Shown: in pieces, positions 1 to 32,900 of the stretch
How positions within the stretch are numbered: position 1 is the stretch's first letter
How the letters are laid out: the number at the start of each line of letters is the position of its first letter
Source: a virus
Direction: 5' to 3' (one strand)
Virus record (IMG/VR): IMGVR_UViG_3300017733_000025
DNA length: 32,900 nucleotides
Translations under genes and position numbers: made by a program
Notes under the pieces: generated by a model
What the model saw: the letters and a program-made list of their open reading frames with translations, nothing else
Told to the model about the DNA's origin: nothing
The model's database searches: none

Positions 1-123
1 GCTAAAACCAACAACATCTCCTACGGGAGAAGAAGTTGAGTATGAGGTTATAAATGCCTCGCCTGTATATTTTATTTTACCGCTTGCAGTTCCTTCGGGT
101 GAATACTCATAAGAAAGCGAACC
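1..123. repeat. Terminal direct repeat, copy 1 (identical to 32778-32900)
   Basis: The first 123 nt reappear as the last 123 nt. The repeat lies inside an ORF that reads through the junction, so it looks like the overlap of a circular assembly rather than a physical terminal repeat. Confidence 0.9.
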
Positions 124-366
124 TGCTTGACCTACTACGGCGCCAAGAATATCGTCTGCTGTACTATCCCAAGCACCCGCAATAGATATAGTTGCGTCCT
201 TTAAACCAACAATATATTCTTTATTGTCGTCGCCAAGCGTTGTTGTTTCTGCTAAATCAACGGTTTGTGGAAAATCTACTGAATTAACGTATGCGCTAAT
301 GTCGGTTAATGATCCGCTTGCATTGTCTAGTTTAAAACTACTGTCTTTACCATGTACGAAAGCCAC
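1..366 (-). CDS. Short tail-tube paralogue (136 aa in total), N-terminal 122 codons. The ORF continues across the junction into 32733-32777.
   Basis: GTG start at 364-366, 8 nt after AGGAGG (375-380). Translation VAFVHGKDSSFKLD...SSPVGDVVGFS is clearly homologous to residues 1-~133 of the 237-aa protein at 379-1092. It is absent from the ORF track because it runs off the window edge. Confidence 0.75.
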   Translation of the reverse strand, partial: MAFVHGKDSSFKLDNASGSLTDISAYVNSVDFPQTVDLAETTTLGDDNKEYIVGLKDATISIAGAWDSTADDILGAVVGQAGSLSYEYSPEGTASGKIKYTGEAFITSYSTSSPVGDVVGFS

Positions 367-378
367 CTTATATTCCTC

Positions 379-1092
379 CTATTTGTTTCTTCCAAATCCT
401 ACTATAACAGAAAATGACGGGGTTGTTCCACCTATTGTAAATACGACTTTTAGGTATCTATTAACCGTTGTACCTTTTGCGACCGCCTTTACTTCCGCCC
501 CTGCACTAGTAAGTCTTGTGAATGCAACCAAATCAGCATAAGTTGAATTATCTGCTGAATGGGTAATTTTTGCGTCTAATGTTGGAGATGATCCGCTTAC
601 AGTACTTGCAATGATAAAAGCGCCCCCGCCATTTGCCGTTGCCGTTGTATTATCACGTGCCGTACCGCTTGCGGTTGAAGTCTTTGTTGCGTTCTCTAAT
701 ACTTTACCCGTAAATAAACCCTCGTCTGCTTGATAATCTACTGAAAAAGCAACGATATCTCCAACGGGAGAACTTAATCCGTAGTTTGTAATATTACCTT
801 TTCCAAATGTTGCGTGATCGTTTGCGTCTAATCCGTCAATCCCGATTGCGAGAATTTTATCGGTTGATGATCCTAATGACGTTTGAATTGGAGAATCTGC
901 CGTTGCGTCATAAAACCCCGCCAATGCAATCGTTCCGTCTTTTGCACCCGTAATATAAGTCTTGTTTGAATTTCCAAACGTGGTGGATTCGGCCAAATCA
1001 ACAGTTCTTGTTGAATCAGCGGTTTGTAAAAAAGAACTTATTTCTGTTTGATCTAAAAATACTTTTGTATCTTTACCATGTTTAAAAGCCAT
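379..1092 (-). CDS. Major tail (tube) protein, long paralogue with a ~100-aa C-terminal extra domain
   Basis: 237 aa, sited between the tail-terminator-like gene and the chaperone pair/tape measure. The N-terminal half matches the downstream 136-aa ORF (AF-HGKD...VDLAE-TT-G...SSPVGD-V-FS). Confidence 0.7.
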   Translation of the reverse strand: MAFKHGKDTKVFLDQTEISSFLQTADSTRTVDLAESTTFGNSNKTYITGAKDGTIALAGFYDATADSPIQTSLGSSTDKILAIGIDGLDANDHATFGKGNITNYGLSSPVGDIVAFSVDYQADEGLFTGKVLENATKTSTASGTARDNTTATANGGGAFIIASTVSGSSPTLDAKITHSADNSTYADLVAFTRLTSAGAEVKAVAKGTTVNRYLKVVFTIGGTTPSFSVIVGFGRNK

Positions 1093-1173
1093 TTATCTTT
1101 TACCTCTGTTTCTTCTATTTCGCCTGCGGTTTCTTGTGCTTGAACCTCCGCCATAGCTACGTCCATAACCCAT
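1093..1173 (-). CDS. Possible 26-aa arginine-rich micro-ORF (MGYGRSYGGGSSTRNRRRNRRNRGKR)
   Basis: Fills the only gap between two genes. GAGGAAG lies ~11 nt upstream, and its TAA abuts the ATG of the major tail gene. Too short to prove. Confidence 0.2.
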   Translation of the reverse strand: MGYGRSYGGGSSTRNRRRNRRNRGKR

Positions 1174-1178
1174 ATTAG

Positions 1179-1370
1179 TTATTCTTCCTCTTGCTTGTTA
1201 GTTAATTCTTGTAATTTTTTTTCTTTATATTCTTTTGTGATTTTAATTAATTCGCCCTGATCAACTAACCATTTAATTGACTTTTGCGGAATATCTTTAT
1301 TTGATATCGCTTGTCCTTTTGCGAAATATTTATCTTTAAATGTCAATCCATTCACTACTTCGTATGTCAT
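1179..1370 (-). CDS. Hypothetical protein (63 aa)
   Basis: ORF with ATGA overlap to the upstream gene, inside the tail operon. No motif recognised. Confidence 0.6.
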   Translation of the reverse strand: MTYEVVNGLTFKDKYFAKGQAISNKDIPQKSIKWLVDQGELIKITKEYKEKKLQELTNKQEEE

Positions 1371-1777
1371 GCTATTACCTCAACTAAAAATTCAACGCCT
1401 AATAATTCAACGTTGTTTAATTCAAACGCCCCATAATCCCGTGCCTCAACTACTCGTAAGGTGCTTGCAATCCCTCCAAGCGTTTTATCGCTTTCAATTG
1501 CTACTTTCATGCTCGAGGATCCCGAGCTATTTAAAAAAGCGTCTAACGTTTCTTGACTATCTTGCCCGTCAATATTAGATACAAATAGTCTAACAGGAAT
1601 TATAAATTTGTCAGAACCTCGCGCCATTGAAAAGTCATATTCTAAATTTTCCAATACGCTTACAACGGCTAGCGGTGGATCAAACCTATGAGGAACGTAT
1701 GAATAAACGCTTATATTAGATAGGTTGTTTCCAATGTTAGTTCCAATGGCCTGCCGTAATGAAGTAAGACTAGCCAT
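1367..1777 (-). CDS. Putative tail terminator / head-tail joining protein
   Basis: 136 aa, just upstream of the tube genes. Size, position and overall pattern are typical of siphovirus tail terminators. The call rests on position. Confidence 0.45.
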   Translation of the reverse strand: MASLTSLRQAIGTNIGNNLSNISVYSYVPHRFDPPLAVVSVLENLEYDFSMARGSDKFIIPVRLFVSNIDGQDSQETLDAFLNSSGSSSMKVAIESDKTLGGIASTLRVVEARDYGAFELNNVELLGVEFLVEVIA

Positions 1778-1973
1778 TGTTTAGATCGTCCTCAATTGGC
1801 CAATGTTCGTTCGTTATGTTTTCCATTCGCCCGATAAATTGAATCTCACTATTATCAGTAAGCGCTTGAATAACATTTATTTGATTTTTAAATTGCTCGT
1901 CGCATTCATTTGGAGAATTACCCTCCGTCCGTATTTCAATTGTTCCAACAACGGTGTAAATTATTTCTGTCAT
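1770..1973 (-). CDS. Hypothetical protein (67 aa), first gene after a TG-extended TATAAT box
   Basis: ORF overlaps the next gene by 8 nt. TGATATAAT sits ~6 nt upstream of its ATG. Confidence 0.55.
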   Translation of the reverse strand: MTEIIYTVVGTIEIRTEGNSPNECDEQFKNQINVIQALTDNSEIQFIGRMENITNEHWPIEDDLNNG

Positions 1974-2047
1974 CTTTGAATTATATCACGCCATAAGATA
2001 ATTGTTATATAGTAAAAAAGCGTTTTGTGGATTTCTTGGGTTCGTCT

Positions 2048-2848
2048 TTATGCCGTCATTTGTTTGGATTTGTATTCATCAATTTGTTGATCGGTAATTT
2101 TAGTCCAATGATTTTGTCCAACCCCGCGTTCGCTCTGCCATACAAGTCTTTCTTTATATTCTTTTCTATTGTTTGTTGTATATGTACATTTGTCTGCAAT
2201 TGCAATTGATTTAAAATCTACCCCAATGAATCCCTCCATTGTTAGTTTCATTTGATCTACGCATTGTTGTGAATGGCGTATAGGATTTACGCTTGCGTTT
2301 GTATCAATGAATGATCTAAATAATATTTCTTGATACGCATGTGATCTGAAATACCCCGTTAGTTGAAGTAATCTATTTCTAAATGATTTGTCGTGGCCGT
2401 TTGTGTTTATATGTGCAATTTCATGAAGTAGAGTTTCATCATTCCAAGACCAATTGTTCATACTCATAGTTATTGTTGCGCTACCGCCTAGCCCGTGCAT
2501 ACATGCTCTGCCTTTACCCGTTGTTGAATTGTATGTTGATACGATTAGCCCACCGCCGTTATGAGATCCGCTAAAATTGTGCAATGTGTATTTTTTTGGT
2601 TTTTGCGGACATACCCAATCTACATTTACAAATTTACGTGGGTCAAAATTTTGTCTGTAATATTGTGAATTGATAATTTTGTTGCCCGCTCTTTTTAAAA
2701 GCTTTTGTGCTTGGGTTGGATCTAGTTTTATAATATCAACTATATCAGGCATGATCCAATTAAATTGCGGTGCGGATTTACCCGCCTGCCTTTCGGCTTG
2801 GTATGTTAGTTTTTGTTCATTCATTGAGAGATTTAATCCATTCTGCAA
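2048..2848 (-). CDS. SprT-like zinc metalloprotease-domain protein (moron)
   Basis: Contains HEIAHINTNGHDKSF (HExxH followed by GH), as in SprT/WLM-type metallopeptidases. The track start at 2848 is TTG. The ATG at 2822-2824 overlaps the stop of an upstream 27-codon ORF (ATGAATGA) and is the more likely start. Confidence 0.6.
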   Translation of the reverse strand: MQNGLNLSMNEQKLTYQAERQAGKSAPQFNWIMPDIVDIIKLDPTQAQKLLKRAGNKIINSQYYRQNFDPRKFVNVDWVCPQKPKKYTLHNFSGSHNGGGLIVSTYNSTTGKGRACMHGLGGSATITMSMNNWSWNDETLLHEIAHINTNGHDKSFRNRLLQLTGYFRSHAYQEILFRSFIDTNASVNPIRHSQQCVDQMKLTMEGFIGVDFKSIAIADKCTYTTNNRKEYKERLVWQSERGVGQNHWTKITDQQIDEYKSKQMTA

Positions 2849-2900
2849 GAGATACTTGATCCCCGTGCAATGAGTCGATACAGATATTTGAATTAGGCAT
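2817..2900 (-). CDS. Leader micro-ORF (27 aa; 41 aa if started at the in-frame ATG at 2940-2942)
   Basis: AAGGGG SD lies 5 nt before the ATG at 2898-2900. Its stop overlaps the ATG of the SprT-like gene, which has no SD of its own. Confidence 0.3.
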   Translation of the reverse strand: MPNSNICIDSLHGDQVSLAEWIKSLNE

Positions 2901-2950
2901 AGTTCCCCTTTCGGTGTTTTTATATGTATTTATGTAATTCATATAAGTTC

Positions 2951-2978
2951 AGTATAGCAATCTAAGATTTAATTGCAA
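2951..2978 (-). promoter_or_regulatory. Conserved phage promoter motif, copy 1 (TTGCAA-N16-TATACT)
   Basis: The minus strand reads TTGCAAttaaatcttagattgcTATACT. The same 28-bp architecture and spacer sequence occur at five other sites. Confidence 0.5.
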
Positions 2979-3072
2979 ACCGAAAAAAAGAAATTTAACC
3001 CAAGTAATCCATATATTGAATAAAACGTTTTATTTAATAGGGTTTATTTACAATAAAAAAAAATAAAAAAAA

Positions 3073-3603
3073 TTATTTTGTTTTTTTAAATCTCAATTCT
3101 ATTTCGTCTGCTAATAGCTTTAAATCGGCTTTTCGTTCAAATTTAGTATCTCGCTCTGCTATCAGTAAATATGGAACTAACGGCGTTCCTTTTTCGCTTA
3201 TTGATTTTGCAACTAAATAAACGGGTATCCCTTTACGATCCGCCCACCCTCTTAATTTTGCATTCATAGGTGGCCAATGAGGTTTGGATCTTTTATAAGG
3301 CTCATCTAATCTAAGACCTCTTGTACGTTTCGGGTCGCCATGTACAAAGCTTGATTTAGGAGAATGAGATTTAATTTGTATTCCTGCGGGTAGTCTTCCC
3401 ATTGATTTAATTTGTTTAGTTCTAATTGATCTTTGCAACGCCCCCGTATCTACGGGAACAACTTCTTGCGCGCGTTTTTTTATTGTTTGGCCTGATGATC
3501 TCATATATTTACGAATCGGTTTTGTTCCTAGATTATTAAGATCGCATTGACGTCGTAATCTTTTTAATCCTTTGACTTCAAAGCTTGCATTAAATTGAGC
3601 CAT
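3073..3603 (-). CDS. HK97 gp10-like head-tail joining protein
   Basis: 176 aa with the VPVDTGALQRSI motif typical of the HK97 gp10 family. Sited after the connector gene. Confidence 0.6.
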   Translation of the reverse strand: MAQFNASFEVKGLKRLRRQCDLNNLGTKPIRKYMRSSGQTIKKRAQEVVPVDTGALQRSIRTKQIKSMGRLPAGIQIKSHSPKSSFVHGDPKRTRGLRLDEPYKRSKPHWPPMNAKLRGWADRKGIPVYLVAKSISEKGTPLVPYLLIAERDTKFERKADLKLLADEIELRFKKTK

Positions 3604-4217
3604 TATAGGCGGTGCTTTATATATCCCTTAATAAGTTGCTTGGCGTCGGGATCCATGCGGGACATTAGTTCTACTTCTCCAACGTCGCTATTTCCATAAG
3701 TACTAAACGGAGCGTCTTTTCTTTTCCATAGCCTAGAGGTTTGAAGTATTGTCGCCATTTTAACGGCGTCGGGAACGGATTCAAAACCCCACAATGCAGT
3801 AATCTCAACATGTTTTTTTATATCGGGATCAAACCTTTCGCTTGAGCGCCTATCAAAAATTCTTATTTGATTGAATGGCGCCTCCTGATCCCCGATCATA
3901 TCTTGGACATTTATAGGGTTTAAATAAAAATCTGTATTTAACGTTAATGTTTTTTCATAGGTGCCGTCATCATTGTCGTCTATTTTTACAACTAAGCTAG
4001 TTGTATTTGCAATATCGGGGACATCAAGTATATATGGATTGTCGGGGGTAAAATGTTTTGCGAATGCAGACGTTGGTTTATAAAAATGTCTTCCGCAATA
4101 ATTGTCAATTAAACGACATGCGCCTTTTATTGCTAAGTCAATATTTGAATCTTGAGAGGATCCGCTTAGGCCAATAAAACTTTTAACATCTGAATTGTCG
4201 CAATATGTGTCGGCCAT
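3603..4217 (-). CDS. Head-tail connector (gp6-like adaptor)
   Basis: The N-terminus DVKSFIGL...DLAIKGACRLIDNYCGRHFY resembles gp6-like head-tail connector proteins. Sited downstream of the capsid gene. Confidence 0.6.
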   Translation of the reverse strand: MADTYCDNSDVKSFIGLSGSSQDSNIDLAIKGACRLIDNYCGRHFYKPTSAFAKHFTPDNPYILDVPDIANTTSLVVKIDDNDDGTYEKTLTLNTDFYLNPINVQDMIGDQEAPFNQIRIFDRRSSERFDPDIKKHVEITALWGFESVPDAVKMATILQTSRLWKRKDAPFSTYGNSDVGEVELMSRMDPDAKQLIKGYIKHRL

Positions 4218-4226
4218 TTAAAACCT

Positions 4227-4475
4227 CTATTTATTTTCAGCAGGTTTTTTAGCTTTTGTTTCTTTCAATCCCCAAGCTTTTGCTTGAACGTCATTAATTT
4301 CGTCGCCTTTGTTAGCAAGAAGTTTTCCTTTACTCCAACCTTTAGGCAAGTCATCTTTAACGCCCTCTGCAATTTCGCCTGCGTCATTAATCCACAATCT
4401 TTTTTTAATTATCATAATTTCCTTTTCCGTTTGCTCCGCATTCGCCCCATAAGACGAATGCGAAAACAAAACCAT
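4227..4475 (-). CDS. Small head-module protein. Likely true start is the internal ATG at 4415 (62 aa).
   Basis: The internal Met is preceded by AAGGA. Sited directly after the major capsid gene. Function unknown. Confidence 0.5.
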   Translation of the reverse strand: MVLFSHSSYGANAEQTEKEIMIIKKRLWINDAGEIAEGVKDDLPKGWSKGKLLANKGDEINDVQAKAWGLKETKAKKPAENK

Positions 4476-4484
4476 TTCTAACTA

Positions 4485-5732
4485 TTAAAAGTTAGTAATT
4501 TTTGCGAAAGCAGTCGGTCTATAGACGGGGAATCCCAATCTCATAGACGCTTTCATCATTACTTTATCTTTAGTAAAGAAATCGTCGTGGCTATCAGAAA
4601 TAGCAACTTCAATTCCTCGTCTTGAGACAACATGACAAGCCTCGCCACCGCCGAATCTACCTACAAGAACGTCCCCTGCTGAAATTGCTGTATTAGCAAC
4701 AACGGGAACACCCCAAATAGACGCGGTTGGAGCGCCTGACATCATGCCCGCTCCCATGAATAACGGTTGCAAAGCACCGCTTGTTGTAACTGCATTTGTT
4801 TCAGTAACAACGTCATTCCAATCGCTCGGGTGCATGAGGATCGCGTCGGGTTCCATGAATGCGTCTTTTCTGATTTCAGTAATTGCTTCGTAAATTTGTC
4901 CAATTCTCTTTAAGCTACCGCTATAAGATGAATAGTTAAACGAGTTAATTCCTGTAACGTTTAATACGCCTTTGATGATTGGCGCAACACCTGATCCACC
5001 AATTAGAACGTCGGATAATCTTAATTCAAGCATTGTTCTTAATCTTGAATCTAGATATCCCTGAACTGCTGAAACGTCAGCAAGTAGTTCTTCGGTTACG
5101 GGTATTGATACACCAAATTTTCTTATTTCTTCTGTTTTTTCAGTAAATGCTAAAGCAGATTCTCCGAAAGCAGATCCCTCTGCAACTTCTGCACCATTGT
5201 TGGTGAAAGTTGATTCTTCCAAATATTTATATTGGTATTGGTCTGTTTGAATTGTATCAAACAAATCTATAACGCTATTCGGATTTCTTAAAGCAGTCGG
5301 AACGATTAAATCGTCTCTAACTACTGCAGGTGGATAATTTGTTTCGGTTAAAAGAGTTTTACTTTCAAGAAGTGGATTCCACTTAATTTCTGAAGTAAAA
5401 CCTTTTTGTCCGCCATTAACGAATGCTTGAACAGATTTTGATTCAAAAAGAGCTTGCCCTAGAGTTTTCTTTTCTACGGTCGGCTCGTCATTGAATACAG
5501 GAGCAGAATCAACTGCTTTACCTTTTTCAACGTCATTCTCTAAATCTTGGATAGATTTTACAAGAGCGTCTTCGTCTCTTACTTCTTTTGCAAGAGTATC
5601 AATTTCTTCTGATCTTTTAGCCATAGACTCTTTTGTTTCAGCGTCCATAGTTGCGGGATCAATTGTTTTTAATTGCTCTAATGCGTCTTCTCTAAGATTT
5701 TGGAGTTTGACTTTTTTTTCATTTATGTTCAA
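4485..5732 (-). CDS. Major capsid protein, HK97 fold, with an N-terminal coiled-coil delta domain
   Basis: 415 aa. The charged coiled-coil first ~100 aa are followed by a capsid-like core. Canonical position after the prohead protease. Confidence 0.85.
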   Translation of the reverse strand: MNINEKKVKLQNLREDALEQLKTIDPATMDAETKESMAKRSEEIDTLAKEVRDEDALVKSIQDLENDVEKGKAVDSAPVFNDEPTVEKKTLGQALFESKSVQAFVNGGQKGFTSEIKWNPLLESKTLLTETNYPPAVVRDDLIVPTALRNPNSVIDLFDTIQTDQYQYKYLEESTFTNNGAEVAEGSAFGESALAFTEKTEEIRKFGVSIPVTEELLADVSAVQGYLDSRLRTMLELRLSDVLIGGSGVAPIIKGVLNVTGINSFNYSSYSGSLKRIGQIYEAITEIRKDAFMEPDAILMHPSDWNDVVTETNAVTTSGALQPLFMGAGMMSGAPTASIWGVPVVANTAISAGDVLVGRFGGGEACHVVSRRGIEVAISDSHDDFFTKDKVMMKASMRLGFPVYRPTAFAKITNF

Positions 5733-5750
5733 TTTAGATTTCTCCTCTGC

Positions 5751-6542
5751 CTAAACGTCAGACGTTTCGGCTAATATCCTTAATGTTTCTATAATAAGCT
5801 TTTCGTCCTCATCTGTTTTATTGACAACTAATTCATCTCTAAGGCCAACATTTAGCATGTCATCTAAATCTTGGTATGCCTCTTGAATATCATTTGTTAA
5901 TTCAATAATTGCATTTGAGGATTTCTCGCTTAATTTTTTACCTTTTTCTAATCTTAGAGAAATAAGATCTCTAATTCTTTCAATTGAATGAGCCAAGCTC
6001 TTACGGAGCTCGTCTATTTCGTCGGTAAATCTTTTTTTGTCGCTATCATCATTAACCTCTTGCGTTGCATTTTTCACGGCTAATGTATGAGTATTTTGAT
6101 TAGCGCCAACGAGTACGGGAGATACTTCCCAAACTCTTAAATCTTTTAAATATCTTACGTCGGTTTCTTGACCGTCTTTTGTAAATTTACCATTCTCGGA
6201 ATCAATTACTTCATAACCGAATGACCATTGTTGGAGATCGCCCATAGCTTTTACTGTATTAAAAGCCTCGCGTCCTCTTTCTGTATCCATTATAAATTGA
6301 CCATTAAAAGTTGCTTTTGATCCGTCTTGTTTTATTTCTCCGCGACCAATAACATCTTTCCAATCATGACCCCATACCATAGCAACGCCCCTGTCTCCAT
6401 ATCCGCTTTTAATTGAGTCGGGAAGTACAACGTCTCCGTCGCTATCTATTTCGTTAAATATAGAAAAAACTGCCTCTACTTTGCCCTCAACTTCATCAGT
6501 TGCTAGTAAGGAAATATTTTTAAATTCTTTGTTTGTACTCAT
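5751..6542 (-). CDS. Prohead (capsid maturation) protease, HK97/S78-like, with a C-terminal coiled coil
   Basis: The N-terminal pattern VEAVFSIFNEIDSDGDVVLPDS...VWGHDW is typical of HK97-family prohead proteases. Sited between the portal/MuF genes and the capsid gene. Confidence 0.8.
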   Translation of the reverse strand: MSTNKEFKNISLLATDEVEGKVEAVFSIFNEIDSDGDVVLPDSIKSGYGDRGVAMVWGHDWKDVIGRGEIKQDGSKATFNGQFIMDTERGREAFNTVKAMGDLQQWSFGYEVIDSENGKFTKDGQETDVRYLKDLRVWEVSPVLVGANQNTHTLAVKNATQEVNDDSDKKRFTDEIDELRKSLAHSIERIRDLISLRLEKGKKLSEKSSNAIIELTNDIQEAYQDLDDMLNVGLRDELVVNKTDEDEKLIIETLRILAETSDV

Positions 6543-6544
6543 AC

Positions 6545-8455
6545 TTATTTTTTTCTCCGTATCTTTTTCTCATGGTATATAGTAGTGCAACGACAATTAA
6601 CAATCAATTCAATCGGCGCACCATACTTTGAGTCGGAGGGATAATCCATTTTATAACCCGCAACATTAAACGGCCTAGATCTAGCACGTCGCTGATTATC
6701 AACCGCAATATGTTGATCTCTAACTAAACCGTCTCGTCTAGTTAGCCAACTCTTTTCTAATCTTAGTCCGCTTTTTTCTGCCCCGCGCTCTTTTCCATAT
6801 TCTGCTAATGCTAAGCCCTCCGTTCTAGCAATTCGTTGCGCGCTACCTAATTGAGCCTTTGTAAGTCTTGTAGATAATTCATTTGCAATATAGTCGGTCA
6901 ATGCGTCGCCCGTTAATCCTAATTTTTGCGCCTCATCAAACGCTTTTCTAATTCCTCTTGATACCATATCCTTTCTTGTTTTTGACATTTCGGGAAGTAA
7001 TGAGGTAAGCCGATCATTGACAAAATTTATTGCCCCGCTATCTCTAAACATTGTTTCAAGCGGAATTTGTACGCCCCGACGTCCTCTCAATGGAAAAAAT
7101 CCGCTTTGTATGATTGTTGGTAATGGTTTTCTTCTTCTACCCCTACGAATTGCCTCAATTTCTTTTTTAGTTGCTTTCTCATCAACTCGGATTGTTTCGG
7201 GTAATAGCTCCGTAAATTGAAAATAATAAAAATCGGTAATCATTGAAAGGTATAAATCATATACGTCGGCTTTCCAATTTTTTGTGTTTGTATCAATAAT
7301 GTGATTTATTGCTCCCAATATTCCAATTTGATTTGGTGGATTGGTATTTAAAAAATTTATAATATCTTTTTTTTGCCTTTGGATTAATTGATAATATTCA
7401 AGCGTTAATGTAAAATCCCAATTTCTAAGTAATGCGTCAAATTTCCACCAATGATTGTCTTTAGATTCGGCCGATTCAAAACGATTTTCTCTTTCTTCCC
7501 ATTCAATTAGTTTTAATTGATTTCTACGTCGGACAATTTCTAAAACGGAATTATCTTTTTCATCACGCTTGTTCATTGCTTTAACTAATTTTTGGCTCCA
7601 TGATTTACCCGCGTCGCCACCCCATAGCGCCCAAGCAATGCGTCCGTTTGAAGGAAATCCGTCCTCGCCCTGCCTATATCCCTCTGCTTGTTTATCTACT
7701 TCATGTCTTGGAAAGTATCTTGCAATATGTCTTACTTTTTCGGGACTTGCAATTTGATTTCTTAATATGTATCTAGCGGATCCACGACCAACATTTGTTC
7801 CACCCCTGCCGTTTTCTTTTACCCATTCCAACCCGCGTTGCGCCTCCTCTTTTGCGCCTTTAGGAATTGTGAAGTCTAGATCGTCATATTTTCCTTTTAT
7901 TTCATTCATTGCGTCATCATCACTTTTTCTAGTTGATAGCGGGTGTGATGACGGAAGTAAATCTGTATCGTATGGCGTACGTCTAAATTTTAATTTTTGT
8001 AAAGCGTAAATAAATCCATTAACCCGCGCGTATGCCCATTGATCCGCTGAAGTAACATTACCTCTAACGGATTCGGGATTTCCTCTATATGCTCCAACGC
8101 CCCTACGGAATACGGCTTTTAAAACTGCTAATGTTGTTCGTTTTCTTTTATCGTCGCCATATTCACTATTATGTTCTTCTAGTTTGTCTCGTAATGCGCT
8201 CTCTACTTTTGCGCTTACCTTATATGATTTTCTAAAATCATTAATAATTCTTAATCTACCAACCTCAATGACAACATCTCTATCGGTTTGTTCATGATCC
8301 CCATTTTCTAAAATCGCCCATACGTTAATTGTTGCCGTTTCGTCTGTTTGATTTATTGATTTTATAATTCCGTTCGCAATTGAGTCATCTTGCGGAGGTT
8401 TCGGAATATTCCAAGAAACCGCTTGGCCGACATTTAGATCATCAAGACTCGCCAT
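6545..8455 (-). CDS. Minor head protein, SPP1 gp7 / Mu F-like C-terminal domain fused to a long N-terminal region
   Basis: The C-terminus ARTEG...RDQH...IELIVNCRCT matches the Mu F/gp7 head morphogenesis domain. The N-terminal ~450 aa carry other conserved-looking blocks (RRGVGAYRGNPESVRG...QWAYARV; RYFPRHEVDKQ...IAWALWGGD). Confidence 0.75.
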   Translation of the reverse strand: MASLDDLNVGQAVSWNIPKPPQDDSIANGIIKSINQTDETATINVWAILENGDHEQTDRDVVIEVGRLRIINDFRKSYKVSAKVESALRDKLEEHNSEYGDDKRKRTTLAVLKAVFRRGVGAYRGNPESVRGNVTSADQWAYARVNGFIYALQKLKFRRTPYDTDLLPSSHPLSTRKSDDDAMNEIKGKYDDLDFTIPKGAKEEAQRGLEWVKENGRGGTNVGRGSARYILRNQIASPEKVRHIARYFPRHEVDKQAEGYRQGEDGFPSNGRIAWALWGGDAGKSWSQKLVKAMNKRDEKDNSVLEIVRRRNQLKLIEWEERENRFESAESKDNHWWKFDALLRNWDFTLTLEYYQLIQRQKKDIINFLNTNPPNQIGILGAINHIIDTNTKNWKADVYDLYLSMITDFYYFQFTELLPETIRVDEKATKKEIEAIRRGRRRKPLPTIIQSGFFPLRGRRGVQIPLETMFRDSGAINFVNDRLTSLLPEMSKTRKDMVSRGIRKAFDEAQKLGLTGDALTDYIANELSTRLTKAQLGSAQRIARTEGLALAEYGKERGAEKSGLRLEKSWLTRRDGLVRDQHIAVDNQRRARSRPFNVAGYKMDYPSDSKYGAPIELIVNCRCTTIYHEKKIRRKK

Positions 8456-10115
8456 TATCAGCTAATCTTTGTTGGTATTCCTCATGAGTAGAACACGGCA
8501 TATAAATTAAATTTCCGTCATCGTCGTGAGTATGCGTACCCGAGCAACCTAATTCCTCTGCCCTATCACGCGCCTCCTCAATTGTTGTAAATTCATCTTT
8601 TCCAACTTGCTCTTTATATCGTTCTTCTCCGAATCTATGTATTTGAGCCAATCTACTCTCCGCCAATTCTCTTGTTGGATAGCAACCAAATGAACGCGTT
8701 TCGTTATCGTTATACACGCAATAGACGTCTTTGCCGTCATCATCTTTTTCTTTTTTGATTATTTTATATTCTGCTGATTTTGTATTTTTATCAATCCAAG
8801 CATTTACTAAAGAACTAACTTCTACTTGAGATTCATCTTGCGGAGTATCTCCAAGCTCATCTTTTTTAATTTGCATTGTAGAGATATTCATTAAATAAAC
8901 GTCATGAGAATTGTCCGTTGGTAATCCTACCGCCCGTCTTGCCTCGCCTACGGTTGCCCAACCGCCCTGTACGGCGACGTTCATTCTATTATATAGTTGA
9001 TCAACGTCCGTTTGTAATGCTCTTACTTTGCTAATGTCATATTCACAAGACATATTTTCTGCGTCGGGGTAATTAATTTTTAATAATTGATTTTCTAATT
9101 CTTGTGCAACTTGTCGCCATAGAGGAATTAAAGTATTTTCGGTAAATGCCTCTCTCAATTCTTTTGCGTTAGAATATGTTCCGTTTTCTAATCCTACTTG
9201 AAGACCGCTAAGAATTGCGGGAACGCCAAGCACCGCACTAATTCTTGATTCAGGAATTTGTCTAAGCATTCCAATGTCTAAATCTTTCGGACTAAATGAC
9301 ATTTTTTCAACTTTCATTGACCCCGATAAAATTAAAGGTAATCCTCTTTGAGATCCCCCTACCTTTTTCTGATACGTTCTTGAGATTTGCTCCGCCTCCT
9401 CCTCGCTAAGCCCAAAATCATCAGTTGGAGAAAGTATTACGCTTGGAACACCCATGTTGGATAATAACGCCGTTGATAATTGTCCCGCGCTTTCATCTCC
9501 ATATACTTCTCTTAAAACCGTTTTAATTGGAGCCAACCCTGATTTGTGGTCGTCGGGATCTATTCCAAATCTAATATGAATTATGTCCTCTCTTGGTATT
9601 AATACTTTTTTGTCTTGCATTTCATACTCATAAGAGGTTATTAATGTTTCCTTTGTCCCCTGCGGAGATACATATTGTGGCATTAACGGAAGTAATGCAA
9701 TTACTTGACCCGCATTATTTTTTTGTTTTAAAATATATGCGTCGCCCATAACCGACGTTGCTGTAATGATATAACTAGCTAACAAATCTCCCGTCATAAA
9801 TTCATTCGGATAAACTAATAATTTCTCTAATGGGTGGTTTGGAACGTACTCTATTTCTCCGTCTTCATTTGTTGTATTGACAACTAATCTTGCCTCTGCG
9901 AATGATCGGGATAATACATTTAAACATGAAGTAACTGCTGAATTGCTTTGGCCTGATCCTAAGCTATTAATATCAAATAATCCCGCTTTGGAACTATACC
10001 CCTGCATATACCCGCTTGAACTAACGGGGTAATCATCTGCGAAAAAATTATAACGTTTTCTTTGAGTATCGCGCCTAAATATAATGTCGCTTAATTTACG
10101 TCTTTCTTGAGCCAA
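8442..10115 (-). CDS. Portal protein (HK97-family-like) with a C-terminal Cys/His-rich extension
   Basis: 557 aa, directly after the large terminase. TTG start preceded by AGAGGA. The core is portal-like and the last ~110 aa are an add-on. Confidence 0.85.
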   Translation of the reverse strand: MAQERRKLSDIIFRRDTQRKRYNFFADDYPVSSSGYMQGYSSKAGLFDINSLGSGQSNSAVTSCLNVLSRSFAEARLVVNTTNEDGEIEYVPNHPLEKLLVYPNEFMTGDLLASYIITATSVMGDAYILKQKNNAGQVIALLPLMPQYVSPQGTKETLITSYEYEMQDKKVLIPREDIIHIRFGIDPDDHKSGLAPIKTVLREVYGDESAGQLSTALLSNMGVPSVILSPTDDFGLSEEEAEQISRTYQKKVGGSQRGLPLILSGSMKVEKMSFSPKDLDIGMLRQIPESRISAVLGVPAILSGLQVGLENGTYSNAKELREAFTENTLIPLWRQVAQELENQLLKINYPDAENMSCEYDISKVRALQTDVDQLYNRMNVAVQGGWATVGEARRAVGLPTDNSHDVYLMNISTMQIKKDELGDTPQDESQVEVSSLVNAWIDKNTKSAEYKIIKKEKDDDGKDVYCVYNDNETRSFGCYPTRELAESRLAQIHRFGEERYKEQVGKDEFTTIEEARDRAEELGCSGTHTHDDDGNLIYMPCSTHEEYQQRLADNGES

Positions 10116-10222
10116 ATTTTCCTCTTTTCATATAGGCCACGAGAGGATTGAGAACGCACCAAAACCAACCCTCAAGCGACCAATTCTTTATATTTTTATA
10201 TTAGTCGCTATTTATATAATAT

Positions 10223-11491
10223 CTAATAAGCCTTAAATTTTCTAGCTTTGTTTATTTCTAATATTGCATAAGATAAAGCATCAACTTGGTCATCATGCTC
10301 CGCCTCAGGAAATTGTAATAATTCTCTTTGTAGATCATCAATCCATTTTGCGTTACGTTTAAAATAAACTTGGCCACCCTCCATTTTAGCCGATAAAGGC
10401 ATTGCGCGTGTGATTTTATCTCTATCTGCTTTTAATTCTCTAATTGCTATACCCTCTCGTCTAGCTAATTGAATCAATGCAATTTGAAACCCCGCTCTTT
10501 CAACGCCAATATAATCAAGCTCATGTTGGATCATTGTTCTCTTTAGTAACGGAATAATATCAGGCGCCTCAAGTCTTTCTCTAATCATATCTAAAACTAG
10601 AATGTCATTATCGGGAGTAATTCCAACTATACAAACAACGGTGTAGTCGCTTGTTTCTTTTGTTGTAGTCGCTAAATCAACCGTTGCTATTTTCTTTAAT
10701 TGGTCATCATGTATTCTTTTATTGTTTCCGTATTTATGCTCTAATTTATCAACATAGTAATTGTCGGCTCCAAGTATTGTTATTTTTTTAGAATCATAGA
10801 ATTTAAACCAATCTTCTTTGAATATTCCGCCCGATAGCTCAACAAAATTTGCCTCGTACTCTTGACTATATAAATACGATCCGATTTCTTTTCTTGCTAT
10901 TTCTAACTCTCCTAATGGGACAAATGGATTAGTTGCGCTTGATAGTTGCCACGAATCCCAATCCTCCAAATTCTGCGCGTCATGGTATAGCTTTTCAAAC
11001 CAATTAAAGCCTTTAGGAGTACTTATAAATAAAGCACCGCCCTGCCTTTCCGTTAATGTTGGCCTTACTACTTCCGCCCATGTATTAGGTTTCATAAATG
11101 CACATTCGTCTAAAACAACAAAATCTAAACCCGCGCCCCTTAATCTATCGGGATTGTCGGCCGATCTAATTGATACGGAACCACCAACAGGGGTTATAAT
11201 TGTTTTTTCGCTTTCCTTTACTTCAGTTCCGTATTCAATACCGATATTTCTTAAATCTTTCCAACCCTCCAAAGCCATTGCATAGGTTGGCGCAATCCAC
11301 CAAGCACGACCTCCATTCCAAGCTTTTTCTAAACAAAGCCATACGCCAAGTCTAGTTTTACCCCAACGTCGCCCCGCCGATAGTACTTTAAACCTAGAAT
11401 TGCTTTGAGCAACTAGCTTTTGGCCGTCATGTAAATATGGAAGTCTTACTTTATATTTTTGTTGTATTGATGATTTTATTTCGGTTTCCAT
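10223..11491 (-). CDS. terL: Terminase large subunit
   Basis: Walker A-like GRRWGKT, Walker B-like VVLDECAF, and a C-terminal nuclease-like region with acidic motifs. Canonical position. Confidence 0.9.
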   Translation of the reverse strand: METEIKSSIQQKYKVRLPYLHDGQKLVAQSNSRFKVLSAGRRWGKTRLGVWLCLEKAWNGGRAWWIAPTYAMALEGWKDLRNIGIEYGTEVKESEKTIITPVGGSVSIRSADNPDRLRGAGLDFVVLDECAFMKPNTWAEVVRPTLTERQGGALFISTPKGFNWFEKLYHDAQNLEDWDSWQLSSATNPFVPLGELEIARKEIGSYLYSQEYEANFVELSGGIFKEDWFKFYDSKKITILGADNYYVDKLEHKYGNNKRIHDDQLKKIATVDLATTTKETSDYTVVCIVGITPDNDILVLDMIRERLEAPDIIPLLKRTMIQHELDYIGVERAGFQIALIQLARREGIAIRELKADRDKITRAMPLSAKMEGGQVYFKRNAKWIDDLQRELLQFPEAEHDDQVDALSYAILEINKARKFKAY

Positions 11492-11641
11492 AATTATATT
11501 TTAAATGGCGCATAATATAAGCAATTTACAAAAATCACTAATACATACGCCAATATCATTTTATCTTTTTTATATCGTGAATTTCGGGATTTGTAATTAA
11601 TTCGTCATCTAAATCGTCAAGTATTATGTCGTCAAATATCA

Positions 11642-12070
11642 TTATTCCTCCTCTTGATCTATTACTATTTCTTTTTCTCTATCCAATGCTTGTCCGTCCG
11701 ACCATTCTAAATTGACTTCTACGGGTTTGTTTGGATCAAGATTAACGCTTAATCTATCTCTACGGCCGAACTTATCGGGATACTTGCGCTCTAATACCCA
11801 TGCGTCCGCCTGCCAATTACCCTCCTCTGCGACCTTTTCAATACGCGCTAAACGGCGCATAATGGCCTCTGATTCGGCTAGTTGGACTTCTTTCCAAAAT
11901 GATTTATAAGGCTCTATGTCCTTTTCGGCCTTTTGGCGCCATTTTCTAAATGTAGAGCTATCAATCCCCGCATAAAAGCAAGCGTGTTCTATATATGATC
12001 CAAGCCGTATTGCTTGTAATAATCGGGATCTAATCCCCTCGTCTATTAATTTATATGGTTTATTATTCAT
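11642..12070 (-). CDS. terS: Terminase small subunit (HTH type)
   Basis: 142 aa. N-terminal HTH-like segment (GIDSSTFRKWRQK) and ...ADAWVLERKYPDKFGRR, typical of small terminases. Upstream of terL. Confidence 0.7.
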   Translation of the reverse strand: MNNKPYKLIDEGIRSRLLQAIRLGSYIEHACFYAGIDSSTFRKWRQKAEKDIEPYKSFWKEVQLAESEAIMRRLARIEKVAEEGNWQADAWVLERKYPDKFGRRDRLSVNLDPNKPVEVNLEWSDGQALDREKEIVIDQEEE

Positions 12071-12089
12071 GCGCTCTTAATTATATTAA

Positions 12090-12123
12090 CAAAAATCCCC
12101 GCTTTAGTATCATTCGCGGGGAT
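12090..12123 (-). terminator. Intrinsic terminator at the end of the early/middle block
   Basis: 8-bp GC-rich stem (ATCCCCGC/GCGGGGAT), 13-nt loop, then UUUUU on the minus strand. Sited between the 160-aa gene and terS. Confidence 0.6.
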
Positions 12124-12144
12124 CTTTGCCGTACTATACGGAGG

Positions 12145-12627
12145 TTATATTTTTTCTATTGTTTTTTGGAATGTGATCATTGAATAATCTTTTTTTCTAA
12201 CGTTTAATAATTCAACTTTTGGCGCATATAATGTCCAATGTTTGTCGCCATTTTGCTCCTTATTATCCCAATCCCTTACTTGTACAAATAGCTTTCCGTT
12301 TTCAATTGTGTAATGATATTCCGTATCGCCATGTCTCATATATGTATTGTTTTCTGTATTTGAATCAGTTTCCAATGCAATTACTTGCAATTCATGTAAA
12401 TATGCTTGTGATCCAAATTGTTGCAATCCCCAAGCAGAAAATCTACTTGGAAAGCTTGTTGGTTGCATTCTTGCAATTGATCCAAATGTATTTTTACTTG
12501 ACTCCGCATGGCTCATAAATATACCTAAATACTCGCCCAATCCGTTTTTTACATATCCGTCATGGTGCTTGTATATAGAAATTGATTCCTCTGCGCCTTT
12601 TACTTGTATTGTTGCTCTAGTACTCAT
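12145..12627 (-). CDS. Hypothetical protein (160 aa)
   Basis: Long ORF with N-terminal ATIQV...IYKHHDGY pattern. Function unknown. Confidence 0.7.
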   Translation of the reverse strand: MSTRATIQVKGAEESISIYKHHDGYVKNGLGEYLGIFMSHAESSKNTFGSIARMQPTSFPSRFSAWGLQQFGSQAYLHELQVIALETDSNTENNTYMRHGDTEYHYTIENGKLFVQVRDWDNKEQNGDKHWTLYAPKVELLNVRKKDYSMITFQKTIEKI

Positions 12628-12665
12628 TCGTTCCCTTTCGTTAATTGTTTTCTTTTGTTTTTAAT

Positions 12666-12959
12666 TTATTTAATCTTTTCTTTATACCAAATGTCAAAAT
12701 CAGTAATACAATTTTTATGAATTGTATCAATCTCATCTTCGTACTTAAAATATGTTTTACTAGGAATTTCAACATTTACAGTATTATCAAAGTTTGTAAC
12801 TACATCAATTTTATTACCGTCATAACCGTTAGTTACTTCAAACATTTTTGTAATAGCAATATTAATTGGTGTTCTATCTTCTCTAAATTTAAAAGATATT
12901 GAAATAGTATCGTAACCAAATTCTTCTACTTTTTCTTTAATTGTTTTTTCGTTAGCCAT
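12666..12959 (-). CDS. Hypothetical protein (97 aa)
   Basis: ORF preceded by a GGGGAG SD and by promoter motif copy 2. Confidence 0.7.
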   Translation of the reverse strand: MANEKTIKEKVEEFGYDTISISFKFREDRTPINIAITKMFEVTNGYDGNKIDVVTNFDNTVNVEIPSKTYFKYEDEIDTIHKNCITDFDIWYKEKIK

Positions 12960-12988
12960 TTTGTGCTCCCCTATGTTTTACTGATCAC

Positions 12989-13016
12989 AAGTTAGCAATC
13001 TATGATTTAAATGCAA
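12989..13016 (-). promoter_or_regulatory. Conserved phage promoter motif, copy 2 (TTGCAT-N16-TAACTT)
   Basis: The minus strand reads TTGCATttaaatcatagattgcTAACTT. Confidence 0.5.
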
Positions 13017-13039
13017 GTATATTTTAAAGAAATTTTTAG

Positions 13040-13087
13040 GAAAAAGTCCCCGCGCTGTATTGCTATTGCTAGTTCTTAGCGCGGGGG
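13040..13087 (-). terminator. Intrinsic terminator-like hairpin
   Basis: 8-9 bp stem CCCCGCGC/GCGCGGGG with a ~23-nt loop, followed by ACUUUUU on the minus strand. Sited just upstream of promoter copy 2. Confidence 0.5.
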
Positions 13088-13116
13088 TCGTACTAACCAA
13101 ACGGGGAACGAATAGG

Positions 13117-13407
13117 TTAGTCGAAATATTTAAAACTTGTATGTATTTTAACAGATAATTCAACAAATTGTAGTGGGGATTCGCTTACAAATGGCTTTAC
13201 ATTGTATTCAAGCCCCGTTTGTACTAGATCGCTTACATGTTTTCCAACTTCTTTTGGATTATTTGACATTTCTTTTGTACAAATAAAAGATATTTCTACG
13301 GGAACGCGGATCATTCTTACCTTATTGTCTTTCATATCACGTTCAATACGCTTTTTATTTAATTCATTTTGGTGCATTATTGCCTTTCTAAATGACATTT
13401 TTTGCAT
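13117..13407 (-). CDS. Hypothetical protein (96 aa)
   Basis: ORF in the early operon. No motif recognised. Confidence 0.65.
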   Translation of the reverse strand: MQKMSFRKAIMHQNELNKKRIERDMKDNKVRMIRVPVEISFICTKEMSNNPKEVGKHVSDLVQTGLEYNVKPFVSESPLQFVELSVKIHTSFKYFD

Positions 13408-13586
13408 GTCATTATATAAACATCATCAACTAAAGTAAAAAATTCATTTTGTATTACATATTTTACGCCCATAAAATTTTTAAAAAACAATTTGGCGTTA
13501 CAAAGTCTGCAATATCTCCAACCGCTTAATATTTGATAAATACCTTTAGTTTGCATATTCTTTGTCCTTACATTCTCGGCATACAA
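13377..13586 (-). CDS. Zinc-ribbon mini-protein (likely starts at the internal Met, position 13556)
   Basis: Two CxxC pairs (CRLC ... CKKC). The internal ATG is preceded by AAGGA. Confidence 0.55.
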   Translation of the reverse strand: MYAENVRTKNMQTKGIYQILSGWRYCRLCNAKLFFKNFMGVKYVIQNEFFTLVDDVYIMTCKKCHLERQ

Positions 13587-13776
13587 ACAAATTTTTAAAA
13601 TTGCCTTTTAATATTATATAAACGCTTTCAATATCTTTATGAGCCATAGATCCGCAACTAAAACATGTGTGAAATAAATCACAATCACATCTCTCTAATG
13701 TCATTTTCTCCCCGTCTATGATTCCGCGAGAATATATTTTTGATTTACTCATTTTCTCTTTGCTCCAATGATTCAA
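13546..13776 (-). CDS. Zinc-ribbon mini-protein (likely starts at the ATG at 13752)
   Basis: Cys clusters CDCD...CFSC...CREC. The track start is TTG. The internal ATG is preceded by GGAGCAAAGAG. Confidence 0.6.
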   Translation of the reverse strand: MNHWSKEKMSKSKIYSRGIIDGEKMTLERCDCDLFHTCFSCGSMAHKDIESVYIILKGNFKNLFVCRECKDKEYAN

Positions 13777-13882
13777 GTAATTCTTTTGATAATCCGCCCT
13801 GCTTTTTAATTTTCTTTTTAAATATATAATCGCTTAGCCGATCATGGCGCCATAGTATAAATAACCGTTTTAATCTATTCAT
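13745..13882 (-). CDS. Possible 45-aa basic ORF (below the track threshold)
   Basis: The ATG abuts the stop of the upstream gene. Its stop overlaps the ATG of the next gene, so it fills an otherwise empty 106-nt gap. Confidence 0.35.
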   Translation of the reverse strand: MNRLKRLFILWRHDRLSDYIFKKKIKKQGGLSKELLESLEQRENE

Positions 13883-14107
13883 CTAAATGCTTTTCCAACA
13901 TTCATTGCAAGCCGTGTAATCTTTGCTTGTTAATGGAAACACAAAGCTTTTATTACACATAAAGCAATGGAATGATCTTATTTCTTTTGGCGTTTTATCA
14001 TTTTTAAAAATTAAATTTTTAACATAAAATAAAACATTGCTTGGGTTTTTGAATAAATGTTTTAATAATTCATTAAATAAAGAATTATTATTTTTTCTTA
14101 CGAACAT
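13883..14107 (-). CDS. Zinc-ribbon mini-protein (74 aa)
   Basis: CFMC ... CNEC pairs in the C-terminal half. Confidence 0.6.
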   Translation of the reverse strand: MFVRKNNNSLFNELLKHLFKNPSNVLFYVKNLIFKNDKTPKEIRSFHCFMCNKSFVFPLTSKDYTACNECWKSI

Positions 14108-14273
14108 TTTTTTTTCCTTTTTTTATAACGCCTAATTCAACAAAAGCGTCTTCAATGTCGTCAATAGAATTTATTTCATATATACTTTTTTTAATTTCTT
14201 TTCCGTCTCCGTCCATAAATACTATGTCAGGCATTATTACCCCCCGTTTCTTCTTCTTGTTTATACATAACAA
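14088..14273 (-). CDS. Hypothetical small acidic/basic protein (likely starts at the ATG at 14234, 48 aa)
   Basis: The internal Met (MPDIVF...) is preceded by a GGGGGG SD-like run. The longer form would overlap the 52-aa ORF. Confidence 0.5.
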   Translation of the reverse strand: MLCINKKKKRGVIMPDIVFMDGDGKEIKKSIYEINSIDDIEDAFVELGVIKKGKKNVRKKK

Positions 14274-14385
14274 GAATATCTAACCAATCATTTCCATAAC
14301 TATCAGTAAAACTATCTGACAAGTCATAGTTAAATATTACTTTTTTTTCTACTAATTTATCTAACTCTTTATAGAGTTCTTCCAT
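14227..14385 (-). CDS. Possible 52-aa acidic ORF (below the track threshold)
   Basis: MEELYKELDKL... Overlaps both neighbours by a few nt, consistent with the coupled packing of this operon. Confidence 0.4.
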   Translation of the reverse strand: MEELYKELDKLVEKKVIFNYDLSDSFTDSYGNDWLDILVMYKQEEETGGNNA

Positions 14386-14662
14386 TGTTACCCCCAATGT
14401 TTTCAAAAATTAATCTATACATTGCAACTTGTCCCCTATGATTATGTCCAATTATTTGACATGGTTTAGAGAATATTTTGTGGCCGTCTTTCTTTAGATC
14501 AATATTTATTCTTTGACTATACGTTGGGATAAACATTCTTTGAAATGTTGTACCACATACCCAACTATTAGCATTTTTTAAAGTATTTAGTATTCGTTGC
14601 TTTTGCGGTAATTCAGCGCTTGTATCAAATACTTGTTCTTGGCCTAACGACATTTGATTCAT
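14369..14662 (-). CDS. Putative winged-helix DNA-binding protein (97 aa)
   Basis: The pattern ...NSWVCGTTFQRMFIPTYSQRINIDLKKDGHKI... resembles wHTH proteins with a Y-x-x-R-I-x-x-L-(R/K)-x-x-G motif. Weak call. Confidence 0.4.
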   Translation of the reverse strand: MNQMSLGQEQVFDTSAELPQKQRILNTLKNANSWVCGTTFQRMFIPTYSQRINIDLKKDGHKIFSKPCQIIGHNHRGQVAMYRLIFENIGGNNGRTL

Positions 14663-14879
14663 TGTCCCCCTCTTTCCAATATTGCGGAGGATCTAAAATT
14701 AACCCCGCATTAATTTGTTTGTATATGTAATCTAAATCGGCGCCAAACGTACTCGGCGCGTCAAAAAATCCATATTTGTTAAGTACTTGAGCAATCCACA
14801 ACCCTAGTTGCGTTACTATACAGATCAAAGCTAAATACTTAAACATAGCTGTAAATAACCAAATTTCCCCGTAATTCAT
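14625..14879 (-). CDS. Small membrane protein (one predicted TM helix)
   Basis: Hydrophobic stretch YLALICIVTQLGLWIAQVL near the N-terminus. Confidence 0.55.
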   Translation of the reverse strand: MNYGEIWLFTAMFKYLALICIVTQLGLWIAQVLNKYGFFDAPSTFGADLDYIYKQINAGLILDPPQYWKEGDNESNVVRPRTSI

Positions 14880-15172
14880 GCTTGTCCCCTTTCGTCGCTA
14901 ATTACCGTCTCAAGCTTACTTGTGTTTGAATCGGCGTTTTTGTTTTTATAATTTTTATTATATAGATCAAACAATTGAGTTAATTCCTCTAGTTGATTCT
15001 CGTTTAAATCTAAAGAGAAATTGTCCCCGTCTTCGCTTTCTAAACGTATCTTAAAATATTTACGCTTTTTAATAAGCGTACGCTTTTTAGTAATACTGAA
15101 ATTAATGTTTAAACTATTTTCTACATCAACAACAATATTCGTTCCGAATGTATTTGTTATTCTTATTCTCAT
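14876..15172 (-). CDS. Hypothetical protein (98 aa)
   Basis: ORF with ATGA overlaps on both sides. Confidence 0.65.
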   Translation of the reverse strand: MRIRITNTFGTNIVVDVENSLNINFSITKKRTLIKKRKYFKIRLESEDGDNFSLDLNENQLEELTQLFDLYNKNYKNKNADSNTSKLETVISDERGQA

Positions 15173-15342
15173 AATTGATATTCTCCCCGTATGCTATTTT
15201 CTAACAAACAATTACTGCATACCGCAACTGCTTGTTCTTGCTTATTAGAGTAAATTGCGTTTGCAATCCCCCTATGCAAAGGCCGATCACAATTGTTGCA
15301 TTCGCCCTTTAATAAATTGTTTAAATATGTTTTTGATACCAT
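15169..15342 (-). CDS. Zinc-ribbon mini-protein (57 aa, below the track threshold)
   Basis: MVSKTYLNNLLKGECNNCD...AVCSNCL. The start abuts the previous stop and the stop overlaps the next ATG. Confidence 0.45.
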   Translation of the reverse strand: MVSKTYLNNLLKGECNNCDRPLHRGIANAIYSNKQEQAVAVCSNCLLENSIRGEYQL

Positions 15343-15582
15343 TTAAAAGTTTCTCCCTAATCTATCTTGCATTGATTCAAAAACGCTAGTTGGTGTTCTG
15401 CCCGTTTCAAAATTACAACATGGTGTCATAACGCTTGTATGTTGAAATTCAAATAGCATTAAAACTCTTTCATCATTATTTGGAAAAGAGCATTTGCCGT
15501 CGTGCATTTTAAAAGCATGTGTTGAAAATTCTTTTTTTGTAAATTGATCTAATTTAGATAGTTTTACTAATTTTTCTTTCAT
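15343..15582 (-). CDS. Hypothetical protein (79 aa)
   Basis: ORF in the coupled early operon. Confidence 0.6.
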   Translation of the reverse strand: MKEKLVKLSKLDQFTKKEFSTHAFKMHDGKCSFPNNDERVLMLFEFQHTSVMTPCCNFETGRTPTSVFESMQDRLGRNF

Positions 15583-16001
15583 TGGAGTCTTTCTAATCTT
15601 CTAATTTTGTCTTCTAATTCTTTTTGTACATCTTCAAAGATCCAATCTTCGTGAATGTCATTGCCCCAAATTGTACGGAGGTTTGTCTTTGGATCAAACG
15701 CCCAAGTCTTTTCTGTATTCCATGTTGATTTTGCGTTAATCTTAATCATGCCGTAATTTTCTTTTGTAATTTCATAGTTCATAACTCTTCTTTTTCCTAA
15801 ACTGTTTGTGTAATGATCTACAAAAATTTCTTTATTTTCTAAAGCGGTAAAATCTAAATTTTGATTAGTCATATAATTGATTAGCCATGAAGTAACTTTG
15901 TCAAAATTTCTGCCGTCTAGTTCATGTGATACGGATTTTCCGTTAATCTCATTAATTTCAATTTTGTAGTAATCCATTTTTTTTGTTCTCCCGTTTGTCA
16001 T
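15579..16001 (-). CDS. Hypothetical protein (140 aa, or 132 aa from the second ATG)
   Basis: The first ATG lies exactly 6 nt after the -10 box of promoter copy 3 (leaderless option). The second ATG (MDYYK) has a GGGAG SD. Confidence 0.7.
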   Translation of the reverse strand: MTNGRTKKMDYYKIEINEINGKSVSHELDGRNFDKVTSWLINYMTNQNLDFTALENKEIFVDHYTNSLGKRRVMNYEITKENYGMIKINAKSTWNTEKTWAFDPKTNLRTIWGNDIHEDWIFEDVQKELEDKIRRLERLQ

Positions 16002-16007
16002 GAGTTA

Positions 16008-16035
16008 AACTTACCAATCTATGATTTAATTGCAA
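16008..16035 (-). promoter_or_regulatory. Conserved phage promoter motif, copy 3 (TTGCAA-N16-TAAGTT)
   Basis: The minus strand reads TTGCAAttaaatcatagattggTAAGTT. Confidence 0.5.
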
Positions 16036-16064
16036 GTATTATTTCAAATTTTCTTGCTTTTCTT

Positions 16065-16313
16065 TTAGAATTGATCCTCCATTTCTTTTATAGTATCTAG
16101 TATTTCTTTTTTTAAGATATCTGTACGAATGTACTTTGTATTAATGTTTGTATTTGTATCTAACCAATCAATTACGTCAATCATGTTTAATTCTTCTTTT
16201 ACTAATGGATAATTTGTGTATCCGTTTTCTTCAACACCGCTCCATAATGCAATTACTGCGCTTTCGTATAATGTAAATTCTTTCATTGTTCCTCCGTTTG
16301 TCTTTGTTTTCAT
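16065..16313 (-). CDS. Hypothetical protein (82 aa), apparently leaderless
   Basis: The ATG lies exactly 6 nt after the -10 box of promoter copy 4, with no SD possible. Confidence 0.65.
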   Translation of the reverse strand: MKTKTNGGTMKEFTLYESAVIALWSGVEENGYTNYPLVKEELNMIDVIDWLDTNTNINTKYIRTDILKKEILDTIKEMEDQF

Positions 16314-16319
16314 AACATA

Positions 16320-16347
16320 AACATACCAATCAACGATTTAAATACAA
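16320..16347 (-). promoter_or_regulatory. Conserved phage promoter motif, copy 4 (TTGTAT-N16-TATGTT)
   Basis: The minus strand reads TTGTATttaaatcgttgattggTATGTT. Confidence 0.45.
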
Positions 16348-16350
16348 GCG

Positions 16351-17097
16351 TTATTCCAAATTTTCTTGCTTTTCTTTTCCGCAATATAAACATAAAAATA
16401 GGCGGTATTGCCCCACATATCCCGTATCTCGCCATTTATGGCCGTCTATGGCGCAATCATGCACCTTTTGTGGCTTGTTTTCATCTACCATTTGACCTAA
16501 TAATGTCCAATTTTTAGATATTGCAAACGGCGTTAATGTAATATCTTTCCATTTAGTCTTATAAATTTTTACCCGATCCGCTACTTCGTCGGGGGTTCCA
16601 CCTGCTGTATAAATATCTTTTACTACTTTATTGAATCCGCTAATTTCCGTTTTTGTTTTAGGTTCATAATCTAAAGCAATAGATAACGCGCTATAAATTT
16701 TATAGCGCTCATTCTTTTGACTTTGGTTAGATGACTTTGGTTTGTAGTCCGTATTTGATACGCCCCCTTGTTCATATTTGATACCCCCTTTACGTTCATT
16801 TTTGAACGCGGGATTGTAAATTATTGTGTATAGATTGCTTGTTTGCCCGTCGTCGTTATATCGGGGATCAATTACAATTGCTCCAATTTTTTCTAATTCT
16901 TTCAATCCGCGCTTTACAGTACTTGGAGATTTTCCACATTTTTGTCCAATTGTTTTAATACTTGGCCAACATGATCCGTCAATCTTATCTGCGTATCTAC
17001 ATAGAACGGAATATACGCGAAAAGCATTATCAGAAATTTCACTAATTGTTAGCCACTCGGGTATAATAGAAAAGTATAGCTGTGCATTTATTTGCAT
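16351..17097 (-). CDS. Putative replication organiser/initiator (winged-helix N-terminal domain, C-terminal Cys/His cluster)
   Basis: N-terminal AFRVYSVLCRYADK..GSCWPSIKTIGQKCGKSPSTVKRGLKELEKIGAI is typical of phage HTH replication/DnaD-like proteins. Sits next to the annealase. Confidence 0.5.
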   Translation of the reverse strand: MQINAQLYFSIIPEWLTISEISDNAFRVYSVLCRYADKIDGSCWPSIKTIGQKCGKSPSTVKRGLKELEKIGAIVIDPRYNDDGQTSNLYTIIYNPAFKNERKGGIKYEQGGVSNTDYKPKSSNQSQKNERYKIYSALSIALDYEPKTKTEISGFNKVVKDIYTAGGTPDEVADRVKIYKTKWKDITLTPFAISKNWTLLGQMVDENKPQKVHDCAIDGHKWRDTGYVGQYRLFLCLYCGKEKQENLE

Positions 17098-17137
17098 TGT
17101 TGCCCTTTCTAAAGAGCGGGATTCGTCCCGCTCTTTA

Positions 17138-17752
17138 TTATTTACTTGTGTTTTCTTCTATTGATTTCTTTTGAGCTATTTGCTTTGCTAAATCATCTGC
17201 GGTAATAACCTTACCAAATTCAGCGGGTTTATCATTTTCAATTTTTGGTTTTGGCGTTTCTGCTTTTGGTTTCGGTTTAGGTTTTGTTTTTGTAGTTGGT
17301 TTTGGATCTAGATAAGAACTAATCCAAGCGCTTGTATCATAAAGCTCAATCCCAATTCCAAGTCGCATTCCGCAACGCTTAACGGCGTCGCTAATACATT
17401 CTTTTAATCTTTCACCATTATTATTAACGCGTCTATTTTCAACCTCAAAAGGTTTGTCGCACATACCCGCCTCAACAACCGATCTAAATTTTCCGTCAAT
17501 TGTACCGCTAATTTTATAAGTACAACCCGTTAATATAGTTAGTTTGTCTCCGTCCGCGTTGTAGTGCGTATCATAAAAAACGTCCATTAACTCCATTTGT
17601 ACGTCATCAATTAAAGCAATTAATTTCTGCGTTACTTGAGTATGTTCAACGTATGCAATTCCGTCTTTCTTGTAAGATACGTTTAGCTTTTTTACAACAG
17701 ACGGATTCCAAGCTTTGCTTAATTCAATCTGCGTATTTCTTTTATTTGTCAT
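17138..17752 (-). CDS. Rad52/Sak-like single-strand annealing protein
   Basis: The motif ECISDAVKRCGMRLGIGIELYD matches the conserved Rad52/Rad22-family signature. Lys/Pro-rich linker and acidic tail. Confidence 0.7.
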   Translation of the reverse strand: MTNKRNTQIELSKAWNPSVVKKLNVSYKKDGIAYVEHTQVTQKLIALIDDVQMELMDVFYDTHYNADGDKLTILTGCTYKISGTIDGKFRSVVEAGMCDKPFEVENRRVNNNGERLKECISDAVKRCGMRLGIGIELYDTSAWISSYLDPKPTTKTKPKPKPKAETPKPKIENDKPAEFGKVITADDLAKQIAQKKSIEENTSK

Positions 17753-17895
17753 GTTTTCCTTTCATTAATTGAAATAAATTTTTTGTATATTTCAAAATTA
17801 CAATGTATGCAAACTATCGCCGTCCAATTTTTGTGATATAACTTTAATGTTTTTTCACAATACGGACATTTAACCCGATACTTTTTGTGCGTCAT
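17749..17895 (-). CDS. Zinc-ribbon mini-protein (48 aa, below the track threshold)
   Basis: MTHKKYRVKCPYCE...VCIHCN. Overlaps the end of the HTH gene, and its stop overlaps the annealase ATG. Confidence 0.4.
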   Translation of the reverse strand: MTHKKYRVKCPYCEKTLKLYHKNWTAIVCIHCNFEIYKKFISINERKT

Positions 17896-18082
17896 TTTTT
17901 CTACGATCTACAACCCCGCCTGTATCAATAAAGCTTATTATTGTATTTAAATCCCATAATGGACAAGCTTTAATAATTTTATCGGGTTTTGGTAATCGTC
18001 CATGAAAATGTAACTGCGCAACTTGTTGTCGCGTTTTGTTCATCATTTCAGCAATTTCGCTTATTGAAATTGGATCAATCAT
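17870..18082 (-). CDS. Small HTH DNA-binding protein (excisionase/AlpA/MerR-like HTH)
   Basis: ISISEIAEMMNKTRQQVAQLHFHGRLPKP... is a typical short HTH_17-like pattern. Confidence 0.6.
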   Translation of the reverse strand: MIDPISISEIAEMMNKTRQQVAQLHFHGRLPKPDKIIKACPLWDLNTIISFIDTGGVVDRRKNDAQKVSG

Positions 18083-18158
18083 TTTATCTCCTTTATGCCT
18101 AATGGGGAGCTTAGTTTGGCGCGTTTCGACTGAAAGAAAAGCCCCCCAATAAGCAACC

Positions 18159-18488
18159 TTATACTAAGTCTTCAATCATATAATTTTCAATATGATTGCC
18201 TTTTTCACAATTGTTGAATACAAAAGAAAGTTTATGTTCTTTACTCATGCGTTCTAAATATGTGTCTTTTTCAACGTTTGGCTTTTGATTACGCGCTTGT
18301 TTAATAGACCATGCCCAAAATGATTCTAATTTATTTCGGAATCTATCAGCGTCCAAATCAATGGCGCCACCGCCATAATATTTCAAATGGATCTCGCCCG
18401 TTGTTTTGTTTTGCATTTGTAAAATGCGTCTATACCAAAAACGAGTTTTCCCCGATTCTAATTTTAAATAGTTCAATATTTCCTCCAA
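18159..18488 (-). CDS. Hypothetical protein (109 aa)
   Basis: ORF with no motif recognised. Confidence 0.65.
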   Translation of the reverse strand: MEEILNYLKLESGKTRFWYRRILQMQNKTTGEIHLKYYGGGAIDLDADRFRNKLESFWAWSIKQARNQKPNVEKDTYLERMSKEHKLSFVFNNCEKGNHIENYMIEDLV

Positions 18489-18525
18489 TCGTTGTTGAGG
18501 ATTATATCATAGATTTAATTAGCTA

Positions 18526-19077
18526 TCAAGCGTCTTTAATTTCATATCCAAAATTTTCTAATACGGCAAGACAAAAGTTTTCCAAATCCGCTAAATCTAG
18601 GCTTATGATTCCGCCCGTAGATCCGTCAGGCATTGATACATGAGCAAACGGTTTTTTTTCGGATCCAATTGCAATATGGTTAAAATCGCTTTGCCTTTTA
18701 CCTTTCATAAATACATTTACCAAAGGTTGAACTTGCTTACCGCTTTTAACTTCTACTCGTAATCCGCCAAGCCAATTCTCCTCGTGCGCGTCCGCTCCCG
18801 CAAACCTATTTGACGGAATTTTTAATAATTTTCTAGCTTGGTTTTGTTTTCGTCGGCCTTTTGATCTATTACGTCTGTTAATACATTTACGACATTGACA
18901 TTTGTTCTTTTGTTCTTGAGTAACATCACATTGGCCAATAGATCTTTTAGAACTATTTTTTTCGCTCATTGAGCGGGGTAAATTATTTTCTTCCCCTTTT
19001 CTACGTTTCCAATCACTATAAGTTTCATCAGGCCTTATATCAAATTCGTTTGGCTCTTTGCCTTTTATTTGTCCCAT
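18526..19077 (-). CDS. Putative PD-(D/E)xK-type nuclease / resolvase with a basic Cys-containing N-terminus
   Basis: GADAHEENWLGGLRVEVKSGKQ contains a D...E-x-K arrangement. The N-terminal CQCRKC cluster and Arg/Lys-rich segment suggest nucleic-acid binding. Weak call. Confidence 0.35.
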   Translation of the reverse strand: MGQIKGKEPNEFDIRPDETYSDWKRRKGEENNLPRSMSEKNSSKRSIGQCDVTQEQKNKCQCRKCINRRNRSKGRRKQNQARKLLKIPSNRFAGADAHEENWLGGLRVEVKSGKQVQPLVNVFMKGKRQSDFNHIAIGSEKKPFAHVSMPDGSTGGIISLDLADLENFCLAVLENFGYEIKDA

Positions 19078-19162
19078 TTAGAGCGGTTTGGTCGGATCTG
19101 CCCCGCCTCTTTTATTATGGAATAATAACGTGCGTCTATTTACACTAAAACCGCACTATTAA

Positions 19163-19786
19163 TTATAATGCGTTGTTTTCTCTAAGGAAATCCTCACAAA
19201 AATTTATTAGCGCTTTTGTTTTAGATTGAGATTTATTATCTAAATTATAAAGATCTTTATAACCTTTAATTGCTTTATCTAATATGACCAATTCATCTTC
19301 ATTAAAATAAAATGTTCTTGAATACATTGACGTCCGATCGCCTGTTTCTATATCTCCGAACGCGTCGTCAAATGTCATTGTTCCCGCTATCTCAAAAAGT
19401 TCTTTTTCCGTGTATGATATTGCGTCCAATATTGAGGGGTCGCTCTCTAGAGAACTAAGCATGTCGGCCAAAAAATCTTGATCTATTGTCCCCAATTCGC
19501 TTGTTCTATTATCCGCAATAGCAAAGGCTTTAGCCGTTAATTCGTCATCATCTGTAAAGACAACGGCTATATGCGACCAACCTAGTTTTCGTGCGGACTC
19601 CAACTGATGATTGCCCGATATAACCGTTCCGTCTTTAGTTGCAACAATTGGTTTTCGTTGCCCGAATTTGTCGTATGATTTTGCAATTGCATTTACATCA
19701 CCTCTACGAGGATTGCCGTCTAAATGTTTTAATTGATCTATTGGCGTTGCTAACTCTATAATTGATTCATTAATTTTATGATTCAC
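19163..19786 (-). CDS. ParB-like nuclease-domain (ParB N-terminal/sulfiredoxin-like) protein
   Basis: LDGNPRRGD...GQRKPIVATKDGTVISGNHQLESARKLGWSHIAVVF matches the ParBc domain pattern (NPR ... G-x-H-R/Q ... A-x-x-L-G). ATGA overlap with the upstream Mom-like gene. Confidence 0.7.
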   Translation of the reverse strand: MNHKINESIIELATPIDQLKHLDGNPRRGDVNAIAKSYDKFGQRKPIVATKDGTVISGNHQLESARKLGWSHIAVVFTDDDELTAKAFAIADNRTSELGTIDQDFLADMLSSLESDPSILDAISYTEKELFEIAGTMTFDDAFGDIETGDRTSMYSRTFYFNEDELVILDKAIKGYKDLYNLDNKSQSKTKALINFCEDFLRENNAL

Positions 19787-20490
19787 AATTTTTCTCCTTT
19801 GTACATTCTTGCTCCTATTTTTTTAATCTCCTCGTATGGTATTGGATCCATAGTTAAATTTTTTTCTAGTTCGGGTTTTAAAAACTTTATATATCTTAGT
19901 TGATATCCCTCCAATACTTCTGCTCCAACTTCATCACAAAATTTCTGCCAATTAAATGTTTTATTCGTTATATCAAAGAATGATCTGCCCCCGAGCATGT
20001 CCATTTTTCTTGTTGGCGCACTAGCGAATGTCATTTTATGAATTATCTCTCCGTTTGGAAATCTAGCCAATTGTTTATTTACTTTTATGTTGGTTAAAAT
20101 AAACCCCGTTGCTCTATAAATAGTTCCGTCCCCGCATTGAGTTCCGTCCGCGAACGTTATAATCCAATCTATTTCGGGTAAATGTTTTTTAATTAGTTTT
20201 AAAGTAACTCCAATAGCTCTTGATTCGCTGTTTTTTGGTAAATTATCAGATAAAACCATTCTATTTAATTCAAGAAAGTTATTCCATTTAGTATTTTTTA
20301 CTAATCCAATTATTTTTGTTTTATCTAAACTAGCGCCATATTGTAAAACTCCCTCTAGCCGATCATTATAAAAAACGCCAAAATGTATTTTTGAATTATT
20401 GACTATTTTACCCGAGTAATGATGACGTTTAATAAATGAATTAGCCCGTTGTACAGGGATCATTTTTATAACTATATCTTTAGCGTTCAT
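19783..20490 (-). CDS. Mom-like GNAT-fold acyltransferase (candidate DNA base-modification enzyme)
   Basis: ANSFIKRHHYSGK..., ...FLELNRMVLSDNLPKNSESRAIG...LIKKHLPEIDWIITFAD...GTIYRATGF follows, block by block, the layout I recall for phage Mu Mom and its homologues. No SD precedes the ATG. Confidence 0.55.
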   Translation of the reverse strand: MNAKDIVIKMIPVQRANSFIKRHHYSGKIVNNSKIHFGVFYNDRLEGVLQYGASLDKTKIIGLVKNTKWNNFLELNRMVLSDNLPKNSESRAIGVTLKLIKKHLPEIDWIITFADGTQCGDGTIYRATGFILTNIKVNKQLARFPNGEIIHKMTFASAPTRKMDMLGGRSFFDITNKTFNWQKFCDEVGAEVLEGYQLRYIKFLKPELEKNLTMDPIPYEEIKKIGARMYKGEKL

Positions 20491-20504
20491 AAGTTTAGTA
20501 TAAC

Positions 20505-20525
20505 AAAAAAGCGGGATAATCCCGC
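20505..20525 (-). terminator. Intrinsic terminator 14 nt upstream of the Mom-like ATG
   Basis: Stem GCGGGA/TCCCGC (6 bp, 3-nt loop) followed by UUUUUU on the minus strand. Confidence 0.65.
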
Positions 20526-20794
20526 TTATTTGCTTGGCTTGGATCCTACGTCGTACTCTATCATTTTTGCCTTAGGTTTCTTACGCCTTAGGTTACTTAC
20601 AAAATGTTGGCTTACTGTTAGTATCAGCAGTGGATTTCATATCCAATTTACCAAATTTTGATTTTTACTATTCTAGTTATCGGGGTTTTCTCCCCCGTTC
20701 TAAAGCTCTAGTTTCGCCTAGATCTTCCGCCTCGTGTCTAGTTTTTCCGTTGGGTTTTCGCCAATCTCCGAGTTCTCTAGTCATGCCTTAGCAT
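20526..20794 (-). ncRNA. Candidate ~270-nt noncoding transcript (or micro-ORF leader) bracketed by promoter copy 5 and a terminator
   Basis: No ORF longer than 35 codons on this strand. It holds four ACUAGA-initiated units, two similar hairpins with GAAAAC-type loops, and a tandem GUAAG-N-AACCUAAGGC duplication. Class unknown. Confidence 0.3.
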
Positions 20795-20800
20795 GTCCTT

Positions 20801-20828
20801 AATATACCAATCTTAGATTTATATGCAA
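20801..20828 (-). promoter_or_regulatory. Conserved phage promoter motif, copy 5 (TTGCAT-N16-TATATT)
   Basis: The minus strand reads TTGCATataaatctaagattggTATATT, immediately after the stop of the SLT-like gene. Confidence 0.5.
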
Positions 20829-20847
20829 GTATTTAACAAGATTTTTT

Positions 20848-21255
20848 TTAATAATTCCAACAATGCTTTGAGCTATTCCAATGATACCACCCGTCGTTTT
20901 TGATTAACCATTTAGCAACGGCCGTTGAAGTTTCGGGATCGTATCGGGATTCTTTAATATTTAATTTAGCTTTTAGCCAAGCCCAAGTATTGTCGTTGAA
21001 CTGCCAAAGGCCGACGTCTCTAGTTCCATTTTTGTTATTATTTACGGCATATTCTCGCCCTGATGATTCACAAAATATAATTAATAAAGATTTTTGTACG
21101 TCGTTTGGATCATTAAAATACTTAGAAACTAAAGGCTCCCATTGTATAACGTGGCTTATTTTTTCGTTTTTATCTCTACATTCTTGATAATTGTCTAATG
21201 AATCTAATGTAAGAGGGGTCAGGAAAGTACAAGCAATTAATACTTGAGCAATCAA
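20848..21255 (-). CDS. Secreted lysozyme-like / SLT-domain lytic transglycosylase
   Basis: IIFCESSGREYAVNNNKNGTRDVGLWQFNDNTW resembles the catalytic Glu-Ser and GL-Q-N motif of SLT/lysozyme-like domains. Hydrophobic N-terminus (IAQVLIACTFLTPL). TTG start, somewhat uncertain. Confidence 0.6.
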   Translation of the reverse strand: MIAQVLIACTFLTPLTLDSLDNYQECRDKNEKISHVIQWEPLVSKYFNDPNDVQKSLLIIFCESSGREYAVNNNKNGTRDVGLWQFNDNTWAWLKAKLNIKESRYDPETSTAVAKWLIKNDGWYHWNSSKHCWNY

Positions 21256-21260
21256 TTGAG

Positions 21261-21422
21261 TTACTTACCTAGTAGAAATTCAATTGCTAAATTTGGGTCA
21301 AGATCTTTAATTCTTGTAATTCCGACTTTTAAATCCTCCGTTATGAAGTTTCCTTTGTCGTCATTATAAATAATTTTGGTTTTGATCCCGTCGTTTTCAA
21401 ATCCAATTAATGTTTTTGACAT
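21261..21422 (-). CDS. Possible 53-aa leaderless ORF (below the track threshold)
   Basis: MSKTLIGFENDG... The ATG lies exactly 6 nt after a TGTGTATAAT extended -10 box. It fills the gap before the SLT-like gene. Confidence 0.4.
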   Translation of the reverse strand: MSKTLIGFENDGIKTKIIYNDDKGNFITEDLKVGITRIKDLDPNLAIEFLLGK

Positions 21423-21428
21423 ATTATT

Positions 21429-21458
21429 ATTATACACATTTTTTTTAATTCAATACAA
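21429..21458 (-). promoter_or_regulatory. Putative leftward early promoter (TTGTAT-N18-TATAAT with TG extension)
   Basis: Seen on the minus strand in the 96-bp divergent intergenic region. It overlaps a degenerate copy of the conserved spacer motif oriented toward the plus-strand gene. Confidence 0.4.
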
Positions 21459-21517
21459 GATTTATTAAATACGAGATTGTTTTTATATTTGGTGTTAGTA
21501 TTAGTGCAAACGAGCCA

Positions 21518-22729
21518 ATGGTAAAAAAAGCAAAAAAAATAACCAAAAATAAACAAGAAATTCCTCATAATCTTGATTTAGGTAACAACTATTACCCGTC
21601 GGGTTGGAAACCAAAGCTTGAGTTTGATCATAATACAAACGTTGGAGAACTAACTCATATTCAACCACAATCAGACAATTTTAAATTTAATGAACTATTG
21701 GATTCATGGGGTTACGATTCAAACGTTTTCTACATAGAGGAGGATAGAATAAAATTCTCTACATGGGAGGCTCAATCTAAAGGCGGACAAGTAATTCAAA
21801 TGTTTGCTTTTAAGGCAACTATACGGAGAAAAAAACCTAAACATAACCAATATATAAAAAAGCTTGAACGTCAAATTGCAAACAAAAAGCCCGTAAAGGT
21901 ATCTCAAGAAGTTGGAGATCATGCTTTTTTCTTTTTTTGTGCCGATTGGCAGTTCGGAAAATCTGAATACAACGCCGAATGGGGAGCCGACGAAACCATT
22001 GATTATATTCGCAATGGAATTATTAAAGCTAAAAAACAAATACGGGACTTGAACAAATCGGGTCAAATAATAGACGAAATTTATATAATAGGTTTAGGAG
22101 ATTTAATTGAGAATTGTTACGGATTTTTTGACCACCAACCTTTCAACGTAGAGCTAACCCGTACAGAACAAGAACATCTAGCTCGTAAAATGTTGCTTGA
22201 AGTACTAGACGGATTATTAAAACTAGCTCCTAAAATTGTTATCGGAGCCGTTGTTGGTAACCATTCTGAATATAGATCAGGAAAAAATCAAGTATCAACA
22301 TCAAGACTAGACAACTCCGATACCGCAATATTTCAAATCGTTGGAGAAATTATTGAGGATAGAGAGAGATACAAGCATGTTAAAACAGTTGTGCCTAATG
22401 ATTTTTATTTAACAATTGACGTTAAAGATCAAAGATTAACTTTTTATCATGGTCACATGACGGGTGGCGGATCCAACATAGAAAATAAATTAATGAATTG
22501 GTGGAAAAATCAAGCCCATGCAAAAATCGTAAGCGGAAGTTCGGACATTTTAGTATCGGGACATTATCATCATTTACGAGTATTAACTGAACGTGGCCGT
22601 ACTTGGTTTCAATCCCCCTCGCTTGATACATCAAAAGAATTAGAGGCGCGTATGGGATTAACAACTTCACATGGAATATTAACATTCACCGTTTCAAAAA
22701 ATGGTTGGGATAATCTAAAAGTACTATAA
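21518..22729 (+). CDS. Calcineurin-like metallophosphoesterase (Mre11/SbcD-like nuclease candidate) with a ~140-aa N-terminal extension
   Basis: Ordered motifs GLGDLIEN, VGNHSE, FYHGH and SGHYHH match metallophosphoesterase blocks II-V. One of only two plus-strand genes. Confidence 0.7.
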   Translation: MVKKAKKITKNKQEIPHNLDLGNNYYPSGWKPKLEFDHNTNVGELTHIQPQSDNFKFNELLDSWGYDSNVFYIEEDRIKFSTWEAQSKGGQVIQMFAFKATIRRKKPKHNQYIKKLERQIANKKPVKVSQEVGDHAFFFFCADWQFGKSEYNAEWGADETIDYIRNGIIKAKKQIRDLNKSGQIIDEIYIIGLGDLIENCYGFFDHQPFNVELTRTEQEHLARKMLLEVLDGLLKLAPKIVIGAVVGNHSEYRSGKNQVSTSRLDNSDTAIFQIVGEIIEDRERYKHVKTVVPNDFYLTIDVKDQRLTFYHGHMTGGGSNIENKLMNWWKNQAHAKIVSGSSDILVSGHYHHLRVLTERGRTWFQSPSLDTSKELEARMGLTTSHGILTFTVSKNGWDNLKVL

Positions 22730-22903
22730 AGAACTCGTTGATCAAAAAAACAATGTTGATTTTTAACGGTTTAACTCGTTAATTTTTAAATTGATTCCTA
22801 CGTTTAAGGGTTTAACTCGTTAAATTTCAAAACAAATCCTACGTTTAAGGGTTTAACTCGTTGTTTTTCAAAACAAATCCTACGTCTAACGGTTTAACTC
22901 GTT
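22727..22903 (+). repeat. Iteron-like tandem array, 41-bp period, about 4.5 copies (core GGTTTAACTCGTT)
   Basis: The core sits at 22768, 22809, 22850 and 22891, exactly 41 bp apart. A partial copy (AACTCGTT) lies at 22732. The flanks (aaatcctacgtttaag) are also conserved. Confidence 0.85.
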
Positions 22904-23070
22904 TAAAAAATAAAGAGATAACAACGCTTGTGGTTACTTGTTTTTCTAAAATACCCCCCACATATAGTATGTTTTAAAAACCGTTTGCTTAAATAATTGG
23001 AATTTCTATCTTGTGGTTTAACCGTTTAGACGCACTGCCCGAACTTCTATCCGTCCGTTTAACACGGCGC

Positions 23071-23160
23071 CCGTGCATGCAATAATTCGCGCGTCCTATT
23101 TAGACGGTTTCCGTGCATGTTGGACAACGCGTGTCCTATTTAGACGGTTTCCGTGTATAA
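23071..23160 (+). repeat. Second tandem array, 40-bp period, about 2.3 copies (CCGTGCATG...GTCCTATTTAGACGGTTT)
   Basis: 23071-23110 and 23111-23150 align with few differences, and a third unit begins at 23151. Locally GC-richer than its surroundings and followed by an AT-rich tract. Confidence 0.8.
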
Positions 23161-23188
23161 ATCCATTTAAAAAAATATTAAATAATAC

Positions 23189-23216
23189 TTGCATTTAAAT
23201 CTAAGATTGCTATGTT
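23189..23216 (+). promoter_or_regulatory. Conserved phage promoter motif, copy 6, plus-strand orientation (TTGCAT-N16-TATGTT)
   Basis: TTGCATttaaatctaagattgcTATGTT, 26 nt upstream of the 61-aa ORF, which has a GGAGG SD. Confidence 0.5.
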
Positions 23217-23242
23217 TAAGTCAAGAAAACGGAGGAACATAA

Positions 23243-23428
23243 ATGAAATTATTTATAAAATTAGTATTAATTTCTATATTTAACAAAAAGTATATTAATT
23301 GGAATCAATTAAGTTTAGATCTTGCTTTTTCTTTAGCGAAAACAAATCTTTTGTTTCACCCTGAAGATAAGCCATTTAATAAACTTCTTACTAATAATGA
23401 AATAAAAATATTAGTTAGCGACGATTAA
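23243..23428 (+). CDS. Hypothetical 61-aa protein with a hydrophobic N-terminus (stand-alone cassette)
   Basis: It has its own promoter motif, a GGAGG SD and a downstream terminator. N-terminal MKLFIKLVLISIF looks like a signal or TM segment. Confidence 0.5.
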   Translation: MKLFIKLVLISIFNKKYINWNQLSLDLAFSLAKTNLLFHPEDKPFNKLLTNNEIKILVSDD

Positions 23429-23449
23429 ATATATTATAAAAAGTAAAAT

Positions 23450-23476
23450 GGCGGGATCATAACTCCCGCCATTTTT
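23450..23476. terminator. Bidirectional intrinsic terminator between convergent units
   Basis: 7-bp stem GGCGGGA/TCCCGCC with a 7-nt loop, T-run downstream on the plus strand and A-run upstream. Serves both the plus-strand cassette and the end of the late operon. Confidence 0.65.
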
Positions 23477-23569
23477 GTGTCCTAACAAGTGTCCAATTTG
23501 TCGTCAAACACAAAGCATAATCAAAGATGAAAAGCGTTCTTTCTTTTTTGCTTATACTTATTTTTAAGC

Positions 23570-23752
23570 TTACATCAATATAGTTATAAGAGTAGCAATA
23601 GATATTCCTGCAATGATCCAACCATAAATCTCTTGCCGTGTTGGTCGCGTTGCTAAATCTTTCTGTATTTGATCTAGTTTCTCAAATAATTTCTCTATGT
23701 CTTTCATAACTTTATTGATCATTTCTTTTTGAGTATATCCGTTATCGGCCAT
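23570..23752 (-). CDS. Tail-anchored small membrane protein (XhlA-like architecture), last gene of the late operon
   Basis: N-terminal amphipathic/coiled segment plus a C-terminal TM (IYGWIIAGISIATLITILM). AAGGGG SD. Confidence 0.5.
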   Translation of the reverse strand: MADNGYTQKEMINKVMKDIEKLFEKLDQIQKDLATRPTRQEIYGWIIAGISIATLITILM

Positions 23753-23802
23753 TTAAAAGCCCCTTACAATGTAGAGAGCAACCACAACAAAGTATTTTAC
23801 AA

Positions 23803-23946
23803 CTACATTTTGCCGTCATCGTCAATCCAATCCCATTCTTTAAATTTTAAAATTTCTTTTTCTAGTTTATCAACCTTACTGATAATAAAATAAATTGATT
23901 TTAATAAAAAGTAAAATGCGACGATCCCCATAAAAATTTGTTCCAT
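23803..23946 (-). CDS. Possible 47-aa membrane protein (below the track threshold)
   Basis: Strong SD AAAGGAGG 5 nt upstream. N-terminal TM (FMGIVAFYFLLKSIYFII), then a charged tail. Confidence 0.45.
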   Translation of the reverse strand: MEQIFMGIVAFYFLLKSIYFIISKVDKLEKEILKFKEWDWIDDDGKM

Positions 23947-23957
23947 AATGTCCTCCT

Positions 23958-24479
23958 TTAATGTTGGTGCATATATGCCTCAAGATAAGTAACCCTATCT
24001 CGTAAATTATCTAACTCCCATGTTTCTAGTTGATTGTTTTCTAATGTTGTTATTTTTTTAAGTAAATCTTGCCACTCCCATTTCATCAATTCATAAGCTT
24101 GACTATCTTGTGGCGGATTGTTTAGTTCGCTTATGTATCTTGCTTGAAAATCCTCTAGTTTCCATTCAAGATCTCTAACCTCATTGTCTAAATTTTGATA
24201 ATTTGCTTTTAATGTAGTTAATTCATTTTCTAAAAATTCTGCATTGTAAGCAATTTGTTCAAGCGCGTATATTTTTTCATATAATACAGCAATGTCATTT
24301 GATACCATTGTGCTTTCTTTTAATTGATAAAATTCATATTCTATGTTATTCATGCGGTCGTCAATACCCGTTAAAGTATTAACAATGTTTGTAACTGATT
24401 GAAACCCCGCGCCTATTGATCCAAGTAACGTTATACCCGTTACAACTAAGGCTAGATTATCTTTTAATTTTTTGATCAT
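23958..24479 (-). CDS. N-terminally anchored coiled-coil protein (i-spanin-like architecture; function unproven)
   Basis: TM segment LALVVTGITLLGSIGAGF followed by ~140 aa of heptad-like, Glu/Leu/Asn-rich sequence. Confidence 0.5.
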   Translation of the reverse strand: MIKKLKDNLALVVTGITLLGSIGAGFQSVTNIVNTLTGIDDRMNNIEYEFYQLKESTMVSNDIAVLYEKIYALEQIAYNAEFLENELTTLKANYQNLDNEVRDLEWKLEDFQARYISELNNPPQDSQAYELMKWEWQDLLKKITTLENNQLETWELDNLRDRVTYLEAYMHQH

Positions 24480-24583
24480 TATATCTTACAAGAATCTCCG
24501 CAATCGTCATTAAATTCTTGAGAAGTATCTACAAATTGTGGGTTGTCGGTTATAAAATTTTCGGGTAATTCAAACTCGCCCAT
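24479..24583 (-). CDS. Possible 34-aa acidic micro-ORF
   Basis: TAATG coupling at both ends. MGEFELPENFITDNPQFVDTSQEFNDDCGDSCKI. Confidence 0.3.
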   Translation of the reverse strand: MGEFELPENFITDNPQFVDTSQEFNDDCGDSCKI

Positions 24584-24621
24584 TACCTACCACCACAACA
24601 ACCATTACCACAACAGTCCAT
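24583..24621 (-). CDS. Possible 12-aa Cys/Gly micro-ORF (MDCCGNGCCGGR)
   Basis: GGAGGA SD 5 nt upstream of the ATG, and the stop overlaps the next ATG. Extremely short, so speculative. Confidence 0.2.
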   Translation of the reverse strand: MDCCGNGCCGGR

Positions 24622-24623
24622 TG

Positions 24624-24836
24624 TTATCCTCCTAGTTTTATTAAGATCTCGGTAATTGCTGAATTTAGCTCTTGCTCTCTCATTGCAAGAGAAATTAAAT
24701 CATCTTTTGCGTCGTTAATTTGTACGATTAAAACGGCAACTTCTTGTTGTAGATCATTCACGGTTTTAAAAAGCCAAGCTACAAGACCCGCTAGACCGCC
24801 CTGTAATATTTGATTTAAATTAACAGTTGCTTTCAT
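24624..24836 (-). CDS. Small membrane-associated/coiled-coil protein (70 aa)
   Basis: Hydrophobic segment GGLAGLVAWLF, then a heptad-like segment. Overlaps the holin-like gene by 1 nt. Confidence 0.55.
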   Translation of the reverse strand: MKATVNLNQILQGGLAGLVAWLFKTVNDLQQEVAVLIVQINDAKDDLISLAMREQELNSAITEILIKLGG

Positions 24837-25054
24837 TAATCCTCAAATGTTGCCTTTGGTTTATATTGCTCTAAAGCGTGTTGAATCACGGTTATAAATG
24901 AACTTAAAAAAGCTACGCCAAGTAATTCAAATAATTGAGCGTCTATAATTCCCGTTGAATTTGCTAAGTATAGTGAAAGCGCAGATTGCAGTCCCGTACG
25001 AAATGCTTTTGAAAACATAAATTTCCAATATGCTTTCCAATTATTTTTTTTCAT
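24836..25054 (-). CDS. Holin-like protein (r1t/LL-H-like pattern)
   Basis: 72 aa. KAFRTGLQSALSLYLA plus a second hydrophobic helix LLGVAFLSSFITVI, sited downstream of the putative hydrolase. Confidence 0.5.
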   Translation of the reverse strand: MKKNNWKAYWKFMFSKAFRTGLQSALSLYLANSTGIIDAQLFELLGVAFLSSFITVIQHALEQYKPKATFED

Positions 25055-25185
25055 TCTTCCTCCAATATTGAGATTTGTTTTTTATTATACTTGGAGCATT
25101 CTTTGTTTCTACAATGGAAACCTTTATTTTTATTATTATAGTCCCATTGTAAAAAATTTTTACATTCGGGACAAGATATTTTCAA
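25051..25185 (-). CDS. Zinc-ribbon mini-protein (44 aa, TTG start, below the track threshold)
   Basis: GGAGG lies 4 nt before the TTG. KISCPECK...FHCRNKEC. The stop overlaps the holin-like ATG. Confidence 0.4.
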   Translation of the reverse strand: MKISCPECKNFLQWDYNNKNKGFHCRNKECSKYNKKQISILEEE

Positions 25186-25193
25186 TTTACCTC

Positions 25194-25796
25194 CTAAAGA
25201 GGTGCAATTCCTTTTGTTATGTAATTTTTTATTAAATTAGTATTACTATAAATTTGATCTAACTTTTCTTTATAATTTGGTGTTAAATAATCATCATTTG
25301 ACGCTTTGTTGTCGTTGTTGGAATCTCCATAATTTGTGGTTAAATTTATTGCGGTTATTTCTAGAGTTACTTTTTCTCCTGCATTCATAGATTTTGCAAT
25401 TTTGTCGTAGAATTTTTTATATGCGTTTCTGCTAGATCCAATAAACCCGTCTTTGCTAACATCTAAATCTTGTTGAGTATCACCTACAAGAACGCAACCC
25501 GCCGAATTTTCGTCGGTGTTACCACTATGAAAAAGCACCCATTTAAAGTTTGGAATATCTTTAATTTCTAACATTCCGAAATGATCCGCGCCATAACGCG
25601 CAGAATATTTATTGTGAAATCCGCCCTCTTTTCTAAATTCTACGGGATATGTTCCGTAAGGAATAGCGGTCTCTCCATATACTTTAACGTCGCGTATTTC
25701 GTCCTCTAGCGTATAACATTCAAAGACGCCGTCTATAAATAGCATTCCATTTGTTGCGTCATTACCAAATTGATGACGAATAAGATTAATTTTCAT
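25194..25796 (-). CDS. DUF5675-like protein, putative cell-wall hydrolase
   Basis: TNGMLF..G.FECYTLED...IPYGTYPV...LEIKDIPNFKWVLFHSGNTDENSAGCVLVG matches my recollection of the DUF5675 consensus. Sits at the head of the membrane-protein (lysis) cluster. Confidence 0.5.
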   Translation of the reverse strand: MKINLIRHQFGNDATNGMLFIDGVFECYTLEDEIRDVKVYGETAIPYGTYPVEFRKEGGFHNKYSARYGADHFGMLEIKDIPNFKWVLFHSGNTDENSAGCVLVGDTQQDLDVSKDGFIGSSRNAYKKFYDKIAKSMNAGEKVTLEITAINLTTNYGDSNNDNKASNDDYLTPNYKEKLDQIYSNTNLIKNYITKGIAPL

Positions 25797-26098
25797 TATT
25801 CAGGCTTTGGATTATCGGCTTTGACTTGAGCAATGTGATCTTTCCAATTTGTAGTTTCATTAACACCGTCCCAATATTGCATGTCTAGTTGTTCTCCTAT
25901 TGGTAAATAAGCATTTTGTCTTGCCTCAATGTAGCCAAATTGTTGGTCATTCCATTTAGAATTACCTAAATCTATCTTCGCTTGTGCGTAATCATCATCA
26001 GAAAATTCTGATACAATTCCATTTACTGATTTATTAATTGGTTTAGCGTCCTCAATTTCTTGGTCTGCTAACGCTTGTAGTTCTTCTTTAGTAGCCAT
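25796..26098 (-). CDS. Hypothetical acidic protein (100 aa)
   Basis: ORF between the distal tail paralogues and the hydrolase. Function unknown. Confidence 0.65.
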   Translation of the reverse strand: MATKEELQALADQEIEDAKPINKSVNGIVSEFSDDDYAQAKIDLGNSKWNDQQFGYIEARQNAYLPIGEQLDMQYWDGVNETTNWKDHIAQVKADNPKPE

Positions 26099-26127
26099 AT
26101 TTTTATCCTATCATATATTAATTGGTT

Positions 26128-26661
26128 TTATTCTTTTAATCCATATAAAACAAAATTGCCTTTTGTTATATTACTTGTATCAAAATATATTAGTATCCCG
26201 TCAACAGTAGTCAGTTCCTTTAATATTGCTCCCTCAAATTGCCCCAACATTAATTTCGTGCCACCGTCTGATAAATAATTGTTATATATAACCATTTTCG
26301 TGTTATCACCGCTGTCGTTAGCAGAATATATATACGCAACACCGTGATGACCTGAAGTACTAGAATTGTCCGTTGAGCCCGACATACTTATTTGATTTCT
26401 ACCCGCAAGTCCTAAGTTATTGTATTGAGAAGAAATAAAAGATTGATCGGTTCTTGCATAAGCAAGTCCCATAACATAATTACTATTTGAGTTGCCCGTA
26501 CCGCTTTGCGTAAATCTTCCCATTAAATCTGCACCGCCTGTAGCAGGAACTACATCAGAATAATATAAAACACAAGTATTATAATCACTTGTTATTCCCG
26601 TTAATGTAACCGATCCGCTATTACTAGCAGTAGCCGTACTTAATTGAACAAAATTACTCAT
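26128..26661 (-). CDS. Distal tail paralogue 3 (177 aa), candidate receptor-binding/decoration protein
   Basis: Shares blocks with the two upstream ORFs (G-x-G-x-x-Y-I/V; ...DG-I/F...G-x-hydrophobic-x-L/V-YG-hydrophobic at the C-terminus). Confidence 0.5.
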   Translation of the reverse strand: MSNFVQLSTATASNSGSVTLTGITSDYNTCVLYYSDVVPATGGADLMGRFTQSGTGNSNSNYVMGLAYARTDQSFISSQYNNLGLAGRNQISMSGSTDNSSTSGHHGVAYIYSANDSGDNTKMVIYNNYLSDGGTKLMLGQFEGAILKELTTVDGILIYFDTSNITKGNFVLYGLKE

Positions 26662-27179
26662 AATATTCCATATACTACTAGCTTACCGCCACCAATACGA
26701 CTTGCAGTTTCGTTCATATCAACAACAATTCCGTCATAAGAAGTTGTGTTTTGTATTCTACCAATCCCAAAAATAGCTCTATGGTTATCACTAGCATATT
26801 CTGTACTCTCCCAAATACAAGCAGAAGTAAATGCTTGAAATGGATTGCCTACATAAACAACACCATTACCCGCTCTACCGCTATCGTCTGCACCTGCAAA
26901 GGTATTCGTCCAACGAGTATCGCTTGTACTTCTACTATCACTAAAACTCGCCTCCGCTTTTAACCTATATAGTGCATACTCATAAACGCCACCGCTTTCA
27001 ACGCTACCGTCAGACGCTTTTACTAATCTGATATTTACGCCTGTATCAGTTGAGTTCTCTCCAACTATTCCAACGCCAACTATTTTATATAAAGAAAAAT
27101 CAGCAGAAAATATATCATCTATCTGCATAGATTGAACTCCTGTTGTTAATGTAACTGATTTAATTTTTTCTATACTCAT
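26658..27179 (-). CDS. Distal tail paralogue 2 (173 aa)
   Basis: Same conserved blocks, with ATGA overlaps to both neighbours. Confidence 0.5.
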   Translation of the reverse strand: MSIEKIKSVTLTTGVQSMQIDDIFSADFSLYKIVGVGIVGENSTDTGVNIRLVKASDGSVESGGVYEYALYRLKAEASFSDSRSTSDTRWTNTFAGADDSGRAGNGVVYVGNPFQAFTSACIWESTEYASDNHRAIFGIGRIQNTTSYDGIVVDMNETASRIGGGKLVVYGIL

Positions 27180-27748
27180 AAAGTAACCCCATATAAAGAA
27201 ATTGTTCCCGTAAGATTACTACCACTATTTAAACCTAATATTCTAAATCCATTAACCGTGCTTTTTTGATCCATAGTTCCACCTCCGTGTGATTTGAATA
27301 AATTATTTGAGTTGTTAAGTCCTGTAAAATGTGTGCTTATAGAAGTATATAAGTTGCTATCCCCTGCGTTGTATATGTAAAAATAACCACTACCACCCTT
27401 ACCATTTGCGCTTGCCGAACTTTCGCCAATCTCAATTGCGGTTGCTGAAGTACTATTAGCATGTATATCTGCGTTACTATCTTCGTTATTGCCCTGCGAC
27501 AAAATTGTAAATAGACTTTTTTTATAAACGCTACTGCTCTCGACCGTTCCACCCTCTATAAATCTACAACCAAACTCTTCATAGCTTGCTCCTTTAAGAG
27601 TATATGTTACAAAATGAATTTTATACTTACTCTCATTAATGCTTGTAAAATCTATATTTGCAACTGCACTAGGTGTTTGTGTTTGAATTAATACTAAATC
27701 TTGAACTGCACCACCGCTTAAACCAAATCTTGCACTACCTAAAGGCAT
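27176..27748 (-). CDS. Distal tail paralogue 1 (190 aa)
   Basis: Same conserved blocks. Follows the fibre-like gene. Confidence 0.5.
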   Translation of the reverse strand: MPLGSARFGLSGGAVQDLVLIQTQTPSAVANIDFTSINESKYKIHFVTYTLKGASYEEFGCRFIEGGTVESSSVYKKSLFTILSQGNNEDSNADIHANSTSATAIEIGESSASANGKGGSGYFYIYNAGDSNLYTSISTHFTGLNNSNNLFKSHGGGTMDQKSTVNGFRILGLNSGSNLTGTISLYGVTL

Positions 27749-27756
27749 AAAGGCTC

Positions 27757-28467
27757 CTAACTAAATTCTTGTAATGCGTTTATTAGTGGAGTTCCCGCGT
27801 CAAAAAATAAGAAAGTAACTAAATCAATTGCATTTGCACCCGACGAAACGGTGTATCCTCCACCGCCCGCAGTTTTTCCCGTTACATGACCTCCGCCATT
27901 TATTGTTATTTGATTAATTGCAACCGTTTTTGCACTAGACGCGTGTTGCGTTATTTGTAATGTAAATGTTGATACCCCATTTGTTGCAACGTTTGTAAAA
28001 TCTATATCGGTTATATTTTCCGTTAATGTTATTGATCCCGTATTTCCGTTAGCTAAATTTATTGCAATAGCGTTTGATGATGAAGTTAAAGCAACGTCTG
28101 TTTCTGCATAATCCTTAAGAACTATTGCGCTTGCTACTTGGTCTGCAAAGGCAACCTCGCTATCAATAGCTAAATTAACCGTCACGGCGCCCGATACACC
28201 ACCGCCCGAGAGATTTGTTCCCGCTGTAACCCCCGTAATATCACCCTCGCCTATAAAATTAACCCAAGAACTTCCGTCATAAAATTGTAAAGTATTTGAA
28301 TCTTTTAGAAAACAAAACATTCCCTCCGCGTCGCTTGTACCAAGCGCTGTATCACGTGCGGAAGAATCCGCATATACTTGAACAACTTGGTCTTGTATAA
28401 ACGTTTGAAATTCCGTTGCGCTTATTAAATCTCCTTTAGAGTAACTTTTCCAACCCGCGCCCGCCAT
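27757..28467 (-). CDS. Tail fibre / minor tail protein
   Basis: N-terminal ISATEFQTFIQDQV..YADSSARDTALG..AEGMFCFLKDSNTLQFYDGSSW is the conserved N-terminal module of many siphovirus (notably actinophage) minor tail/fibre proteins. Gly/Thr/Asn-rich beta-type C-terminus. Confidence 0.6.
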   Translation of the reverse strand: MAGAGWKSYSKGDLISATEFQTFIQDQVVQVYADSSARDTALGTSDAEGMFCFLKDSNTLQFYDGSSWVNFIGEGDITGVTAGTNLSGGGVSGAVTVNLAIDSEVAFADQVASAIVLKDYAETDVALTSSSNAIAINLANGNTGSITLTENITDIDFTNVATNGVSTFTLQITQHASSAKTVAINQITINGGGHVTGKTAGGGGYTVSSGANAIDLVTFLFFDAGTPLINALQEFS

Positions 28468-28484
28468 ATTATAAAAATTCCTTT

Positions 28485-29750
28485 CTAGCTATAAGCAAAC
28501 CTCGTGCCCTCTCCTAACTTAGCTTGTCCTAAAATCCAAGCAGATGATCCTGCGGGAGATAATGTAACCTCCCAAGACCATGATTGAGTACTAGCATTCA
28601 CGTTATGTTTTATGCTTTCAATAAATAGTTCGTCCTCTATTGTAGTCGCGTTCGGATTTTTTACAATTACCTTAATACGATCTCCAAATTCTCTCCCTAA
28701 TGCTTGTGGCCATATTGCCGTGTTTTGTCTTGGGTTTGCAACTAATCTATCAAACCTCAAAATAGGTAAAGAGGTTTCTGCAATTTTTTGTTCTATTAAA
28801 GATAATACGTTTGCGTCGCTCGTGTTTAATGTAGTTTTTGCCGAGCTTTTTGCGGTGTATCTTATAACGCTATCTGCGTCCGATATATATTGAGTTGATC
28901 CGCCCGATCTAGTCCATTCATAAACATTAATAATCTCATTGTCATCAAAAGACAAAGAAACGTCGCTATACGGCAAGTTAGTCCCCGTGTTACTAAACGT
29001 CGCTTGTACATTGACCGCGTTTGTATTAGAAAGTCTGTAATCTCTATTTCTAAATGTTGCCTTTCCGTCTTTACTAATAAAAAATTGAGCATTCTCAGAT
29101 ATTTCACATTCTCGTAAAGCAGACAAAACATTATCCGTTAATGATTGACTTGTTACGTTTAAAGTACCCGTGTTTATATCTCGTCTATTTGACGGCCACC
29201 CGATTGCGTTTAATATTCTTGTTATCCTAGCTGATGATAATTCCGTTTCGTCTTCGTAACCTATTCTTGTTGTTTGGCCTAAATTACTGAATCCCGCTCG
29301 CCCTAAACGCCACGACCGAGTATCAAGTAATTGAGATTGAAATAATTTAAAAGCGTCTGATCCGCTAAAGGTAACAATTGAATCTTGACCCTGAGCGGTA
29401 AATTTAACGGGGATATTTGTTAAAAATCCCTCAAATATGACATAGGTTGATGAGCTATATGTTGCTGAAATTTTAAATCTTTTCAATGGTTGTATTTTTG
29501 TTCTTGAGTTTGTTGAGTCGTAGTATGGAGAACTTGTATTACTTGGATTAAATCTATTATCGGCGTTAGATAAAAGTATTTCAGCAGACCCGCTTACAAA
29601 TTGACCGAGTTCGTTTTGACGCCCTCTAGTTGTATTAAATGCTCTAACATATTCGCTAACGTCTGTAAATGATTGAGATTCCTCAAAAGGCTCGCTATCA
29701 AACGCAATTTCAACAGTAATATTGACATTACTATCAAAAGCAACGCTCAT
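28485..29750 (-). CDS. Distal tail (Dit-like) / minor tail protein
   Basis: 421 aa, immediately after the tape measure with a 4-nt overlap. N-terminal VEIAFDS.P...F.DVS.YVR.F.T.RGRQNEL...LSNADNRFNP resembles phage tail family / minor tail proteins. Confidence 0.6.
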   Translation of the reverse strand: MSVAFDSNVNITVEIAFDSEPFEESQSFTDVSEYVRAFNTTRGRQNELGQFVSGSAEILLSNADNRFNPSNTSSPYYDSTNSRTKIQPLKRFKISATYSSSTYVIFEGFLTNIPVKFTAQGQDSIVTFSGSDAFKLFQSQLLDTRSWRLGRAGFSNLGQTTRIGYEDETELSSARITRILNAIGWPSNRRDINTGTLNVTSQSLTDNVLSALRECEISENAQFFISKDGKATFRNRDYRLSNTNAVNVQATFSNTGTNLPYSDVSLSFDDNEIINVYEWTRSGGSTQYISDADSVIRYTAKSSAKTTLNTSDANVLSLIEQKIAETSLPILRFDRLVANPRQNTAIWPQALGREFGDRIKVIVKNPNATTIEDELFIESIKHNVNASTQSWSWEVTLSPAGSSAWILGQAKLGEGTRFAYS

Positions 29751-32182
29751 GCTAAGCCCTCAATTCCTCTATCGCTTGCTTTTTTAACGGCTATCGCAAC
29801 CGCGTCTTGTATTGATTGCTTGTCTTGTAAGGCGCCCTCAACATTTACGTTAATGTTTGTATTGTTCATAACTCGGAATGCGTCAGATCCCGCAAAGGAA
29901 GAATTTGATCCACCGCCACTTGATAGTGAAACAAATTTATCGGCTTGACCTCCGCTTGTATCAAAAACCGTTGGAGATTTTCCACCGCCACCGCCACCAA
30001 AAGACGAGGAAACAGGAGTTCCCGATAAATCAAATATCTTTTTAAATTCTAAATATAAATCTCCTAATGATCCTCCAACCGCATTAACCATTTGTTGTAA
30101 CCCCTCTTTTAATGCCCCTATTGAAGAAACGTCGGCCAATGCCTCGTCTAGTTCTTGTTTTGCAATTGCTTGCTCTAAAACATTTTCAATAGAGCGCTCG
30201 GTTGCTTTGTTTAAGTCTTTTGTTGCTTTTTCTAAATCCTCCGTTGCTTTTTTTACTTTTTCTTTTTCTCTTGCAACATCATCTAAAGCGCTTTGATAAT
30301 CCGCTTGCGCTTGCTCCTCTTGTCTTGTTGCAGAAGTACTCGCCTCAATTAATTCGTTTAATTTTTGTTTTGCTAGTTGTAGTTCTAATTGTTGAATTTT
30401 TGTTCTTTCCTCAACGTTATTTAATTTTTCAACTGCTTGTCTTTGTCTTTCAATTGCTAGTTCTTCCTCTAGCGTTACTTGTTTTGATTTTTCTTTTTCT
30501 TTGTTTAATTCGTCAAGCATGGTATCTGCTTTAATTTGAGCTAATGTTTGCTTTTCTTGAGCTTTTGTTAATTTATCTTTTGCGGATTTTTCGTCATTTT
30601 GTAATTCAATAACATTTTCTTCAATATCTTTTAATTTTTGATAGGCGCCAAGTACCTTTTGCAATAAGCCTAATGATTTTTCTTTTCTTTCCTTATTAAG
30701 TTTTATTTCTTCTTCTGTTAATTCTTTAGTAACGTCGCTTTGATCTATTAGCGCGTCGCTTACGTTCATTGATTCTATTTCGTACCTATGAGCGTTGTTA
30801 ATAGCGTCCTTTTGTACCGAGTTTAAGAAATTTTGCTCTTGCTCTAAATCTCTCATTGCTTGAGCAAAGTCTTGATGAGTTTTAATTAGCGCTTGTTCTT
30901 TCTCCTCTGCTTTTTGTTGAGCGTTGCTATATTTGTCATACTCAACACCGCCCATGCCTAAAATTAGTCCTTGCTCCTCCATAAGTTTTGTGCCCTCCGC
31001 AATTGCTTTGTTTAAATCGCTTTGTGGATCTAACACGTTTATTATGCCCTGAGCTAATCTATCAAAGAATCCAATAGCGTCCTCAAGCGCGGGAGATACT
31101 CGCTCCATTATTAACAATCCTATTTCGCCGAACTTGTCTCCAAGCACGGTTAATTGACTTTGTAAAGATCCCATTTGTTTCTCTGAAACTTCTTGAGTAG
31201 TTCCGCCCGAATCCCTCAGCGCTGATTCGTATTCTCTTATTTTGTTCGTTGATCCCGATAGAATTTTGACCGCGTCGGCTACACCTCTGTTTAGTCCTAA
31301 TTGATCCAACGTACTTGCTTTTAATTCGTCGGACATTGGTTTTAGTACTCTATCTAATTCCTCAACAATATCGGCAACATTTTTCATATTGCCCTGCGCG
31401 TCAAACATCTCAAGTCCTAGCTTTTTAAATTCATCTCCATTCTTTGCGGTTGCTCTTGGAATATCACGAAGTACTTGATTTAATTTTTCTCCACCCTCTG
31501 CGCCCTTTACACCTGCGTCCGCGAAAACTGCTAACACCGCGACGCCCTCCTCAATCTCTTTATTTACTACTTTTAAGGCCGATCCTGCTTTTGAAGTAAG
31601 CGCCTCTGAGAATTGTTGAACGCTTGCGTTTGCTAATGTATTTGCTTTCACAAGAACGTCTGTAACCCTAGTCAAATTTGTCAAGTTTTGTTGCGCGTCC
31701 GATACCGTTAGTCCTAATGCGGATTGAGCGTCTGTCGCAAGATCTGTTGCGGTGGCCATGTCAAACATACCCGCTTGAGCGAATTTTGCTACTTGAGGTA
31801 ATGCTTCAATTTGTTGCTCGGCGTCTAAACCCGCTGACGCTAGAAAGAAAAAGGATTCGGCGGTTTCTTTAGCGCTAAATGTTGTCTCTAAAGCTACTTG
31901 GCGAGCCGTACGCCCCATATCCTCTTGTTGTTCAACGGTGGCGTTCATAATGGCCAACGATTGATTCATTGCGTCATCAAAAGCAATAAATTCTTTTGTT
32001 GCGGATACTAAGGCCTTTGACATTGCTACGGCACCCGCAACAACACCAATCTTCATTGCCGTACCGAATTTCCCCAAACCTTTGGCGCTTTTATCTCCGC
32101 TATTACCAATCCCCGATAATTGACGCTTTGCTAATTCAGCGCCTTTTGTAACTATGTTTAAAACTATATTTGATACGGCCAT
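29747..32182 (-). CDS. Tail tape measure protein
   Basis: 811 aa, the largest gene. Ala-rich N-terminal core (FFLASAGLDAEQ...AQAGMFD..TATDLATDA), long Glu/Lys/Gln coiled coil and a Gly-rich C-terminus. Sited after the chaperone pair. Confidence 0.85.
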   Translation of the reverse strand: MAVSNIVLNIVTKGAELAKRQLSGIGNSGDKSAKGLGKFGTAMKIGVVAGAVAMSKALVSATKEFIAFDDAMNQSLAIMNATVEQQEDMGRTARQVALETTFSAKETAESFFFLASAGLDAEQQIEALPQVAKFAQAGMFDMATATDLATDAQSALGLTVSDAQQNLTNLTRVTDVLVKANTLANASVQQFSEALTSKAGSALKVVNKEIEEGVAVLAVFADAGVKGAEGGEKLNQVLRDIPRATAKNGDEFKKLGLEMFDAQGNMKNVADIVEELDRVLKPMSDELKASTLDQLGLNRGVADAVKILSGSTNKIREYESALRDSGGTTQEVSEKQMGSLQSQLTVLGDKFGEIGLLIMERVSPALEDAIGFFDRLAQGIINVLDPQSDLNKAIAEGTKLMEEQGLILGMGGVEYDKYSNAQQKAEEKEQALIKTHQDFAQAMRDLEQEQNFLNSVQKDAINNAHRYEIESMNVSDALIDQSDVTKELTEEEIKLNKERKEKSLGLLQKVLGAYQKLKDIEENVIELQNDEKSAKDKLTKAQEKQTLAQIKADTMLDELNKEKEKSKQVTLEEELAIERQRQAVEKLNNVEERTKIQQLELQLAKQKLNELIEASTSATRQEEQAQADYQSALDDVAREKEKVKKATEDLEKATKDLNKATERSIENVLEQAIAKQELDEALADVSSIGALKEGLQQMVNAVGGSLGDLYLEFKKIFDLSGTPVSSSFGGGGGGKSPTVFDTSGGQADKFVSLSSGGGSNSSFAGSDAFRVMNNTNINVNVEGALQDKQSIQDAVAIAVKKASDRGIEGLA

Positions 32183-32404
32183 TTATTTCCTTTTCTTGTA
32201 CTCCGCCTCAGTAATTGCTCTTTGTTTATTTAATTCGGTTTGTTCAAATATATAAAAAGCAACCCATTGCTCATACTCTAATGAACTCATTCTAGTGATT
32301 AATTCGCCCCGTGTCATTCCTAGTTCCCGAGCAAGTTTAAATTGGAAATAGAAGTCGCTATTAGTCTTGAAATTCGTCCGCGTCTGCGGAACCTCCGATT
32401 CCAT
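32183..32404 (-). CDS. Tail assembly chaperone, downstream (T-like) ORF
   Basis: Overlaps the end of the upstream chaperone ORF by 44 nt, has no SD of its own and abuts the tape measure. LGMTRGELITRMSSLEYEQWVAFYIFE resembles the lambda gpT-type segment. Confidence 0.55.
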   Translation of the reverse strand: MESEVPQTRTNFKTNSDFYFQFKLARELGMTRGELITRMSSLEYEQWVAFYIFEQTELNKQRAITEAEYKKRK

Positions 32405-32708
32405 TTAATTCGTTAATAGCTAAAAATATACGATCAACAATGTTTGAATCTTTGTTATATAGCTCATTAATTAAATCGTCATCAAGTTCGGGATCAATAA
32501 CGCATGTTTTTAATAATTCTTTTTGATAATCAAAAGCGTCTTTTCCCTCGTCATCAAGAATACGACCCAAATTAATTTGCATTTGTTTGGAAATGCCTTT
32601 GAGCTTTATAGAAACGCCCCATTCTTGAATTATAAATTCTTGTTCGGGAACGTTCGGCAGACTACTAATTGAATCTGCCGTTAGTCTTTTAATATTTTTA
32701 TTTGTCAT
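32361..32708 (-). CDS. Tail assembly chaperone, upstream (G-like) ORF
   Basis: 115-aa acidic protein between the tube genes and the tape measure. Confidence 0.55.
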   Translation of the reverse strand: MTNKNIKRLTADSISSLPNVPEQEFIIQEWGVSIKLKGISKQMQINLGRILDDEGKDAFDYQKELLKTCVIDPELDDDLINELYNKDSNIVDRIFLAINELNGIGGSADADEFQD

Positions 32709-32732
32709 TTGTGCGTCCTAACTAATCAAGTT

Positions 32733-32900
32733 CTAATGAGTACCGCGTGTTACCGCACCCGAAACTTGCATATCTGCGCTAAAACCAACAACATCTCCTA
32801 CGGGAGAAGAAGTTGAGTATGAGGTTATAAATGCCTCGCCTGTATATTTTATTTTACCGCTTGCAGTTCCTTCGGGTGAATACTCATAAGAAAGCGAACC
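32733..32900 (-). CDS. Short tail-tube paralogue, C-terminal part (same gene as 1-366; 32778-32900 duplicates 1-123)
   Basis: The reading frame is continuous through the junction and ends ...GFSADMQVSGAVTRGTH with TAG at 32733-32735. Confidence 0.75.
   Translation of the reverse strand, partial: GSLSYEYSPEGTASGKIKYTGEAFITSYSTSSPVGDVVGFSADMQVSGAVTRGTH
32778..32900. repeat. Terminal direct repeat, copy 2 (identical to 1-123)
   Basis: See copy 1. Confidence 0.9.

Follow-up and report, generated by a model that had tools for sequence, protein, structure and literature searches.

A Mom-family acyltransferase gene and its ParB-fold neighbour as a putative two-subunit DNA hypermodification module in a phage genome

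The Mom protein of phage Mu carries out a Gly-tRNAGly-dependent transfer to the N6 of adenine, after which the adduct rearranges on the base; the product in double-stranded DNA (dsDNA), established for this enzyme only, is 6-NcmdA (Silva et al., Nat Commun 2026, PMC13219725). The enzyme works alone in vitro and the 2026 paper presents it as ‘a single viral enzyme’ (PMC13219725). The same paper also reports that two metagenomic Mom homologues, which may belong to either clade, are active alone in E. coli. Since Mu Mom and these two homologues act by themselves, a ParB partner is not an intrinsic need of the Mom fold. In Mu and D108 a small regulator gene, com, overlaps the start of mom. ParB-like partners have been described for other base-modifying enzymes. 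Some phage T-dioxygenases (5mYOX176/ParB176) need a cognate ParB, and do so on dsDNA only; both the NBD and the CTD of the ParB176-type partner are required, mutations in its NTP site are tolerated, and a stable complex of enzyme and ParB could not be trapped (O'Toole et al., PNAS 2026, PMC13229309). In a bacterial 7-deazaguanine system DpdA depends on the ParB-like ATPase DpdB (Gedara et al., NAR 2023, PMC10164549). PMC4738411, citing Iyer et al. (2013), describes the ParB-Tls locus as a site of phage DNA-modification genes. We found no mention of a Mom-ParB pair in the searchable literature, outside which the Iyer et al. survey lies.

Here we analyse an overlapping minus-strand pair formed by a Mom-family GNAT gene and a ParB/Srx-fold gene (Table 1). 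The pair lies in the window, by which we mean the whole 32,900-nt stretch of viral DNA studied (IMG/VR record IMGVR_UViG_3300017733_000025), a genome that is circular and complete, with 123 nt repeated exactly at its two ends. An initial annotation, made from the letters alone, had called both the chemistry and the role of the partner uncharacterised. As to the first, the reaction of Mu Mom has meanwhile been characterised (PMC13219725). As to the second, the ParB-activator precedents (PMC13229309, PMC10164549) supply a concrete candidate model for the partner of Mom. The two open reading frames lie on the strand and at the coordinates originally given, and the motifs quoted for the 235-aa protein are present (FIKRHHYS, ELNRMVLSDNLPKNSES and WIITFADGTQCGDGTIYRATGF). 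The overlap had been read as ATGA; the 4-nt overlap and the coupling are real, and the letters are GTGA, since the ParB gene starts with GTG. Its AAAGGAG ribosome-binding site lies 7 nt upstream of this start. In the window Mom comes first and ParB second, an order inverted relative to most relatives, and the pair is placed between a SLT lysozyme gene and Rad52-like recombination/replication genes, with TerS (11642-12070) about 7 kb away.

Table 1. Positions of the Mom and ParB genes and of associated features in the window
Feature	Coordinates	Strand	Details
Mom-family GNAT gene, ParB-linked clade	19783..20490	-	235 aa, ATG start
ParB/Srx-fold partner gene	19163..19786	-	207 aa, GTG start
ParB N-terminal (ParB/Srx, 'NBD') domain, aa 1-100	19487..19786	-	invariant columns, 65 homologues
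Divergent Mom-associated C-terminal domain, aa 144-207	19166..19357	-	profile alignment, predicted strand then two helices
GTGA start/stop overlap, translational coupling	19783..19786	-	read from sequence
AAAGGAG ribosome-binding site of ParB gene, within the end of the Mom gene	19794..19800	-	read from sequence
GC-rich hairpin and T-run, terminator-like, directly upstream of the Mom start	20509..20527	-	terminator scan, inverted repeat I4
Weak hairpin and T-rich tail across the ParB stop codon	19152..19172	-	terminator scan; graded weak because it has only 3 GC pairs

No cultured phage is closely related to this one: its TerL reaches about 27% identity at best, and a DNA-level search of the gene pair against 50,697 phage records returned no match. 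The statement that the genome has no methyltransferase agrees with our scan, in which none of the ORFs of at least 130 aa matched one in PHROGs or Pfam; the ORFs left unscanned are all shorter than 125 aa. The window genome has no tRNA genes, and no Rfam family (a T-box or glycine-responsive leader, for example) reached threshold near Mom.

The assignment of the 235-aa protein to the Mom family is secure. It matches Pfam PF25680 with 185.6 bits (cut-off 27.1, E 1.1e-54) over profile positions 2-200 of 202, PHROG 1384 'Mom-like' with E 6e-50 and, in a phmmer comparison, Mu Mom (8BV8) with E 3.9e-25. The AF2 model has a pLDDT of 90.4, and in Foldseek its top match is 8BV8 (E 2e-19, TM 0.64-0.74, 31% identity over 220 columns), the runner-up GNAT having an E of 7e-7. 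Profile and structure comparison with Mu Mom, put forward as a check when the locus was first annotated, thus gave a clear match in family and in fold. The two proteins share the GNAT fold with an insertion between core strands and are about 31-33% identical. They differ in genetic setting: Mu Mom acts alone, and its gene follows com at the genome end, whereas the window protein belongs to a clade linked to ParB.

All six residues required for Mu Mom activity (H58, Y59, R111, S124, D149 and Y159; PMC13219725) are kept in the window protein. Across the ParB-linked clade they are kept in 175-179 of 183 sequences, the remainder being alignment gaps with the single exception of a D149N. Other positions separate the two branches. 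Position 151, where an R151A variant of Mu Mom is inactive (PMC13219725), is R in 105/105 Mu/JD-type sequences and S or Q in 175 of 179 ParB-linked ones (Q in the window). Position 160 changes reciprocally, from Q in Mu to R in all 179 ParB-linked sequences, including that of the window. In the numbering of the window protein these residues are Q118 and R126; the offset from Mu is 33 at Q118 and 34 from Y125 (Mu Y159) onward, because the window protein has one extra residue after FAD. With R151 lost, activity or specificity may differ from that of Mu Mom. Further marks of the ParB-linked clade are a C-terminal tail of its own, with a conserved GAxMYKGEK, and the absence of W48 and of the first ~35 residues of Mu Mom, its basic N-terminus. 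An HTH-like insertion (Mu 175-209) is needed for Mu Mom activity; residues ~144-190 of the window protein form an insertion with short helices, longer than that of Mu, which is a candidate counterpart of this element, and Mu W181 is not conserved. The two branches can be told apart by short signatures, FADERCG...YQA in the Mu-type (stand-alone) Moms and FADG[TC][QS]CGDG..YRA in the ParB-linked ones.

Related loci were collected from viral contigs and from bacterial genomes; in 149 of the 150 that could be assessed, Mom is adjoined by a ParB-like gene. The latter lies on the same strand as Mom, usually with an overlap of 4-34 nt. In IMG/VR the ParB-like ORF is upstream of Mom in 63 of the 73 loci with upstream room; other loci there have the arrangement ParB-Mom-Mom (six), that of the window (one) or an in-frame ParB-Mom fusion (one), and two at contig ends were left undecided. 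The single fusion (L034) was considered as Rosetta-stone evidence and set aside, as it probably arose by an in-frame deletion. In bacterial genomes the linkage is found in 78/79 loci. One cultured carrier is Psychrobacter phage vB_PmaS_Y8A, with a ParB-linked Mom at 7125-7778. The control was the Mom clade of Mu/D108 and JD024 type, where neither the ParB N-domain nor the C-terminal domain described below occurs within 4 kb of Mom in 123 loci, 119 of them assessable. The co-occurrence statistics that had been proposed as a further check contrast 149/150 ParB-linked loci with 0/119 (Fisher p = 1.5e-77). The Pfam ParB_N profile misses the window protein and detects only 46 of the 73 upstream neighbours, so that a purpose-built HMM (one iteration) was needed; it gave no matches among minus-strand ORFs or in the 123 control loci. 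The control loci were found with an alignment of Mu and JD024 because one that also contained the window protein was too divergent to seed the locus search. This near-universal conserved adjacency strongly supports the earlier suggestion of a two-component base-modification module.

That the 207-aa protein has a ParB N-terminal domain, as initially proposed, is borne out by profiles and by structure. A Pfam search of the window protein gave no match at E<=1, while the ParB-like profiles PHROG 723/620 match it with E ~1e-30 and many of its 554 homologues contain PF02195. Its structure was predicted because a search of the PDB by sequence found nothing. The N-domain is modelled with a pLDDT above 90, and Foldseek returns KorB (top), Noc, ParB-CTP complexes, PadC and Srx with E values of about 1e-5 to 5e-3, together with viral ParB/Srx proteins and methylase N-termini in BFVD (E 1e-12 to 1e-8). 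Columns invariant in 65 homologues include the motifs NPRRGD, FGQRKPIV, GNHQ and ADNRT. GNHQ (G58-N-H-Q61) replaces the GxxR of the Box II P-motif, whose arginine is required for NTP binding (PMC12704722), and GNHQ or GNHT is found throughout the subfamily. That this protein binds and hydrolyses nucleotides, as had been stated for the fold, can thus not be assumed. The window protein shares the N-terminal fold of the partition ParBs (Spo0J, KorB, Noc; Foldseek E ~1e-5) but differs from them in lacking the GxxR arginine, in that no HTH or parS-binding domain was detected, in scoring well below the TIGR00180 cut-off (17.5 bits against 58.45), and in that no ParA-like gene is present among the window ORFs. 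A closer relationship is seen to ParB-N6/N4 MTase fusions (PF02195+PF01555), which have the N-domain of the window subfamily (up to 65% identity over ~130 aa) and are frequent in loci that also carry ParB-Mom; in these the enzyme is fused covalently.

The short ParBs adjoining Mom have in common a C-terminal domain of about 60 aa with the consensus MTFTLH.EQ...ETFGN.N.NGNAL. Its profile matched 165 ORFs in loci of the ParB-linked Mom clade, all of them positive for the ParB N-domain, and none in Mu-type loci. The ParB-MTase fusions of these loci do not have it, and neither do 112 of the 121 proteins whose N-domain is similar. In a blind test, the C-domain-positive protein P0219 turned out to be encoded directly upstream of a Mom gene. 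The window copy is divergent: against a non-circular profile it aligns co-linearly with an E of 0.17 on its own, a match that is weak without near relatives, and a 91%-identical relative (P0123) reaches 8e-5. AF2 confidence over the domain is low (pLDDT 51-67). No Pfam family corresponds to it, and the best match of a PDB profile search (E 0.69) is at chance level; a homologue search with the profile returned just short proteins or fragments of 43-112 aa, which are uninformative on domain architectures. From the predicted strand-helix-helix topology, our guess is that the domain may be RHH-like or ParB-CTD-like. Both partners have clade-specific features: in Mom the exchange at positions 151 and 160, the distinct tail and the absence of the Mu N-terminus, in ParB the C-domain.

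We consider it reasonably likely that this locus encodes the two subunits of a DNA hypermodification module, with ParB activating Mom or directing it to its target, and one whole branch of Mom enzymes, unlike Mu Mom, is probably a two-protein machine. Such a module would act post-replicatively on phage DNA. The Mom-family GNAT would be the catalytic subunit and, judging from the Mu homologue, would transfer an aminoacyl group, most likely glycine from a charged tRNA, to the N6 of adenine in dsDNA; phage DNA with this adduct would be protected from restriction. The ParB-fold protein would be a dedicated partner, probably dimerising and docking to Mom through the Mom-specific C-terminal domain, and would activate the enzyme or position it on duplex DNA. 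Because the Box II arginine is missing, ParB may serve as a scaffold rather than as a classical CTP switch. The homology and fold of the two proteins, their translational coupling, the near-obligate co-occurrence and the clade-specific features on either side are results of the analysis, whereas physical interaction, activation of Mom by ParB, the chemistry of the adduct and a role against restriction are inferred.

One parallel is that of the T-dioxygenases. There too an enzyme family is divided into stand-alone and ParB-linked subclasses, the ParB is small, with an N-terminal fold and a C-terminal domain and without an obvious DNA-binding domain, and the dependent enzymes have subclass-specific features that include a C-terminal extension. 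The two systems differ in that a Fe/2OG dioxygenase acts on thymine and Mom is a GNAT that acts on adenine, and in that the C-domain found in ParBs next to Mom forms a sequence family of its own, specific to Mom. Dependence on ParB is experimental in the dioxygenases and putative for the window Mom. DpdA/DpdB offers a second case in which an enzyme that modifies bases in duplex DNA requires a ParB-fold protein. DpdB differs in being larger and in having a DGQQR motif, a SspE-like C-terminal domain and a requirement for ATP hydrolysis, whereas the window ParB has no GxxR-type arginine.

The conserved adjacency could in principle result from co-regulation rather than from a shared reaction. ParB might then take no part in catalysis and regulate Mom from the position of Com, by repressing it, by timing its expression or as an antidote to an enzyme potentially toxic to the host. 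This we regard as unlikely, even though in most loci ParB has an upstream, overlapping position equivalent to that of com in Mu and D108. KorB, the top structural match, is a transcriptional repressor, DndB is a ParB-like repressor, and O'Toole et al. raised timing control for their system (PMC13229309). Against such a role, the gene order is reversed in the window, and upstream translational coupling to Mom is therefore not essential. No HTH or RHH family was recognisable in the Mom-linked ParBs by Pfam and profile searches. The search for parS-like or operator repeats gave just one 2x16-nt tandem repeat, not significant genome-wide, and this sits in a spacer missing from a close relative (L298).

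The position of the pair in most relatives suggests another explanation. There ParB-Mom heads the terminase operon and is followed directly by TerS/TerL or portal genes (of the 61 largest ORFs downstream, about 31 are TerL and 12 portal), so that the modification gene lies between ParB and the terminase genes as in the ParB-Tls locus introduced above. ParB could accordingly be a packaging or genome-handling protein of the terminase region, with Mom an independent arrival at a hot spot. We think this improbable. In the window Mom does not lie between ParB and the terminase genes, and both here and in L298 the pair has moved ~7 kb away from the terminase region, in inverted order, with the overlap intact and, in the window, with no ParB-like gene left beside TerS among the ORFs annotated by PHROG or Pfam. 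The C-domain follows Mom and not the terminase, ParB-MTase fusions at the same locus are without it, and Mu-type Mom loci have no ParB.

A restriction-modification-like module, in which ParB is a nuclease against unmodified DNA and Mom protects the phage genome, is more improbable still. Relatives have historically been annotated as 'ParB-like nuclease domain' proteins, PHROG profiles labelled HNH/homing endonuclease include the Mom-like half, and SspE is a ParB-fold NTPase/nickase. The nicking motif of SspE, however, is in a separate C-terminal domain, and neither a nuclease family nor a nuclease motif was detected in the 207-aa protein, so that the nuclease label it had been given is without support. 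The characterised phage ParB partner has no such role (PMC13229309). The pair is also common among prophages of hosts from many phyla (Bacillota, Spirochaetota, Bacteroidota, Pseudomonadota, Acidobacteriota and others), to which a DNase that attacks only unmodified DNA would be a danger. The sampled ParB-linked Moms are 47-100% identical and so form one clade, which would fit an adjacency that is no more than the inherited, functionally meaningless synteny of a single phage lineage. This is scarcely credible, as these Moms are found on phage backbones with five or more TerL families and several types of portal from these many host phyla, among flanking genes that are not conserved, with ParB N-domains that are only ~17-30% identical and of differing motif classes (GHxR, GNMR, GNHQ, GNGT), and in the window in inverted order.

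Returning to the two-subunit module, our results indicate that the single-enzyme description of Mom fits the Mu-type branch alone, and that a large other branch virtually always has a dedicated ParB. It is conceivable, if rather doubtful, that the ParB-linked Moms are obligate two-subunit acyltransferases, in which the C-domain is an adaptor on a nucleotide-independent ParB and the site has been remodelled (Arg from 151 to 160) for an adduct, donor or context other than that of Mu. If this were so, dependence on ParB would be a general control principle of phage DNA hypermodification enzymes with unrelated folds (dioxygenase, transglycosylase, PAPS-reductase-like and GNAT). By the signatures given above, Mom homologues, several thousand in number, can be assigned to a stand-alone or a partnered class. 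Heterologous screens in which Mom homologues are expressed singly may give false negatives. Partnered Moms are prospective reagents for DNA-modification biotechnology and may offer insight into how phages evade restriction. Seen alongside the ParB-dependent T-dioxygenases and DpdAB, Mom-ParB suggests that the ParB fold is a general accessory subunit of enzymes whose target bases lie within duplex DNA. Among the N-domain relatives of the window ParB, those without the C-domain have DpdA-like, Tet_JBP and PAPS-reductase genes as neighbours, and ParB genes of the GNHQ type adjoin DpdA-like genes and QueC/D/E clusters in phage contigs.

The 235-aa product of the first gene of the pair is a clear Mom-family member, matching Pfam PF25680 with an E-value of 1.1e-54 (185.6 bits against a cut-off of 27.1) and the Mu Mom sequence of crystal structure 8BV8 with an E-value of 3.9e-25 in phmmer. 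Its AF2 model (pLDDT 90) matches 8BV8 at E = 2e-19 with a TM-score of 0.64-0.74, the next GNAT structure following at 7e-7. The resemblance to Mu Mom proposed in the initial annotation is thus clear in both profile and structure comparisons. The N-terminal half of the protein also matches PHROG 559 ('HNH endonuclease', 607 positions; E = 7e-6) and PHROG 3339 ('homing endonuclease'; E = 1e-4), so that some endonuclease-labelled phage proteins contain a Mom-like GNAT half. Both open reading frames of the pair had been placed correctly, but the 4-base overlap between them is GTGA rather than ATGA, because the ParB-like gene begins with GTG. AAAGGAG lies 7 nt 5' of this GTG, within the 3' end of the Mom gene, and together with the overlap this is a classic translational-coupling layout.

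Positions of the gene pair and of other features in the window
Feature	Position	Strand	Description
Mom-family gene	19783..20490	minus	235 aa, ATG start
ParB-like gene	19163..19786	minus	207 aa, GTG start
183-aa ORF	18526-19077	minus	basic, Cys-containing; directly downstream of ParB-like gene
SLT-Mom spacer	20491-20847	minus	357 nt, non-coding; ~330 nt longer than in 91%-related L298
Strong hairpin + T-run	20509-20527	minus	just before Mom ATG
2x16-nt tandem repeat	20569-20600	minus	GCCTTAGGTT[T/A]CTTAC, within SLT-Mom spacer
Exonuclease gene	21518-22729	plus	403 aa; PHROG 284, E 3e-51
Exact direct repeat	1-123 and 32778-32900		123 nt, at window ends

The 207-aa protein has the ParB/Srx fold, as had been suggested, despite having no Pfam match at E<=1. 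It matches PHROG 'ParB-like' profiles (E about 1e-30) as well as the N-terminal portion of a methyltransferase profile from PHROG. Among its 554 homologues many carry PF02195, and there are some fusions with PF01555 methyltransferase domains. Its AF2 model (N-domain pLDDT >90) matches KorB, Noc, ParB-CTP complexes, PadC and sulfiredoxin, as well as viral ParB/Srx proteins and methylase N-termini. The motifs NPRRGD, FGQRKP and ADNRT are invariant in its subfamily, which has GNHQ where canonical ParB has the Box II GxxR. Mutation of the Box II arginine abolishes NTP binding across the ParB fold (PMC12704722). Of the earlier statement that the protein has a fold that binds and hydrolyses nucleotides, the fold therefore stands, but canonical nucleotide binding cannot be assumed.

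Loci of Mom relatives 47-100% identical to the window Mom were fetched from IMG/VR (82 locus ids, two from one contig, giving 81 distinct contigs) and from one-per-species bacterial genomes (80 loci); these are the best 80 matches per search, and clades of intermediate similarity fall outside the sample. Mechanically called six-frame ORFs were scanned with a ParB profile built from homologues of the window protein and iterated once, which gave no matches on minus-strand ORFs. In the IMG/VR set, 73 loci reach 500 nt or more upstream of Mom. Among them a same-strand ParB-like ORF abuts Mom in 63, typically overlapping by 4-34 nt, while six have the order ParB-Mom-Mom, two have Mom-Mom cut by the contig end, one (the window's own phage) has ParB downstream of Mom and one has an in-frame ParB-Mom fusion. 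Independently, Pfam ParB_N recognises the upstream neighbour in 46 of the 73 loci, and Pfam detects nine other neighbours as second Mom copies. ParB abuts Mom upstream in 78 of the 79 assessable bacterial loci. No ParB-like ORF lies within 4 kb of Mom in the control loci (43 Mu/D108-type and 80 JD024-type, 47-100% identity). The co-occurrence is strong, with ParB adjoining Mom in 149/150 assessable loci versus 0/119 in the Mu/JD control (p = 1.5e-77).

Some loci carry tandem copies, either two Mom paralogues after one ParB (L020, L025, L026, L041, L042 and L057) or two ParBs with the C-terminal domain described below before one Mom (L023, L031-L033, L035, L044, L048, L050 and L062), which hints at hetero-oligomers or multiple specificities. 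In the fusion (L034, 4743-5729) the first ~90 residues of a ParB N-domain run in frame, within a single ORF, into a Mom lacking its first ~8 residues; this is apparently a deletion derivative of an L013/L038-type pair.

The short ParBs adjoining Mom share a C-terminal domain of ~60 aa, with the consensus ..G[DE]K....MTFTLH.EQ...I..A....ETFGN.N.NGNAL..VV..W, that matches no Pfam or PDB family. Its profile matched 165 ORFs in Mom-clade loci, 165/165 of them ParB-N positive, and none in Mu-type Mom loci; of the ParB-N ORFs, 48 lack it, mostly methyltransferase fusions of 427-596 aa, plus fragments. Only 9 of 121 proteins in the window's N-domain subfamily have the domain (the window protein and the homologues P0121-P0127 and P0219), and in a blind test the stop codon of P0219 proved to overlap a Mom gene, with TerS and TerL next in line. 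Of the subfamily members lacking the domain, four lie directly upstream of other DNA-modification genes (including DpdA-like with QueC/QueD/QueE, Tet_JBP, and IbrA/DndC-like PAPS-reductase). In L293-L296, the contigs of P0160, P0159, P0138 and P0158, such GNHQ-type ParBs, closely related to the window ParB in the N-domain, overlap the starts of the modification genes, examples being DpdA-like then QueC/QueD/QueE/FolE, and PAPS-reductase, often with Tet_JBP just upstream. The window copy of the C-domain is divergent: with a non-circular profile, from which the window and its nearest relatives had been removed, it scores only E = 0.17, in an alignment co-linear over the full domain, and the 91%-identical P0123 scores 8e-5. 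AF2 confidence for the window copy is low (pLDDT 51-67).

The Mom proteins of the two clades also differ. We compared 183 ParB-linked and 105 Mu/JD-type sequences at residues important in Mu Mom (Silva et al., PMC13219725). Both clades keep H58, Y59, R111, D149 and Y159 with essentially no variation; S124 is invariant in ParB-linked Moms, and at this position 100 Mu/JD sequences have S and 5 have T. The essential R151 is present in 105/105 Mu/JD-type sequences but gives way to S or Q in 175/179 sequences of the ParB-linked clade, and position 160 shows the reciprocal change, from Q in 104/105 to R in 179/179. Compared with Mu Mom, the ParB-linked clade lacks the first ~35 residues, including a basic stretch suggested to aid tRNA binding, and the dimer-interface W48, and has a longer insertion and a conserved C-terminal GAxMYKGEK tail. 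With the active-site arginine relocated, the donor, adduct or sequence preference may differ.

Our functional statements are drawn from the sequences, structure predictions and gene neighbourhoods, and on these the window's Mom and ParB genes very probably form a functional unit. In dsDNA, Mu Mom by itself attaches glycine from Gly-tRNAGly to adenine N6, and the adduct then rearranges to 6-NcmdA (PMC13219725). For activity on dsDNA, one subclass of phage T-dioxygenases depends on a cognate small ParB, of which both the NBD and the CTD are required; NTP-site mutations are tolerated, and the dioxygenases of this subclass bear a C-terminal extension and insert of their own (O'Toole et al. 2026, PMC13229309). 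The ParB-like ATPase DpdB is required by DpdA (PMC10164549). The window pair may be the GNAT counterpart of these systems. We lean towards ParB as an activator or adaptor of Mom, in which Mom would be the catalyst and ParB a scaffold, probably dimeric, that would dock via the Mom-specific C-domain and enable productive engagement of duplex DNA by Mom. It would likely act without the canonical NTP switch, because the GxxR arginine is missing. That ParB instead regulates Mom expression or toxicity seems to us improbable.

The packaging operon of most relatives begins with ParB-Mom, and in the 3.5 kb that follow the largest ORFs (n = 61) include about 31 TerL, 12 portal proteins and 12 ParB-N6/N4 methyltransferase fusions. 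This position upstream of terminase is the 'ParB-Tls locus', a home for phage DNA-modification genes according to Aravind's group, as cited in PMC4738411. ParB could then be a packaging protein whose linkage to Mom is coincidental, which is unlikely since the two genes still overlap after leaving the terminase region in the window phage. In the window and in its 91%-identical relative L298 the pair lies between SLT lysozyme and recombination/replication genes, ~7 kb from TerS, in the inverted order Mom then ParB; among other relatives the nearest, with Moms 62-67% identical, show the order ParB-Mom-TerS-TerL. The window's two genes have moved together, flipped their order and kept their overlap, which argues for linkage to each other rather than to terminase. 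We consider it quite unlikely that ParB is a nuclease against unmodified DNA; nothing supports nuclease activity of the 207-aa protein. Simple inherited synteny can be set aside almost entirely, given the diverse hosts (Bacillota, Treponema, Bacteroidales, Pseudomonadota, Acidobacteria and others), at least five different TerL families downstream, and ParB N-domains only about 17-30% identical, of the motif classes GHxR, GNMR, GNHQ and GNGT.

The sole cultured example, Psychrobacter phage vB_PmaS_Y8A (OQ059336.1), has the series Q antiterminator, ParB, Mom-like ('hypothetical'), TerS and TerL, and is a ready experimental system. It has two Mom-like genes (L083 3391-4648; L208 2394-3158), one ParB-linked upstream of TerS and a second, divergent and annotated 'methylcarbamoylase mom', at the genome end. 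In the ParB-Mom-TerS relative L297 (1633-4709) TerS and TerL are separated by a 102-aa SET-domain gene, and TerL and the portal gene by an N6_N4 methyltransferase, so that several modification genes are interleaved with packaging genes.

ParB-assisted phage DNA-modification enzymes are already known as a kind. A full-text literature search found no paper linking Mom with ParB; the 2013 survey of Iyer et al. may list the combination, and it is not mentioned in PMC13219725, PMC13229309 or the 2025 ParB-fold survey. What appears new is the Mom version of such a system, near-obligate and cleanly split from Mu-type Mom, together with the dedicated ParB C-domain and the R151/Q160 swap.

The terminal repeat marks the window as the circular assembly of a complete genome, ~32.8 kb in size. 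By PHROG and Pfam scans it carries a siphovirus-like gene set, nearly all on the minus strand, with TerS, TerL, portal, MuF-like protein, protease, capsid, tail and tape-measure proteins, a replication initiator, a Rad52-like annealing protein, SLT lysozyme and an exonuclease, the last being the sole sizeable plus-strand gene. To the sensitivity of the profiles the genome indeed has no methyltransferase, with no matches among ORFs of at least 130 aa, the unscanned ORFs all being <125 aa. The phage has no close cultured relative, its best TerL match being ~27% identical, to T5-like phages. The 183-aa ORF matches nothing in Pfam, PHROGs or PADLOC; it is conserved at the equivalent position in L298 and in L001, which is the window's own phage, and is absent from other Mom loci. 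SLT and Mom are separated by 26 nt in L298, and the window's spacer, which matches no Rfam family, has a possible 35-codon ORF. The window Mom has no Shine-Dalgarno sequence upstream, and TGTTATACT, immediately 5' of its ATG and kept in L298, would be consistent with an extended -10 element and a Mom transcript that has no leader.

Follow-up and report, generated by a model that had tools for sequence, protein, structure and literature searches.

A variable promoter–RNA–terminator cassette upstream of a Mom-like gene in a marine siphovirus is probably a moron-like accessory unit

Results

Organization of the SLT–Mom interval

We analyzed a 32,900-nt viral sequence (IMG/VR record IMGVR_UViG_3300017733_000025; hereafter, the window), which appears to represent a marine siphovirus of ~33 kb and of the uvMED (uncultured Mediterranean phage) type. 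On its (-) strand, the interval between an SLT-lysozyme gene and a Mom-like gene (19783..20490; Pfam PF25680, E=1.1e-54; PHROG 1384, E=6e-50) is filled by a cassette at 20505..20847 (-), made up of a promoter, two RNA modules that we term A and B, and a terminator. The Mom-like gene lies outside this cassette and forms its context; the proteins encoded downstream are this Mom-family GNAT enzyme and a ParB-like protein.

A promoter copy at 20801-20828 (-) had been proposed in a first-pass annotation of this DNA, and we find it to be real and part of a five-copy family in the window. This 28-mer contains a -35-like TTGCAT (20823-20828), the palindrome AATCTAAGATT within the spacer (20809-20819), and a -10-like TATATT (20801-20806), all on the (-) strand. 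Its 19-nt core, TTGCAnnTAAATCnnAGAT, is found five times in the window (at 2960, 12998, 16017, and 20810 on the (-) strand and at 23189 on the (+) strand), against 0.11 copies expected from shuffled sequences. The other four copies precede protein-coding genes, and the real genes behind the promoter bear a GGAG-type Shine-Dalgarno (SD) sequence 4-9 nt from the ATG, within a conserved SD-containing leader. We considered leaderless mRNA as a general theme behind the promoter copies and dropped it, since the other copies have leaders with SD sequences.

At its downstream end the cassette carries an intrinsic terminator (20505..20527 (-); AAGCGGGAUUAUCCCGCUU followed by a U-run), which is scored on both strands and ends 14 nt before the Mom ATG. 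The first-pass annotation had recognized this element, and its coordinates needed revision: the stem-loop occupies 20509-20527 and the T-run 20505-20510. No antiterminator partner for the 5' arm of the terminator (an upstream CCCGC-like segment) was seen by eye in any variant of the cassette. The stem, GCGGGA/UCCCGC plus U, equals the acceptor stem of tRNA-Gly; we set aside the idea that it is an acceptor mimic, its core being common to the three strong terminators of the window.

The Mom ATG at 20490 lacks an SD sequence, as had been noted. This property is ancestral; relatives in which the slot is empty also have an SD-less Mom start. An extended -10-like element, TGTTATACT (20497..20505 (-)), ends 6 nt before the ATG. 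Across the recovered variants, filled and empty, this element is nearly invariant and stands exactly 6 nt before the ATG; the 6-nt spacer that follows it varies (AAACTT, TTTTAC, TTTTTT, AAATCT, AAATTT). The exceptions are L004, which has TAGTTATAAT plus AATTTT, and L048, which has TGTTATAAT. We propose that TGTTATACT may serve as Mom's own promoter and would yield a leaderless or near-leaderless mRNA.

The slot is filled, empty, or differently filled among relatives

The Mom, ParB-like, and SLT genes keep their synteny across all sister phages compared, and the DNA of the flanking genes is 87-93% identical. Empty SLT–Mom spacers measure 13 nt (L004/L005) or 25 nt (L035-38/L047), and filled ones 173-359 nt, or 385 nt in the rearranged L042 contig. 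The window cassette is identical in 10 contigs, all with the same Mom protein. Other module sets take its place in L028-L034, L039-L042, and L048, among which L039 is the single extra variant that a scan of JGI metagenomes with a terminator-plus-flank pattern contributed. The cargo combinations recovered are A+B (the window), A'+C, A'+B, A''+C, B+D, B alone, and C alone. Every filled slot reads promoter, cargo, terminator, TGTTATACT, in fixed orientation, headed by the same promoter and retaining the terminator. At the level of sequence, these comparisons establish that the slot is polymorphic both for the presence of a cassette and for the modules that it holds.

Short direct repeats flank the cassette on the (-) strand: the left copy, TTGTTAAATACT, lies at 20828-20839 in an A/T-rich region upstream of the promoter, and the right copy, TTGTTATACT, read from the sequence, at 20497-20506. 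The empty site of L035, TTAAAAATTTTGTTATACTAAATCT, contains a single copy of this repeat. The repeats and the single-copy empty site fit gain or loss of the cassette by short-homology recombination.

Sister phages that share the SLT gene and have an empty slot encode a Mom protein 97% identical to that of the window; Mom therefore does not need the cassette. This result runs against the earlier suggestion of a tight, Com-like control of a toxic Mom, as these phages have just 13 or 25 nt in place of the cassette.

Module A evolves quickly and its ORF lacks protein-level constraint

Module A (20662..20784 (-)) contains units led by ACTAGA, two hairpins, and a 35-codon ORF, and is confined to the window lineage, the uvMED genomes L028/29/40, and the Tara sequences L041/42. 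Its divergence between the window and L028 is 11.4%, and this repeat-bearing module is the least conserved part of the cassette. Several of its features had been described previously. The plus-strand TCTAGT motifs that mark the ACTAGA units are indeed found at 20672, 20707, 20737, and 20776, and two of the four are lost in L028; the units are ~67% alike with a 69-nt spacing. CTAG tetramers number five, rather than the six counted before, and span 20673-20780. They form the densest such cluster in the window (Poisson P ~2e-5 per 120-bp window, ~0.006 after correction for the number of windows). Both hairpins, UUGG-CGAAAAC-CCAA (20750-20764) and CGGGG-GAGAAAA-CCCCG (20681-20697), are present, and the stem of the second is kept through a double change from G-C to A-U. 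The MLRHD mini-ORF exists at 20777-20794 and is not conserved in close relatives.

In agreement with the first-pass annotation, the (-) strand between the promoter and the Mom ATG has no ORF longer than 35 codons; longer ORFs in the cassette region (53 and 70 aa) are mechanical and restricted to the (+) strand. The 35-codon ORF at 20677-20784 also has the poor SD spacing reported for it, with AAGG 1 nt from the AUG. Conservation of this ORF as a protein, which had been named as an outcome that would speak against a non-coding role, is not what we find: between the window and L028 it has accumulated 3 synonymous and 9 non-synonymous changes, one of them nonsense, compared with 77:9 for Mom and the ParB-like gene together (Fisher p=5e-6). 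Neither a synonymous excess nor a usable ribosome-binding site, the marks by which we would recognize a small gene, was found for it. Close relatives differ in where its stop codon falls, and an earlier stop arises from the C-to-U half of the compensatory change in the second hairpin. The codon comparison thus demonstrates that the ORF is free of protein-level constraint.

Modules B and C are constrained and predicted to be structured

Module B (20528..20661 (-)) recurs in L040 and L031/32/34 and stands alone in L048. It is predicted to fold at 20600-20660 (-) into a Y-shaped three-way junction with hairpins at 20631-20645 and 20613-20629. Downstream, on the same strand, a 16-nt tandem repeat (20569-20600) is predicted to form a quasi-palindromic CCUAAGG hairpin and is followed by an AGGAUCC motif that is conserved (GGATCC at 20541-20546). 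The tandem duplication, reported earlier, was recovered by TRF as two 16-nt units of 93% identity. The window, L040, and L031 share the first ~75 nt of module B without a difference, and an A-to-G change in L048 keeps its pair as G-U. Short ORFs of 12 and 15 codons occur in module B, and one of 21 codons starting from TTG in module C; these could conceivably yield peptides.

Module B diverges by 2.3-7.8%, against 18-30% at Mom third codon positions (P 7e-4 to 2e-12), and modules B and C together by 2-8% against the same 18-30%. This comparison demonstrates constraint on the sequences of both modules, although recent exchange between phages, instead of purifying selection, could account for part of the low divergence. 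In module C, all variable columns fall in predicted loops and all paired columns are invariant. The (-)-strand RNA from 20491-20800 folds with z = -3.36 (0/100 shuffles as good), the minimal C RNA with z = -3.10, and the B+D RNA with z = -2.86; covariation has a thin basis of 3-5 distinct sequences per module, with two compensatory pairs in all. By our reading, modules B and C may be related through shared 5' (AAAUUUGGUArAAUyGG...GAAAUCCrC) and 3' (AGGAUCyArC) segments. A covariance model of module C recovered shared terminator hairpins only, and thus neither proof of B/C homology nor further copies.

A tRNA-Gly-like gene lies near Mom

We identified a non-canonical, unannotated tRNA-Gly(UCC)-like gene at 19081-19154 (-), 1.3 kb downstream of the cassette. 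Its sequence (GCGGUUU...AUUCCAU...AAACCGC-U) is predicted to form a cloverleaf with an NCC anticodon. It contains the established bacterial GlyRS identity set (G1:C72, C2:G71, G3:C70, U73, C35, C36) and shows covariation when set against the L002 clade and 28 further tRNA-Gly(-like) genes that adjoin Mom; G1:C72 and C2:G71 are kept in 30/30. No canonical tRNA core (D-loop GG, T-loop UUC) of the kind that standard tools detect was found at 19081-19154. Default ARAGORN reports nothing there, the call of Gly/UCC appearing in mitochondrial mode only, and the Rfam tRNA model has no match to it at E<=10.

tRNA-Gly(-like) genes flank Mom-like genes in many phages, and the donor of Mu Mom was recently shown to be Gly-tRNAGly (PMC13219725). 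The tRNA-Gly-like gene appears a likelier RNA partner of Mom than the cassette. The linkage of Mom-like genes, that of the window among them, to atypical tRNA-Gly(-like) genes suggests that phages supply a glycine donor dedicated to hypermodifying DNA and possibly without a role in translation.

Searches for known RNAs, sources, and targets

An Rfam scan, one of the checks proposed in the first-pass annotation, gave no match in the window with Rfam 15 at gathering level. Under permissive settings the best sub-threshold score was 21.6 bits against a 75-bit cut-off, with nothing credible in the window or cassette, and the variant cassettes likewise yielded no Rfam match. BLASTN of 19000-22000 against 50,697 GenBank phage records returned no match. 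In IMG/VR, the hairpin-unit pattern retrieved the same contig plus chance matches inside coding genes, and the terminator-plus-flank pattern the same contig only; a promoter-motif scan gave a few relatives plus chance matches. GTDB genomes contained no match to the module B core or to the promoter motif, and so pointed to no host or other cellular origin. In a duplex scan against 47 phage translation start regions, modules A and B performed no better than shuffled sequences (15/20 and 2/20 shuffles equal, respectively). ARAGORN called no tRNA in the cassette with -ps80 or in default mitochondrial mode, and did so only in a noise-producing setting.

Discussion

The first-pass annotation had kept a novel phage non-coding RNA as a fallback, and it is this reading that gains support, from an ORF without protein constraint and from the constraint on modules B and C. 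We think it probable that the cassette at 20505-20847 (-) is a self-contained, moron-like accessory unit in a hypervariable slot, and that its non-coding RNA acts in trans, rather than an antitoxin or a leader for Mom. Empty slots, and cargo that is swapped between a shared promoter and terminator, lead us to view the window cassette as moron-like: the unit is present or absent at a gene junction between syntenic close relatives and, as judged from its sequence, has its own promoter upstream and its own terminator downstream of the cargo. A transcript of ~290 nt would start from a promoter that is the phage's own and that it carries in five copies, comprise two exchangeable structured RNA modules, the fast-evolving A and the strongly conserved B, and end at the strong bidirectional terminator. 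The product would most likely be a non-coding small RNA, presumably acting in trans on a host or phage target. Mom would be expressed independently from the conserved extended -10-like element between terminator and ATG, with the terminator mainly shielding the Mom start from upstream transcription. The position beside Mom could yet prove functional, for example through terminator read-through.

Such read-through is central to a reading that we judge unlikely, in which the cassette is a regulated promoter and structured cis-acting leader, or attenuator, for the Mom–ParB-like operon, with a leaky terminator that is passed conditionally. The retention of the 14-nt distance from terminator to Mom ATG in every filled variant, the structured nature of the RNA, and the established tight control of the costly Mu Mom would all suit a leader. 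Relatives with an empty slot nevertheless have the same operon without the cassette, and the terminator is a canonical strong hairpin with a U-run for which no alternative pairing partner was seen in four different upstream modules. Exchange of the whole sensing part while promoter and terminator stay would be unexpected for a regulatory leader; nothing matches a T-box or other riboswitch, and the -10-like element downstream of the terminator favors separate initiation. Quite unlikely, too, is that the cargo consists of small proteins, with a 35-residue (A) and/or 12-21-residue (B, C) product acting as host-takeover or anti-defense micro-proteins under diversifying selection. The ORF of module A is open in all three versions of the module (35, 34, and 34 codons, no indels) and is annotated by gene callers in 10 contigs; other copies of the promoter drive coding genes, the start of module A resembles a decayed SD-containing leader, and in B, UAAGG stands 5 nt upstream of the AUG of the 12-codon ORF. 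Against these points, the 3:9 ratio gives no sign of purifying selection, the SD spacing in A is 1 nt, and the change that moves the stop is the one that compensates for another in an RNA stem. Minimal cassettes that look functional, with B alone or C alone, also do without module A. In L031 the 12-codon ORF of B no longer has its stop, and the candidate ORF of C changes almost only non-synonymously, at predicted loop positions.

We regard it as very unlikely that the region is a DNA-level element or neutral debris, whether a set of repeats bound by a protein such as the ParB-like one, the scar of a recombination event, or a former gene in decay with no present function. The clustered CTAG tetramers, the flanking direct repeats, and the mosaic nature of the region could be read in this way, but B and C are far better conserved than near-neutral sites, the orientation from promoter to terminator is always fixed, relatives have lost two of the four ACTAGA sites, and both palindrome and restriction-site density are ordinary for the genome. 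The type III toxin-antitoxin analogy drawn in the first-pass annotation, by which repeat RNA would neutralize a toxin, either the Mom-like or the ParB-like protein, in a proportion of RNA to protein governed by the terminator, is extremely improbable and already contradicted by the comparisons above. The layout of promoter, repeat-containing RNA, terminator, and gene invites the analogy, yet the cassette is dispensable and its cargo swapped, the cassette and Mom are not co-inherited across relatives, and conservation is lowest in module A, which bears the repeats. A tandem array of near-identical 34-48-nt units is absent, TRF finding only the 16-nt x2 repeat. Among the downstream proteins no member of the ToxN/AbiQ, CptN, or TenpN families was found: Mom has no PADLOC match, and the ParB-like protein matches a type II methyltransferase model only.

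More speculative, and in our estimation rather unlikely, is the idea that the slot is an RNA-level arms-race locus beside an anti-restriction module of Mom, the ParB-like protein, and the tRNA-Gly-like gene. Against host immunity, modules A-D might serve as decoys or might, for example, mimic type III antitoxins or CRISPR repeats or soak up tRNA-targeting defenses as sponges; in a narrower version, module B would be a tRNA-like RNA without a T arm, with Mom, GlyRS, or the tRNA-Gly-like donor as its partner. The 7-nt AUACUAA loop in the predicted Y fold of module B resembles the AUACCAU anticodon loop of the tRNA-Gly-like element in the L002 clade.

Read as a moron-like unit, the slot would be a clear-cut case from nature of a small-RNA moron with a modular build, in marine phages that are abundant and uncultured. 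The attractive but unsupported story of a toxic Mom kept in check by an RNA antitoxin or a Com-like switch is removed. The empty slots amount to natural "knock-outs", and the cassettes with B alone or C alone to minimal versions, for experiments on phage regulatory or anti-defense RNA.

The cassette with its neighboring gene resembles ToxIN, CptIN, and TenpIN in its order of promoter, repeat-containing RNA, terminator, and downstream gene, and differs from them in having neither a near-identical repeat array nor an endoribonuclease toxin and in that RNA and gene are not inherited together. The pseudo-ToxI RNA of phage PhiTE, a phage-borne decoy, illustrates a possible function for the modules. 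In phage Mu, mom encodes a costly enzyme under tight control, with the zinc-finger protein Com activating translation and C, Dam, and OxyR acting on transcription. The window likewise has a gene of the Mom family whose start is unusual and SD-poor and which has special sequence upstream. No com-like ORF is found upstream of the window Mom, the 35-codon ORF being devoid of cysteines, and the upstream element differs from that of Mu in being dispensable in relatives and, as predicted, part of a separate terminated transcript.

T-box leaders of the glyQS type are terminator/antiterminator leaders that sense tRNA-Gly. The cassette shares with them a long structured RNA that ends in a terminator before a gene, here one whose family uses Gly-tRNAGly (PMC13219725). 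It departs from them in that no Rfam T-box match exists at E<=10, no antiterminator was seen, one upstream module can stand in for another, and the regulatory logic would be inverted. For the element at 19081-19154, as distinct from the cassette, the closest analogue is the non-proteinogenic tRNA-Gly of Staphylococcus, which is used by FemXAB: in both cases, putatively so for the phage, a dedicated, atypical tRNA-Gly is linked to a GNAT-type aminoacyl-transferase outside translation. The phage gene is far more degenerate and lies beside a DNA-modifying Mom-like enzyme.

The nearest parallel to the cassette itself is with phage morons, promoter–gene–terminator units between conserved genes that were reportedly first described in HK97/HK022-type lambdoid phages; IpeX and DicF of cryptic prophages are examples of morons that bear small RNAs. 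Like these, the cassette is, as judged from its sequence, an autonomous unit with its own promoter and terminator, and it is present or absent between genes that are adjacent in close relatives. Its cargo differs in being apparently non-coding RNA built of exchangeable modules (A, B, C, D), and its promoter, rather than being foreign, is a copy of the phage's regulon promoter.

A putative optional transcription unit upstream of the Mom-like gene

The window approximates a complete siphovirus genome (~33 kb, 35.6% G+C) with nearly all of its genes on the minus strand; the gene set includes terminase, portal, capsid, and tail genes and a tape measure, together with a replication initiator, a Rad52-like annealing protein, and an exonuclease. 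At 90% identity, its Mom-like protein clusters with others encoded by "uncultured Mediterranean phage uvMED" genomes and by marine contigs, 30-33 kb long, from Tara, JGI, and Logan. The cassette (20505-20847, minus strand) lies in the 357-nt spacer between the SLT-lysozyme gene (20848-21255) and the Mom-like gene (19783-20490, minus strand; Pfam Mom, E=1e-54), which is followed by an overlapping ParB-like gene (19163-19786). Elsewhere, a 23-bp x2.8 tandem repeat at 16745-16809, within the replication-initiator gene (16351-17097; HTH_36, PHROG 270), looks like the iterons of an intragenic origin, by analogy with lambda O.

The decisive evidence on the cassette is the comparison among relatives. 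Ten contigs with an identical Mom protein share an identical spacer; in relatives somewhat further removed, with Mom at 87-93% DNA identity and gene order unchanged, the spacer differs sharply. Among these Mom-carrying loci (L-numbers), the slot is empty in L004/L005 (13 nt) and in L035-38 and L047 (25 nt). Filled slots hold exchangeable modules: A (20662..20784) plus B (20528..20661) in the window lineage (357 nt), A'+C in L028/29 from uvMED (310 nt), A'+B in L040 (359 nt), A''+C with a recombinant A in L041/42, B+D in L031/32/34 (292 nt), B alone in L048 (221 nt), and C alone in L033/L039 (~173 nt). All begin with the same promoter and end with the same terminator, followed by TGTTATACT and the Mom ATG. 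A short direct repeat brackets the cassette (TTGTTAAATACT on the left, TTGTTATACT on the right) and is present as a single copy in the 25-nt empty site. Such a pattern is what defines a moron: a self-contained transcription unit that sits, optionally, where two genes meet.

The promoter proposed upstream of the cassette RNA proved real: it is one of five copies of the conserved motif ATACTTGCAnnTAAATCnnAGATTGsTAnnTT (0.11 copies in shuffled sequence), with a palindrome, AATC-N3-GATT, inside its spacer. The motif also fits a Bacteroidota-type pattern, TTG-N19-TAnnTTTA, and SD-poor starts are ordinary in Bacteroidota; GTDB genomes scanned with the promoter motif and the module B core gave no match that would name a host. 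The predicted terminator is likewise present, with its stem-loop repositioned to 20509-20527, and scores as a terminator on either strand. A GCGGGA...UCCCGC stem core is common to all three strong intrinsic terminators (20509-20527, 17110-17137, and 23445-23475); the acceptor stem of bacterial tRNA-Gly has this sequence too, and the sharing is probably merely a common terminator design.

A second moron-like unit occupies 23184-23476, where the same promoter (23189-23216, plus strand) precedes an SD-containing leader and a 61-codon ORF (23243-23428), closed by the bidirectional terminator at 23445-23475 with its GCGGGA/UCCCGC core; relatives carry other genes in its place. Two non-coding arrays built from long tandem repeats, 22762-22903 (41 bp x3.5, 88% identity) and 23071-23155 (40 bp x2.1), separate this promoter copy from the plus-strand exonuclease gene; they are candidates for a packaging site, a second origin, or an array of regulatory binding sites.

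Conservation points to RNA rather than protein

Of the ideas in the first-pass annotation, that of a non-coding RNA is supported, whereas the suggested resemblance to a Mom switch or antitoxin is not. The four TCTAGT sites, both GAAAAC-loop hairpins, and the 16-nt x2 tandem repeat that it listed are in the sequence; the CTAG cluster is the densest in the window but comprises five tetramers, not six. The sense RNA is predicted to fold more stably than 100 of 100 shuffles (z=-3.36), and Rfam gave no match for the cassette or window.

Small peptides would be an alternative product, the best candidate being a 35-codon ORF whose SD spacing is indeed poor: its AUG comes 1 nt after AAGG, whereas genes behind the other promoter copies have GGAG-type SDs 4-9 nt before the ATG. 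In this ORF, codons that differ between the window and L028 do so synonymously in 3 cases and non-synonymously in 9; the counts for Mom plus the ParB-like gene are 77 and 9 (Fisher p=5e-6). One of the ORF's nine is a nonsense change, which shifts the stop; this C to U compensates a G to A, so that the second GAAAAC-type hairpin keeps its stem. We regard encoded peptides as rather improbable.

Module A as a whole is only weakly constrained: its divergence is 11.4%, versus 18% at Mom third positions, and relatives have lost two of its four ACTAGA starts. For modules B and C, divergence is 2-8%, versus 18-30% at Mom third positions (P down to 2e-12), and three lineages agree at every one of the first ~75 nt of B. 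In module C, the 30 paired columns show no variation, and the five columns that do vary all lie in predicted loops, three of these columns having three different bases. Predicted folds of module B reproducibly show a Y-shaped three-way junction and a quasi-palindromic CCUAAGG hairpin; the hairpin explains the apparent tandem duplication. By eye, the 5' and 3' segments are common to B and C, which are thus probably versions of one RNA, B being longer by an internal ~75 nt. Covariation power is low, each module being represented by 3-5 distinct sequences. That the slot holds a DNA-level element or debris is quite improbable.

The cassette and Mom expression

Position directly ahead of Mom invites a cis-acting leader or attenuator. 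No competing upstream partner for the terminator stem was seen in four different upstream modules, so a conditional attenuator is unlikely; we judge the wider cis-acting reading unlikely too. The SD-less Mom start noted in the first-pass annotation is present, but the cassette is not its cause: empty-slot phages have the same start. A -10-like hexamer lies exactly six nt before the Mom ATG in all variants (TATACT after TGT in most, TATAAT in L004 and L048), and the six intervening bases vary freely. We infer that Mom is transcribed from an extended -10 promoter of its own, as an mRNA with no leader or almost none, and is shielded by the cassette terminator from transcription arriving from upstream. 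Com-like control of Mom, suggested from the layout, fails on the defining features tested. The suggested type III toxin-antitoxin likewise does not hold, there being no near-identical tandem array, no ToxN-class protein, and no co-inheritance; we give a type III-like antitoxin almost no credence.

A tRNA-Gly-like element linked to Mom

The 85-nt spacer from the ParB-like gene to the next ORF contains an unannotated, non-canonical tRNA-Gly(UCC)-like cloverleaf (19081-19154, minus strand). Its acceptor stem, GCGGUUU/AAACCGC, is followed by U73, giving G1:C72, C2:G71, and G3:C70 with CCA not encoded; the anticodon loop is AUUCCAU. The element is preceded, at 7 nt, by a TATAAT (about 19162-19167) and followed, at 4 nt, by the ATG of a 183-codon ORF. 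Default ARAGORN and the Rfam tRNA model missed the element, and ARAGORN called tRNA-Gly(UCC) in mitochondrial mode only. Across the clade, empty-slot phages included, it is invariant except in the D-loop.

In a sister clade (L002, L003, L006-11; Mom 63-67% identical to the window's), a cloverleaf with anticodon ACC or UCC lies 8 nt upstream of Mom and begins 7 nt after a TATAAT; by our reading of the alignment, the L002 element differs from the window's by at least six compensatory pair changes. Among 80 IMG/VR Mom-like loci, relaxed ARAGORN placed 22 tRNA-Gly and 11 odd-loop (UC/AC/AUCC) tRNA-like genes within 150 nt of Mom (about 40% of loci), versus two of other types; elsewhere in these loci, Gly accounts for 7 of 83 calls. 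Examples are L002:789-862, L049:776-849, L058:3238-3312, and L127:2478-2554, plus about 30 other IMG/VR loci (L049-L127). Aligned elements have G1:C72 and C2:G71 in 30/30, with extensive acceptor- and anticodon-stem covariation. Many of these genes score below the default detection cutoff and share a GGCGG-N7-CCGACC T-arm. This linkage goes unmentioned in the Mom papers and in the other literature that we text-searched.

Both clades pair a ParB-like with a Mom-like gene, but in opposite order (Mom, ParB-like, tRNA-like in the window; ParB-like, tRNA-like, Mom in the sister clade). The tRNA-like element follows the ParB-like gene in both, which suggests a three-part module; the ParB-like protein matches ParB-N/methyltransferase-associated families.

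For Mu Mom, Gly-tRNAGly was recently shown to be the source of the glycine placed on adenine N6 (PMC13219725), and the 19081-19154 element may therefore be a dedicated Gly donor for Mom. More broadly, Mom-like genes appear to be partnered recurrently by an atypical tRNA-Gly(-like) gene that would serve as dedicated donor. Mom's RNA partner in the window phage is likely this element, not the cassette, and it merits separate follow-up.

A probable small-RNA moron

The reading we favor, as somewhat probable, is that the cassette would yield a small RNA, transcribed and terminated independently, co-regulated with the phage's other copies of the same promoter, and acting in trans on some target. 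When the translation start regions of the phage itself were scanned for targets, no hit exceeded the shuffled controls. Because the slot is variable and lies next to anti-restriction genes, a role in host takeover or anti-defence is plausible. Among known systems, the cassette most resembles a phage moron carrying a small RNA, of which it would be an unclassified member.

Follow-up and report, generated by a model that had tools for sequence, protein, structure and literature searches.

The window analysed here, a stretch of DNA of 32,900 nucleotides, is the complete circular assembly, 32,777 bp in length, of an uncultured marine siphovirus. Its 123-nt terminal overlap sits within a tail gene and was therefore regarded as an assembly overlap, not as a terminal repeat. 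Behind one gene of this genome stands a series of direct repeats with a period of 41 bp, and the locus raises the question of what such iteron-like geometry is for. The initial annotation had proposed a replication origin or a binding site for a partition or packaging protein. The part of this proposal that stands is an array of phased putative binding sites, the cores of which did not change between two phage lineages, whereas the essential origin, partition, and packaging roles are not supported. The 41-bp sites are probably docking sites, and not a replication origin, partition site, or packaging site.

Organization of the repeat cassette

The spacing described previously was borne out. The 13-nt core GGTTTAACTCGTT occurs exactly at 22768, 22809, 22850, and 22891 and nowhere else in the genome, and Tandem Repeats Finder (TRF) reported 22762–22903 as a repeat with period 41, 3.5 copies, 88% matches, no indels, and a score of 207. 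None of 100 shuffled sequences equalled the number of GGTTTAACTCGTT matches when up to two mismatches were allowed, and the 8-mer GGTTTAAC occurred five times on the two strands of the 32.9-kb window, always within 22768–23022. The partial copy reported at 22732 is also in register. It corresponds to the 3′ half of the core, AACTCGTT, and lies 3 nt past the TAA stop (22727–22729) of the 403-aa gene and 41 bp 5′ of the equivalent segment in the first complete core. The array is thus real, and it is larger than had been claimed: the 41-bp register holds within 1 nt at nine successive positions (22727 (partial), 22768, 22809, 22850, 22891, 22932, 22973, 23015, and 23056), and a second array follows at 23071–23155. 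The 41-bp repeats are the left arm of a larger non-coding cassette, which runs from the repeats through degenerate sites in register and a conserved 170-bp centre to GC-rich 40-bp repeats. The features of the locus are as follows.

21518–22729, + strand: Mre11-type exonuclease gene (exo), 403 aa
22730–23166, + strand: non-coding cassette of 437 bp, an insertion/deletion difference from the relatives L018, L414, and L419
22732–22739, + strand: truncated unit 0
22755–22918, + strand: left array, four 41-bp units, each with a 13-nt flank, a 13-nt core, and a 15-nt spacer
22904–23075, + strand: conserved centre with an AT-rich stretch, degenerate in-register sites, and two palindromes
23071–23155, + strand: right array of GC-rich 40-bp repeats that start with CGCGYGTCCTATTTAGACGGTTTCCGTG (TRF period 40, 2.1 copies)
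23189–23216, + strand: promoter P, with −35 TTGCAT, a 16-nt spacer, and extended −10 TGcTATGTT
23243–23428, + strand: accessory ORF, 61 aa, with a hydrophobic N-terminus
23445–23475, no strand assigned: terminator with a perfect 12-bp stem

The upstream gene, previously called a phosphoesterase, was redefined as an Mre11-type exonuclease on the basis of its match to phrog_284 ‘exonuclease’ (E = 3e-51), with a weak match to Metallophos_2; its product is about 25% identical to actinophage MRE11-like proteins. The cassette begins directly 3′ of the exo stop codon and adjoins recombination and replication genes. Since no terminator lies ahead of it, transcripts from exo probably read through into the cassette.

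In the left array, the core is invariant at all four sites (22768–80, 22809–21, 22850–62, and 22891–903), while the 15-nt spacers are AT-rich and variable. The 13-nt 5′ flank TCCTACGTYTAAS is common to three of the units. Two GTTTAA half-sites in direct orientation, 8 bp from each other, are present in flank and core combined; the core is asymmetric with no inverted repeat. The AT-rich stretch of the centre occupies 22904–22925. The degenerate in-register sites of the centre are GGTTACTTGTT at 22932, a site at 22973, GGTTTAACCGTT at 23015, and GTTTAAC at 23057, and its palindromes are ACATATAGTATGT (22960–22972) and CACGGCGCCCGTG (23063–23075). A weak promoter-like site lies near 22986–23013. 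Every unit of the right array carries the small palindrome ACGGTTTCCGT.

A gap of about 25 bp separates the cassette from promoter P, a sequence that the genome contains in six near-identical copies. This promoter drives the next accessory gene, with a GGAGG ribosome-binding site 3′ of P and an ATG at 23243; the same ORF is present in the array-free genome L018. This accessory operon of the + strand ends at the terminator, which in turn faces the late operon's end.

ORFs in the cassette do not exceed 41 aa, none of them is conserved in both of the types described below, and the cassette had no match in the phage collection, the plasmid collection, or Rfam. A MITE or an insertion sequence would have inverted repeats at its termini and a target-site duplication; the ends of the cassette are not inverted repeats of each other, and only a TAAA microhomology was found at the junction. 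It also differs from a CRISPR array, in which repeats of 25–40 bp alternate with unique spacers of about 30–40 bp: here the conserved block is 26 bp, the 15-bp spacers are AT-rich and mutually similar, and no cas gene was found.

Distribution and conservation among relatives

Two lineages carry the cassette, that of the window (W) and a sister lineage (M) comprising the uvMED records AP013371–73 and AP013550. The window haplotype was found at 8 loci on 7 contigs from at least 6 marine samples, with 99.7–99.97% identity and no indel. Samples containing this genotype include JGI 3300017738, 3300017745, 3300017771, and 3300017772, SRR8675860, SRR10522792, SRR10522793, SRR10600455, and TARA runs. 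Complete cassettes are present in AP013371, AP013373, L415, and L430, while AP013372 and AP013550 start or end within it. The homologous cassettes have three or four cores, spaced at 41 bp in 20 of the 21 intervals, with a 42-bp interval in one haplotype, and they measure about 440 bp in the window lineage versus 500–540 bp in the sister lineage. M-type cassettes read ACTCGTT at the position of unit 0, have a longer right array (period 40, 2.2 copies plus degenerate units), and are closed by the same terminator as that at 23445–23475. A natural core variant, GGTTAAACTCGTT, occurs in AP013371.

Searches of the viral, metagenome, and genome collections with exact core pairs or full units gave no hits, and the window genotype is evidently absent there. 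Loose searches with three copies of GGTTTAAC, which are poorly specific, turned up nothing but unrelated repeats; most of these were coding and had periods of 33, 36, or 42, and flanks matched in at most 18 of 26 positions, the 8 fixed bases included. Strings from the conserved centre, together with blastn against phages and plasmids, found no match.

In the next closest relatives, L414, L419, and L018 (exo 85% identical at the nucleotide level), the cassette is entirely missing and promoter P stands directly after the exo stop. Compared with most relatives, in which p60, exo, and SLT follow one another on a single strand, exo and the next accessory cassette are inverted in the window. This inverted module is shared by the three array-free genomes, and no convincing inverted repeats border it. 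All relatives with the canonical orientation are without the cassette; no core within one mismatch was found in 553 kb of relatives, and promoter–gene–terminator cassettes fill their equivalent slot. The cassette is an optional accessory element that some close genomes have and others lack, in a slot between genes. Parsimony on the exo identity matrix suggests one acquisition event, in the ancestor shared by W and M.

Absence of the cassette leaves the candidate binding proteins nearly unchanged. Array-free L414 has TerS 97%, Rep 94%, and the ParB-like protein 94% identical to those of the window; across L414 and L419, identity is 94–95% for Rep and likewise 94–95% for the ParB-like protein. 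The winged-helix recognition region of Rep is unchanged in both genomes, as is the recognition helix of the 70-aa HTH protein (HTH70) in L414. Only p82 and p76 are restricted to array-carrying genomes, and neither these nor p53, homologs of which occur in L021 and other array-free relatives, shows a DNA-binding signature. No gene was found to co-vary convincingly with the array, and none of the recognizable phage DNA-binding proteins is specific to genomes that carry it.

Sequence conservation within the cassette is uneven. Among 12 distinct units from 8 contigs, the pairwise difference was 1.3% for the core, 32% for the flank, and 38% for the spacer. Between W and M, four-fold degenerate sites diverged by 21% (97/468), whereas the cores had no change in 52 positions (Fisher p = 1.7e-5 versus four-fold sites) and the centre changed at 14 of 171 (8%; p = 1.4e-4). 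Non-core positions of the array changed at about the four-fold rate (24/122). The right array evolves fast in both sequence and length, with 27 mismatches in 91 positions and 80 gap columns. Judged by this comparison of two lineages, in which paralogous units may not align as true orthologs, the cores and the centre are under purifying selection. The unchanged cores and the 8% divergence of the centre, set against 21% at four-fold sites, thus indicate selected binding sites.

The Rep gene and its embedded repeats

The initial annotation was right that a Rep gene lies 5.6 kb away and that a ParB-like protein is encoded (19163–19786). It had also stated that the origin would not be embedded in the initiator gene, and this is contradicted by iterons found in the Rep gene itself.

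16351–17097: Rep gene (HTH_36, 248 aa), 5.6 kb from the array
16683–16830, − strand: Rep-embedded origin candidate with dyad sites, repeats, and a palindrome, outside the cassette

The dyad sites, GTTCAAAAATGAAC, GTATCAAATATGAAC, and GTATCAAATACGGAC, have a period of 23 bp (TRF 16745–16809, period 23, 2.8 copies) and are accompanied by two copies of AACCAAAGTCA and the AT-centred palindrome GCGCTATAAAATTTATAGCGC. Dyad sites and repeats of the AACCAAAGTCA type recur at the same gene offset, about 350 nt, in another seven Rep homologs with about 41–94% amino acid identity. The embedded iterons are conserved throughout the phage group. The lambda origin has four 19-bp dyad repeats inside gene O (PMC5043065), and its counterpart in this phage is the stretch 16745–16830 of the Rep gene. 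The cassette core GGTTTAACTCGTT is unrelated to GTTCAAAAATGAAC and its variants. The comparative evidence places a candidate lambda-like origin within the Rep gene, so that the essential origin would lie elsewhere than in the cassette. GC skew, which had been suggested as a check, follows gene orientation only. Since array-free relatives have near-identical TerS, Rep, and ParB-like proteins, and iterons are embedded in the Rep gene, an essential origin, centromere, or pac function of the array is unsupported.

Docking sites and competing explanations

The reading that we favour, tentatively, is that the cassette is an accessory docking array for a sequence-specific DNA-binding protein. One protein would dock on three or four identical sites in the same orientation, and the spacing of 41 bp, about four helical turns, would align these sites approximately along one side of the DNA helix. 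Each docking site would consist of the 13-bp core, or of about 20 bp with a TYTAAS extension, and would offer the two direct GTTTAA half-sites, with weaker in-register sites following inside the conserved 170-bp centre. Binding would be cooperative and build a higher-order nucleoprotein complex; the binder may be encoded by the host or be one of the conserved proteins of the phage. The effect of the complex would most likely fall on the neighbouring accessory operon, with a second origin or a decoy less likely. Control of its own accessory operon by the complex is possible rather than probable, and it might work by blocking or insulating read-through from exo or by regulating the promoter at 23189, which the GC-rich repeats nearly touch.

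Several observations count against the docking-array reading. No gene was found to co-vary convincingly with the array. The four strong sites lie 290–460 bp upstream of promoter P, a long distance for bacterial activators or repressors of the ordinary kind. The 41-bp register may only reflect the mode of unit duplication, and one haplotype departs from it with its 42-bp interval. The order of iterons, AT-rich DNA, and GC-rich DNA resembles a plasmid-type origin at least as much as a regulatory region.

This last resemblance leads to the alternative of an accessory second origin or replication-control element, which we consider unlikely. The cores would be iterons for a trans-acting initiator, which could be the Rep of a host or plasmid or else an unrecognized phage protein; 22904–22925 and the centre would form an unwinding and host-factor region, and the role of the element would be to provide an extra start site or to titrate the initiator. 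Plasmid theta origins such as those of RK2, P1, and pSC101 likewise have phased direct repeats in one orientation, then AT-rich and then GC-rich DNA. Purifying selection on the centre and the non-coding position next to recombination and replication genes are also consistent with an origin. However, iteron origins usually have a period of 20–24 bp, about half of that found here. In an iteron origin, sites for the cognate initiator are located within or next to the initiator gene and occur wherever the initiator is conserved. The array has the multiple same-orientation repeats of one site, but it is 5.6 kb from Rep, its core is unlike the Rep-embedded iterons, and sister phages with a Rep 94% identical do without it. 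The cassette contains no DnaA box within one mismatch, the genome-wide count of such boxes equals the chance expectation, and the GC skew gives no support. In phage P4, the crr region is a second iteron cluster kilobases from ori, required in cis and with the same iteron sequence as ori. The present array is similarly distant from the initiator gene and the primary iterons; unlike crr, its motif differs from the Rep iterons and it is optional.

It is doubtful that the repeats are a functionless slippage minisatellite or an element acting at the RNA level in the exo 3′ untranslated region. The copy number of three or four, the fast evolution of the right-hand repeats, and the probable transcription from exo agree with this view. 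A uniform neutral process, however, explains neither unchanged cores beside spacers evolving at about the four-fold rate nor the 8% divergence of the centre. The RNA folds no better than shuffled sequences in the centre (z = −0.06; about 0 on both strands) and the right arm (+0.35), and marginally better in the left array (−1.8). Alignment folding of the cassette found no covariation or compensatory pairs, and neither a stable conserved fold nor a known RNA family, as expected of a structured non-coding RNA, was found in it.

Phage morons are promoter–gene–terminator cassettes inserted between conserved genes. The cassette resembles them in its slot, in its presence and absence among close genomes, and in the repeated promoter P at its flank, but it has no ORF, and its cargo, if functional, would be DNA sites and not a protein. 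An improbable extension of this likeness is a ‘non-coding moron’, a selected decoy or sponge whose site array would trap a host, defence-system, or competing-element protein for the benefit of the carrier, soaking up a host regulator, a defence sensor, or the initiator of a competitor. Its accessory behaviour in a slot otherwise occupied by moron-like cassettes and the selection on sites with no partner gene nearby fit a decoy. The reported arrest of phage lambda by ectopic origin copies (PMC4488673) was also counted in its favour. On the other side, no related motif was found in the phage, plasmid, or bacterial genomes searched, and three or four strong sites offer little titration capacity unless phage replication amplifies them.

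A pac-type site that the small terminase would bind, with initial cleavage within or close to the left array, is highly doubtful. The sites recognized by terminase small subunits, such as the lambda cosB R sites and SPP1 pacL/pacR, are at or in terS and essential. The array shares with them several phased putative protein sites in non-coding DNA, but it is 11 kb from terS (11642–12070) and missing from L414 with its 97%-identical TerS. The genome-length records AP013372, AP013550, and JGI Ga0181428_1000019 and one short contig start or end within the left array, which had suggested a packaging end. Their ends vary in position, each on repeated sequence (41-bp units or the start of promoter P), and thus look like assembly breaks. 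The cluster was therefore rejected as evidence for a pac site or terminal repeat; the window and several other records assemble straight through the cassette.

That the array is the primary origin, bound by the 248-aa HTH_36 Rep, has very little probability left. The iteron-like geometry and the presence of a Rep gene speak for it, but this reading is largely refuted because L414, L419, and L018 lack the cassette, the first two with the same Rep recognition region, and lambda-like iterons of unrelated motif are kept within the Rep gene down to about 41% Rep identity.

Least credible of all is a centromere-like site for the ParB-like protein, despite the presence of its gene and a period of about four helical turns that recalls F plasmid sopC, which has 12 direct repeats of 43 bp, each with a 16-bp SopB site (PMC3177203). 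Both arrays consist of tandem same-orientation units with a short conserved core in a less constrained unit and a variable copy number. The sopC core, however, is an inverted repeat, and its HTH-domain ParB is encoded adjacent together with ParA, whereas the present core is asymmetric and the array optional. The ORFs scanned included no ParA-type ATPase, integrase, or plasmid-maintenance gene, and a ParA-type ATPase is also absent from the precomputed Pfam lists of sister genomes. The ParB-like gene lies beside Mom, its relatives are found in DNA-hypermodification clusters, and its product is 94% identical in array-free genomes. The PHROG ParB-like matches of this protein span residues 13–156 only, and it has no Pfam match.

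The locus illustrates that iteron-like geometry by itself does not place an origin, and the breaks in assemblies of this phage at that spot are accounted for by the repeat cassette. Public close genomes with and without the cassette provide a ready comparison for its function; complete ones include the window, AP013371–73, and AP013550 with the array, and TARA ERR599350 k127_75483 and L018-type contigs without it. If the cores are docking sites, as the docking-array reading holds, they would constitute a selected yet dispensable cis-element with no recognizable cognate gene. Acquired in a single lineage within an abundant group of uncultured marine phages, such an element would clearly exemplify, in nature, accessory phage DNA that serves as sites and not as protein.

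A phased array in a non-coding cassette

The 41-bp phased array that the initial annotation had placed at the end of the phosphoesterase gene (here the exonuclease gene, exo) was recovered by Tandem Repeats Finder at 22762-22903, with a period of 41, 3.5 copies, 88% matches, and 0 indels. Its core GGTTTAACTCGTT was exact at 22768, 22809, 22850, and 22891, a result equalled in 0 of 100 shuffles, and the truncated copy AACTCGTT at 22732 was confirmed in register, 3 nt past the TAA that ends the 403-aa gene. On both strands of the window, the 8-mer GGTTTAAC had five copies, all within 22768-23022. When the region was laid out in 41-nt frames, the repeat feature extended beyond its earlier description.

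22932, 22973, 23015, 23056: degenerate sites, 41-nt register held within 1 nt
23071-23155: second array, GC-rich, period 40
2978(-), 13016(-), 16035(-), 16347(-), 20828(-), 23189(+): promoter-like element P, six near-identical copies, ACTTGCAWTTAAATCWWAGATTGSTAWGTT

The array belongs to an optional, selected, non-coding cassette (22730-23166). An RNA element was rejected for this segment, which had no Rfam match, folded no better than shuffles, and showed no covariation.

The window begins and ends with the same 123 nt (1-123 and 32778-32900), and the junction sits in a tail gene, a homolog of a 136-aa Phage_tail_2 protein. The sequence thus closes into a complete circular assembly with a unit length of 32,777 bp. 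A physical terminal repeat was rejected because the identical stretches fall inside that gene. The layout is that of a siphovirus with nearly all genes on the minus strand; the two plus-strand exceptions are the exonuclease gene (phrog_284) and a 61-aa ORF.

Early region: SLT, Mom, ParB-like, Rad52-like protein, HTH_36 Rep (16351-17097)
Next: run of small genes, then TerS, TerL, portal, protease, capsid
Then: tail genes, lysis genes, 60-aa gene with its end at 23570

The window yielded no integrase, ParA, or tRNA, and the nearest TerL matches were T5-like phages at 27% identity, with no close cultured phage. The hexanucleotide repeat TTTTGG at 17243-17305, present in 10 plus-strand copies, codes for the (PK)n linker of the Rad52-like protein and is unconnected with the 41-bp array. 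An unannotated 183-aa early protein (18526-19077), kept in relatives at 41-95% identity and with no family match found, combines a very basic stretch with a CxC...CxxC cluster and a D...EVK motif resembling that of a PD-(D/E)xK nuclease.

History of the cassette and selection on its cores

In nearly all of the 69 recovered loci with exo homologs, the late genes, p60, exo, p58, and SLT were co-linear, sharing a strand and separated by short gaps, leaving no conserved non-coding region at the exo junction. Compared with dozens of relatives, ~21440-23480, from exo to the accessory gene, is inverted both in the window and in a small number of close relatives; its flanks showed no convincing inverted repeats.

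The informative genomes were retrieved via exact protein sequence look-ups. The window genotype (W) was found at 8 loci on 7 contigs from at least 6 marine samples, 99.7-99.97% identical and with no indel in the array, and one additional W-type contig had a 1-nt insertion. The sister lineage (M) carried a complete homologous cassette in uvMED AP013371 and AP013373 and in loci L415 and L430, with four or three cores and a longer GC-rich arm, while the records AP013372 and AP013550 start or end within it. Three genomes (L414, L419, L018) had the inversion and no cassette, promoter P directly following the exo stop. At the nucleotide level, the exo genes of W and M share 93% identity; among inverted genomes, those with the array share 85% with those lacking it, and the value falls to 72-79% against genomes of the usual orientation. 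A single gain in the ancestor of W and M is the most parsimonious history. The core motif was absent from the relatives (553 kb scanned), and no donor sequence was found in any collection searched. A mobile element was rejected, as terminal inverted repeats were lacking and the junction showed TAAA microhomology alone.

Among 12 distinct 41-nt units from 8 contigs, the 13-nt core differed by a mean of 1.3% per pair, compared with 32% for the 5′ flank and 38% for the spacer, and core spacing was 41 in 20 of 21 intervals. Four-fold degenerate sites of six genes, differing between W and M at 97/468 positions (21%), provided the baseline. Against this, the cores had 0/52 changes (p = 1.7e-5) and the central 171 nt had 14 (8%, p = 1.4e-4), whereas non-core positions of the left array changed at about the four-fold rate (24/122) and the GC-rich right arm had 27/91 changes plus many gaps. 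Thus, constraint falls on the cores and the centre but not on the spacers or the right arm. The constraint on the cores, measured between two lineages only, is the main positive evidence that they may be binding sites.

Replication, packaging, and partition

It is possible that the cassette is a second origin or a replication-control element. The proposal that the array is the origin was not supported, as phages with a 94-95% identical Rep and an unchanged recognition region lack the cassette. The Rep gene carries its own origin-like repeats at 16683-16830 (minus strand).

Three dyad sites, 23-bp period: GTTCAAAAATGAAC, GTATCAAATATGAAC, GTATCAAATACGGAC
Repeat, two copies: AACCAAAGTCA
AT-centred palindrome: GCGCTATAAAATTTATAGCGC

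The dyad sites and AACCAAAGTCA-type repeats were conserved at the DNA level, with an unchanged offset within the gene, in homologs sharing as little as ~41% identity with Rep, although the linker peptide encoded across them varies. Their layout matches that of lambda, whose origin lies within gene O as a set of dyad repeats to which O dimers bind (PMC5043065).

A packaging site, also suggested initially, was not supported, TerS being 97% identical in the array-free L414 and terS lying 11 kb from the array. Pac-type packaging ends would look much like the observed cluster of contig ends, in which a short contig and three genome-length records (AP013372, AP013550, JGI Ga0181428_1000019) have their start or end within the left array and three others end at 23178, 23179, and 23238 (overall 22788-22903 and 23178-23238; L428 (AP013372), L429 (AP013550), L076, L077, L073, L427, L072). 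These ends come from independent assemblies. As they differ in position and each falls on the 41-bp repeats or where promoter P starts, they were read as probable breaks in assembly at repeated, copy-number-variable sequence rather than physical ends.

A centromere was not supported either: no ParA was found, and the ParB-like gene adjoins Mom and keeps 94% identity in genomes that lack the array. In place of Mom and one ParB-like gene, loci L413 and L417 (exo 55% identical) encode two ParB_N proteins and, after them, carry Amidoligase_2, LMWPc, P-loop kinase, and Tet_JBP genes, with ADDT also in L417. This gene set is a thymidine-hypermodification-type cluster, which suggests that the ParB-like proteins may serve DNA modification, not partition.

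Promoter P, accessory units, and a possible local action

Promoter P consists of a -35 TTGCAW, a conserved 16-nt spacer, and an extended -10, and at least the copies at 16347, 16035, and 23189 have an SD-led ORF within ~40 nt downstream. The conserved spacer suggests that a dedicated regulator may exist. A weaker relative with an AAGATTG motif lies upstream of exo (21448-21490). M-type genomes (L411, 10184-11700; L415, 9344-10820) have an extra promoter-gene-terminator cassette downstream of the repeat cassette, encoding a 161-aa DUF7717 protein and closed by the terminator AAAATGGCGGGATC(A/G)TAACTCCCGCCATTTT, a further copy of which follows the next gene. It seems that accessory genes are shuffled as units with the repeated promoter and terminator at their borders.

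Geometrically, the closest systems to the array are F sopC, with its 43-bp units (PMC3177203), and iteron origins, but the array lacks those of their defining features that could be tested. The cassette could possibly act as a decoy. Its phased sites would most likely assemble a multi-protein complex. Since the cassette directly follows the exo stop and ends ~25 bp from promoter P, we favour a complex that would act locally on the accessory operon around it.
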